The notes beneath the pieces are model-generated. The model was not told the DNA's origin. It saw only the letters and a program-made list of their open reading frames with translations, and did no database searches. A stretch of 64,000 bases of DNA from Eledone cirrhosa. Its lineage: Eukaryota. The stretch lies in NCBI GenBank assembly GCA_964016885.1, contig OZ024754.1, positions 38,998,001 through 39,062,000 on the forward strand, given 5' to 3'. The first letter of the stretch is position 1, and the number at the start of each line of letters is the position of its first letter. Of the stretch, positions 1-64,000 are shown one piece after another. Made by a program: the position numbers and the translations under genes.

Positions 1-86
1 GTACTTTATTTTATTGACCCTAGAAGATTGAAAGGCAAAGTTGGCTTCATCAGGATTTGAACTCACAATCTAAGTCAAATTGTGTC

Positions 87-191
87 TTAAGCCAGAAGGC
101 TCATTTGGCTGGTGCTTATCCCGGTTTCATGGTATGAAGCGTCTGAGAGTACAAGATTTCCCCCCTGGACAGGATGCCAGTCCATCGCAGG
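87..191 (-). mobile_element. SINE fragment with V-domain-like core
   Basis: The reverse complement reads CCTGCGATGGACTGGCATCCTGTCCAGGGG...GCTTCATACCATGAAACCGGGATAAGC, resembling the conserved V-SINE central domain. It sits between pieces of another SINE. Confidence 0.6.
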
Positions 192-357
192 AATTCCCAA
201 TGTAAAGAGCTAAGCAACTGCTTAGCATTTTGTCTGACTCCCTAATGGTCCTGCCAATCCACCAGCTTCTGATGGTTTCTGATTTAGGCACAAGGCCAGA
301 AATTTGGGGTATGAGGGAAAATCAATTAAATTAATTATAGTACATGACTGCTACTTA

Positions 358-868
358 CCTTACATACTTGTATATAAGCTGAGAAATATGACAAAAAAAA
401 TTGACAGTAAAATTGCAGGATGTAGGGTGGGGGTTGGCTTATATTCGAGGTCAATATTTTGCCTTATTTTCACCAACTTTAAAATTTTACATAAATGAGA
501 TGCTAAAATATTTTCACTTTCGAGAAGAAATTATACCAGTTTCACTTGGGAACTGAAATTCATTTTTTATGTGTTTTGAATGAATCTGGCCTTTAAAATG
601 TTTGGAAATTGGTAAAAAAAAAAAAATTCATTATGTAATGGCCTTCTGAAACAAAAACTATATTCTAATCAACACTTAAACCATTTTAAATATCAAAATA
701 ATCAAACTTCATAAATATATTCTCCACTCGTGAGAATCTCAAAACCATTCCATCTAAATATTGTGTTGGTTAGCTGCCTCGGCTTGTACACAGGGTTTGG
801 ATTTTTGCCCAATTCTCAGACATAAAATGGTGGCTGGGGAGGGGCGACTTATATTCGAGTATGTAAGG
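358..868. mobile_element. Tc1/mariner-superfamily (Tc2/pogo-like) non-autonomous element (MITE) inserted in a SINE
   Basis: About 23-bp imperfect TIRs (CCTTACATACTTGTATATAAGC ... GACTTATATTCGAGTATGTAAGG) with TA on both sides (356-357, 869-870). A subterminal repeat GGCTTATATTCGAG lies at ~436. The element splits the SINE motif 'gactg-tactt|a-ttttattgacccg'. Confidence 0.7.
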
Positions 869-1373
869 TATTTTATTGACCCGATATTGAAAAGATAAAA
901 CGTAAATTTGACACAGATTCAATTCAAACTCAATAAAATCAAAGAAAGAAAATTATTTTCCGCTTCAGTCCAAGTTCATACTGGGAGGAAAAAAAAAGTT
1001 TTAAAAAAAACAACATGGCAGCTACATTTTTGCTGCCTTAATATGAACGACTACAGATTTGCTGATGTAAATAACATAGAAGTACTGTTAAAGAGAATAA
1101 ATATACAATTAGATTGAAGATTTGATCAGTTCTGTTATTTTCCATGTTGTTTCAAGGAAAAAAAAATCTGTTGAAAGAAATAAGAACCCATTTTAGTTAA
1201 TCAGTTTAACATAAATGTGATTTTACAACAAAATCCTGTCAGGAATAATATACAAAATGTCTACTTGTATGATGATGGCATAGTATGCCATAGCAAGATG
1301 ATGATCAATAAATAGAAAGACGACAAAAGAATTAATTATATGAGAAAGTAGAGAGATAGATGTGTGCAATCAC

Positions 1374-1421
<48 letters not shown>

Positions 1422-1500
1422 AGGTAGTGGTGGTGATGGTGGTGGTGGCGGTGGTGATGGTGGTGGTGGCGGTGGTGGTGGTGGTGATGGCAGTGATGGG
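1374..1500. repeat. (TA)n plus (GGT)n microsatellites
   Basis: Direct inspection. Confidence 0.95.
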
Positions 1501-1688
1501 TTTGAAAACATTCAAACAGATTGCTAAGAAATGCATGCAGAAGACAACATAAATAATTAACAAGGGAAAGTGCTACTGAATCAAACACATATTACTTGTT
1601 ATATTGATATTTTACTCTCTCTCTCACACTCAGTCTTCACCAAACTATCTCTCTTACACCCACTTCTAATAAACATTTAAAATATATT

Positions 1689-1945
1689 TTAACACCTTCA
1701 TTACCATATTTCTAATGAAATACACTGCCTATGATTTTCCAATAATTTTGAAAACATTCAAGAATTTGAAGGGATTTAGTAATAAGCAACTTTCTCATTA
1801 TTTAGCTGATGTTTGGAACATAACAAAAGTTCCGACAAAATTATGATGGAAGGTTTTTATATAAATATAAATACTTTGAAATAAACTGTTTTGTATAATA
1901 GAACCAGGGACAGGGGTCAGGTGGTTTGGTAAAAAAAAATGGGTT
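1689..1945 (+). mobile_element. TTAA-bounded MITE family C (piggyBac-like), degenerate
   Basis: Begins TTAACACCTTCATTACCATATTTCTAATGAAATACACTGCC. Related copies lie at ~22780-24587, ~25825-26085, ~29640-29790, ~31310-31550 and ~56690-56905. Confidence 0.5.
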
Positions 1946-2206
1946 TTCTGTAGAATGTCATAATTTTTTTTAAATGAGTTATTTACAGCCCTAAAATCAT
2001 TGTCCTTTGGAAAAGTAAGCCAGAAAAAAATAATTTCTCACATAGGCAAAAAGCCAGAAAAGGGGTCATTTAATTATATCAATTCCGTAAACCCAAAACG
2101 TAACTGGTACTTTATTTTATCAAGCCCAGAACAAACTTGACCATGACAAACTTTCTACTTAATTACCACAAACATTTTGCCAAAAAAAATAACAACAACA
2201 ACAACA

Positions 2207-2360
2207 ATTGTTCTAACATTGGCACAAGGCCAGCAATTTGGTGGAAGGGAAAAGTTGATTAAATTAAGCTCAGTACTGAACTGGTACTATGATTTGTCAA
2301 CCCTAGAAGAATGAAAGGCAAAATTGACCTCGGTGGGATTTGAACTCAGAAAGTAAAAAG
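2207..2360 (-). mobile_element. tRNA-derived SINE family S1, degenerate copy
   Basis: Contains GGCACAAGGCCAGCAATT...GAATGAAAGGCAAAATTGACCTCGGTGGGATTTGAACTCAG, shared with full copies at 18651 and 33633. Other fragments at 1-70, 271-356 and 2030-2140. Confidence 0.75.
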
Positions 2361-2599
2361 TGGGGTAAAAAAATAACAAAAACAACAATAATAATATTAA
2401 TGTTGAATGTATGTTAGCTTAAAGTTCATTGCAGGTTTATTGACTAAGAAAAATAGTAAAATGTTGGCATATAAGTTCCTAGAGACGGAAAAGGCTAACA
2501 TAAATTCAAAGTTTGCTCATCACTTTGTGACTGCAATTGATCTAATATATGATAGTAATGGTGATGATGATGATGACATAATTATAAGGAAAATGAAGA

Positions 2600-3492
2600 C
2601 ACAGAAGAAACAGCAACAGATACTGCAAAAAAGCTAAAATCCAAATAGAATGCTATGCTATAACAATGGCAAGAAAAAAAACCTTCGTGGCCAGTATCTC
2701 AAAAAAAAAAAAAAAAAAAAATGAATAAGAAAATTTACAAAATTAAGAAACAGTGAACTAAAAGCTGAGACTGAAGGATTTCTAATTACAGCCCAAGATC
2801 AAAGTCTCTTCTAGAAATCACTAAAAATACATCAGTAACTGCAGAATATGTGGTGATGGAGAAGAAACAATTAGCCACATTATCTCAGTCTTTACTAGAA
2901 AATAATATATCTACAGACGTGATAGAGTTGGGCGTTATACACTGGAAGTTATGCCAACACTATGATAATACCAACAGAAAAAAGGTGGCCCAAACATACA
3001 CCAGACAAAGCAATCGTACTCCGAGATATACCAATACACAAAGACAGGGAGATCAAAGCGGACCCGATATTATAGTCAAAGACCACAAAAAAAAAAATTC
3101 TAATTGATGTATCTATCCCCACAGATGACAATGTATCCACCAAGGAAATTGAGAAATTATCCAAATATAAAGATCTAGAGATAGAAATAACTCAAATGTG
3201 GATGATGAAAACAGAAACAATCCCTATAATAATAGGTGCTCTAGGAATGATTAAAAGACTCACAGACAGATACATAACCAAAACCCCAAGAATTACAAAT
3301 ATATACAACATACAGAAAATAGCACTACTAGACACTGCACACATATTACAAAGAGTATTCTCAATACAACAGAAACAACAACACTGCATATGTCCAAGGT
3401 GCACAGAGCTGTGCTTGGTAATGCAGTAATATGCAACAAAAATAGGACTAATAATAAAAAATAAAAAAATAATAATAATAATAATAATAATA
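2600..3492 (+). mobile_element. 3' remnant of an R4/Dong-like non-LTR retrotransposon (restriction-like endonuclease), frameshifted, ending in (TAA)n
   Basis: Conceptual translation across frameshifts gives LRNSELKAETEGFLITAQDQSL, CRICGDGEET, IHWKLCQHY, GPDIIVKD, LIDVSIPTDDNVSTKEIEKLSKYKDLEIEI and PIIIGALG...QKIALLDTAHILQRV. This is the zinc-knuckle plus PD-(D/E)xK RLE layout. A (TAA)n tail follows at ~3447-3492. Confidence 0.85.
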
Positions 3493-3719
3493 AAGACACC
3501 CCCCCCCCACACACACACACACACATCCTTGCTAACACGGTTTTTGAAGTTAGTACTGTAACATAAACATCACAGAAAGAATATATGAGGAGGAAGAGAG
3601 ACTGTTTTATGGACAAATAACAAAAGAACTGACTTTCATATCCACATTATTGAAGTATTGAAATATTTGACTGAGACACAAAATATATTGACAACCATAT
3701 TTGAAATATTAGAATTTCA

Positions 3720-4219
3720 TTAACTCTTAACATCTTTATTACTTCAATCTGCCCGATAGTAAAGATATTATAAACGTTTGATGTGACAAGCTGCAGTATT
3801 AACTCTTAACATCCTGTAATGATTTAGCAGACAATATCTACAAATAGGTTTATCACTTCAAACGTTTATAGTATCTTTACTATTGAACAGATTGTTGTGA
3901 ACATTTACACTATTAACTCTTAACATTCTGTTATGATTTAGCCAAAAATATCTGCAAACAGGTTTATTTTTTTTAAATGTTTATAGAATCTTTACTACTG
4001 AACATTTGCAGTATTAACTCTTAACACCTTGTAATTATTAAGCCAAAAATATCTACAAACAGATTTATTAATTCAAACACTACTAGTGGACAGATTGTTT
4101 GTGGAAATTTGTAGCAAACTAAACTAAAGACTAATGTGATTCAGTCATAGTGTTGATTTGTACTTATCAAGAATGTCTTGTTAATACCGTTTCATGTGGA
4201 TCAGAACATTAAGAGTTAA
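3720..4219 (+). mobile_element. TTAA-bounded MITE family B with its left ~110 bp tandemly reiterated
   Basis: TTAACTCTTAACATC recurs at ~3720, 3799, 3913 and 4015, with a single right end ...ACATTAAGAGTTAA at ~4219. Confidence 0.65.
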
Positions 4220-5212
4220 GTCAGATAGAAAAGAGTCAACTTATTTTGTTTCTGTATTGGAAGATTTTTTCATGTGAAATGGTGAATCAAACCAGATATT
4301 GTTCCACTCTGAAGAAGAGGATCATTCTACCAACAAAACACATTCACACGCACACACATGCGCACACATACACACACACACACACAATAGTTATACTCTT
4401 TTACCTGTTTCAGCCCATGAGCTGTGACCACACAGAAGCACTGATGTTAGAAATAACAGATCTCACCATGGATTTTGAACTATGAACCTATTACTTGCGA
4501 AACAATCTTACCACCAATTACTTTCAAAGTGTTTTGCCACACAACTGTGACCTTTCCAATGTCCTTCAAATCTAGGTTGCATATGCAAATGATAATATAA
4601 GAAACATTTTTCAGAATTCCAGCTTCTAGCTGAACCTAATGTGGAGACCACCATTACTTGACTAGTTAAAAATAGCAGCCATATCTCCCACATGTTGCAC
4701 TCTACCATCTTTGGATAATATAGTTCTGAATATACAATAACTAAAAATAAAACCTGGGATGGTCTTGGCTGGAAAGTTTGATTAGACAGACTTATTGATG
4801 AACAACAAGGACACATTGATACACTAGCTCTGAATAACAGACATGGTGGTTGCAGTTGGAAAGCCTTCAATTATAAATAAGACAGTTGGATTATGGCAGA
4901 CTTGGGGCTAAAAGAAAACAAGAACAACCTCATAAATTATGAAATACACAAAGTAAGGGATTGTTGACATATCTTGAGAATTAATGAAGGCTGATGTTTG
5001 ACAAGGGGACAAACCATTTGAAGAATCTTTATGGATTCTCATGCTATCAGCTAATGTGTGTCAGCACGGAAGAACAGATGTAAAATTGTGACACTACAGC
5101 AGGTGGTATACAAACATACCGTTTCTGCTCTCTGCTACCACAGCAGCACTACATGGTGTTTAGATATGCTAAAAATAGCTGCTAAATCTCCCTCAAATCA
5201 CACCATACTGTC

Positions 5213-5437
5213 TTAACTCTTAACATCCTGTAACAATTTAGTAGAAAATATTTTAAAATGGAGTCTCTTAATTCAAATGTTTATAGTATCTTTACCAGTG
5301 GACAGATCCTTATGAAAATTTGCAATATTAGAGTAAAGATTTTAATTTCTATTGTGATGCAATCATAGTGCAGTTTCATAATTTTCAAGAATGTCTTGCT
5401 AATGTAGCTTAATGCGGTACAGGACTTTAAGAATTAA
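5213..5437 (+). mobile_element. TTAA-bounded MITE family B, single-unit copy
   Basis: TTAACTCTTAACATCCTGTA ... TACAGGACTTTAAGAATTAA form imperfect TIRs. Further copies at ~16317-16516 and ~33413-33530. Confidence 0.65.
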
Positions 5438-5794
5438 AGAATGGCATGCTAGATAATATAGTCTGGGGTAGACTGTGTCTGACAAAATGGTGGGATGATC
5501 ATGGCTGGAATACATTTGCTGAATTGGGGGCTAAACAACAACGGCATCTCCTCTTCGGAAATAGTTGCGTAACCACCAAACCTCCACCTAGGTCAACATG
5601 ACACACTCACCACTCAGCCACTTTGATACTCCTAACCCACCCTAGATATCACAAATACCAGCACCTCTCCCCAATCCTTCTAAACACCCCACACCAAATA
5701 TACAACTGTTAAGTTTTTGGAAGGGAAAGACAGACACCTGAATCCATAATTTAGTGGGGAAAATAGATAAGAAAAAAAAGTTGGAAGGGAACAC

Positions 5795-6248
5795 TAATAT
5801 ATATGTATACACACACACACGTATATACACACACACACACACATATATATATATACACACACACACGTATGTATACACGCACATGGGTGTGTATACACAC
5901 ATATATATGTATGTATACATACACATGCTTACACACACCTGTGTATAAACACACACACACATATATACACACATATATATATACACACACACACACGCAC
6001 ATGTATGTATACACACACGTGTGTGTATATACATACATATATATGTATGTATACATACACACACACCTGTGTGTAAACACACACATTTATATGTACACAC
6101 ACACACATGTATACACACACACACGTATATACACACACATATATATATATATATACACACACACATGTATGTATACACGCACATGGGTGTGTATACACAC
6201 ATATATATGTATGTATACATACACATGCTTACACACACCTGTGTGTAA

Positions 6249-6297
<49 letters not shown>

Positions 6298-6467
6298 TGT
6301 ATGTATACACACACATGTGTGTGTATACACACATTTATATGTATGTATACATACACATGCTTACACACACACCTGTGTGTAAACACACACACATTTATAT
6401 GTACACACACACATGTATACACACACGCACACACACACATGTATATACACACACACACACACACATG

Positions 6468-6524
<57 letters not shown>

Positions 6525-6525
6525 C
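5795..6525. repeat. Compound (CA)/(TA)/(TACA) microsatellite with a ~300-bp higher-order duplication
   Basis: GTATACACGCACATGGGTGTGTATACAC occurs at both 5871 and 6171. Confidence 0.9.
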
Positions 6526-7102
6526 TTCACAAACATAGAAGGCAAGAGAAAGACAAAACAATAATCAACTAACAACTTACCTTCAAAGCTACATTAAACC
6601 TCTACAGTGTAGTCATAATAACAACAACAACAATAACACTAATACTAATGATATATCTAACACTAATAACAACAACAACAACAACATCAACAGCAACAAG
6701 TTGCTGAAGAGGATTGTTGATGATGGAGTGTGGAGAGTAGTAGTAGTAGTAGTAATAGTAGTAGTTGGAAGAGGAGAATGGAGTAGATAGGTGATGGTGG
6801 TGGAGGAGGAGAATGGAGTAGATAGGTGGTGGTGGTGGTGGAGGAGGTGGTGGAAGGGAATACTAAAAGACTATTTTCTAAAAAGACAACAATGATGGAA
6901 CATTTAATGGTGATGATGAAAAGATCAACAACAACAACAACAACAAGATCAAGATCAAAAGATCAAAGATATTCTGCTTGAGCAGATCTTTGAGTATGTA
7001 TTATCCAAAGAGGATTATTGATTTCTGTCTTGTCGAATAAATATTAAGTATATGTCCCTTTTTTTCCAACCAAACATTGACTATATATATATATATATAT
7101 AT

Positions 7103-7181
<79 letters not shown>

Positions 7182-7324
7182 TATAGATATATATATAGAT
7201 ATAGATATATACACACACATACATACTTACTTGATGATGAGGTAAAATATTATATTATTGTGGCTACACATAATATTAACTGTTTAACAAGTGTGTGTAT
7301 GTATATATATATGTACAAATATAT

Positions 7325-7371
<47 letters not shown>

Positions 7372-7560
7372 GATAGATAGATAGATAGGTAGAACATTAA
7401 AAAAAAAAAAAACGATAAGGTGTACCACTTAATTAGTTCATTGTTTTACAATTATTCCAAAAGGTGGAGTGAACCATGGTAATATCTCTATATTGACTAA
7501 TTGTTATGAAACTTCATATTATTAACCTCAATAAAACAGATCCAGTTGAGCGTATGTATA

Positions 7561-7608
<48 letters not shown>

Positions 7609-7828
7609 GAAGGCACGCAGCTGAGTGGTAAGAGAATTGGATTCACAATTGTGAGGTTGTCAGTTTGATTGCTGGACCGGGTGATGCTTTATGTCCTTGA
7701 GCAAGACACTTTATTTCACGTTGCTCCTTCTACCTGGAGTTGCGACTGATAAAAAGTATTAGCAATCGGAAAGACCAACGGAAACATTGTTTCCTCGGTC
7801 CGATTTGACGAAAGTCGATCAACTGTCG
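7609..7828 (+). mobile_element. tRNA-derived CORE-type SINE with tail type A
   Basis: A-box-like AGCTGAGTGGT, degenerate B box and CORE-like TGTCCTTGAGCAAGACACTTTATTTCAC. The tail (7725-7812) is the reverse complement of the 95-bp satellite unit at 47.5-51 kb. Flanked by (TA)n. Confidence 0.75.
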
Positions 7829-7955
7829 ATATATATTAGGAAGAGTTAGATCAGTTACCATATACGTAATACCTTATGATACCCATGACGTGGAGTGCTT
7901 CCGCCTGTTTACACCATAGCTGGTCAATTACTTGGATCAACCAACACTGATTATC

Positions 7956-7990
<35 letters not shown>

Positions 7991-7992
<2 letters not shown>

Positions 7993-8180
7993 CGAAGGAA
8001 ATGTGGTAAGGAACCAGGTGGACCATAACGCACCAAAGTACTCAATACTTGAGGTAGTAGAGTGGGTAATAGGAACCAGTAAGACCCCGACAGCTGAGCT
8101 CAAGCCGTTTCGACGGCTAAGTCCAGAATTAGCCGTCGAAACGGCTTGAGCTCAGCTGTCGGGGTCTTACTGGTTCCTAT
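7991..8180 (-). mobile_element. Short Penelope-pLTR-like element in (TA)n with a perfect 52-bp fold-back palindrome containing the 3' half of a hammerhead motif
   Basis: Arms 8069-8120 and 8129-8180 are exact reverse complements around an 8-nt loop. The hairpin GACGGCTAA-loop-TTAGCCGTC is followed by GAAAC-GGC-TTGAGCTCA-GCT-GTC. Confidence 0.6.
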
Positions 8181-10184
8181 ATATATATATATATATACAC
8201 ACACATCAAAATATTATGAAATTCAACCTAATTATTATTCTTAAACCAAATATCATGAAAACAAAAGCAAAAAAAGTAGATAGATAAATAAAACGTTTTT
8301 TTTCTTTTCTTTTTTCAAATATGTCAGATTAAATATGGCCGAGAAGCTAATCCCTTATGATATAGCAGTGACTAATACGACCTTACTAACAACACCAACA
8401 ACAATACCATTTATTGTCCTACAGTTGTGGAGCTTTCTCTTTGTATACATTTATTCATGTGTGGATGTGCCTATATACATATATATGTATGTATATATAT
8501 ATTATATATATATTATATATATATATATTATATATATATTACATATATATCATATATATATATTATATATATATGCATATTATATATATATTACATATAT
8601 ATCATATATATTATATATATACACACATATAAACATATATACACACACATTGATTCAAGTTAGAAAAGGCATCCGTTTTCTTTGCTGCCACCATCATACA
8701 GCAACCACCATTTTCCTCAGTTGATAACCTCCTGGTAATTATGTGCAGTGTGATACTGGGACAGTAACTGTGAGGTGTGTGGTGTGTTGGTGGAAAGGAC
8801 TGGACTAGCAGGGAGAGGGGAAGGACTGAAGGATTCAGGAAGATTTTATAGGACAGCCTAGAGTTCTGTCATGGTGGAAGATGTTAGAGAAATCTCAAAG
8901 AATTAAACAGAATAATAAGAAGGGGCAGTAAATCGAAATACAGTCGACATGTCTATCAGTGATAAAAATGAATGAAATACAGCTAGAATCAATGTTTCCT
9001 CTAAAATGAGCAGGTGCATGGCTGTACAGCTGCTGTGTTATTGATGCCAAACACTTCAAAATGTTACCACTTACTAAGTAGCTTTGAATTTCAAATAGTT
9101 TTACTCGAAGTGTCAAATGTTCCTTTCACTCAGTGAGTGGGAAAAATTAGAGGGAGCATTGGTCAAAGGTTTATGATCTACTTCTTCAGGCAAAAAACAA
9201 TCTTGGGAAAACAGGAAAATTTGAATAAAATACAATAGAAATATATATGGGTTTTATCTTCAGAGAATAAATATCTTACATTGGGGAAATAGGGGAAAAA
9301 ATTAATGAAATTGAGGGAACATTGGTCGAAGTGTTTAAGGGTTACTTCTTTAAAGAAAAAATATCCTGTGATTATTGGGAAAATGGTTAAAATTGAATGA
9401 AATACGAATGAAATGTATAGAGGCTACATTTTCAAAGAAAAACAACTATATTGTAGATTATTGGAAAAATGTTGGTCTCAGCTAAGTTTGTTTGGTGCAG
9501 ATGTCAAATAAAATCAAAATGGGTTAACTACCAACATGTGACATGCTATATGTTGCCTCTGTGAATATGTATGTCTGTGTGTGTGTGTGTGTGTGTGCAT
9601 GTGCATGTGCGTGATCGTATGCTCAGAGGAATATCAGTTGACCTTTTAGGCAATGTGTTGTTATGCAAGGCGCAGCAGTTTGTGACATATATGTATGTTT
9701 CCACTGATAGGAGAGTGCCACACAAAGGAGAAGAGAAGAGAAAATATAAAAAAAACAACAACCACAACAATGAACCCACAAAGAAACAAAAATAGTATAC
9801 TGAACAAAAATTATCTAAAACATGGTGGAGGCTATGCTAGAGGAGGCCATGGTTGGGAGGGGGGGGGGGGGCTCAGATTGGAGGAGGAGGAGTTACAGAC
9901 AGTGGAAGAGAAAGTAATTAGATTTGTTTGTCTCCTAAATTAGGACGTGGAGGGGGGCGGGATTAGAACATTCATTAATTCATTGATTAATTTTATGTAA
10001 CAAAGAAAAAAAGACATTTTATAAAATGAACTTGGCTATCAATAAAACAATGGCGGGATGTTGTTATGGAACCATGATGAGATATAAAGAAGAAATAAAT
10101 GACTGTGAGAAGAAAGGAAAGACAAAGAAAATTATGAAGAACATTGGAATAATAAGAATACTGGATGGAGAATGAGAGTGGTAG

Positions 10185-10567
10185 GAGAGAATGAGAGAAT
10201 ATTGGAAGAAGAATAAGAGAATACTGGAAGAAGAATAAGAGAATACTGGAAGAAGAATAAGAGAATACTGGAAGAAGATGGGAGAATACTGGAAGAAGAA
10301 TAAGAGAATACTGGAAGAAGAATAAGAGAATACTGGAAGAAGAATAAGAGAATACTGGAAGAAGAATAAGAGAATACTGGAAGAAGAATGAGAGAATACT
10401 GGAAGAAGAATAAGAGAATACTGGAAGAAGAATAAGAGAATACTGGAAGAAGAATGAGAGAATACTGGAAGAAGAATAAGAGAATACTGGAAGAAGAATG
10501 AGAGAATACTGGAAGAAGAATAAGAGAATACTGGAAGAAGAATAAGAGAATACTGGAAGAAGAATAA
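10185..10567. repeat. 22-bp minisatellite (GAGAATACTGGAAGAAGAATAA), ~17 copies
   Basis: Period of 22 seen directly. Confidence 0.95.
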
Positions 10568-10879
10568 AGTCAAACAAAAAATAAAGTTTCAAAAACTAGG
10601 ATATTTTTCAACATGCCGATGTATATGTGTGTATATGTGTCTGCATGTGTGTATGTGCATATGTGTATATGTGTGTACATGTATATATGCATATGCATAC
10701 ATTTATATGTATGAGTATATAAATATAAACGTGCAAACACAGACACACTTACAAAAATACACGCTCAGTCATACATGCACACAAATACACACATACATTT
10801 ACACAAACACACAAACACACACACATACATTTACACGAACACACACACATGATACACCATCCTCCAACTCCCACCAACA

Positions 10880-11176
10880 CTGTAAAGTTATGTTGGTACC
10901 ATAACATCCAGTCCAAACTAAAGAGGTTGTGTAGGTGTCACAACAAAAAAGCACCCAGTCCATGCTGTAATGTGGTCATGTAGGAGACACGGCAAAAAAG
11001 GTCTCAGTCCACACTGTAAATGTGGTTGGTGTTAGGAAGGGCATCCAGCCGTAGAAAACCTGCCAGATACAGTCCTATACGAGCGAGACACGGTCATCTG
11101 ATCAATCTTGCCTCAAATGGGACAATTCCCGTCTAACCCATGCTAGTGTGGAAGATAGACGTTAAATGATGACGAT
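10880..11176 (+). mobile_element. RTE LINE 3'-UTR remnant
   Basis: Matches 63455-63755 (GGTTGGTGTTAGGAAGGGCATCCAGCCGTAGAAAACC ... GACGTTAAATGATGA). Confidence 0.85.
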
Positions 11177-11219
11177 GCGCGTGTGAGGACATATATATAC
11201 ATATTGATATATAGATATG

Positions 11220-11259
<40 letters not shown>

Positions 11260-11344
11260 CACATACACATACATGCGCACAAATACATACATATATATGT
11301 ATACACTCACCAACATTTAATTAATTATATTATATATATATATT

Positions 11345-11680
11345 CTCTGAACATTAATCAGTATACACTGAGGATGAAAAACTCAGAGCTGTATGGGAGC
11401 CTCCCAAAGGTCAGCTCAAAAGTGACACAGAGGAGACTGAGGTTAGCTGGACATGCTCACCGACATCCAGAGTTGACATTGCACTCAGTACTCCTTTGGG
11501 AGCCCCTACATGGACACACTGGAAGAGGAAGACCAAGGTTAACGTATGTTGATGCCTTAAGGACAGACACTGGTCTGTTGGAGACGCAGGACATGGCAGC
11601 GATAATGAGGGACAGAGACCGCTGGAGAGAACTCGTCCATGGATCTCGGGAATTTTACCCGCCTTAGATAGATAGATATA
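11345..11680 (+). mobile_element. 5'-truncated RTE-clade LINE of a second family (ORF2 C-terminus), with a (TAGA)n tail
   Basis: Translation NSELYGSLPKVSSKVTQRRLRLAGHAHRH...LLWEPLHGHTGRGRPRLTYVDALRTDTG...MRDRDRWRELV shows the typical RTE C-terminal RRLRxxGH / GRP / DRxxW motifs. Confidence 0.85.
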
Positions 11681-11967
11681 TATATATTCATACAACATAA
11701 TCTACATTCATTTAACACTGACTCACATCAGAATTATTTCTACCTTCCATTCATTTGATGAGTGTCAGAAGATTCAATAAAACTGTAATGCCTCAATTGT
11801 AGGCAGACATATTTCAATGTCTCTATAGTATTAACAGATTATTTAAATAACACATTCAACAGAACAGATATATACAACTGTGGCTAAGTGCTTGAAGTGC
11901 TGGACTTCTGATTTTAAGTTTTAAATTTTTCAACAGCCACTGTGTTGTTTCCACAAGTCTAGACATA

Positions 11968-12409
11968 TTAACTTTTAACAGCCTGTAATGAAAATGTCTA
12001 AAAACGGGTTTGTTAATTCAAATGTTTATAGCATCTTTACTAATGGACAGATCATTGTGAAAATTTGTAATATTAGTTCTTAATATCTTGTAATGATTTA
12101 GTAGAAAATATCTTTTTAAAATGTTGTTAATTCAAATGTTTATAGCATCTTTACTAGTGGACAGATCATTGTGAAAATTTGTAATATTAGCTCTTAACAT
12201 CCTGTAATGATTTAGTAGAAAATATCTTCAAACAATTTTGTTAATTCAAATATTTATGGTGTCCTTACTAGTGGACAGATCATTGTGAAAATTTGCAGTA
12301 AACTAAAATAAAAACTATAATTTTCCAATGTGATGCCCTAGCACTGTTTTATACTTTCAAAGACTATTTTGCTAATGTGGTTTCAAGTGGTATAGGATGT
12401 GAAGAGTTA
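11968..12409 (+). mobile_element. TTAA-bounded MITE family B with three tandem left-end units
   Basis: Left-end units at ~11968, 12074 and 12187. The right end TATAGGATGTGAAGAGTTAA shares its TTAA with a family C start. Confidence 0.65.
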
Positions 12410-12751
12410 ACCCTTTTTGTTACCATTTTTCAAATCAATAACAACACTTTTTTTCACTGCTTCATTGGTTTCAGTCAGAGTTTGACCATGCTGGGGTACC
12501 ACCTTGATTCAGGCAATCATATTGGCCCCAATATTTATTTTCCGAGTCTGGTACTTATTTTAGTGATTCCTTTTTGTCAAACTTCTAAGTTATGGAACAA
12601 AAAGGAAATGTAAACACACACACATCTATATATCTATCTCTCTCTCTCTCTACATATATATATATATATATATATAAAGTATTTCCGTAGGAAGGGAGAG
12701 TGCTCTATGTATGCTACAGGTTTTTATTATCATATCTTACGTCCATATTAA

Positions 12752-12826
12752 ATTTCATTCTGATGAGCGATTTCAGGCGTCTCTGTTGAGCTCGCCTGTC
12801 TTCGTGAAACCTTTGGTAAATGGAAT
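12752..12826 (+). ncRNA. Type I hammerhead ribozyme motif (complete core)
   Basis: Stem I ATTTCATT/AATGGAAT; CTGATGA at 12760-12766; stem II G-CGA..CAGGCG/CGCCTG..TCG-T; GAAA at 12806-12809; stem III ACC-TTT-GGT; cleavage triplet GTA at 12816-12818. It lies within a ~175-bp island flanked by (TA)n. Confidence 0.8.
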
Positions 12827-12846
12827 AATTGTCTTATGTTGTTTAT

Positions 12847-12877
<31 letters not shown>

Positions 12878-12942
12878 CGAGAGAGAGAGAGAGAGAGACA
12901 GGACTAGAACTGTTTCATTTGAGGGAAATCATCAGGGCACAG

Positions 12943-12994
12943 GGCTTTCCTGATGATTTACTCCGAATGAAACAGTTCTAGTCCTGTAGAAGCC
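12943..12994 (+). ncRNA. Type I hammerhead ribozyme motif (weak stem II) with an inverted partial copy at 12898-12936
   Basis: GGCTTTC-CTGATGA-TTTACTCCGAAT-GAA-ACAG-TTCTAGTC-CTGT-A-GAAGCC. The upstream 39 bp is its reverse complement, with 4 mismatches. Confidence 0.6.
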
Positions 12995-13224
12995 ATTTCT
13001 ATATTAAGTATTGATACTTTGCTATGTATTGAGTACCTTACTGTGGTTTCCCCCAATTGACAAACATATACATACATATATACATACATACATATATACA
13101 CACACACACAACAGGCAAAACTCCAAAGTAACAAAACTCACTATTTAGTCTTAATAAAATGAATATCAGAATTCTACTTCAGTATTGGGTACTCTTTTCT
13201 CTCGGCTGTCAACCACATACATAT

Positions 13225-13320
13225 CATCATCATCACCGTTTTATGTTGACGACGCCACGCTAGCATGGGTTAGACGGGTTGTCCTGTTGTGGGCAGTGCC
13301 AGGTCAAGTGACCATGTCTT
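13225..13320 (-). mobile_element. RTE/SINE 3' tail remnant
   Basis: (ATC)n followed by CCGTTT...CCACGCTAGCATGGGTTAGACGGG, the reverse complement of the RTE tail. Confidence 0.7.
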
Positions 13321-13321
13321 G

Positions 13322-13352
<31 letters not shown>

Positions 13353-13387
13353 CACATGAATCAAAGTTCTGTGCAAACCATTTATTA

Positions 13388-13432
13388 GCTTACAATTGTT
13401 TCGTCCAAACCGAGGTTTCAAGTCTTCGGAGC
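13388..13432 (-). ncRNA. Degenerate type I hammerhead motif in a Penelope-pLTR-like remnant (~13347-13620)
   Basis: The minus strand reads GCT-CCGAAGA-C-TTGAAACC-TC-GGTTTGGA-C-GAA-ACAATTGT-A-AGC, then AATAAA and (TA)n. The core has a U4->C change and stem III is palindromic. Confidence 0.55.
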
Positions 13433-13707
13433 AATTTTTCAATGATTGTTTACATACATGACCCCCTTTCCAACACAAGATACATCCAGAAACATAAGTA
13501 TATATCGATGCACAGTGGGGTGACATCCATTATAATATTTTTGCATGGCAATTTAAATTCAAAAATTAAAATCATATTAAAACAAGATTAAAACAAAATT
13601 AAGGTAGTAATAAATTACTGTCTTTCACTGTTTAGGGTTTAAAATATATATAACTATAAAAAGTTTTAGTATATACATAACCATAAATAGTATCCTTAAT
13701 ACTATAT

Positions 13708-13993
13708 GTCCCACACTGTAAATGTGGTTGGTGTTAGGAAGGGCATCCAGCTGTAGAAAACCTGCCAGACAGTCCACGCTGTAATGTGGCCGTGTAGGCA
13801 ACACGGTAAAAACCTCCCAGCCCCACACTGTAAATGTGGTTGGTGTTAGGAAGGGCATCCAACTGTAGAAAACCCGCCAGACAGTCCTATGCGAGCAAGA
13901 CAACCACTATTGCCTCAAGTGGGAAAACTCCCGTCCAAACCCATGCAAGCATGGAACACGGACGTTAAACGATGATGATGATGATGATGATGA
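13708..13993 (+). mobile_element. RTE LINE 3'-UTR copy with an internal duplication and (GAT)n tail
   Basis: Near-identical to 63535-63755. Segment 13709-13775 duplicates 13822-13888. Confidence 0.9.
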
Positions 13994-15304
13994 TACACAC
14001 ACATATAAATATCCTATCCACACATACTCTCATATAAATAGAAAAGGATAGTTTAAGAATTTCTTTGCTAAAAACTATTCAAAGAATTTTTACTGTGGAA
14101 ATGAAACCTCCAAGTTGTTGTAACTAGGCATGGTAGGCAGACCTTCTTATAGAGAGAGAGAGTGCATGGATGATGTGAGAGGTTTGCCTGAATCAAGGTA
14201 AAGTATACCTTGATGGGTGGATGAGTGAATGGGTGTATGGATGGATGGGCGGGTGGGTAGATATAGGGGGATTGAATGGTAAGGTGGAGAGATGGATTTT
14301 TAAATGGGTGGGTGTTGGTGTATACACATTCACACACACACACTTTCACTGACACACACACACACTCACTCACTCACTCACTCACACACACACTCACACT
14401 CACACACACACACATACTCATACACACACTCACACACATTTTTTTGGCAGAGATAGACAGCCAGACAAGCAGATACATGAATAAATAGAGAAAGAAATAG
14501 ATTTTTAGAGACACACAGACAGACAGACAGACAGGTTGACATATAAACAGATAGACTGACAGACAGACAGACAAAGAGATAGATTTTTAGAGCCAGACAG
14601 ATCTGAAGCAGTGGGTGGATTCCAAATGTTAGCTCAACTCTTTCTTAACCAACAGGGATTAGATATGAGTGGAGTAGAAGTGTCTCAATGTATTACTGGT
14701 ACACCAGACACACACACACACCTACAGATTGACACATACCCACACCTATAGATAGACATATACCTACACCAGTTATAGTCTTATGGTGGCGGTAGGGTGG
14801 GGGATGGTGACTCAATATTGACTTTTCAACTCTCCCCCATCAGTTTACCAGCTGGATGCTGTGATGGGAGTGGAGTTGGATAAATTAATGGTTTGTTAGG
14901 GCGGAATGGTGAAATGAAACTACTTTAGAAAGAAAGAAAAAGAATGAAAAAAGAAAAACAGAAAGCGGAAAAAGAAGAAAAAAAAGAACGAAGAAAAAAG
15001 AAAAAAAAGAATGAAGAAAAAAGAAAAAAAAGAACGAAGAAAAAGGGATAAAAAAGAAAAAAGAAAAAAGAAAAAAAGAAAAGAAAAAGAAGAAAGATTG
15101 TGGAGAGTTAGGTTTACTTATGTACTAGCATTAGAATGAGAGAGAGAGTCTGACGTGACTGTAGTGCTGGGTCTGTAGTATATAGTTACTATAGTTGCAG
15201 GAAACTTAAAACAATCACAAATAGGAAAGATATGGAATGGCTATGGAGATAATGTATGCAAGAGAGTGTGTGTGTGTGTGTGTGGTGGCGGGGCTGTGGG
15301 GGTA

Positions 15305-15921
15305 TATGTAAGGTATGTACGGACAAAGAACTCCTGAAGTAGTCATAGCAGCAACTGTACTGACATACAGCATGTCTTGGGCAGATTTAAACCTGCCGGA
15401 GCCTGTTCCTTCTTAAGGTTTAACCGTTTAGCATTTAAACCGGCCATATCTGACCAGAATTTTCTCACCTCTTTCTGTTCAAACCAGCCATAACTGGCCA
15501 CTCATAATTATGTTAAGGTATTGTTTTCAAAATAAATAATATCAAAATCTCAGACTCGATATTATATGAGTAAATTATGTAAAATAAAGCCTTTACCATG
15601 AAAATATAATTGTAAATATATACTATTATATTTTCATGGTAAAGGCTTTACCTCACATAATTATTAACTCACATAGTATCGAATCTATGAGATTTTGATA
15701 TTATCTATTTTGAGAACAATACCTTAACATCAGTATGAGTGGCCAGTTACAGCCGGTTTGAAAAAAAAGAGGTGAGAGAATTCTGGCCCGGATATAGCCG
15801 GTTTAAATGCTAAATGGTTAAACCTTAAGAAGGGACAGGTTCTGCCAGGTTTAAATCTGTATGTCGATACAGTGCTGCTACAACTACCTCATGAGTTCTT
15901 GGTCCGTACATACCTTACATA
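15305..15921. repeat. ~620-bp imperfect palindrome: two head-to-head MITE-A halves plus inverted flanking DNA
   Basis: TATGTAAGGTATGTACGGAC ... GTCCGTACATACCTTACATA, centred at ~15617. Confidence 0.85.
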
Positions 15922-16129
15922 AACACACACACACACACACACACCCACACAAGTGGCCAGTTACAGCCGGTTTGAACAAAAAGAGGTGAGAGAATTCTGG
16001 CCGGATTCAGCCGGTTGAAATGCTAAAGGGTTAAGCAGACTATGTTCTGCATGGAGCTTACAGTAACTACAGTCGTTACTGATTGTGGGATTTGCACCTG
16101 GACAGTTCTTCTCCAAGGTGCAAACTTGG

Positions 16130-16310
16130 ATAAGGTGTTTTGTAGGAGAGCAGCAGTCACCTATACATGCCACTGAAGTTGGAAAAGGGAAAAGACTAAT
16201 ACAACATGGCAGTGAACTGGAGCAACATTGAAACAAAGTGCATCTACCCAAGGAAACAAAGTACTACGCAGTCTGATTGTGAGTCCAACACCCTAACCAC
16301 TAAGCTGCAC
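16130..16310 (-). mobile_element. Degenerate CORE-type SINE
   Basis: Reverse complement of the tRNA head (GCTTAGTGGTTAGGGTGTTGGACTCACAATC) plus TTCCTTGGGTAGATGCACTTTGTTTC. Confidence 0.55.
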
Positions 16311-16883
16311 ACACCGTCCTGTCATGATTTAGCAGAAAATATCTAAAATTAGGCTTGTTAACTGACATTTTTACAGTATCTTCACTAGTAGATAGATTGT
16401 AGTGAAATTTTGCAATATTAGAGTAAAGACTTTAATTTTTAATATGATGTAGTCATAGTGCTGTGTTTTAAGACAGACTTGCAAATGTGAGTTGGTATGG
16501 TACAGGATGTTATTAACTTCATCTCAAAAACAACTGGTTCAAGTACCTCTTACTTGAAACATTGGAAGACAAATGGTGTGTACATACATGACTGTATGTG
16601 TGTGTGTGCTGTGTTGAAGAAGAGGTATTTAAAAACTGAAGTGAGATCTGTTTACTGACTGTAGTATATATAATCTCTTTATTTTAAACATTGTAAGATA
16701 AATAGTTTAACAATCAAATCATACCCCATCAGTCTATTAATAGTCTTTTGATTATCTTAGAAGATAAAAATTGTTAACATTTAACACCAACCAACGTGCT
16801 ATTAACTGAGAAATCTGTGGCCATCTTGCAGTGTTAGTTTCATACCTACACCATTTAGTAGCCAGCTAGTAATACCAGGTTTA

Positions 16884-17820
16884 TACTAGTCTAGTACTAC
16901 CAGATCTACTAGTCTAGTACTAGTACTACCAGTTCTTATACTAGTCTAGTACTACCAGATCTACTAGTCTAGTACTAGTACTACCAGTTCTTATACTAGT
17001 CTAGTACTACCAGTTCTTATACTAGTCTAGTACTACCAGATCTTATACTAGTCTAGTACTACCAGATCTACTAGTCTAGTACTACCAGATCTACTAGTCT
17101 AGTACTACCAGATCTACTAGTCTAGTACTACCAGATCTACTAGTCTAGTACTAGTACTACCAGTTCTTATACTAGTCTAGTACTACCAGTTCTTATACTA
17201 GTCTAGTACTACCAGATCTACTAGTCTAGTACTACCAGATCTACTAGTCTAGTACTACCAGATCTACTAGTCTAGTACTACCAGATCTACTAGTCTAGTA
17301 CTAGTACTACCAGTTCTTATACTAGTCTAGTACTGCCAGTTCTTATACTAGTCTAGTACTACAAGTTCTTATACTAGTCTAGTACTACAAGTTCTTATAC
17401 TAGTCTAGTACTACAAGTTCTTATACTAGTCTAGTACTACAAGTTCTTATACTAGTCTAGTACTACAAGTTCTTATACTAGTCTAGTACTACAAGTTCTT
17501 ATACTAGTCTAGTACTACAAGTTCTTATACTAGTCTAGTACTACAAGTTCTTATACTAGTCTAGTACTACAAGTTCTTATACTAGTCTAGTACTACAAGT
17601 TCTTATACTAGTCTAGTACTACAAGTTCTTATACTAGTCTAGTACTACAAGTTCTTATACTAGTCTAGTACTACCAGTTCTTATACTAGTCTAGTACTAC
17701 AAGTTCTTATACTAGTCTAGTACTACCAGTTCTTATACTAGTCTAGTACTACCAGTTCTTATACTAGTCTAGTACTAGTACTACCAGTTCTTATACTAGT
17801 CTAGTACTACCAGCTTTTAT
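16884..17820. repeat. 24/26-bp minisatellite (TACTAGTCTAGTACTAC[C/A]AGTTCTTA), ~36 copies
   Basis: Direct periodicity. Each unit contains the quasi-palindrome TACTAG-T-CTAGTA. A degenerate tail extends to ~17990. Confidence 0.95.
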
Positions 17821-18173
17821 ACCTACACTATTTAGTAGCCAGTTAATAGTACCAGCTATTAAACTACTGTGGTAGTACCAGCTACTATACTACAGTGGTA
17901 CTATACTACTATACTACAGTGGTAGTACCAGCTACTATACTACAGTGGTACTATACTACTATACTATTGAGGTAATACCAGCTACTATAACTAATCTGGT
18001 AGGTGTCTAATAGTACCAGCTATTATATTCTATTTAGTTTGCTAGCTAGAAACATCTGGCATTTTGAGCCGATGAACTCCCCCCACCCTCACCTTCTTAC
18101 TACACACTTTCATCAAGATGGAGACGATCACCCACAAGAATGAGCTGCTCCCTTTAGCATTTTCATTACTCTA

Positions 18174-18905
18174 CTAGCTGGACCCGGGAAAAAATTCACG
18201 GATAATCCCCTCTCTACATATTATAACCCTCTCTCTCTATATATAAACCCATCCCTTTCTCTATATATTAAAACCACCCTCTCTATATATTATAATACCC
18301 TCTCTATGTATATTTAACCTCCTCTCTCTATATTATAACCCCCCCCCTCTCTCTATATTATAACCCCCTTTCTCTAATTATAACCCCCTCTCTCTATATT
18401 ATAACCCTCTCTATATTATAACCCCCTCTCTCACTATATTATAACCCCCTCTCTCTATATTATAACCCCCTCTCTCTATATTATAACCCCCTCTCTCTCT
18501 ATATTATAACCCCTTCTCTCTCTCTCCTTTCCAAACGTTGCAACGCTCTTTGATTTTCTTTCGTCGTAGATTGTCGAAGATTGTTTACCACCCCACTTCC
18601 ATTGTTTTAGCTCGTCTCAGGGACGTCATTCGACTTTTATTTATATTACTTGTTTCTACTTTAGGCACAAGGCCAGCAATTACCCAGTGCATTACTAGTA
18701 CTTTATTTTATCGACCCCGTAAGGATGAAAGGCAAAGTCAACCTCGGCGGGATTTGAACTCAGATCGTAAAGGGACGTAACTATGCTTGAAAGCATGGCG
18801 TCCGACCCTCTACCGATACTGCCAATCCACCGACTTTTATTTATATTACTGAAAGCATGACGGTCGGACGTACGGTACATAGGTACAAGCGTATTAATAT
18901 ATAGA
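18174..18905 (-). mobile_element. Non-autonomous Helitron with an internal minisatellite
   Basis: The minus strand starts TC(TATATATTAATA) at 18905 and ends CTAG at 18174. A subterminal hairpin CCGTGAA-TTTT-TTCCCGG is present. It is inserted between A and T with no TSD. An internal (CTCTCTATATTATAACCCC)n array spans 18205-18525. Confidence 0.8.
18651..18832 (-). mobile_element. Full-length tRNA-derived SINE family S1 with TSD
   Basis: A box TGGCAGTATCGG and B box GAGTTCAAATCCC on the minus strand. A 20-bp direct repeat CGACTTTTATTTATATTACT lies at 18631-18650 and 18831-18850. Confidence 0.9.
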
Positions 18906-19814
18906 TATTTACTATTGTTATTTTGTGAGAGAAAAAAAGCTTTATTTTACATAATATCGAATCTATGAGATTTTGACATCAGTATGAATGGCCAGTTACA
19001 GCCAGTTTGAATTGAAAGAGGTGACAATTCTGGCCAGATGCAAGCAGTTTAAACTAACACGTCCACCATCACTATGAAACATTTGTATGACATGCTGTCA
19101 TTAATTTGCTTAATTGTTTTCAGGAAATAAAATATTTTGACAAATAAAAAAAAATAAAAAAAAATATAATATAATATAATATAATAAATAAAAAGTAAAT
19201 AAAAGTAAATAAGAAATAAAAAATAAATAATATAATATAAGAAATAAAAATAAAAGTACATAATAATTTCATTATTATTATTATTATGCAAATCTGATTG
19301 TTAACTCTTTCACTCTCTATCTCTCCATATCTGTGTCTCGCTCTATCCCTACCTATCTTTCTGTTTTTCCCCCTCTCTCAACATGTGCAGCTGCTAACTA
19401 ATGAAATCAACAGCTGCATCTGTCTTTTAACACGATGGGTTGGTCGTATTGCTTGTCAAGTGGTTTTATTTTATGAGAGAGAGGGAGAGAGAGGGAGAGA
19501 GAGCAACAGAGAGTGAGAGGTAGCAGCAGAGAGAGAGAGAGGGAGAGAGAGAGAGAGAGAGCAAGAGATAGCAATAGAGAGAGAGATAGCAATACTTCCA
19601 TTAGAGAAAGACTGAGTCACCCAACAAATATTCAATCAACCTCCAAAGTATTAACTCTATATTTCTATATCATCCATTCAGAGATCAATAATGCCATTGT
19701 TTGTCTCTCACTGGTTCACCACATTTATGATGATGAGAGGAGTGACAAGGGATTAAATGTGAAGTTCAGGTAATATAAACACAAGGTATTTTTCTACAAA
19801 CACACTGCTTTTTT

Positions 19815-20265
19815 GATTGTTCACACTTGCATGGTTTAGATGGGTTGTCATGTTATGAGACAAGTCAGGGCAGGTAACCACATCTTGCTCATACAGATCT
19901 GCATTAGGACTTGGTTTCTGGCTAGAAGCCCTTCCTATCGCTAACCACCTTACAGTGTGGACCGGGTGCCTTTTGGTTTTGTCACCAGCACGACCACCTT
20001 ACAGGGTGCTTTTGGGTTGTGTCACCAACACAACAGTGTGAACTGGGTGCTTTTTGACTGTGTCATCAGCACAACCACCTTATAGGGTGGACTGTGTGCT
20101 TTTTATTATGGCACCAAAACCCAAAACAGCCATCTAACAGTGTGGACTGGGTGCCTTTTGGTTGTGTCACCAGCACAGCAACCTTACAGGGTGGACTGAG
20201 TGCTTTTTGGCTGTGTCACCAGCACAACCACCTTACAGGGTGGACTGGCTGCTTTTTTCTTGTGA
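19815..20265 (-). mobile_element. RTE 3'-UTR remnant with ~6 degenerate tandem copies of its ~49-bp module
   Basis: ACCACCTTACAG[T/G]GTGGACTGGGTGC repeats from ~19945 to 20260. Confidence 0.75.
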
Positions 20266-21809
20266 CACAAGCACACACACACACATTATCATGAACGTAT
20301 TTATGTTCAATTTTTTGTCCATGCTGGCATGCCAACCCATGCCAACATGGAAAACCAAGCACACCCCACAATCTATTGCCAGATGTTAATCATTTAGCGA
20401 TCTCTTCCACAGTCCAACACTTGCTCTCCAACTATCTGACAATCCCTTCTCCAGAAAAGCAGCATGTAGTCACCCTTCCTCCTATTCTAATCATGGCTTT
20501 CCCTAACCTAACCAAGGACACAAGTGCCCTAGTTTTGCAATGTCATAATATAAAAAATACCCAGCCCACACTATATGTAGGGGCCATGATAAAACACTCA
20601 TTTTATTATAAACAGTTTGGGACCAGAGGGAACTTGCTATCAAAAGTGTTAAGTGAAATAAAAATTGTTTTAGAGTGAGAATTTATCTATCTATATAGCA
20701 GAGGTAGAACTATATATATACAATTGCTTGAAGGAAAGTAGAGAATTATATAAGATAGTATGTAATTGCCATGTGTTCATATATATATATACGACCAAAA
20801 TTAGATTAAAGATGCCATGTCTGAGAATATTAGAAGCATGCATCTGGAATAAGCTCAAAGATTCCAAGTAATAAATCTGAGTATTTATTAACATTAAATT
20901 AAAAGTCGAATGACATATATATATATAAAATAAACACATCAAACAATTACAGGGGATAATTTGTAAAGAGTGTAAACACATAGTTATGGAGGTAACATAT
21001 ATATAAGATCTTAAAGTATGTATATTTTCTTGAATATTATTTGCTTTAAATATGTGTACAAAATACTCTGTGTTTCTCAAACAATATGATTCTTTCTCTA
21101 TATATATAACTATAACATAAACAAATAAAAACCAAATCCATATTATCCTTGAACCCAAGCAAACACAAATCATAAACCTATATTCAACTCTACACACAAA
21201 ACTGTACCAAATCAGCAATAAATCAAATTCAAACATGACCTCAAAAAACCAAACCAGTCAAACAACAACCAAGCTGCTCTAATTACTGGTATGTGGATGG
21301 CGAATATCATCAGGCTGCAGGTGTGGTATTATGTAGTTTCTGTATTACTCTGCAGTGACTACTACTCCATCACATATAAATATTATTAAAGTTTATTAAA
21401 AGACACCTTATCTCATTGAACCCCAAAATCTCTTGATCAGAAACCACTCCGGGGAAACACTATTCTATAGTAATGAGATTAATTATAACTGGCAGAGTTA
21501 TTTTCATTACTTTGAACTAAATACCAAGCAACTTGGCAGCAGTTCTTCAGGACAATTTCTTTTAATGTCAACAGTTAATCAGAAAACAAATGTGTCATAT
21601 TACGATGATGTTACACTAATTAAAAATCAACGCCAATACAATCATTGCTATCATCATTACAACTTCTAAAGATCTATAAGGTGAAGAAAAAAATTGGAAG
21701 AAACTCAAACACTGCAAAAAGCTTTGAACCGTTAATAACTGAATCTGGTTTTATGATATATGGAGTCCATTTTAAAAGAGTTCAGATTATATAAAAAATC
21801 TCATTTTTT

Positions 21810-22021
21810 TAACCTTTTAGCATTTAAACCAGCTGAATCCAACCAGAATTCTCTCACCTCTTTCTGTTCAAACTGGCCATAACCAGCTGCTCATACCTAT
21901 GTTAAGGCATTGTTCTCAAAATAAATAACACCCAAATATCGTAGATTCGATATTTTGTGAGATAATTATGTGAGGTAAAGTGTTTGCTTTATATACAGTA
22001 ATATAAATGATAAAGAGTTAA
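21810..22021 (-). mobile_element. TTAA-bounded MITE family A
   Basis: TAACCTTTTAGCATTTAAACC ... AAATGATAAAGAGTTAA. Confidence 0.8.
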
Positions 22022-22354
22022 AGAAATCTGTTAAATAAAGTTTCAAATAACAGCTTACTGATGAAAAGGTTGGTTACTTTATTAAATGTTTCCAAATTAT
22101 TTATTATTTTCAACATTATTTGAAATATATAGCTAGTGTAATTTTATTAACGAAAGACTGAGTCACCCAATTGATCTAATAATGTCCACTGAAGTTATCA
22201 AAATATTTAACTAGAAGACATTAACAGCTTCAGTTTATCTATTTGACATTTCAGTAGATAAGTGACAAACAACCAAACACCTCAGTCAGTTCTTGATTGT
22301 TTTCCTTTTTTTTTTCTGTCACCTCTTACTATCAGTTTCTACAAACAATATACC

Positions 22355-22628
<274 letters not shown>

Positions 22629-22940
22629 TTTTTAAATTCAAAACTGTCTACTTCTTCCCATGATGCAACAGAAATTACTCACAGCCATTTTGCCATACAG
22701 CAAACTCATTCAATACATTCAAACACATAGACAATGATGATGATCATCATCAAGATGATTCTATGGATTTGTGTGACTCTTGGTACCAAACAACTTGAAA
22801 CCACACTTCATTCTACAATACAAACCTGTTTATTTTAAAGTGTTTATATTTATGTAAGAACCTTTTCATAATGAGAAAGTTATATTACTAAATCCCTTCA
22901 AATATTTGTTATTATTTTCAAAGTTATTTGAAAATCAAAG

Positions 22941-24575
22941 GAAATTTAGTAGGTAGTGTCTTTCATTAGAAATTTAGTAGGTAGTGTCTTTCATTAGAAA
23001 TTTAGTAAGTAGTGTCTTTCATTAGAAATTTAGTAGGTAGTGTTTTTCATTAGAAATTTAGTAAGTAGTGTCTTTCATTAGAAATTTAGTAGGTAGTGTT
23101 TTTCATTAGAAATTTAGTAAGTAGTGTCTTTCATTAGAAATTTAGTAGGTAGTGTTTTTCATTAGAAATTTAGTAGATAGTGTCTTTCATTAGAAATTTA
23201 GTAGGTAGTGTTTTTCATTAGAAATTTAGTAAGTAGTGTCTTTCATTAGAAATTTAGTAAGTAGTGTCTTTCATTAGAAATTTAGTAGGTAGTGTTTTTC
23301 ATTAGAAATTTAGTAAGTAGTGTCTTTCATTAGAAATTTAGTAAGTAGTGTCTTTCATTAGAAATTTAGTAGGTAGTGTCTTTCATTAGAAATTTAGTAG
23401 GTAGTGTCTTTCATTAGAAATTTAGTAGATAGTGTCTTTCATTAGAAATTTAGTAAGTAGTGTCTTTCATTAGAAATTTAGTAGGTAGTGTCTTTCATTA
23501 GAAATTTAGTAGGTAGTGTCTTTCATTAGAAATTTAGTAGATAGTGTCTTTCATTAGAAATTTAGTAAGTAGTGTCTTTCATTAGAAATTTAGTAGGTAG
23601 TGTCTTTCATTAGAAATTTAGTAAGTAGTGTCTTTCATTAGAAATTTAGTAGGTAGTGTTTTTCATTAGAAATTTAGTAAGTAGTGTCTTTCATTAGAAA
23701 TTTAGTAGGTAGTGTTTTTCATTAGAAATTTAGTAGATAGTGTCTTTCATTAGAAATTTAGTAAGTAGTGTCTTTCATTAGAAATTTAGTAGGTAGTGTC
23801 TTTCATTAGAAATTTAGTAGGTAGTGTCTTTCATTAGAAATTTAGTAAGTAGTGTCTTTCATTAGAAATTTAGTAGGTAGTGTTTTTCATTAGAAATTTA
23901 GTAGATAGTGTCTTTCATTAGAAATTTAGTAAGTAGTGTCTTTCATTAGAAATTTAGTAGGTAGTGTCTTTCATTAGAAATTTAGTAGGTAGTGTCTTTC
24001 ATTAGAAATTTAGTAAGTAGTGTCTTTCATTAGAAATTTAGTAGGTAGTGTTTTTCATTAGAAATTTAGTAGATAGTGTCTTTCATTAGAAATTTAGTAG
24101 GTAGTGTCTTTCATTAGAAATTTAGTAGGTAGTGTCTTTCATTAGAAATTTAGTAAGTAGTGTCTTTCATTAGAAATTTAGTAAGTAGTGTCTTTCATTA
24201 GAAATTTAGTAGGTAGTGTCTTTCATTAGAAATTTAGTAGATAGTGTCTTTCATTAGAAATTTAGTAGGTAGTGTCTTTCATTAGAAATTTAGTAGGTAG
24301 TGTCTTTCATTAGAAATTTAGTAAGTAGTGTCTTTCATTAGAAATTTAGTAGGTAGTGTCTTTCATTAGAAATTTAGTAAGTAGTGTCTTTCATTAGAAA
24401 TTTAGTAGGTAGTGTCTTTCATTAGAAATTTAGTAGATAGTGTCTTTCATTAGAAATTTAGTAGGTAGTGTCTTTCATTAGAAATTTAGTAGGTAGTGTC
24501 TTTCATTAGAAATTTAGTAAGTAGTGTCTTTCATTAGAAATTTAGTAAGTAGTGTCTTTCCTTAAAAATTTAGTA
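22941..24575. repeat. 28-bp minisatellite (GAAATTTAGTAGGTAGTGTCTTTCATTA), ~58 copies, inside a MITE-C copy
   Basis: Period of 28. The unit matches the MITE-C subterminal GCAGTGTCTTTCATTAGAAA (cf. 26046-26065). The MITE end AAAAGGTTAA follows at 24587. Confidence 0.95.
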
Positions 24576-25378
24576 ACAAAAGGTTAAGTATATAATTTAC
24601 AAGATCTGACTAATACTAAATTATCATTATCACCTCCTCCTAGTTTTTCTCTGCTAGGTTGGGTTGGACAGGTCTGCAATACAGTATAATACAGTACCTC
24701 AAGCTTTGTAATATAGGGGATGAAAATTAATGAAACAAAGTAGATTGTGGGGCCACTATAGATGTTTAGTTTGCAAACCTTATCTCTTGAGATGCGAGGA
24801 CTTGCCTTTAACTAAAAAATGGCCACTAGAATTATGAACAAGAATAGAATACAATTAAAGCTCCAAAATTAAAAATTTGAAGTAATGTAGTTTCATGTGG
24901 TACAGGACGTTAAATGAAGGTTAGAACAAACAGTCTTGTATCACAGAACTAAAGGCGTTTTAGGTGGTTTGAGATCAAAACACACACGCATTACACACAC
25001 AGTAATACATGGCAGGCTTGTTTTATAGTTTCCATCTAACAAATTTCCTCTCAAAGCATCTGTTGACCCAGGACTACAGCTGAAGAAACCCAAAACCAGA
25101 AAGTTGTTATGAAGCAAACATCTTCACAGAGAAACTCTATAATATATAAATAATTCTCTGACATATTAAACTAGATTTTCATCTAAAACTATCTGCAATC
25201 TCTAGATCTCTCTCTCAACTACAAGTGGCACCCAGTTGATAATGTCGATAAAATATCATTACATCATTACAGTTTGTCTCTCCACCTACAGTGAAATGAA
25301 GTAATTAACCCTTTAGCATTTACATTCCTCTATATTTACCTATTACATTTTCATGGTAAAGGCTTTATTCATATGATT

Positions 25379-25578
25379 NNNNNNNNNNNNNNNNNNNNNN
25401 NNNNNNNNNNNNNNNNNNNNNNNNNNNNNNNNNNNNNNNNNNNNNNNNNNNNNNNNNNNNNNNNNNNNNNNNNNNNNNNNNNNNNNNNNNNNNNNNNNNN
25501 NNNNNNNNNNNNNNNNNNNNNNNNNNNNNNNNNNNNNNNNNNNNNNNNNNNNNNNNNNNNNNNNNNNNNNNNNNNNNN
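25379..25578. other. Assembly gap (200 N)
   Basis: Run of N. It truncates a MITE-A copy that begins at ~25306. Confidence 0.99.
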
Positions 25579-26607
25579 TGATGGTGGTGGGTTGATGGTA
25601 TAGTGTGGGTGTGGTGGTGAGGTGATGGTAGGGTGGAGTATAGTGTGGTGGTGATGGTATGGTGGTATGGGGGTGGTGGTGGGTTGTAGTGCAGTGGTGG
25701 TTGTGGTGGGGTGGGATGATGGGGTTTTTTTTTGGGGGGGGGGGGGGGGGGGGGGGCTTGAAAAGAGGTGAACATATCTGTTTGAAAAATAAACAAATCA
25801 TTTACAGTACAGTCCATACTTCTTCACCATTTTGATACCAAACTGTCTATAAGAACCTTTGGCTCTATCATACAAAACTGTTTCATATTTATCTAAAAAG
25901 CTTCCATCATAATCTTATATAAGAACCTTTGTTAAGTTATGTTCTAAACACCAGCTTAATAATGAGCAAGTTAGTTATATTACAAAAAAAAACCTCCAAA
26001 AATCTTGATTATTTATTTTCAAAAATATTTCATTGAAACACATAGGCAGTGTCTTTCATTAGAAACGTGCTAATGAAAGAGTTAATTCCAGTTAATTCGC
26101 TATATCATAGAATGTCTCAGTCTTCCATAAGCCCCACCACACACATACTCACACACACACACACACACACACACTTCTCATGATACATAGAGTTTGTTTT
26201 ATGTATGATTTAATTACTTCAAACTCGTTGTTTAACTTAAAAACAGTCAGTCAAGTCTTTTGATAATGAACATCTGTATTGTGGACGCAAATATTTTCAT
26301 CATCATTATCGTTTTTTTACTTCCGTTTTTCCACACTTGCATGGGTTGGACAGGTCCTTCTCAGCATGGCACATATATACAGTGTGTGTGTGCGTGTGTG
26401 TGTGTGTGTGTGTGTACACACACACACTGTTTAACGCCTATGATGATGATGATATATATAAATGCATATATATATATATAGGTGTGTGTGTGTGTGTGTA
26501 TGTGTATATATATGTGTGTGTGTGTGTGTGTGTGCGTGTGCGTGCGTGTGCGCGTGTGCGTGTGTGTGCGTGTGCGTGCGTGTGTGTGTGTGTAAATATA
26601 TATAGAG

Positions 26608-26897
26608 AGAGGCATAGAGTTAGTTGACAAGGTCATGAAGGTCACAGAAAGTGTTATTGCACAACTGATTAGAGACTGAATTGATCTAGATGGAATGCAG
26701 TTTGGGTTTGTGCCAAGTAAAAGTAGCACGGATGCTCTCTTCCTTGTACGGCAACAAGGAGGCGTTAGGAAAGCATCCAGCCGTAGAAAACCAGCCTCAA
26801 AACAGTCCTATATGAGTGCAACACGGTCACCCGACCCAGCTTGCCTCAAGTAGGACAAACCCGTCTAAACCATGCTAGCATGGAAGATGGACGTTAA
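26608..26897 (+). mobile_element. Internally deleted RTE LINE: RT N-terminal fragment fused to the 3' tail
   Basis: RGIELVDKVMKVTESVIAQLIRD*IDLDGMQFGFVPSKSSTDALFLVRQ is followed directly by GGCGTTAGGAAAGCATCCAGCCGTAGAAAACC...GGACGTTAA. Confidence 0.8.
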
Positions 26898-27268
26898 CCA
26901 AATATACACCCCAATCCACTACCTTTACCCTATCCTCCCACTCCCACCAACACCAGCCTCTCTCTGTAAAGTTGGTACCACAACATCCAGTCCAAATAAA
27001 TGAGATAATGAGATCGGGTAGGTGTCACGAGGAAAAAAAACACACAGTCCACGCTGTAATGTGGCCGTGTAGGTAACACGGTAAACAGTTCCCAGTTCCA
27101 CACTGTAAATGTGGTTGGTGTTAGGAAGGGCATCCCACAGTAGAAAACCTGCCAGATAGTCCTATATGAGTGAGACACGGTCACCCGACCAACCTTGCCT
27201 CAAGTGGGACAACTCCCGTCTAACCCATGCTAGCGTGGAAAATGGACGTTAAACGAAGATGATGATGA
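26898..27268 (+). mobile_element. RTE LINE 3'-UTR copy with (GAT)n tail
   Basis: Colinear with ~63405-63755. Confidence 0.88.
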
Positions 27269-27307
27269 TATATATATATATATTTATACTGTTTAGCGTC
27301 TATGATG

Positions 27308-27360
<53 letters not shown>

Positions 27361-27780
27361 CACACACATATATATGAATGTGTATATATATATATGTAAA
27401 GTATGGTATTCACAACTCATCTTCATTGGACATGTTATGCTGCAAGATGTATTGTTTATGCAGTATATAAACAAATGTCATCATTTCCTTTAAATGTTGT
27501 TGGTTTGAAGGAAGTTTATCACACACACACACGTACATAGTAAGGTAAACATTATATATAGATATACATGCATATATATATGCGTGTGTGTGTTTGTTTG
27601 AAGGAGGTGGATAAAGTATCATCACCACCATCACCATCACCATCATTCCCACTGTTTAATGTCTATTTTCTATGCTTGCATGGGTTAGACGGCTCTTGTA
27701 TGCTGAAGCTAGACCAGTCAGGTGACTAGGTCCTGCTCATATGCTTTGTTTGGGCTTGGTTTCTATGGTTGGAGGCCCTT

Positions 27781-28390
27781 CCTGACAACTACCACATTAC
27801 AGCATATACTAGGAGCATGGTTTCTACTATTGGATACCCTTCCCAACACCAACCTGTTACAGCGTGTACAGAGAGCATGGTTTCTACAACTGGATACCCT
27901 TCCCAACACCAACCTGTTACAGCGTGTACAGGGAGCATGGTTTCTACGACTGGATACCCTTCCCAACACCAACCTGTTACAGCGTGTACAGGGAGCATGG
28001 TTTCTACGACTGGATACCCTTCCCAACACCAACCTGTTACAACGTGTACAGGGAGCATGGTTTCTACGACTAGATACCCTTCCCAACACCAACCTGTTAT
28101 AGCGTGTACAGGGAGCATGGTTTCTACGACTGGATACCCTTCCCAACACCAACCTGTTACAGCGTATACAGGGAGCATGGTTTCTACGACTGGATACCCT
28201 TCCCAACACCAACCTGTTACAGCATGTACAGGGAGCATGGTTTCTACAACTGGATACCCTTCCCAACACCAACCTGTTACAGCGTATACAGAGAGCATGG
28301 TTTCTACTGTTAGATGCCCTAACATCAACCACTTTATAGTGTGTACAGGGAGCATGGTTTCTACTGTTGGATACTCTTCCTAACAACTTT
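27781..28390 (-). repeat. 60-bp tandem array (~10 copies) derived from the RTE/SINE 3' tail
   Basis: The unit contains GGTTTCTACGACTGGATACCCTTCCCAACACCAACC, the reverse complement of GGTTGGTGTTAGGAAGGGCATCCAGCCGTAGAAACC. A tail remnant precedes it at 27620-27780. Confidence 0.92.
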
Positions 28391-28777
28391 TTCACAGTTG
28401 TACTGGGAGCATTGTATGGGGGCAAAGTGTGTATAATGTAAAAAAGAAAACCTTCCAAAACCCTTCCAAAAAACCCCTCAAAATGTGTATTTCATTTTAT
28501 TTTTAAAGTCAAAAATGTTGAAAAGTCAACAACACTTTAAAAGTATCAGTTAGGAATTAGATTAAAATGTCCCAACACTGTGTCAATGCTTCATTTCTGT
28601 ATGTGAAGTGATAAGGTTATACGTGAACAAGTTCTTTTCTAGAACAATATTTAAAATCTAAAATATTCTAGTCATCTCCAAAATATGATCAAGCTGTTTA
28701 TTTTATTTAGTTTTGGCAAAGAACCCAATCAAGCTGCTATCTGGAATGTATTTATTTACTTAATTATATATATAGAC

Positions 28778-28817
<40 letters not shown>

Positions 28818-28913
28818 ATATAAACACACACACACACACACACACACCCACACATATATATACACACATAAACACATATATACATACACATATATACACA
28901 CATACACTCACAC

Positions 28914-28952
<39 letters not shown>

Positions 28953-29056
28953 AACACATACATACACATATATATACACATATATACACACATGCACTGA
29001 CGCACACACACATATATACACACACATGTATGCATTGTATAGATATACACTCACAC

Positions 29057-29097
<41 letters not shown>

Positions 29098-29158
29098 CAT
29101 ATAAACACACATATATACATATAAACACACACACACTCATAATATATATATACACATC

Positions 29159-29187
<29 letters not shown>

Positions 29188-29195
<8 letters not shown>

Positions 29196-29290
29196 ATACT
29201 TTGGGAGGGTCATGTTGCCAATAAGAAGTGAAAGCAACTGGTGCGTGTGTTTCTTATTGGCAACATGACCCTCCCAAAGTATAACAATAT
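29188..29290. repeat. Perfect 40-bp inverted repeat (23-nt spacer) in a (TA)n-flanked island
   Basis: Arms at 29188-29227 and 29251-29290. The island extends to ~29347. Confidence 0.9.
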
Positions 29291-29344
29291 CGGTTTCAAC
29301 ACACGATTTCAGATAAAGAATCTTGCTAAACAAATTCAGAAACG

Positions 29345-29386
<42 letters not shown>

Positions 29387-29782
29387 TGTGTGTGTGTGTG
29401 TATACACACAATCAATACATAAGCCAACAAAGAAGTTTATAAGTTCAGCCATCTGCTGAGATACACACACTGACCTAATAATTCTCTCTTTACCAAATCT
29501 CTGACGATGACCTTCAATACCAAGACAGGCAATGTAAGCCAATAGAAAAACATGTCATGTGTGACATGAGACATATCAGCCAATAGAAAGACTTGTTACA
29601 GATAGCTAGAAACACGCCAATATTTCTTGTGAAAGATACAGCTTATGATTTTCAAATGATTTTGAAATTAATCAAGAATTTGGAAGGATTTAGAAACATA
29701 ACTTTCTCATTATTTAACTGTTGTTTGGAACTTAGAGGCTCATATCTTACTGAAAATTATGATTTTTAGATAAATATAAACT

Positions 29783-30056
29783 GTTGGTACCACAGAACAT
29801 CCAGTCCAAACTAAAGAGGTTGTGTAGGTGTCACGACAAAAAGCACCCAGTCCACGCTGTAAAGAGGCCGTGTAGGAGACATGGTAAAAAGGCTCCCAGT
29901 TCACACTGAAAATGTGGTTGGCGTTAGGAAGGGCATCCAGCCACAGAAAACCTGCCAGATACAGTCCTATACGAGCGAGACATGGTCATCTGATCAATCT
30001 TGCCTCAAATGGGACAATTCCCGTCTAACCCATGCTAGCGTGGAAGATAGACGTTG
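29783..30056 (+). mobile_element. RTE 3'-UTR copy, same subfamily as 10880-11176
   Basis: Shares AACATCCAGTCCAAACTAAAGAGGTTGTGTAGG and GATACAGTCCTATACGAGCGAGAC with the 10.9-kb copy. Confidence 0.88.
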
Positions 30057-30559
30057 TTACCACATTTTTAACAAAAAACACTTCTTATGATTTTCAAATA
30101 ATTTTGAAAATAATCAACAAATTTGGAGGGATTTGTTAATAACTTTCTTACTATTTATCTGGCATTTGAAACAACTCAAAGGTTCTTACATGTGACAGAG
30201 GGGTTTAGTACCCCTATACCATACCTTTGGGATACTGCGCCATACCTAGTCTATTGAGTTCGTGGTTGACCATCAAGATTTTGATTGGTTATAGATTTAA
30301 ATTTATCAAGGAATCAAAGACAATGTGCCAACATCTATACAAACTATATTACCTATATTACAGTTCTGCTATTGATCTGTTTGATAGTCAGGGCCATCAC
30401 AATCTACTGATCAATACTGATTACCAATATTGATTTCTTTGATGAAAAACAAAGTAGCCCAAAGCAGGTATTGAACAGAGAACACAGGAGGGCAAAATAT
30501 AATAGTGTAGAGCACTTAGCCTAATGCTCCACCATTTAAAAAACCACTATTGATTTCTT

Positions 30560-30855
30560 ACAAAAACTGGGAATAAGAGGAATCAGATATAGTATGCAAG
30601 AAAGAAGACTGCACTGGTATTGACATGTAATATGTATGGATGGATAATGGCAAATTGGGTAAAGAAGTGAAAGGAAGCTGCAGATGAGTAAGACCAAGGA
30701 AGACATGAGTAGACATGATAAACAATTATTTCAGTATGTTGAAACTCACAAAGGAGATGACAAACACAACAAATGGCGAGACACATTGTAAGAAAGCTCA
30801 CAGGTCACATCTAATCCATGCAAACATGGAAAAGTGGACATAAAAATGATGGTGT
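30560..30855 (+). mobile_element. Old degenerate RTE ORF2 C-terminus and tail
   Basis: Translation KLGIRGIRYSMQERRLHWY*HV...RPRKT, with tail CCATGCAAACATGGAAAAGTGGAC. Confidence 0.7.
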
Positions 30856-32685
30856 TGTTACAGTTCACACCAATGTAGTGTTAGCTGGCCTCTTGCAAAT
30901 GTTGCATCTCACAGGAGGTTTCTTGGGTGTTTTAATAGAGGCCCCACTCTGCTGCAAGAGCTAAGCCCAGCTGTTGCAGGTACTCTTTATTTTTTTTTTT
31001 TTTCAACTGAATGAACTGAAGCAATATGAAATAAAGTGCTGCCTAATCCAGGAATCAAACACACAAACTTATGATTGTGAGTCTAACACCCTAACCATTA
31101 GGCCACACCTTTACATCATGATGATCATGCTGAATTTTAGATTGATATAAATAAAGAAATGAGCCACTGTGATGTTCATGCCTTTCTCCAGTCCATTTTC
31201 AACACAAGTTTAAACAAAATTGCTATAAATGCTAGACCAACACTGAGTCACAGACCCTAAAAGTAGATCAATGGCAACATTTAGTTTTGTTTTAGAGAAC
31301 AAAATGCATCCTTACATTTCCATATTTCTAACGAAAGACACTGTCAATGATTTTCAAATCATTTTGAAAATTCATCCAGAGTTTCGAGGATTTAATAATA
31401 TAACTAACTTGTTCATTACGCTGGTGTTTGGAACATAACTTAAAGGTTCTCACATAAATTATAAAAGAGATAAATATCAGCACTTTAAAATATACAGCTT
31501 TGTATCGTAAAACCAGTGTGATTTCAGCCATTTTACTATGAAAATGGTGAAGCAATAAAAAACACTCAATATTAAAGATTTTAAAACAAAATAGACATTA
31601 CATAAAGTCAAGATTGTAATATGTGAGTGTGAGTAGAGATAGATAGATGGAACTGTAAAACCAAACCTATACAAAAGAAAATAAAAAAAATTCATGTAAG
31701 ATGGATGAAAAATAAATATCTTGTCTCTTTATGGTACCTAAAAGCCATATTAGAAACAATTCATCATTTTAAGAGCAATGAAAAATTCATATGCAGGTAA
31801 CATGGAAATTACATGAAAATTTTATACGATTTATATATGAAACATATTCAAAGAAGTTAGAAGCAGTAACAAAGAAAGATCCTTTGTGTAGAAATGGTAG
31901 CATACCAAAGAGTTTTATAGCTTGAAGCCAAACATTTCAAACAGGAATGGTAGGTAGCACACACTAAAGGGGGCAGCTTTTCAACAAGAGAGTGGTAGCA
32001 TACCAGAGAGAGATCGAGACTGTATTATGGCAAACAATTTCCAAAGGAGGTAGTAACATACGAAGAGATAAGTGTTATGCCAAACATATCAAAAGATTAT
32101 AGCAAAAATAAAAGAAATAGCATTCCGTTTGATAAGAAGAGATCTCCCAAAGTTTAATTTTATTTTCTAATTTAAGAAATATTTAAAAGACAAACAATTT
32201 TTATAGCCAAAAAAAACCATGCAGAGTATATCAAGGCACAATTTGAACTATATATATGTGGAATTTGTACTAATGTATGGAATGTGTACTACTTATATAT
32301 GGAATTTGTACTTGTATATGGAATGTATACTTATATATGGAATTTGAACTTATATATGGAATTTGAACTTATGTGTAAATAAGGGAAATAGCTTTTCTTT
32401 TGAACATATATAAAAAACACAACTGGGTTCTAATTTTTAACCTTTTTCTTTAAATTCAGGTTTGCTAATATTTTTGTATGAATTTGGCAAGGAACAATTA
32501 AATTCCTAAATCCACTATCAACATTTCTAGATCATCGCAGATAAATTTTCAAAATGAAGTGATACTGATAGATATATATATATTTATTAAAATAACAGAT
32601 TAAAGTTTAAGCAAAGAATCGCTGCTTTTTAGTGGGATCTTATGAAACTAAAAAAAAAATCAATGATTTTTTTTTAGTTTCAGAA

Positions 32686-32925
32686 GGAAATTTGAAATGT
32701 AGTTAATCACTATAAATGGTTGAGAAAGTTGGATAAATACTTCTGGAGATAGCAAAAAGTGGAAAGAGATGCCGGCAAGGAAACAAACCCTACACCTCTC
32801 ATTGGTTCCTCTGCCCACTTCTTATCCATTTCCAGAGGTACTTCACAGTTTTCTCAACTATTATTTATAATGATAGATTATTATCATAGTAATTTGCATT
32901 GGGACGACTACATTTCAAATTTTCC
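32686..32925. mobile_element. Degenerate fold-back/MITE-like element
   Basis: Outer arms GGAAATTTGAAATGTAGT / ACTACATTTCAAATTTTCC. Inner arms GTTGAGAAA..TACTTCTGGA..AAGTGG / CCACTT..TCCAGAGGTA..TTTCTCAAC. Confidence 0.5.
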
Positions 32926-33527
32926 CAATACTTCTTAGGTCAACCAGTTGTTTATACATACATGTGTGTGTGTGTGTATAATGTATGTAGATATGTCTGG
33001 GTGTATGTATGCGAGTCTGTGTGTTGCTATTCAAATTAGCAGCATATAAAAGCAAACATTAGTAGAAGACCCAAAAAAATCAAGAGTCAAAAAATTAAAA
33101 AAAATAAAAAGAAAAGAAACTGCAGAGATTGGCATGGGGGAAGAGCATGGTTGGAAGGGCATGGGTGAAGATGCAAAAGAAGAGAAGATTGGAAAGAAAA
33201 GAAGAGAAGAGAAAAATAGAAAGAAAGAGAGCTTTATCAAAATGGCTACTGGGAATCTGTTCTTGGGATAGATTTTATTTCTAAATACTAAAGAAATTGG
33301 TTGGCTGACAAATTTAGGTGGAATTTTTAGTAGTTTTGTTTTTCTAAGTCACTGAAATTTTGTATGTGTGAATATGTTATCAGATTGTTTTTCTCCTGTA
33401 CTAGAAAACATAATAATTCTTAACATCCTGTAATGATTGAGAAGAAAACATCTATAAATGTTTTTCTTGATTTAACTGTTTACAGTATATTTATTTGTGA
33501 ATAAATATTTGTGAAAATTTGCAGTAT

Positions 33528-33938
33528 TTAACCCTTTAGCATTTTCATTACTCTATATATACTATTATATTTTTATGGTAAAGGCTTTACCTCACATAAT
33601 ATCAAATCTGAGATTTTGATATTATTTATTTTACGGTGGATTGACAGTATTGGTAGAGTGTCGGATGCCATGCTTTGGCGCATAGAGTTACGGCCCTTGC
33701 CATTCTGAGTTCAAATCCCGCCGAGGTTAACTTTGCCTTTCATCCTTACGGGGTCGATAAAATAAAGTACCAGTAATACACTGGGTAATTGCTGGCCTTG
33801 TGCCTAACGTAGAAACAATTATTTATTTTGAGAACAATACCTTAACATCAGTATGAGTGGTTGGTTGCAGCCGGTTTGAACAGAAAGAGGTGAGGGAATT
33901 CTGGACGGATACGGCCAGTTTAAATGCTAAAGGGTTAA
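33528..33938 (+). mobile_element. MITE family A interrupted by a SINE
   Basis: TAACCCTTTAGCATT ... AATGCTAAAGGGTTAA TIRs. Confidence 0.85.
33633..33817 (+). mobile_element. Full-length tRNA-derived SINE family S1 with TSD
   Basis: A-box-like TGACAGTATTGG, B box GAGTTCAAATCCC and central TTGCCTTTCATCCTTACGGGGTCGATAAAATAAAGTACCAG. A 12-bp TSD ATTATTTATTTT lies at 33621-33632 and 33818-33829. Confidence 0.9.
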
Positions 33939-34007
33939 ATAGAGATTTCAATTTTTACTATGATGCAATTATAATGGTGTTTTTCTTCTTTCAGCGTCAT
34001 CATCATC

Positions 34008-34222
34008 TAACATTTAAACCGGCCGTATCCAGCCAGAATTCTCTCACCGCTTTCTGTTCAAACTGGCTGTACCCGGCCATTCATACTGATGTTAAGGTAT
34101 TGTTCTCAAAATAAATAATCTCATAGATTCGATATTATTTATTTAGATAATTATGAAAGATAAAGCCTTTACTGTGAAAATATAATAGTAAATATAGAGT
34201 AACATAAATGCTACAGGGTTAA
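34008..34222 (-). mobile_element. MITE family A, inverted relative to 33528-33938
   Basis: CATTTAAACCGGCCGTATCCAGCCAGAATTCTCTCACC ... AATGCTACAGGGTTAA. Confidence 0.8.
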
Positions 34223-35616
34223 TGTCTGTTTTCCATGCTTGCTTGGATTAGATGGTTGTCATGTGTTGAAGCCACACCCATCAGGAGACTGGGTGCTACT
34301 TGTATGCTTTGTTTTGGTTTGGTTTAGATACTACAGCTGGACTTAGAAAACTTGCCAGAAATGATCTCATCAAACCCAAGCAAGCATGGAAAAATAAACG
34401 GCTAAAAATGATATTGGAAATAAACTAAGTGAATACTAAATAGATACTCTCGGGTCTCAAGTAACAGTCCCCCTACCCACCCCACTTATTAATTTTTCAG
34501 ATTTTTTCCAACCCCAACGCCCCAACTCCCTCCCCTGCTTATTCCAGCACCCACCACCACGGCTTATTCCATATTCTACCACCACCCCTTATTCCAACTC
34601 CCTCCCCTGCTTATTCCAGCCCCCCCACCAACACCCCCCACCCTTCCGGCTTATTCCACCACCACCACCACCACTCCCTCCAGCTTATTCCAGCAAACCG
34701 TGGCTTATTCCACCACCACCCTTCTTTATTCCAAACCCCTCGCTTCACCACAACAGTAGACAACATTGATATTATTGAAATGAAATATAATACTTCTTTA
34801 CTGCAATATATCATTAAAATAATAATAAGTCTGGACACTGACATATAGAAGATGTCCCAGCAGCAGCAGCAGCAACAACAACAACAGTAACCTTCCTTTC
34901 TAGTCTAACCAATACCACACCCAATAAACCAAAATATCTGCTTTCCTTCAACCACCCACTGATAACTAACAATGCTTATTTGGTTTCTCTATATGGTAAA
35001 CTTGGTTCCTCAACGGTCTAGCTTCAATGTTACCCACTTCACTTCATATTAACTCTTTGAGTACCAAAATACATATTAGTACTGTCTTTTAATTCCCACC
35101 CTTTTATGTGCTGAATATATACTGGTATGTTTTAAGTTTAGTTTGGGAAGCACAAGAACAGACAAAGTAAATAAAGTGAATTTTATAAAAATATTTCTTA
35201 TTTTAAAACAATTCCTCCAAACTGCTATTTGTAAGCAAAGAAAGAGTTTACAAATGATACAATCCAACCACCACTACTACTACCACTAATACTATTACCA
35301 CTACTAATACTACCACTAATACTACCACCACTACCATCACCACTACCGGTTATTATAGCCAGTTGGAACAGAAAGAGGTAAGAGAATTCTGGCCAGATAC
35401 GGCCAGTTTAAATGCTAAAGGGTTTTAATCCACTCCTCCAACAATTGCCAATTCTCAACCTATACTACCTTCTCCATGCCACCGATGTTGTCCAAGGGAA
35501 AGACAATGGCCAATATAGCTTGGTACCAGTGACCTCATAACATATATACACACTATATATATCCTATATATACACTTTATACGCACTATATGTATTTTAT
35601 ATATACACTATATATA

Positions 35617-35815
35617 ATGTTGTCCAAGGGAAAAGCAATGACTGATACAGCTTGGCACCACTGACATCGCAACTTATTTCTACAGCTGAGTAAACAGAAC
35701 CAATGTGAAATAAAGTGTCTTGCTCAAGGACACAACGCATCACCCGGTCCGAGAATCGAACTCGCAACCTCCCAATTGCAAGCCCAATGCTCTAACCACT
35801 AAGCCATGCGCCTTC
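35617..35815 (-). mobile_element. tRNA-derived CORE-type SINE with tail type B
   Basis: The minus strand reads GGCGCATGGCTTAGTGGTTAGAGC...GAGTTCGATTCTCGGACCGGG...TGTGTCCTTGAGCAAGACACTTTATTTCAC. Confidence 0.85.
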
Positions 35816-35934
35816 ACACACCAACACCACAACAAACAAAAGACAAAGTCGTAATATATATGTTGTTGATTGGGAAAAAAAGATAAACATTTCTGACCAC
35901 ACCTTGAAATAAACATCCTATACAGACACTGACT

Positions 35935-36580
35935 CACTACTGCCACCACCACCACCAATACTACTACCACCACCACCACCACCACCAATACTACTACCAC
36001 CACCACCACCAATACTACTACTACCACCACCACCAATACTACTACTACCACCACCACCACCACCAATACCACTACTACCACCACCACCAATACTACTACT
36101 ACCACCACCACCACCAATACCACTACTACCACCACCACCACCAGTACTACTACTACTACCACCACCAATACCACTACTACCACCACCACCACCACCAGTA
36201 CTACTACTACTACCACCACCACCACCAGTACTACTACTACTACCACCACCACCACCACCAATACTACTACTACCACCACCCCACCAATACCACTACTACC
36301 ACCACCACCACCACCACCAGTACTACTACTACTACCACCACCACCAGTACTACTACTACTACCACCACCACCACCACCAATACTACTACTACCACCACCA
36401 CCACCAATACCACTACTACCACCACCACCACAACCAGTACTACTACTACTACCACCACCACCACCAATACTACTACTACCACCACCAATACCACTACTAC
36501 CACCACCACCACCACCACCAGTACTACTACTACTACCACCACCACCACCAATACCACTACTACTACCACCACCACAACTA
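35935..36580. repeat. (ACC)/(ACT) trinucleotide array
   Basis: Direct inspection. It is the source of the poly-Val pseudo-ORFs. Confidence 0.97.
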
Positions 36581-36949
36581 CAGGGATTTCCAACTATTTC
36601 ATTACCAAGGACTGTCTTTTATTTAAATGAACTCCACCTTAGGCACAAGGAGACCTCCTCCCCCACTACAATTACTCCCCTCTCAGTGAAAATTTGAGAA
36701 GAATCAATACCCAATAATTGTTTCTACGTTTGGCACAAATACCCAATAATGTGAACATGTAATGTTTTTAACAAAATACTTCAAATTTTGAACTTTCACC
36801 CCCCAGGGGCAAATAAATAAATCCCCAGACAGGAGCAGTATATTCCAAGAGATGGCAACATGAATGGACCTGTTATTTTTATCTAAAGACATTTTTTCCA
36901 ATTCCACCCAGCCCGTCACTTCAATCTTTCTAATTTCTCATTCTTTCTT

Positions 36950-36978
36950 CTGATAAAGGACTAGCGTCCGAAACGTTG
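36950..36978 (+). ncRNA. Degenerate Penelope-type hammerhead-like motif
   Basis: CTGATAA-A-GGAC-TAGC-GTCC-GAAACGTT. G8 is mutated and stem I is not convincing. Confidence 0.35.
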
Positions 36979-37214
36979 ACAATCTCTTCCTGCTATTAAA
37001 ACTAATTTTTATATAGAAATAACAGAGTAGTTTGTTTTAGGAGGCAGTTTATTGCTCATCGGTTTACTAAGTTAACACATCTTTTAGAATAGTAAACAGG
37101 TAACTTAGTCATCTGAGAATGACAGGTGCAGCCTTGGAAGAGATGATATTAAAATGCCAGCTAAAATGCAAAATGGAAGCTGCATGCTGAATAAATGGAA
37201 CCAACTATGTGCAT

Positions 37215-42935
<5,721 letters not shown>

Positions 42936-43079
42936 GTGTGTGTATGTATGTATTTATATCTTATATTAATTATAAATCAGACCAAAATATGTCTTTTGGG
43001 GGGGGGGGGGTAAAAATAAAAATAAAATATATTGCTTCAAAAACAAATAAATATTTAAACACAATAATAATAATAATAA

Positions 43080-43310
43080 TTGTTTCTACTTTAGACACAA
43101 GGCTAGCAAATACCCAGTACATTACTGGTACTTTATTTTATCGACCCCGTAAGGATGAAAGGCAAAGTTAACCTTGGAGGGATTTGAACTCAGTCCGTAA
43201 AGGGACGTAACTGAGTTCAAATCCCTCCAACGTTAACTTTGACTTTCATCCTTACGGGGTCGATAAAATAAAGTACCAGTAATGTACTGGGTAATTGCTG
43301 GCCTTGTGCC
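43080..43310. mobile_element. S1 SINE folded back on itself (head-to-head palindrome)
   Basis: Arms ~43096-43193 and 43211-43308 with a 17-nt spacer. Confidence 0.85.
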
Positions 43311-43489
43311 AATATGAAGCAAGCTGCAGAGGTGCTGGCATGGATTTAAATAATTAAAAAAATTAATTAATCTATCTTATCAATCAAATCAACTTTTTAT
43401 TGATCCCAGTCTGAAAAGTGTGCTGAGTATTGAGTACTTTTACTGGTACTGGAGGGTAAAGGAGTGTAGGCTGGTGGTGTTGTGTTGTG

Positions 43490-45800
43490 GTGTCGTGTAG
43501 GGTGGCGGTGGTGTGTCGGGTGGTGGTGTGTAGGGTGGTGGTGTCATGCAGGGTGGTGGTGTAGGGTGGTGGTGTAGGGTGGTGGTGTGTTGTGTGTGTT
43601 GTGTAATGTGGTGAGGTGTGGTGTTGTGTGTGTTGTGTAATGTGGTGAGGTGTGGTGTTGTATAGTGTGTTGTGGTATTGTGTAGGGTGGTGGCGTGTTT
43701 TGTTGTGTTGTGTTGTGTAATGTGGTGAGGTGTGGTGTTGTATAGTGTGTTGTGGTATTGTGTAGGGTGGTGGTGTGGTGTGTTGTGTTGTGTTGTGTAA
43801 TGTGGTGAGGTGTGGTGTTGTATAGTGTGTTGTGGTATTGTGTAGGGTGGTGGTGTGTTGTGTTGTGTAATGTGGTGAGGTGTGGTGTTGTATAGTGTGT
43901 TGTGGTATTGTGTAGGGTGGTGGTGTGTTGTGTTGTGTAATGTGGTGAGGTGTGGTGTTGTATAGTGTGTTGTGGTATTGTGTAGGGTTGTGTTGTGTTG
44001 TGTAATGTGGTGAGGTGTGGTGTTGTATAGTGTGTTGTGGTATTGTGTAGGGTGGTGGTGTGTTGTGTTGTGTAATGTGGTGTAGGGTGTGTTGTTGTAT
44101 AGTGTATTGTGGTATTGTGTAGTGTGGTGGTGTGTTGTGTTGTCTAATGTGGTGAGGTGTGGTGCTGTATAGTGTGTTGTGGTATTGTGTAGGGTGGTGG
44201 TGTGTTGTGTTGTGTAATGTGGTGTAGGGTGTGTTGTTGTATAGTGTATTGTGGTATTGTGTAGTGTGGTGGTGTGTTGTGTTGTCTAATGTGGTGAGGT
44301 GTGGTGCTGTATAGTGTGTTGTGGTATTGTGTAGTGTGGTGGTGTGTTGTGTTGTGTTGTGTAATGTGGTGAGGTGTGGTGTTGTATAGTGTGTTGTGGT
44401 ATTGTGTAGTGTGGTGGTGTGTTGTGTTGTCTAATGTGGTGAGGTGTGGTGCTGTATAGTGTGTTGTGGTATTGTGTAGTGTGGTGGTGTGTTGTGTTAT
44501 GTAATGTGGTGAGGTGTGGTGTTGTATAGTGTGTTGTGGTATTGTGTAGGGTTGTGTTGTGTTGTGTTGTGTAATGTGGTGAGGTGTGGTGTTGTATAGT
44601 GTGTTGTGGTATTGTGTAGGGTGGTGGTGTGTTGTGTTGTGTAATGTGGTGTAGGGTGTGTTGTTGTATAGTGTATTGTGGTATTGTGTAGTGTGGTGGT
44701 GTGTTGTGTTGTGTAATGTGGTGAGGTGTGGTGTTGTATAGTGTGTTGTGGTATTGTGTAGTGTGGTGGTGTGTTGTGTTGTGTAATCTGGTGAGGTGTG
44801 GTGCTGTATAGTGTGTTGTGGTATTGTGTAGTGTGGTGGTGTGTTGTGTTATGTAATGTGGTGAGGTGTGGTGTTGTATAGTGTGTTGTGGTATTGTGTA
44901 GGGTGGTGGTGTGTTGTGTTGTCTAATGTGGTGAGGTGTGATGCTGTATAGTGTATTGTGGTATTGTGTAGTGTGGTGGTGTGTTGTGTTGTGTTGTGTA
45001 ATGTGGTGAGGTGTGGTGTTGTATAGTGTGTTGTGGTATTGTGTAGGGTGGTGGTGTGTTGTGTTGTCTAATGTGGTGAGGTGTGGTGCTGTATAGTGTA
45101 TTGTGGTATTGTGTAGTGTGGTGGTGTGTTGTGTTGTGTTGTGTAATGTGGTGAGGTGTGGTGTTGTATAGTGTGTTGTGGTATTGTGTAGTGTGGTGGT
45201 GTGTTGTGTTGTCTAATGTGGTGAGGTGTGGTGCTGTATAGTGTGTTGTGGTATTGTGTAGTGTGGTGGTGTGTTGTGTTGTGTTGTGTAATGTGGTGAG
45301 GTGTGGTGTTGTATAGTGTGTTGTGGTATTGTGTAGTGTGGTGGTGTGTTGTGTTGTCTAATGTGGTGAGGTGTGGTGCTGTATAGTGTGTTGTGGTATT
45401 GTGTAGTGTGGTGGTGTGTTGTGTTATGTAATGTGGTGAGGTGTGGTGTTGTATAGTGTGTTGTGGTATTGTGTAGGGTGGTGGTGTGTTGTGTTGTCTA
45501 ATGTGGTGAGGTGTGGTGCTGTATAGTGTATTGTGGTATTGTGTAGGGTTGTGTTGTGTTGTGTTGTGTTGTGTAATCTGGTGAGGTGTGGTGTTGTATA
45601 GTGTGTTGTGGTATTGTGTAGTGTGGTGGTGTGTTGTGTTGTGTAATGTGGTGAGGTGTGGTGTTGTATAGTGCGTTGTGGTATTGTGTAGGGTGGTGGT
45701 GCGTGTTGTGTTGTGTTGTGTTGTGTAATCTGGTGAGGTGTGGTGCTGTATAGTGTGGTACATGGTGGTGTAGGGTGTGGTGTTGTATAGTGGGTTGTGC
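43490..45800. repeat. GT-rich ~70-bp minisatellite (length varies through internal GTGTT repeats)
   Basis: TGTGGTGAGGTGTGGTGTTGTATAGTGTGTTGTGGTATTGTG recurs at ~65-80-bp spacing. Confidence 0.95.
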
Positions 45801-46117
45801 TGTTGTGTTGTATAATGTGGGGTGTAGTGTAGGGTGGTGGTGTATGGTGTAGTGGGCAGTAGGATGGTGGTGTATGGTGTGATGCGTTGGGGTGTAGCAG
45901 TGGAGTGGTGTGGGTGTTGAAGGGTGGTATGGTGCGGTATGGAGTTGTAGTATGAAAGGTGGTATGGTGTGGAGGGTGGTATTAAGGGTGGTGTTGTGTG
46001 GTATGGTATGATATGGAGGGTGGTATTAAGGGTGGTGTTGTGTGGTATGGTATGGAAGGTGGTATGAAGAGTGGTGTTGAGGGTAATACACAATGACAGA
46101 GACAGACATAACACCTA

Positions 46118-46405
46118 AATATGAGGTAAAATATTAGAACCTACCATACTATGGTACATTACATGAGGTGAGATATTAGAACCTACCATACTATGGTACA
46201 TTACATGAGGTGAGATATTAGAACCTACCATACTATGGTACATTACATGAGGTGAGATATTAGAACCTACCATACTATGGTACATTACATGAGGTAAAAT
46301 ATTAGAACCTACCATACTATGGTACATTACATGAGGTGAGATATTAGAACACACAATACTATGGTACATTACATGAGGTAAAATATTAGAACACACAATA
46401 CTATG
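46118..46405. repeat. 42-bp minisatellite, ~7 copies
   Basis: Unit ATGAGGTGAGATATTAGAACCTACCATACTATGGTACATTAC. Confidence 0.95.
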
Positions 46406-46783
46406 AGACAAGTGCAGAGACAGATAAGATTGGAAACGAGAGATCTACCACCAACCTCTTCAGAAGAGAACTCAATACTATGGACAACATAGTATAAAGT
46501 AAATAATTAGAAAATATTAGGAACAACATGATATGATGTAAACAATTACAACAGGAAAGTTTACAACAAAGAAAAGAATTAAAACAAAATGGAAAAAAAA
46601 TCTAAACTAATTTTCTTCATAAATTAGGTTAATGAAGGCTCACGCTAATGTATATGTGTGTAATTAATGAATGCTCATACTGTGTGTATATATAAATTGG
46701 GCTAATGAATACATGTAGCAATATATATATATATACATACACATGTGCTCATTAGCCTTTATATACGCACACACACGTGTGTG

Positions 46784-46856
<73 letters not shown>

Positions 46857-47487
46857 ATGTAACATTTGTAAATCAGGGGCTAGTTGAGAGATAGAGTCCT
46901 ACCGGGGGCCAGTTGCTAATCGCTTTACCATGTGAGTGGTCACAGAAAGTCATGGCCGGCATAGACTGGTGTTCGGATTCTGTCGATCGATTGGTTATTG
47001 ATTAGGCGATACCCACTGGTGAAGCCGCTCAAACCGATTATGCATTGTTGCATAATATATGCAGACGGGTGATGCAGTGCACCTTACTGATGCATTAGTG
47101 CGACAGAAAGTCGAGTCCGGGAACCTTATAGGCACCCGTTTTACGTGTGTTGTGTTGAGGCAAATAACTTTGTGCATACTCTGGTAATGTACCTTACATT
47201 GCCCATGGAATGCGCTGAGATACAACCGGTACTGGCATTGATAAATATGCTGGGTCCGTCAACCCTTATTATTATATATATATATATATACATACACACA
47301 CATGTGCTCATTAGCCTTTATATATATACACACACACACATATATATATATATCATCATCATCATGTGTGTGAGAGTGAGAGAGTGTGTATTCAGTCACG
47401 ATAAAGTTGATCATATCTAAAAAGAAAGGTGGAACTCACAAAGAAGATGAATAATTAATGGAAGTTTCTTGTTATATGAAAAGCAAC

Positions 47488-50400
47488 AGCTAATCATGAA
47501 ATCAGATGAAAGAAACAATGTTTCCATTGGTCTTTCCATTGCTGATACTATCTGTCAGTCACAACTCCTGGCAGAAGAAAGGAGCTAATCATGAGATCAG
47601 ATCAAAGAAACAATGTTTCCATTGGTCTTTCCATTGCTGATACTATCTGTCAGTCACAACTCCTGGCAGAAGAAAGGAGCTAATCATGAGATCAGATCAA
47701 AGAAACAATGTTTCCATTGGTCTTTCCATTGCTGATACTATCTGTCAGTCACAACTCCTGGCAGAAGAAAGGAGCTAATCATCAGATCAGATCAAAGAAA
47801 CAATGTTTCCATTGGTCTTTCCATTGCTGATACTATCTGTCAGTCACAACTCCTGGCAGAAGAAAGGAGCTAATCATGAGATCAGATCAAAGAAACAATG
47901 TTTCCATTGGTCTTTCCATTGCTGATACTATCTGTCAGTCACAACTCCTGGCAGAAGAAAGGAGCTAATCATCAGATCAGATCAAAGAAACAATGTTTCC
48001 ATTGGTCTTTCTATTACTGATACTATCTGTCAGTCACAACTCCTGGCAGAAGAAAGGAGCTAATCATGAGATCAGATCAAAGAAACAATGTTTCCATTGG
48101 TCTTTCTATTACTGATACTATCTGTCAGTCACAACTCCTGGCAGAAGAAAGGAGCTAATCATGAGATCAGATCAAAGAAACAATGTTTCCATTGGTCTTT
48201 CCATTGCTGATACTATCTGTCAGTCACAACTCCTGGCAGAAGAAAGGAGCTAATCATGAGATCAGATCAAAGAAACAATGTTTCCATTGGTCTTTCTATT
48301 ACTGATACTATCTGTCAGTCACAACTCCTGGCAGAAGAAAGGAGCTAATCATGAGATCAGATCAAAGAAACAATGTTTCCATTGGTCTTTCTATTACTGA
48401 TACTATCTGTCAGTCACAACTCCTGGCAGAAGAAAGGAGCTAATCATGAGATCAGATCAAAGAAACAATGTTTCCATTGGTCTTTCCATTGCTGATACTA
48501 TCTATCAGTCACAACTCCTGGCAGAAGAAAGGAGCTAATCATCAGATCAGATCAAAGAAACAATGTTTCCATTGGTCTTTCCATTGCTGATACTATCTGT
48601 CAGTCACAACTCCTGGCAGAAGAAAGGAGCTAATCATCAGATCAGATCAAAGAAACAATGTTTCCATTTGTCTTTCCATTGCTGATACTATCTGTCAGTC
48701 ACAACTCCTGGCAGAAGAAAGGAGCTAATCATGAGATCAGATCAAAGAAACAATGTTTCCATTGGTCTTTCCATTGCTGATACTATCTGTCAGTCACAAC
48801 TCCTGGCAGAAGAAAGGAGCTAATCATGAGATCAGATCAAAGAAACAATGTTTCCATTGGTCTTTCCATTGCTGATACTATCTGTCAGTCACAACTCCTG
48901 GCAGAAGAAAGGAGCTAATCATGAGATCAGATCAAAGAAACAATGTTTCCATTGGTCTTTCCATTGCTGATACTATCTGTCAGTCACAACTCCTGGCAGA
49001 AGAAAGGAGCTAATCATGAGATCAGATCAAAGAAACAATGTTTCCATTGGTCTTTCCATTGCTGATACTATCTGTCAGTCACAACTCCTGGCAGAAGAAA
49101 GGAGCTAATCATGAGATCAGATCAAAGAAACAATGTTTCCATTGGTCTTTCCATTGCTGATACTATCTGTCAGTCACAACTCCTGGCAGAAGAAAGGAGC
49201 TAATCATGAGATCAGATCAAAGAAACAATGTTTCCATTGGTCTTTCCATTGCTGATACTATCTGTCAGTCACAACTCCTGGCAGAAGAAAGGAGCTAATC
49301 ATCAGATCAGATCAAAGAAACAATGTTTCCATTTGTCTTTCCATTGCTGATACTATCTGTCAGTCACAACTCCTGGCAGAAGAAAGGAGCTAATCATGAG
49401 ATCAGATCAAAGAAACAATGTTTCCATTGGTCTTTCCATTGCTGATACTATCTGTCAGTCACAACTCCTGGCAGAAGAAAGGAGCTAATCATGAGATCAG
49501 ATCAAAGAAACAATGTTTCCATTGGTCTTTCCATTGCTGATACTATCTGTCAGTCACAACTCCTGGCAGAAGAAAGGAGCTAATCATGAGATCAGATCAA
49601 AGAAACAATGTTTCCATTGGTCTTTCCATTGCTGATACTATCTGTCAGTCACAACTCCTGGCAGAAGAAAGGAGCTAATCATGAGATCAGATCAAAGAAA
49701 CAATGTTTCCATTGGTCTTTCCATTGCTGATACTATCTGTCAGTCACAACTCCTGGCAGAAGAAAGGAGCTAATCATGAGATCAGATCAAAGAAACAATG
49801 TTTCCATTGGTCTTTCCATTGCTGATACTATCTGTCAGTCACAACTCCTGGCAGAAGAAAGGAGCTAATCATGAGATCAGATCAAAGAAACAATGTTTCC
49901 ATTGGTCTTTCCATTGCTGATACTATCTGTCAGTCACAACTCCTGGCAGAAGAAAGGAGCTAATCATGAGATCAGATCAAAGAAACAATGTTTCCATTGG
50001 TCTTTCTATTACTGATACTATCTGTCAGTCACAACTCCTGGCAGAAGAAAGGAGCTAATCATGAGATCAGATGAAAGAAACAATGTTTCCATTGGTCTTT
50101 CCATTGCTGATACTATCTGTCAGTCACAACTCCTGGCAGAAGAAAGGAGCTAATCATGAGATCAGATCAAAGAAACAATGTTTCCATTGGTCTTTCCATT
50201 GCTGATACTATCTGTCAGTCACAACTCCTGGCAGAAGAAAGGAGCTGATCATGAGATCAGATCAAAGAAACAATGTTTCCATTGGTCTTTCCATTGCTGA
50301 TACTATCTGTCAGTCACAACTCCTGGCAGAAGAAAGGAGCTAATCATGAGATCAGATCAAAGAAACAATGTTTCCATTGGTCTTTCCATTGCTGATACTA

Positions 50401-50990
50401 TCTGTCAGTCACAACTCCTGGCAGAAGAAAGGAGCTAATCATGAGATCAGATCAAAGAAACAATGTTTCCATTGGTCTTTCCATTGCTGATACTATCTGT
50501 CAGTCACAACTCCTGGCAGAAGAAAGGAGCTAATCATGAGATCAGATCAAAGAAACAATGTTTCCATTGGTCTTTCCATTGCTGATACTATCTGTCAGTC
50601 ACAACTCCTGGCAGAAGAAAGGAGCTAATCATGAGATCAGATCAAAGAAACAATGTTTCCATTGGTCTTTCTATTACTGATACTATCTGTCAGTCACAAC
50701 TCCTGGCAGAAGAAAGGAGCTAATCATGAGATCAGATGAAAGAAACAATGTTTCCATTGGTCTTTCCATTGCTGATACTATCTGTCAGTCACAACTCCTG
50801 GCAGAAGAAAGGAGCTAATCATGAGATCAGATCAAAGAAACAATGTTTCCATTGGTCTTTCCATTGCTGATACTATCTGTCAGTCACAACTCCTGGCAGA
50901 AGAAAGGAGCTGATCATCAGATCAGACCAAGGAAACAATGTTTCCATTATTTTTTCCATTGCTGATACTGTCAGTTGCAAGTCCTGGTGG
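47488..50990 (-). repeat. 95-bp satellite, ~37 highly homogeneous copies, derived from SINE tail A
   Basis: Period of 95 (47521 to 47616). The unit is homologous to the reverse complement of 7725-7812 and to 56335-56415. Confidence 0.95.
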
Positions 50991-51548
50991 AATGAGTCAG
51001 GATTTGAACTCAGCATACACAAACCAGGATCAGATACCATGAAACACCCTGTCCAATTCTTTAAGAATTCCATGAATCCACCACTCCTGGACAGACACTT
51101 TATGAACCCCGAAAGGATGAAAGCCAAAGTTGAACAGGACCTGATTTGAACTCAGCAGGCAATGTGTTAGAATATATATACCAAGATATTTAATCCAACA
51201 CTGGTAATTTGTTGTTATATGAATAGTGTGGAGAAAATAGATATTAAAGTGATTATGAAGATGATGAAAGTGGTGTATGTGTGGGTGGGTGTGTTGGCTA
51301 GAAAACGTGAAACACTGTTCATATATGATGACAGTGATGACAATGATGATGGTCGTAATGATAGTGATGATGATAGTTGTGATGATGGTGATGATGAAAA
51401 TGAAGAGAATGGTGATGATAATGATGATGATGGTTAAAATGGTGACGATGACAGTGATGGTTAAAATGGCAGTGGTGATGACAATGATGGTTATAATGGT
51501 AGTGATGATGATGATGATGATGAGTGCGGTGGAAGATATTCAGAGAGC

Positions 51549-51764
51549 TTAATCCTTTAGCATTTACATTTCTCTATATGTACTATTATATTTTCATGGT
51601 AAAGGCTTTACCTCACATAATATCGAATCTATGAGATTTTGATGTTATTTATTTTAAGAACAATACCGTAACATAAATAGGAGCAGCCAGTTATGGCCAG
51701 TTTGAACAGAAAGAGGAGAGAGAATTCTGGCCAGATATGGCCGGTTTAAATGCTAAAGAGTTAA
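51549..51764 (+). mobile_element. Intact MITE family A (piggyBac-like, TTAA ends)
   Basis: TTAATCCTTTAGCATTTA ... TAAATGCTAAAGAGTTAA. Another copy lies at ~54590-54797. Confidence 0.85.
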
Positions 51765-52018
51765 TGCGATATTTAAATACTAGATTGACAGAATTGTTTC
51801 AAAGTTACAAGAAACCTATACAGACCAGAAAAACAGCAACAGGTCTATACAACTAAAAACAAACCAGCAACAACAACAGATCTATACAGTTCAGAAAACA
51901 ACAAAAAGCAAATTTCTCGATCCCACCCTATGTTGATATACAGATTTTGAGACACGCAGATGCCAAGACCTACAGATGTTGATCTACAATTTTTTTTACT
52001 AAAAATTTAATATAATGA

Positions 52019-52221
52019 TTTTTTTTTTTTTTTTCTAAAGCAAGCCACAATAATTATTTATTTACAATAGTTTATAACTTTGCCTATTAATCCGTATGGT
52101 GAGCAAATGGGGTCCCACATGCTGGCCTCCCCACAGCCCCGGCGGACAGGATGGAGAAGGCGTTTCCCCGGAGGGTGGTAAGGGAGATGCGCTGGAAGAG
52201 CCATTCCAACTCGCGAGGCTC
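52019..52221 (-). mobile_element. 5'-truncated CRE-like non-LTR retrotransposon 3' end with poly(A)
   Basis: Minus strand 52221-52087 encodes EPRELEWLFQRISLTTLRGNAFSILSAGAVGRPACGTPFAHHTD*, containing the LFQRxSxxxxRGNA motif. AATAAA and an A-rich tail follow (T run at 52019-52034). Confidence 0.75.
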
Positions 52222-52537
52222 ACACAGATGTTGACCTACAGATGTTGCCAAGATCTACAGATGTTCATCTACAATTTTTTGGACTTACAGATGTTGACCT
52301 ACAGATATTGACCTACAGATATTGATCTACAGATTTTAACATAATAATGTCTCTATTAACTAAAATCAATAGTCAATCAGCTGAGCTGAAACTATCACCT
52401 GGAGAAGCTACTAATCTATAGTAATCTATAACATTGCCAGAAACATCTACTAGCTATTCCCAATAGACAGATAAACTAGAGGCATCTGAACTGAAACATG
52501 ACTCAACTCTCTTGACCATGATTCACCCCTAAATGAT

Positions 52538-52927
52538 GGTTTCTGATTTAGGCACAAGGCCATAAAAAAAATGGGGGGGGGGCGATTAAATCAACCCCAA
52601 TGTGTGACAGGTACTTTATTTTATCGAGCCCCGTAAGGATGAAAGGCAAAGCTAACCTCGGCAGGATTTGAACTCAGAGCGTAAAGGGCAATAACTCTGT
52701 GCTGCATAGCATGTTACTGATACTCTAGCGATACTGCCATCCAAATAATTGTTTCTACTTTTGGCACAAGGCCAGCAATTACCCCAGTGCATTACTGGTA
52801 CTTTATTTTATCGACCCCGTAAGGATGAAAGGCAAAGTTAACTTCGGCGGGATTTGGACTCAGAATGTAAAGGACCATAACTCTATGCTGGAAAGCATGG
52901 CATCCGCCCCTCCACCGATACTGCCAA
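52538..52927 (-). mobile_element. Two tandem S1 SINE copies
   Basis: Copies at ~52538-52742 and ~52750-52927, each with the GGCACAAGGCC, GGATGAAAGGCAAAG and GATACTGCCA motifs. Confidence 0.85.
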
Positions 52928-53189
52928 AACCTGTTGAAGCCATAGCCATGTCCCCAACCCACCCCTGATAAAAAAAAGTGGTAGAACTGTGAAAAAAATG
53001 AATGTGGTAGAAGAAAGAAGAGAGGAGGTGTTTAGAGAGGAGGTGTTTAGAGAGGAGGTGTTTAAAGAGGAGGTGTTTAGAGAGGAGGTCACATCTTAAA
53101 CATTTGGACAAATTTAAAGACTGAAAGATTTACATATATCAGACAGCCTCACATACTTCTGAAAAGGAAGATAAATATAAAGAAAGGAA

Positions 53190-54290
53190 TGAATGGTGGT
53201 GGTGGTGATGGTGATGGTGGTGGTGGTGGTGGTGGTGGTGGTGGTGGTGATGGCGGTGGTGGTGATGGAGGTGGTGATGGAGGTGGTGGTGGTGGTGGTG
53301 ATGGTGATGGAGGTGGTGATGGGGGGGGGGGGGGGGTTATGGGGGTAACATTAGAAATAAAACAGAGGAATGGTGGAGGTGGTGGGTTTATGGGGTAACA
53401 TTAGAAATAAAACAGAGGATTGGTGGAGGTGGTGGTGGGTTTATGGGGTAACAGAAATAAAACAGAGGAATGGTGGAGGTGGTGGTGGTGGTGGGTTTAT
53501 GGGGTAACATTAGAAATAAAACAGAGGATTGGTGGAGGAGGTGGTGGTGGTGGTGGGTTTATGGGGTAACATTAGAAATAAAACAGAGGAATGGTGGAGG
53601 TGGTGGTGGGTTTATGGGGTAACATTAGAAATAAAACAGAGGAATGGTGGAGGTGGTGGTGGTGGGTTTATGGGGTAACATTAGAAATAAAACAGAGGAT
53701 TGGTGGAGGTGGTGGTGGTGGTGGGTTTATGGGGTAACATTAGAAATAAAACAGAGGATTGGTGGAGGAGGTGGTGGTGGTGGGTTTATGGGGTAACATT
53801 AGAAATAAAACAGAGGATTGGTGGTGGAGGTGGTGGTGGTGGGTTTATGGGGTAACATTAGAAATAAAACAGAGGATTGGTGGTGGAGGTGGTGGTGGTG
53901 GGTTTATGGGGTAACATTAGAAATAAAACAGAGGATTGGTGGTGGAGGTGGTGGTGGGTTTATGGGGTAACATTAGAAATAAAACAGAGGATTGGTGGAG
54001 GTGGTGGTGGTGGGTTTATGGGGTAACATTAGAAATAAAACATAGGAATGGTGGAGGTGGCGGTGGTGGGTTTATGGGGTAACATTAGAAATAAAACATA
54101 GGAATGGTGGAGGTGGTGGTGGTGGTGGTGGGTTTATGGGGTAACATTAGAAATAAAACAGAGGATTGGTGGAGGTGGTGGTGGTGGGTTTATGGGGTAA
54201 CATTAGAAATAAAACAGAGGATTGGTGGTGGAGGTGGTGGTGGTGGGTTTATGGGGTAACATTAGAAATAAAACAGAGGAATGGTGGTGT
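53190..54290. repeat. (GGT)n tract plus a ~47-60-bp minisatellite with a variable GGT run
   Basis: GGGTTTATGGGGTAACATTAGAAATAAAACAGAGGA[A/T]TGGTGG repeats ~18 times. Confidence 0.95.
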
Positions 54291-54917
54291 ATCTAAGCGG
54301 CAACATTAGAAATAGAACTGGGGAACAGTGGTGGTGTGTTTACGGGGCAACATTAGAAATAAAACAACAGAGGAATGGCAGTGTGTCTGTGGGGTAACAT
54401 TAGAAATAAAACTGGAGAATGCACATGAGAGGGTCAATAGAGATATACAAATACATATATATACACATAGGCATACATATACATACATATATGAAAAGTA
54501 CACAAGGAAAAACAACACAGGAGAATAAGACAACACAATGATGGTATATTAGTTGAATGCTTAACATAATTTCAAAGGGTTCTACATTACTCTAGCATTT
54601 ACATTACTCTATATATACTATTGTATTTTCACGGTAAAGGCTTTTACCTCACATAATATCGAATCTATGAGATTTTGATATTTATTTTGAGAACAATATC
54701 TTAATATAAGAATCATCAGTTAGTTTTGGTTGGTTTGAACAGAAAGAGGTGAGAGAATTCTGGCCGGATACAGCTGGTTTAAATACTACAGGGTTAACAT
54801 ACATCCAGCCATAGAAAAATCAAGCTACAAATGGATTGCATGAGCAAAACATGGTCACATGACCAGTCTAGCCACATTATGTGACAGCCCATTTGAAAAA
54901 TGGATGATAAACAGCGA

Positions 54918-54970
<53 letters not shown>

Positions 54971-55020
54971 CTCTCTATTAAGTTAGACATGGCCCAGGCC
55001 AATACTGGCCGAAAGCTATC

Positions 55021-55063
<43 letters not shown>

Positions 55064-55111
55064 TATAGATAGGTAAATATACACGGGTGTGTATGATTGT
55101 GTATAGAAGAT

Positions 55112-55505
55112 TATATTAATAAGAGGAATTCCAACTTTGTCTGATTTACTCGTTTTATTTACAATCCTTTAAAATATATATAATGGTATTATAATGAAAT
55201 AGTATGATAGAATATTAAATTCTAAGTGTTAATTGAACAAGTACTTTCATGCTTTCGCAATCTTCAGGTTCATGATATGTGGTGACAGTCGAGTTTGCAA
55301 TTTTCAACTGTGAAAATTGCAAACTCGACTGTCACCACATATCATGAACCTGAAGATTGCGAAAGCATGAAAGTACTTGTTCAATTAACACTTAGAATTT
55401 AATATTCTATCATACTATTTCATTATAATACCATTATATATATTTTAAAGGATTGTAAATAAAACGAGTAAATCAGACAAAGTTGGAATTCCTCTTATTA
55501 ATATA
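55112..55505. mobile_element. Perfect 195-bp-arm palindrome in (TA)n carrying two opposed minimal hammerheads (Penelope-pLTR-like)
   Basis: Arms at 55112-55306 and 55311-55505 around the loop ACTG. Confidence 0.85.
55345..55383 (+). ncRNA. Minimal type I hammerhead ribozyme (mirror copy on the minus strand at 55234-55272)
   Basis: TGAAC-CTGAAGA-T-TGC-GAAA-GCA-T-GAA-A-GTAC-T-T-GTTCA: 5-bp stem I, GNRA-capped stem II, and a 1-bp stem III with palindromic AGTACT. Confidence 0.75.
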
Positions 55506-55579
55506 TATATATATATACACATGTATGTGTATGAACATAGATATGTATCTATATCTATTTATTTATTTATTTATTTATT

Positions 55580-55710
<131 letters not shown>

Positions 55711-57562
55711 ACTCTTTTTCCTTTTGCTTCGGAAATACTTAACACATTAAAACATATATATATATATATATATATATAACAAATAAGAGGGACGGTTTTA
55801 TTCGTACATCTTCTGAATAATATATATCTATATATATATATATTAATGCCTATAAGTAGAAATTAAATAGTTAAACTGCAGCTCAACCAATAAGTAAAAG
55901 GCAGTATTAAGTAATCCACAATTTTCTATTATTAGAATTGGTATTAACATAATCTAAAGCTTGGTAAGATGAGTGAATAAGTGTGTAGTTATGGTTTAGA
56001 AGGTAACAAGGTGTAGAGTGGGGAGGGAGGGTTAGAGTGGGGAGGGAGGGTTAGAGTGGGGAGGGGGTTAGGGGTGGAATGGGGGTGATTAGGGGTGGAG
56101 TGGGGGTGATTAGGGGTGGAGTGGGGGTGATTAGGGGTGGAGTGAGGGTGATTATGAATGAATGGAGAAGGTAAACAAGATGAAGGTGTGATGTTTATAG
56201 AATGGAGAATGTAATAAGAGTGAAGGTGTGGTGTTTATAGAATGGAGAAGGGAAGCAGTGTGGAGATATTAAACAAAATGTCTGGTTTTCCCCGTTTTAG
56301 TTGGGGAACATTCAAGACAAAAGTCAAGGGGATTATCATCAGATTAGAGCAAGAATATTTCCATTGGTCTTTCGATTGTTAACACTATCTGTTGGTCACA
56401 ACTCCTGGTAGTAGGAGGCAAGATCTGAACTCAGAAGACACAGGGTCAGATCAGATATCACAAACTATACTATTCAACTTTTTATCAACACTGCCAACCA
56501 TCACTCATAGACAGGTACTTTATTTAGCAACCTCAAAAGGATGAAAGGCAAAGATAACCTGGTCAGGAATTGAATTCTGAATGCAGTGAACCAGAACAAA
56601 TTTAACCCAATGACCTAACAACTCTGTCAATTCACCATCTTTAAAAAATGATAAATTCAATAAATATTTTAAAGGCCAACATTTGTTGATTAAACCCATT
56701 CATGACTGCATTTCTAATAAAATATACACTATTTTAATTAATTAATTAATGAAGAATTTTGAGGGATTTACTAAAATTATTAATTATTTCATTACTAAGA
56801 TAGTAACTTAATGTAAGGTACTGATATAGAATTATATTGGAAGAGGAAGATTTTAATTTAAATTGGAAACCTTTAAAATGGGTGGTTTTATAACTGAAGG
56901 GTTAAACTCTGTTGATTAGTCCCAGGTTGAACCTCAGGCATTCTCAGAGAAACACAATGTGCCATGGCTGGTTCTTTGGATTACAGATACAGTCTTCTTG
57001 TAATATAATTTAAGTGGCTGAGTATTCCAAAGACATTTGCAACTATAATTCTTAGTCAGAATGGTGCTTTGGATTACAGATACAGTCCATCTTGTAAAAC
57101 AATAAAAGTGGCTGAGTATTCCACAGACTCTTGTATCTGTAACATAATCCTCCAACAGATGCAGCATGAATGACAAGTATAGTCTATTCTAAAGGCTTCC
57201 ACACAGTTTCTATCCACCAAATTTCACTTACAAGGCTTGAATCAACCCAAGGCTATGGTAGAAGCTACATGACCAAGGTGACACAAGTGGAATCAAATTT
57301 CAGACTTCATAATTACGCCTACACCAGACTTTACAAACATTAATATACTATTAATATATACATACACAATCATGTAGTAGGTGCCTTGGTGTAGTTGTAA
57401 ATTATTTAAATATAACTGATACAATTGGGAAAGCATGAATATCACAACACATGCTTTATCTTCCTTGCCCTAAAAACTTAAAGTGTTATAACCTTTGTAA
57501 GAAATCATATATTGACATATGTGTGTCTATGTGTATGAGATCTGTTTAGATATGAAGATAGT

Positions 57563-57903
57563 GGAGGCACATGGCTTAGTGGTTAGAGCATTGGCCTTGC
57601 AATCGAAAGGTTGTGAGTTCAATTCTCAGACCGGGTGATGTGTTGTTTCCTTGAACAAGACACTTTATTTCACATTGCTCCAGTTTACTCAGCTGTAGAA
57701 ATGAGATGATAGGGACTGGGGTCCCTATCATTCCACTGCAAAGTGGTCGTGGAGGTGCAACGGCAAAAAAGCACCCAGCACTCACTGTAAATGAGGTTGG
57801 TGTTAGGAAGGGCATCCAGCTGTAGAAATCAAGCCAGAATAAGTGCCCATCCGACCCTTGCAAGCAGGGAAAAGCGGACGTAAAATGATGATGATGATGA
57901 TGA
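57563..57903 (+). mobile_element. Full-length CORE-type SINE with an RTE-derived 3' tail
   Basis: tRNA head (TGGCTTAGTGG; GAGTTCAATTCTC), CORE-like TTTCCTTGAACAAGACACTTTATTTCAC, hairpin ATGATAGGGAC-TGGG-GTCCCTATCAT, then GGTTGGTGTTAGGAAGGGCATCCAG and (GAT)n as in the LINE at 63.6-63.75 kb. Confidence 0.85.
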
Positions 57904-58119
57904 TATGCAATTGTGTGTTTATAAATATGGTTCTAAAATATCACAGATGTATGTGTTCTAAGTTAAGCTTAAGATAATAATTATCTTGTAATTATATAAT
58001 TAATTAAAGAAGCTATTTGGAAGTACACATGTAATAAATATAGATATAACCATCAGTGTGTGATAAATATAGATATTACCAATAATAACCAATAGAAATA
58101 AGTAGGACAACTTCTTGAA

Positions 58120-59022
58120 ACTGGCAGTCAATGATCTTAACACCAGCAGTCAATGACAGTCTTGACAGTGGACAGCCAAAGACAGGGTCTTGACACCAAC
58201 TGTCAATGAGTCTTGGCAGTGGACAGCCAAAGACAGGGTCTTGACACCAGCAGTCAATGACAGTCTTGGCAGTGTACAGCCAAAAGGGGGGGGTCTTGAC
58301 ACCAGCAGTCAATGACAGTCTTGGCAGTGTACAGCCAAAGACAGGGTCTTGACACCAGCAGTCAATGACAGTCTTGGCAGTGGACAGCCAAAGACAGGGT
58401 CTTGACACCAGCAGTCAATGACAGTCTTGGCAGTGGACAGCCAAATACAGGGTCTTGACACCAGCAGTCAATGACAGTCTTGACAGTGGACAGCCAAAGA
58501 CAGGGTCTTGACACCAGCAGTCAATGACAGTCTTGGCAGTGGACAGACAAAGACAGGGTCTTGACACCTACTGTCAATGACAGTCTTGGCTTTGGACAGC
58601 CAAAGACAGGGTTTTGACACCAGCAGTCAATGACAGTCTTGGCAGTGGACAGACAAAGACAGGGTCTTGACACCAGCAGTCAATGACAGTCTTGGCAGTG
58701 TACAGCCAAAGACAGGGTCTTGACACCAGCAGTCAATGACAGTCTTGGCAGTGGACAGCCAAAGACAGGGTCTTGACACCAGCAGTCAATGACAGTCTTG
58801 GCAGTGTACAGACAAAGACAGGGTCTTGACACCAACAGTCAATGACAGTCTTGACACTGTCAGCCAAAGACAGGGTCTTGACACCAACAGTCAATGACAG
58901 TCTTGACACTGTCAGCCAAAGACAGGGTCTTCACACCAGCAGTCAATGACAGTCTTGACACTGTCAGCCAAAGACAGGGTCTTGACACCAACAGTCAATG
59001 ACAGTCTTGGCACTGTCAGCCA
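58120..59022. repeat. 53-bp minisatellite (~17 copies) built from two diverged ~26-bp subunits
   Basis: GACAGGGTCTTGACACCAGCAGTCAAT plus GACAGTCTTGGCAGTGGACAGCCAAA. Confidence 0.95.
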
Positions 59023-59032
59023 AGCATACATT

Positions 59033-59201
59033 TAGAGTTACTATTGTTGTCTTGATAAACACCTAGTGTACCAGCTATGTAGAGTTACTATTGTTGTCTT
59101 GATAAACACCTAGTGTACCAGCTATGTAGAGGTACTATTGTCTTGATAAACACCTAGTGTACCAGCTATGTAGAGGTACTATTGTCTTGATAAACACCTA
59201 G
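59033..59201. repeat. 45-48-bp tandem repeat, ~3.5 copies
   Basis: Unit TAGAG[T/G]TACTATTG(TTG)TCTTGATAAACACCTAGTGTACCAGCTATG. Confidence 0.9.
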
Positions 59202-59527
59202 CTGTCAGAACTTAGAATTTATCTACAATAAGCTTAGCATCTTACATAGAGGAGCCAGATGTCTTATTTTTGTTTGTTTCTTTTTTTTTTGCTTAAGGCT
59301 TCTGAAACAGGATTAAGTAATGGCTTTGTGAACTGATAAGGTTCATTAGTGGAGAGGAAGAATTAACTTTTAATTTCTATGGAAAAATGTCAGTAAAATC
59401 TACTTGATTCTGGGTTTGTTATCTTATATATTTTTTTTCATTTCATTATCAACACTCCTTGACTTCCTCTTACTCAAGCTCTGTCTCTATTCCAGTGTGC
59501 ATATGCATGCATATATGTGTGTGCATC

Positions 59528-59571
<44 letters not shown>

Positions 59572-60334
59572 TAGATATATATATATATACACACACACAT
59601 ATACATGTGTGTGTGTGTGTGTATGTGTCTCCCACACTATTTTTGTTTTTGTTGTTCATGTTTAAATTTGTCTCACTTACCATCATTGATGACTAAGCTG
59701 GTAAGTATTTCTAAATGTCTATGTCTAGTCTGACCTCACTAGAAATTGCCTTAACTCAAACTTTATAATCAGTCAGCAGTAAATAGTAACTGTTACTGTA
59801 ATTGTAGCCATTAGGGACAGTTTGCTTGTTGTTGCATCACTTCGTTGTAGTTTGTTCTGAAGAACAAAAACATTTTTATAGTTCCTAATGTAAGTTGATT
59901 ATAATAAAATAAAGCAAAGCAGAGAATGGGAGGCGGCAGTGAGTTTCTTCTATTAATAACCCTTCAGGCACAAAATAGTTAGTACTTTTGCTCAAGTGAT
60001 CACAAATTCAACACAAGATTTGTGACAGGTTTAGAAACTTTCGCCCCACCAAGGGTCTGTAAAAGCAATGGAAACTTCCCTTCTACTCCAGAATAAATTA
60101 TATATCAAAGGACAGGCAAAAAAAAAAAAAAAAAGCAAACTATCATCATCACAATTTAATGACTATTTTCCATGCTTGCTTGGGTTAGACAGGCTGTCAC
60201 GTTCTGAGGCTAAACAGGTCAGGTGACCTTGGTTTCTACAGCTAGATGTCCTTCCTAGCACCACCCTCTTTACCGCATGTACTGGGAACATTTTATCATG
60301 GCTCCGGCACTACTATTTTACAGAATGTACATTT

Positions 60335-61662
60335 TTTTTTATTGTGATACTAACTCAACCCCCTTACACAGTGGACTGAGAGCATTTTTATTGTGACATC
60401 AACTCAACCCCCTTACACAGTGGACTGAGAGCATTTTTATTGTGGCATCAATACAACCACCTTACACTGTGGACTGAGAGCATTTTTATTGTGGCATCAA
60501 TACAACCACCTTACAGGGTGAACTGGGAGCATTTTTATTGTGACATCAATACAACCACCTTACACTGTGGACTGAGAGCATTTTTATTGTGGCATCAATA
60601 CAACCACCTTACACTGTGGACTGAGAGCATTTTTATTGTGACATCAATACAACCACCTTACAGGGTGAACTGGGAGCATTTTTATTGTGGCATCAATACA
60701 ACCACCTTACACTGTGGACTGAGAGCATTTTTATTGTGGCATCAATACAACCACCTTACAGGGTGAACTGGGAGCATTTTTATTGTGACATCAATACAAC
60801 CACCTTACACTGTGGACTGAGAGCATTTTTATTGTGGCATCAATACAACCACCTTACAGGGTGAACTGGGAGCATTTTTATTGTGACATCAATACAACCA
60901 CCTTACAGGGTGAACTGGGAGCATTTTTATTGTGGCATCAATACAACCACCTTACACTGTGGACTGAGAGCATTTTTATTGTGACATCAATACAACCACC
61001 TTACACAGTGGACTGAGAGCATTTTTATTGTGGCATCAATACAACCACCTTACAGGGTGAACTGGGAGCATTTTTATTGTGACATCAATACAACCACCTT
61101 ACACTGTGGACTGAGAGCATTTTTATTGTGGCATCAATACAACCACCTTACAGGGTGAACTGAGAGCATTTTTATTGTGGCATCAATACAACCACCTTAC
61201 ACTGTGGACTGAGAGCAATTTTATTGTGGCATCAATACAACCACCTTACACAGTGGACTGAGAGCATTTTTATTGTGGCATCAATACAACCACCTTACAG
61301 GGTGAACTGGGAGCATTTTTATTGTGACATCAATACAACCACCTTACACTGTGGACTGAGAGCATTTTTATTGTGGCATCAATACAACCACCTTACAGGG
61401 TGAACTGAGAGCATTTTTATTGTGGCATCAATACAACCACCTTACACTGTGGACTGAGAGCAATTTTATTGTGGCATCAATACAACCACCTTACACAGTG
61501 GACTGAGAGCATTTTTATTGTGGCATCAATACAACCACCTTACACTGTGGACTGAGAGCATTTTTATTGTGGCATCAATACAACCACCTTACAGGGTGAA
61601 CTGGGAGCATTTTTATTGTGGCATCAATACAACCACCTTACAGGGTGAACTGGGAGCATTTT
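60335..61662 (-). repeat. 49-bp satellite (~27 copies, two interspersed variants) derived from the RTE 3'-UTR
   Basis: Unit TGGACTGAGAGCATTTTTATTGTGGCATCAATACAACCACCTTACACTG. An inverted RTE tail precedes it at 60143-60335. Confidence 0.93.
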
Positions 61663-62196
61663 TTTCATAGCACCGACACTGGGGATGCATTGATTGTCTT
61701 CTTCCAATGCTGGTATGAGCTGGACAGGTCTGTCGTGGTTTGAGACGTGTGGTTGTATCTGATAGAGGGCTTCGCATGTGGTTTAATGATAGGGGCCCTA
61801 ACCCTATCATGAAAAACTATGTGAAATGAACCATCTTTTTCAAGAACACAATGTGGCATCTAGTCCACGAATCAAACCCATGACCTTATGATCCTGAGTC
61901 CAACATCCTAACTACTAAGTTACACATATTGGTGGTAAATATATGATATCAGTTCCTTCACAAGAATGTATGGTAAATATTAATCACTCAGTTTCATTCT
62001 TTGGCTGTGAAACGGTTTTATTTCTAACAGAATCTAGTCTCAATTTGTCGACTAAAATGCAATGTCTTCAATATGTTTCAACAGAACATGAGGTGTCGAA
62101 TTCCAGTAATAGGAGATTAACGAAGTAATTAAGGAATCCAGTTACCTGTAACGATACACCAATTATTTCAAAGCCTCAATCTAAAGTGACAACTGC

Positions 62197-63366
62197 AGAA
62201 AACTAGGCGTTGACGAATGGCTTGTGAGGGCTATACAAGCCATGTATAAAGAAACAGTCAGCAAGGTTAGAATTAACAACGAATATAGTGAAGAGTTTAG
62301 CGTAAAAGTCGGCGTCCATCAGGGCTCTGTTCTCAGTCCACTACTATTTATTATTGCCCTTCAGGCCATAACAGAGGAGTTCAAGACAGGCTGCCCATGG
62401 GAACTCCTATACGCAGACGACCTGACACTCATAGCGGAATCAATGGCCGAGCTAGAGAAGAAATTCCAAACATGGAAGCACGGCCTAGAGTCAAAAGGAC
62501 TTAAAATTAACCTGGCTAAGACCAAAGTACTAGTTTGTAGGAAAGAAAACAAGGCGGCGGTCCCTTCTGGGAAATGGTCGTGCTCGGTGTGTAGGAAAGG
62601 CGTAGGTAGAAACTCCATTTTATGTCCTAAATGCAAAGTATGGGTGCATAAAAGATGTAGTGGGATCACAGGTAGGCTAACTAAGAACATAGATTTTACA
62701 TGTGGCCGGTGCTCTGGTGCAATAAGTAGCAGCAAGTGCCCACAAACTACTAGCTCTTTCAATTGCGCAGAGGGTTCTATAGAAATAGTGGACAGCTTCC
62801 GTTACCTGGGCGATAAAATCAGCAGTGGGGGAGGGTGCTCTGAAAGTACTGTAGCTAGAGTCAGAACTGGTTGGAAAAAGTTCAGAGAGCTTATACCACT
62901 ATTAGCTGCTAAAGGGTTCTCACTAAAAATGAAAGGCAGGTTGTACGATGCCTGCATACGAACAGCAATGCTGCATGGCAGTGAGACCTGGGCATTGTGT
63001 GCAGAGGATATACGCAGACTAGAGAGGAACGAAGCTTGCATGCTCCGCTGGATGTGTAACAGTAATATACGTGAACGGCAAAGCATAAACGAACTAAGGA
63101 ATAAATTAGAGATAAGAGGGATCAGATGTTGTTTACTCGAGAGAAGGCTACGTTGGTATGGACACGTGATGCGCATGAAAGTCGATAGCTGTATAACAAA
63201 GTGCAGGGCAATAAAGATAGACGGTAGTCACGGAATAGGCAGACCTAGAAAAACCTGGGACGAGCTGATAAACTCCGACATCACACACTTACACCTCTCC
63301 AAGACAATGTCACTGGACCGAGACCTTTGGCGGTACTCAGTAACAGAGAAGACCCGCCTTACCTAA
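62197..63366 (+). CDS. Partial LINE ORF2: reverse transcriptase C-terminal half, PHD-like Cys-rich insert and RTE C-terminal domain
   Basis: RT motifs GVHQGSVLSPLLF, LLYADD, GLKINLAKTK and FRYLG; C-terminal RRLRWYGH and GRPRKTW; no stops over ~390 codons. It lacks the endonuclease and the RT N-terminus. Confidence 0.9.
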   Translation, partial: RKLGVDEWLVRAIQAMYKETVSKVRINNEYSEEFSVKVGVHQGSVLSPLLFIIALQAITEEFKTGCPWELLYADDLTLIAESMAELEKKFQTWKHGLESKGLKINLAKTKVLVCRKENKAAVPSGKWSCSVCRKGVGRNSILCPKCKVWVHKRCSGITGRLTKNIDFTCGRCSGAISSSKCPQTTSSFNCAEGSIEIVDSFRYLGDKISSGGGCSESTVARVRTGWKKFRELIPLLAAKGFSLKMKGRLYDACIRTAMLHGSETWALCAEDIRRLERNEACMLRWMCNSNIRERQSINELRNKLEIRGIRCCLLERRLRWYGHVMRMKVDSCITKCRAIKIDGSHGIGRPRKTWDELINSDITHLHLSKTMSLDRDLWRYSVTEKTRLT

Positions 63367-63756
63367 ATATATAGTAAAACCTACTCCAGCCAGTAGGCAT
63401 CTCTAACAAATACACCCCGTCCCACCACCCCCACCCGATCCACACCACCCCGTTCTATGTAAAGTTATGTTGGTGCCGCGCCATCGAGGCCGAAACAAAT
63501 GAGATCGTGTAGGTGTCACGACAAAAAAACACACAGTCCACGCTGTAATGTGGCCGTGTAGGCAACACGGTAAAAACCTCCCAGACCCACACTGTAAATG
63601 TGGTTGGTGTTAGGAAGGGCATCCAACTGTAGAAAACCTGCCAGACAGTCCTATGCGAGCAAGACAATCACTCTTGCCTCAAGTGGGACTACCCCCGTCC
63701 AAACCCATGCAAGCGTGGAACACGGACGTTAAACGCTGATGATGATGATGATGATG
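62197..63756 (+). mobile_element. 5'-truncated RTE-clade (BovB-like) LINE: ORF2 3' half, 3'-UTR and (GAT)n tail
   Basis: The open frame begins RKLGVDEWLVRAIQAMY. The 3'-UTR ends GGACGTTAAACGCTGATGATGATG. Confidence 0.95.
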
Positions 63757-64000
63757 AATAATGGTTCTGTTTCCAATTGAGGCACAAGACCAGAAATGTG
63801 CGGAGGTGAGTGTAGGTCTAAATAATGATGTTTAACCCTAGGTTTGCCATGATTGACCAGACATATGATCAATGGTGTTCTAGCAATGGCAGTCATGACA
63901 ATCTGTCCAACCCACACCAGAGTGGAAAATGGATGTAAAACGGTGGTGCTGATGATGATGATGATAATATATACACATATATGAGTGTGTTTACTCTTTA

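Follow-up and report, generated by a model that had tools for sequence, protein, structure and literature searches.

A probable pLTR piece of a Hydra-type Penelope-like element with a type I hammerhead motif in the genome of Eledone cirrhosa

The short non-coding island at positions 12677-12850 of the window, i.e., of the whole 64,000-nt stretch of DNA analysed here, is very probably an ordinary truncated pLTR piece of a Hydra-type Penelope-like element (PLE), to judge from the comparison of its sequence with other copies in the genome. The family to which it belongs, here called family A, appears to be a new pLTR family of such an element, a placement based on motifs and on a by-eye comparison with Hydra-1_Obim. 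No prior description of it was found in the literature covered, in which only the paper on the clade (PMC8557442) was relevant, subscription papers and Repbase/Dfam being outside the scope of the search. The locus itself is of little weight, being one among very many decaying end-pieces; it is the family that supplies full pLTR-ORF-pLTR Hydra-type elements, a young sister family that is intact and near-identical among its copies, two sharp insertion ends and a natural swap of stem II of the hammerhead.

The island, its two arms and the hammerhead motif

An earlier note on this DNA, made from the letters of the sequence, had described the island as ~175 bp of non-coding DNA bounded by (TA)n. 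The size (174 bp) and the flanks stand. The island is not a single element strand: it is made up of two oppositely oriented pieces, 43 and 131 nt in length (Table 1), and each of its outer ends is one of the two fixed end points of the family. That of the forward arm is end A (...TTATTACA, directly followed by TA), and that of the inverted tail arm is end B. The tail arm has an internal deletion of 11 nt and carries the 3' part of the first of the twin hairpin motifs taken up below. The forward arm bears only three private changes with respect to family A, as expected for a neutral copy, and the copy in the window is in all likelihood a passenger in neutral decay. Short tandem repeats of 114 bp and of related period lie just upstream of the island (12010-12295) and at 3797-4004.

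Table 1. Coordinates of the features discussed (positions in the window unless a locus is named)
Feature	Position	Strand	Basis
Left flank, (TA)n target tract	12652..12676	.	sequence
Inverted, shortened pLTR tail, distal part	12677..12719	-	alignment to the tail of the full-length copy L120
5'-truncated pLTR with hammerhead	12720..12850	+	copy comparison
Hammerhead stem I, 5' strand	12752..12759	+	descriptor scan
Hammerhead core CUGAUGA	12760..12766	+	sequence and descriptor scan
Stem II (G·U-closed 4 bp, 3x3 internal loop, 6 bp, terminal hairpin)	12767..12805	+	
GAAA, stem III and GUA	12806..12818	+	descriptor scan
Hammerhead stem I, 3' strand	12819..12826	+	descriptor scan
Right flank, (TA)n then (GA)n, to the neighbouring family C insertion	12850..12897	.	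sequence
Twin motif AGCUC...GAGCACUCU	L120 619-809; L101 6672-6868		

The plus strand of the forward arm holds a genuine type I hammerhead motif, found by descriptor scan, with CUGANGA, GAAA and UH in the type I order and with three helices. The core that had been claimed is present, with GAAA at 12806-12809 and GUA at 12816-12818 (the cut being predicted after 12818), as are the 8-bp stem I, which includes one U·G and whose outermost (eighth) pair is formed in only 17 of 67 family A copies, and the 3-bp stem III (A-C-C/G-G-U with a UUU loop). The extended stem II is likewise confirmed: its base, GCGA (12767-12770) with UCGU (12802-12805), is followed by a 3x3 internal loop and then by an outer helix of CAGGCG (12774-12779) with CGCCUG (12793-12798). 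The epithet "canonical" fits the core and fails at the base of stem II, where pair 10.1-11.1 is G·U in the window copy rather than G-C. Across the 67 copies this pair is GU in 41, AU in 17, UA in 1 and unpaired in 8, never G-C, whereas the G10.1-C11.1 pair has been called highly conserved in canonical hammerheads (PMC4209133); a literature search for the effects of G10.1/U11.1 found nothing. An Rfam search, both at the gathering score and at E<=10, gave no match of a hammerhead family to the window motif. Chance motifs number 0 in 200 dinucleotide shuffles of the window on both strands, at a setting laxer than the observed motif (stem I>=5, II>=3, III>=3), and the fold z-score is -2.3.

Copies in the genome, the parent element and a young sister family

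In this microsatellite-rich genome of 3.0 Gb, the island as query returns 1222 first-look candidates and a query of 326 bases that spans most of the unit returns 3524. The 32-nt 3' arm after the cut site has at least 623 exact matches, a few of them copies of the sister family B, versus 0 for a reversed control. The comparison of 30 loci gives the order of the unit as pyrimidine-rich head, hammerhead, end A, a tail of ~67 nt and end B; in a set of 30 picked by their order along the chromosome, the copy ends at end A in 16 and includes the tail in 14. Insertion into (TA)n is seen in 26 of 30 loci, where the repeat follows the copy. The 5' ends of copies are variable and, in the 30 copies examined, no pile-up of such ends at the cut site was found: only one breaks within 2 nt of it, and 26 have an ungapped match extending more than 15 nt upstream of it.

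Copies are on average 94% identical to the family A majority, many changes falling at CpG-type positions, and the hammerhead core is kept in 46 of 59 family A instances; by these signs the copies appear to be decaying neutrally. Among copies, 88% of helix cells are paired and 8 pairs show two-sided change, values that 3-8 of 500 shuffles reach and that relatedness alone can give. Variants of family A are also present in two sequencing runs of DNA-like contigs.

The anatomy of family A runs from a pLTR with the hammerhead through end A, tail, end B, 5'UTR, ORF and a long, microsatellite-rich 3'UTR to a second pLTR. A marker segment upstream of the head has 51 candidates in the genome, and in 5 of 11 large regions one and the same RT/EN family is found in sense upstream of this marker, with 2.8-5.5 kb between EN and marker. 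At two of these five loci the hammerhead follows downstream of EN within the stretch read, and at the other three (F, H and M) only the upstream marker, without the hammerhead, does so. An RT/EN ORF of this type was not found in the remaining 6 of the 11 regions; the large regions are crowded with nested PLEs. The junctions themselves are visible at particular loci. At L097, an inverted pLTR is fused to a truncated RT ORF, followed by EN, a microsatellite-rich 3'UTR and a pLTR ending at end A, and the same EN lies in sense upstream of the head and hammerhead at L092/93, L107/108 and L151. At L120, an inverted family A pLTR precedes a pLTR-tail-5'UTR-ATG-ORF series in which the ATG comes ~225 nt after the predicted cut site and the ORF is full-length but interrupted by stops and frameshifts, being 79% identical to the intact ORF of the sister family. 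The motifs RWK and DKT can be read in this copy and the EN motifs in L092, and no intact family A ORF was seen in the regions examined. From the side of the RT, the family A stem II lies within 1.5 kb in 5 of 30 RT loci, in each case inverted to the ORF. Family A further has the hammerhead in sense within the pLTR, and the inverted 5'-truncated copy with a one-sided tail that is a feature of all EN+ PLEs. The suggestion of a solo-pLTR family is thus borne out by the linkage to RT/EN ORFs, the pLTR being that of a Hydra-type PLE.

Other candidates for the parent fell away. The top 20 of 10596 GIY-YIG Pfam candidates belong to another PLE type, without a family A pLTR within 1.5 kb. An RT fragment beside L011, at first read as Naiad, proved to be of another Hydra-type family and was left aside.

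Family B, found by a genome search with the family A-linked RT (its own RT being 78% identical), has intact ORFs of 710 aa in pLTR-ORF-pLTR tandems with a period of ~4.3 kb, as well as in inverted arrangements; one copy lies at L101:6594-8995 (C4 near 259.41 Mb), with others in many places. Identity is 99.3-100% among five full ORFs and 100% between both arms of one insertion, so that the family appears from its sequences to be young and intact. The ORF encodes an RT followed by a C-terminal EN and has all five of the motifs RWK, DKT, CxCX5C, CxxC and CxH, while Pfam names neither RT nor GIY-YIG on the Hydra-type ORF. Its relatives in public data number at least 1428 at E<=1e-20, the best 120 of them at 41-59% identity.

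Stems I and III of the hammerhead, the 3' arm and the tail are preserved in family B, but its stem II hairpin is AU-rich and unrelated to that of family A. That the fold is kept despite this exchange suggests that it matters to the element, and the exchange would be a stronger sign of helix conservation than the covariation within the family. Helix III is near-palindromic in family B (self-duplex -8.2 kcal/mol) and, on account of its weaker self-duplex (-5.1 kcal/mol), less dimer-like in family A. The 3'UTR ranges from 1.9 kb (family B) to several kb; that of family B holds a second, decayed hammerhead (L101:5077-5150), with GUG at the cut site, which is common to many copies.

Insertion, the predicted role of the hammerhead and competing readings

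A mechanism for the insertion can be borrowed from a different PLE clade: in Poseidon_Ac, the tail is bounded by two internal start points of reverse transcription, the target is cut and extended on both strands, and the RNA serves as template mainly in its uncut form (PMC11167929). By analogy, the endonuclease and RT of the element are likely to have cut the (TA)n tract at the window site, and the element RNA would then have been copied from two start points separated by ~67 nt, each serving one end of the break, with priming probably at end A on one target strand and at end B on the other. Both cDNAs would have stopped early, at 43 and 131 nt, and been joined head-to-head, as the in vitro experiments with Poseidon suggest. 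Since copies run across the cut site, the RNA that was copied was probably uncut or re-ligated; as evidence from DNA, this read-through fits an uncut tandem RNA and a circle alike. The predicted role of the hammerhead lies with the parent element, whose tandem transcripts it would process, perhaps assisted by dimerisation or by protein. Both the choice of RT start points by PLEs and the function of PLE hammerheads are open questions (PMC11167929, PMC8557442); for the in vitro PLE assay already published (PMC11167929), family B offers a ready substrate.

A feature that may bear on these questions is a twin motif, AGCUC...GAGCACUCU, which lies a few nt 3' of both end A and end B, the twins being 67 nt apart in family A (L120), in family B and in L142. 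In most tails a 7-bp hairpin is predicted for the first twin; the second is predicted to close a long stem in the family B fold only. It is conceivable, if on balance doubtful, that the motif is an RNA signal positioning the Hydra RT and that the hammerhead is under selection at the level of the element, cutting tandem RNA to unit length that would be re-ligated and copied as circles from both start points. Were this so, the young, intact family B would make the reading directly testable.

The description "retrozyme-like" in the earlier note amounts to a different origin for the copies, namely a non-autonomous metazoan retrozyme, whose ~330-nt hammerhead unit would, after transcription, self-cleavage and circularisation, be put back into the genome by PLE proteins acting in trans. 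Most copies are indeed short and non-coding, yet an RT ORF is physically joined to the unit, which has coding sequence of its own and continues upstream into the 3'UTR and RT ORF and downstream into the 5'UTR and ATG. Reading through the cut site would also be expected from a re-ligated circle; however, the 5' ends vary from copy to copy, and the locus has no head-to-tail array of the 150-450-bp hammerhead units that mark non-LTR retrozymes. Among the first 100 matches listed, close pairs (<1 kb apart) are head-to-head in 15 cases versus direct in 1. A tRNA-like SINE stretch that L025, L026 and L030 have in common just upstream of the pLTR head hints at a secondary source locus; these sequences suggest co-mobilisation from one such locus. 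Retrozymes have, moreover, been argued to derive from PLE pLTRs (bioRxiv 10.64898/2026.07.22.740005). All told, the retrozyme origin appears highly improbable, and for the window copy it is already largely refuted.

It is similarly very unlikely that the window copy works as an active monomeric ribozyme which the host has retained or which acts on the host, e.g., by cutting pre-mRNA. Its core is intact and a rare A>G at 12777 lets G12777 pair with C12795, at a place where an A·C mismatch is found in 15 of 54 copies and G-C in only 1 of 54; but a single compensatory change may arise by chance, template switching or editing—the A·C mismatch making ADAR a possible source—and the three private changes of the forward arm are what neutrality would predict. 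Invertebrate hammerheads with a short helix III can cut as monomers, as a coral retrozyme hammerhead does well (PMC7229834), whereas those metazoan PLE hammerheads that have been assayed to date are poor cutters as monomers (PMC4209133) or depend on protein (PMC11167929). The G·U pair that closes stem II and the short helix III also speak against activity, although an axolotl retrozyme hammerhead with a weak stem II base reaches 22% cleavage in an hour (PMC7229834). For a short construct the active fold is computed to lie within 1 kcal/mol of the minimum, yet its computed share, 0.006 for 12740-12840, drops to 1e-5 when the inverted tail is added, in a model that ignores Mg2+ and tertiary contacts and gives even family B only 0.013. 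On this modelling the window's own inverted tail would compete with the active fold. Detectable cutting by a trimmed construct may be rated about as probable as its failure. No host exon was found among the 89 open frames of the window, a survey that would miss short exons and in which only a LINE-type RT at 62185-63363 was matched. A role of the window hammerhead for the host has low odds, although cutting of host transcripts by intronic copies, if it occurs, would matter for gene expression, given this many hammerheads in the genome.

Known relatives and neighbouring elements

The truncated pLTR of a Hydra-type element finds its closest parallels in the Hydra clade of C-terminal EN+ PLEs (Craig et al. 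2021, PMC8557442), which has the same RWK, DKT, CxCX5C, CxxC and CxH motifs, the (TA)n target and a sense hammerhead near the 3' end; the inverted truncated copy, the one-sided tail and the (TA)n bias are described in the same paper for EN-bearing PLEs. The Hydra hammerheads given there (File S2) have the same build, several of them with non-G-C nucleotides flanking stem II, and helix III reads ACCA-A-UGGU in Hydra-1_oBim, ACCA-C-UGGU in family B and ACC-UUU-GGU in the window. The N-terminus of Hydra-1_Obim is, by eye, colinear with the family B ORF. The hammerhead sequence nevertheless differs between that clade and the present family, marking a different family. Differences also appear in size and layout: the Hydras described are below 3 kb in total, a descriptive rather than diagnostic trait, as against ~4.3 kb for the family B unit and 2.8-5.5 kb from EN to the upstream marker in family A; the tail is ~67 nt here versus the 30-40 bp given for PLEs; and full pLTR-ORF-pLTR tandems are found here, whereas Hydra-1_Obim is listed as "no pLTR" (PMC8557442).

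A further parallel might be struck with Poseidon_Ac of Anolis (Frangieh et al. 2024, PMC11167929), which likewise has a tail between two ends (there internal RT start points), an AT-rich target and a hammerhead upstream of the start points. It belongs to a different clade, and its tail lies inside the ORF instead of in the 5'UTR. The metazoan non-LTR retrozymes (Cervera and de la Pena 2020, PMC7229834) resemble the present copies in their type I hammerhead, small non-coding copies and low GC; the copies here differ from them in not forming head-to-tail arrays and in being linked to their own RT.

Immediately beyond the right flank lies an insertion of a second PLE-type family, family C (12898-13066), with head-to-head minimal type I hammerheads (+12950, -12935) within 12898-12988, a one-sided tail and a long helix III that is palindromic in part. 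It has 2581 candidates in the genome, with an inverted partner in most of the top matches; no parent ORF was found for it. Families A and C are adjacent both in the window and in L180. Among other family C loci, the A/B hammerhead arm was found in none of 19 and the tail in 2 of 19, so that a coupling of the two families was rejected, common targeting of (TA)n being enough to account for their adjacency. Several further hammerhead families, with a perfectly palindromic helix III, occur at L107/L108, L109 and L115-L118; the genome holds many PLE families. Elsewhere in the window lie a LINE-like C-terminal remnant (11215-11664), a (TA)-rich tract of 5.7 kb (37212-42933) and a 95-bp satellite of ~37 copies (47488-50969), while the LINE-type RT fragment mentioned above carries a PHD finger.

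Follow-up and report, generated by a model that had tools for sequence, protein, structure and literature searches.

Head-to-head ends of Penelope-like elements (PLEs) that carry hammerhead ribozymes have already been published, as the cited passages of three reports make clear (PMC4209133, PMC3846280 and PMC8557442). Arkhipova et al. 2013 (PMC3846280) describe pLTRs that are inverted or stand alone, a 31-bp tail that is not always present, and palindromes at the junction, which they interpret as self-priming on an antisense template and not on a folded-back cDNA. An inverted 5'-truncated PLE copy with a tail of 30–40 bp on one end, together with a bias for microsatellites including (TA)n, is reported in the corresponding part of Craig et al. 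2021 (PMC8557442). Dual minimal hammerheads on opposite strands, about 100–700 bp apart, were tied to truncated PLEs and showed low cleavage even as dimers in the data cited from Cervera and De la Pena 2014 (PMC4209133). For the anole element PAc, the cited results indicate that the hammerhead is protein-assisted and dispensable for insertion in vitro, and that both ends of the tail are RT start sites (Frangieh et al. 2024, PMC11167929). Retrozymes are defined as tandem repeats in the cited portion of a recent preprint (bioRxiv 10.64898/2026.07.22.740005). The mechanism that gives rise to the inverted repeats and tails of PLEs is stated as open in the passages cited from PMC8557442 and PMC11167929, and searches of open-licence papers turned up no high-copy family in which a single fold-back base serves in two registers.

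The window, that is, the whole 64,000-nt stretch of Eledone cirrhosa DNA analysed here, is microsatellite-rich animal DNA. By exact base-by-base extension, two fully complementary arms of 195 bp (55112–55306 and 55311–55505) were found around the 4-nt loop ACTG (55307–55310, + strand), forming a perfect palindrome of 394 bases set within a TA repeat; the runner-up among the window's perfect inverted pairs measures 54 bp. The final 4 nt of the right arm (TATA) merge into (TA)8 at 55502–55517, the right portion of the microsatellite target, which overlaps the end of the arm by those 4 nt. The left copy continues for 49 nt beyond its arm (55063–55111, − strand) and reaches (TA)18 at 55026–55061, the left portion of the target; (TA)n is also found at the end of other copies of the repeat. 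The extension is present on one side only, the flanks beyond the two arms differ, and the whole insertion comes to only about 443 bp. The mismatch-free arms, the 4-nt loop, the direct entry of the right arm into (TA)n and the further run of some 50 nt on the left, all of which an earlier note on this DNA had claimed, were thus borne out.

The two halves of the insertion are not equivalent. The left copy of the pLTR-like end (55112–55311, sense −) comprises the arm, the loop and T55311, and the family runs on after this last base. Its 49-nt tail is the long 3' end of the element, where other contigs also have their loose ends, and includes a 6-bp hairpin with the loop ACCC (55079–55094). The right arm (55311–55505, sense +) is an inverted copy that lacks the tail and ends at the short 3' end of the family. 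Apart from the palindrome itself, no further copy of the arm and no direct repeat of it was found in the window, and no ORF was found in the palindromic unit.

A 39-nt minimal type I hammerhead motif, identical in both arms, is read outward from the loop on each strand: the left copy lies at 55234–55272 (−) with the predicted cut 3' of the U at 55239, and the right copy at 55345–55383 (+) with the predicted cut 3' of the U at 55378. The cores begin at −55267 and +55350, and the two predicted cut sites are 139 bp apart. The motif consists of a 5-bp stem I (TGAAC/GTTCA), the core CTGAAGA, a U10.1.U11.1 closure, a stem II of TGC/GCA with a GAAA loop, GAA and the palindromic AGTACT. Inspection of the motif and a scan for minimal type I hammerheads confirmed the claim that each arm has an intact copy with these parts; the search that had been proposed as a check gave a divided answer. 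The scan detected four sites in the window, while 30 local shuffles gave 0.03 on average and at most 1; yet no Rfam model, hammerhead included, reached its gathering score anywhere in the 64 kb. The matches at E ≤ 1 were all to sub-threshold miRNA and snoRNA models, the best of these weak matches being an miRNA model, and were dismissed as generic hairpin matches. Scans for the exact hammerhead motif gave 0 matches in metagenome contigs and 0 in viral contigs.

The description of the locus as two opposed ribozymes holds in that the motif is present on both strands, but it is really one motif copied twice: on either strand a single motif is in sense, and the other is present as its complement. 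Pairing of the two within the same RNA is thus impossible, and their cooperation as a dimer in a single transcript was ruled out. The predicted energy was −4.2 kcal/mol for the monomer, −13.8 kcal/mol for a dimer of catalytic topology, −16.4 kcal/mol for the best dimer and −314.8 kcal/mol for the whole palindrome, and the pairing probability of stem I in the single-arm RNA was predicted to be 0.01. As judged from these folding models, the hammerhead would need a dimer or a protein for cleavage; a read-through RNA would be expected to fold as a 195-bp duplex that buries the motif, and the ribozyme would then be silent.

When the locus was compared with the described systems, it matched a PLE insertion on every structural test and is a probable PLE derivative. 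The features of EN+ PLEs found here are a hammerhead in a terminal repeat near the 3' end, a head-to-head inverted 5'-truncated copy, a one-sided tail with two alternative 3' ends (at 49 nt, longer than the quoted 30–40) and a microsatellite target. Truncated EN+ PLEs, as portrayed in the cited passages of PMC3846280 and PMC8557442, share with it the head-to-head truncated copy, the tail on one end, the junction palindrome, a pLTR of about 200 bp and a microsatellite target with no discernible TSD; the present locus differs from them in having no ORF between or beside the copies, a 49-nt tail instead of one of 30–40 and a total length of about 443 bp. A linked RT/GIY-YIG gene was not found in the unit, which has no ORF, or in the 10–29 letters seen upstream of 55311, and no GIY-YIG match to Pfam was obtained for seven of the window's 100 ORFs. 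In one of these seven a match of another kind was recorded: a 393-aa frame at 62185–63366 (+) matches RVT_1 and a PHD finger and is a LINE-like fragment with no link to the palindrome.

The opposite-strand pairs, as far as the cited data of PMC4209133 describe them, resemble the present pair in being minimal type I motifs whose palindromic helix III lends itself to dimers and in their spacing (about 100–700 bp there and 139 bp between the predicted cuts here). In those pairs helix II has 7–8 bp, a G10.1-C11.1 pair and a bulged base, whereas here it has 3 bp and a U.U closure. Set against the metazoan PLE consensus for minimal hammerheads given in the same source, the motif agrees in the palindromic 15.2–16.2 and loop 3 (AGTACT) and in the 5-bp helix I (4–5 bp in the consensus); it lacks G10.1-C11.1, has no additional base between positions 9 and 10.1, and has a short helix II in place of a long one. 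The U.U closure of stem II is known in other natural hammerheads, according to the sections cited from PMC3088659 and PMC7229834. The Poseidon element PAc of the green anole, in the cited part of PMC11167929, is similar in having a hammerhead upstream of two 3' ends that bound a tail and in its AT-rich targets, and a stem-loop with an A/C loop is present in the tail here; in PAc, however, the ORF starts in stem II and the RT start lies about 85–92 nt after the cut, whereas here there is no ORF, and the distance from the predicted cut is 127 nt to one end and 176 nt to the other. The animal non-LTR retrozymes, in the portions cited from PMC7229834 and bioRxiv 10.64898/2026.07.22.740005, are likewise short, AT-rich, non-coding, PLE-related and abundant and carry a type I hammerhead, but they are arranged head-to-tail in tandem instead of head-to-head with a tail; no head-to-tail tandem hammerhead units were found at this locus within the window.

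Contigs of public runs were placed on 55062–55345 as a survey of the family. Among the 24 runs listed, 20 have some words in common with the stretch and four have half or more of them; the word shares of 0.05–0.16 in 12 runs (9 of them RNA-labelled or RNA-guessed, with a share of only 0.05) are no measure of expression or range. Four of the 24 runs were used. Contig matches numbered 2279 in run X1 (organism A), 1343 in X4 (organism B) and 32 in X6 (organism D), whereas the 0 reads from about 1% of the raw-read run X21 carry no weight. The repeat is therefore abundant in two organisms at least and occurs in a third as well, although summed contig depth does not equal copy number. The cleavage base of the hammerhead is U, with CUU as the predicted site, and CUA accounts for about 24% of the X4 depth. 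Seventeen positions proved variable (at least 5% in any run), all of them outside the 34 positions that form the stems and the core (post hoc P = 0.033), which are thus kept in homologous copies. Inside the motif two changes were seen, both in X4: position 17 has A for U, and loop II has gained one A. Both should be tolerated under established hammerhead rules.

The survey also located the ends of the family. Among the departures listed (18 of 234), contigs left the long end for microsatellite sequence at 55063, 55065 and 55067 in X1 (35, 9 and 8 contigs) and at 55074 in X4 (19 contigs), and left at 55112 in 33 contigs of X1 and 28 of X4, where the consensus ends in (TA)n. Because other contigs leave at the same points into microsatellite or (TA)n, the long and the short end of the insertion are both family-wide 3' ends. 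Past 55311 the sequence continues in 16, 12 and 2 contigs (30 in three runs) with a 10-letter start in common, although only 10–29 letters of family sequence are visible upstream of this base. Some copies therefore extend upstream of the fold-back point, and the loop and T55311 are family sequence of the tailed copy. As an observation apart, strand-switch joints were recorded elsewhere in the family in single contigs of X4 (55096/55190 and 55175/55220), as were internal skips, so that other inversion or deletion forms exist.

These placements bear on the parentage and age of the insertion. The palindrome is likely the stump of a Penelope-like retrotransposon. In the retroelement reading of the earlier note, the PLE-type pLTR end, the minimal dimer-type hammerhead and the inverted partial copy were upheld; the non-coding parent was not, given the 30 contigs in which copies continue upstream of the centre. 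The locus may thus be what remains of a coding PLE after truncation at its 5' end. The insertion is likely young, as had been proposed, judging from 0 mismatches in 195 (upper 95% bound 1.5%), a figure that carries no date.

Long perfect inverted arms in a TA target would also be left by a MITE or fold-back DNA transposon with (TA)n as its target, in which the hammerhead would be present by chance or through an old capture; a TA duplication is possible inside (TA)n. Such an element should, however, have symmetric inverted repeats at both ends, and here one terminus is 49 nt longer than the other. Copies of the family stop at either of two outer ends, some run on beyond the centre, and the hammerhead is intact and conserved. 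This origin is considered extremely unlikely.

The junction of the palindrome was then defined to the base. The junction in the window is accounted for by a strand end at T55311 paired with A55306, which leaves the 4-nt loop. A variant with one extra T behind 55310, seen in nine X1 contigs (10% of the summed depth at that base) and in one X4 contig, is accounted for by the same strand end paired with A55307, which leaves a 3-nt loop. The fold-back thus occurs at the same base in two registers, and fold-backs at this base are found in contigs of two organisms. The 5' edge of a predicted 8-bp RNA hairpin (55285–55311, −; −7.1 kcal/mol) falls exactly at the fold-back point. A classical snap-back with a 5-bp DNA stem at 55285–55311 as the primer was also considered and rejected, since it would leave a loop of 17 nt instead of the 4 nt observed.

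Taken together, the locus is best read as two head-to-head hammerhead-bearing repeat ends in (TA)n that arose when the short cDNA made by a PLE RT folded back and copied itself, to which we give a probability of roughly 0.57. A PLE RT/GIY-YIG protein encoded elsewhere would have nicked (TA)n, and the cDNA would have begun at the long (tail) end. Synthesis would have halted at 55311, probably at the 5' end of the RNA or at a strong stop. The terminal T would then have paired with one of two adjacent As (with a loop of 4 nt here and of 3 nt elsewhere) and primed the copying of the cDNA. Finally, the new strand would have been resolved at the short end, which is rich in TA, and connected to the other side of the target. 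The hammerhead would be an inherited pLTR passenger. In its favour, other copies show each of the two outer ends again, with (TA)n behind it, and a second junction register exists at the same stop. The loop belongs to the tail-bearing copy because the family continues past 55311, and a snap-back predicts just such ownership. Against it, a single base pair is a weak primer, the tail exceeds the quoted length, helix II departs from the published PLE consensus, and no RT or GIY-YIG gene was found in the unit. The arms, the tail, the recurring ends and the two registers fit the snap-back that the earlier note had put forward, and it remains the likeliest origin.

The same PLE origin could also have involved priming twice, with a cDNA begun on each nicked target strand, one from the long RT start site and the other from the short one; both products would have stopped near the 5' end of the RNA and been joined head to head by 1-nt microhomology. 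Such a scheme is favoured by the cited results on the anole PLE protein (PMC11167929), which cuts and extends both target strands, is a predicted dimer and has two RT start sites that bound the tail, and by the fact that at each end of the present insertion a 3' end shared across the family abuts (TA)n. Both junctions, however, leave one copy complete to 55311, with loops of 3–4 nt that are compatible with a hairpin. Identical arms are merely permitted by two priming events, whereas they are required by a snap-back; this argument is weak, since 740 of the 2279 X1 contigs are at least 99% alike. Two priming events are the main rival reading, though a clearly less probable one.

Depth across the junction was relevant to a further possibility, namely that the palindrome was multiplied as a unit, together with its junction, from one master copy or a few. 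Over the 35-nt stub of the right arm in X1 (a run that may be the assembly's own sample), the depth fell from 70,437 to 45,660 across three bins. As contigs that are wholly internal would give a flat depth, at least about a fifth (∼21%) of the loop depth seems to cross the junction in X1. Relative to the depth where the left arm ends, the stub reached 35% in X1 as against about 1% in X4; these figures, which would favour an inherited palindrome, are rough, since 190 X1 contigs fit two places. The two junction registers at the same stop speak against inheritance, the full-length RNA would be a 195-bp duplex and hence a poor template, and the tail-less end matches a family-wide 3' end and not a random truncation. 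We regard inheritance of the palindrome as improbable. A self-copied cDNA is still preferred to it.

A fold-back chimera of a single-arm insertion, formed in the assembly or the library, would explain arms with zero mismatches. Moreover, among the pieces listed (24 of 3682), no contig with at least 31 letters on both sides of the exact junction was found, and the nearest bridging piece (record 8) has 27 letters on the right with seven differences and one gap. In a chimera, however, the flanks would not be expected to differ past the arms, nor the mirror to stop exactly at a family-wide end, as they do here, and fold-backs at the same base are present in contigs of two organisms. Further evidence came from the window itself, in which a similar build recurs three more times in unrelated sequences (local scores of 16–27, with no similarity found among the four hairpin loci). 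The hairpin at 8069–8180 has 52-bp perfect arms and an 8-nt loop; its right arm runs into (TA)10, and a 77-nt extension on the left (from 7992) leads to (TA)16. No intact hammerhead core was found in 7992–8180. The hairpin at 29188–29290 has 40-bp perfect arms and a 23-nt spacer; its left arm adjoins (TA)14, and a 57-nt extension on the right (to 29347) leads to (TA)18. At 12898–12987, two opposed minimal hammerhead cores (CTGATGA...GAAA) lie 14 nt apart in arms that are identical at 35 of 39 positions, the left arm adjoining (GA)10; this insertion has the same build but is older and belongs to a different family. A palindrome with a one-sided extension is therefore a common build in the DNA of this window, and at least one case has aged. 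The diverged arms of the aged case, unlike those of a fresh chimera, argue against an artefact, which is judged very unlikely for the palindrome at 55112–55505.

Several other features of the window were recorded. A short open frame crosses the extension of the hairpin at 29188–29347. At 12752–12826 (+), a short segment between (TA)11 and (TA)6 holds another type I hammerhead motif, in which stem I has 8 bp and the stem II region is long. Degraded palindromes at 15295–15931, 33818–34119, 43096–43308 and 3745–3894 are 83%, 76%, 92% and 73% self-complementary, respectively, and the first three are made of repeats present elsewhere in the window. A 6-kb TA-rich microsatellite array occupies about 37100–43000, a minisatellite of 56–59 bp in about 15 copies occupies 53312–54287, and 200 N bases near 25400–25600 mark a scaffold gap. 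The frames at 2775–3429 and 11215–11667, which gave no Pfam match, are presumably LINE ends by their resemblance, and the other repeats of the window appear to resemble those of octopus genomes.

In an animal genome rich in PLEs a locus like this is nothing unusual, and the fixed fold-back point is the one detail that deserves follow-up. A high-copy family with one fold-back base and at least two registers could separate snap-back from two-primer models by genome sequence alone. Insertions of this type can also pass for MITEs, miRNA hairpins or assembly chimeras. More tentatively, the family may be a non-autonomous mini-element of about 250 nt, made from a PLE end and with a fixed RNA 5' end at the fold-back base, from which perfect palindromes are rebuilt at many (TA)n sites; such a family of hairpins could feed dsRNA silencing. 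If this were true, the copies would record, one by one, how the inverted repeats of PLEs form.
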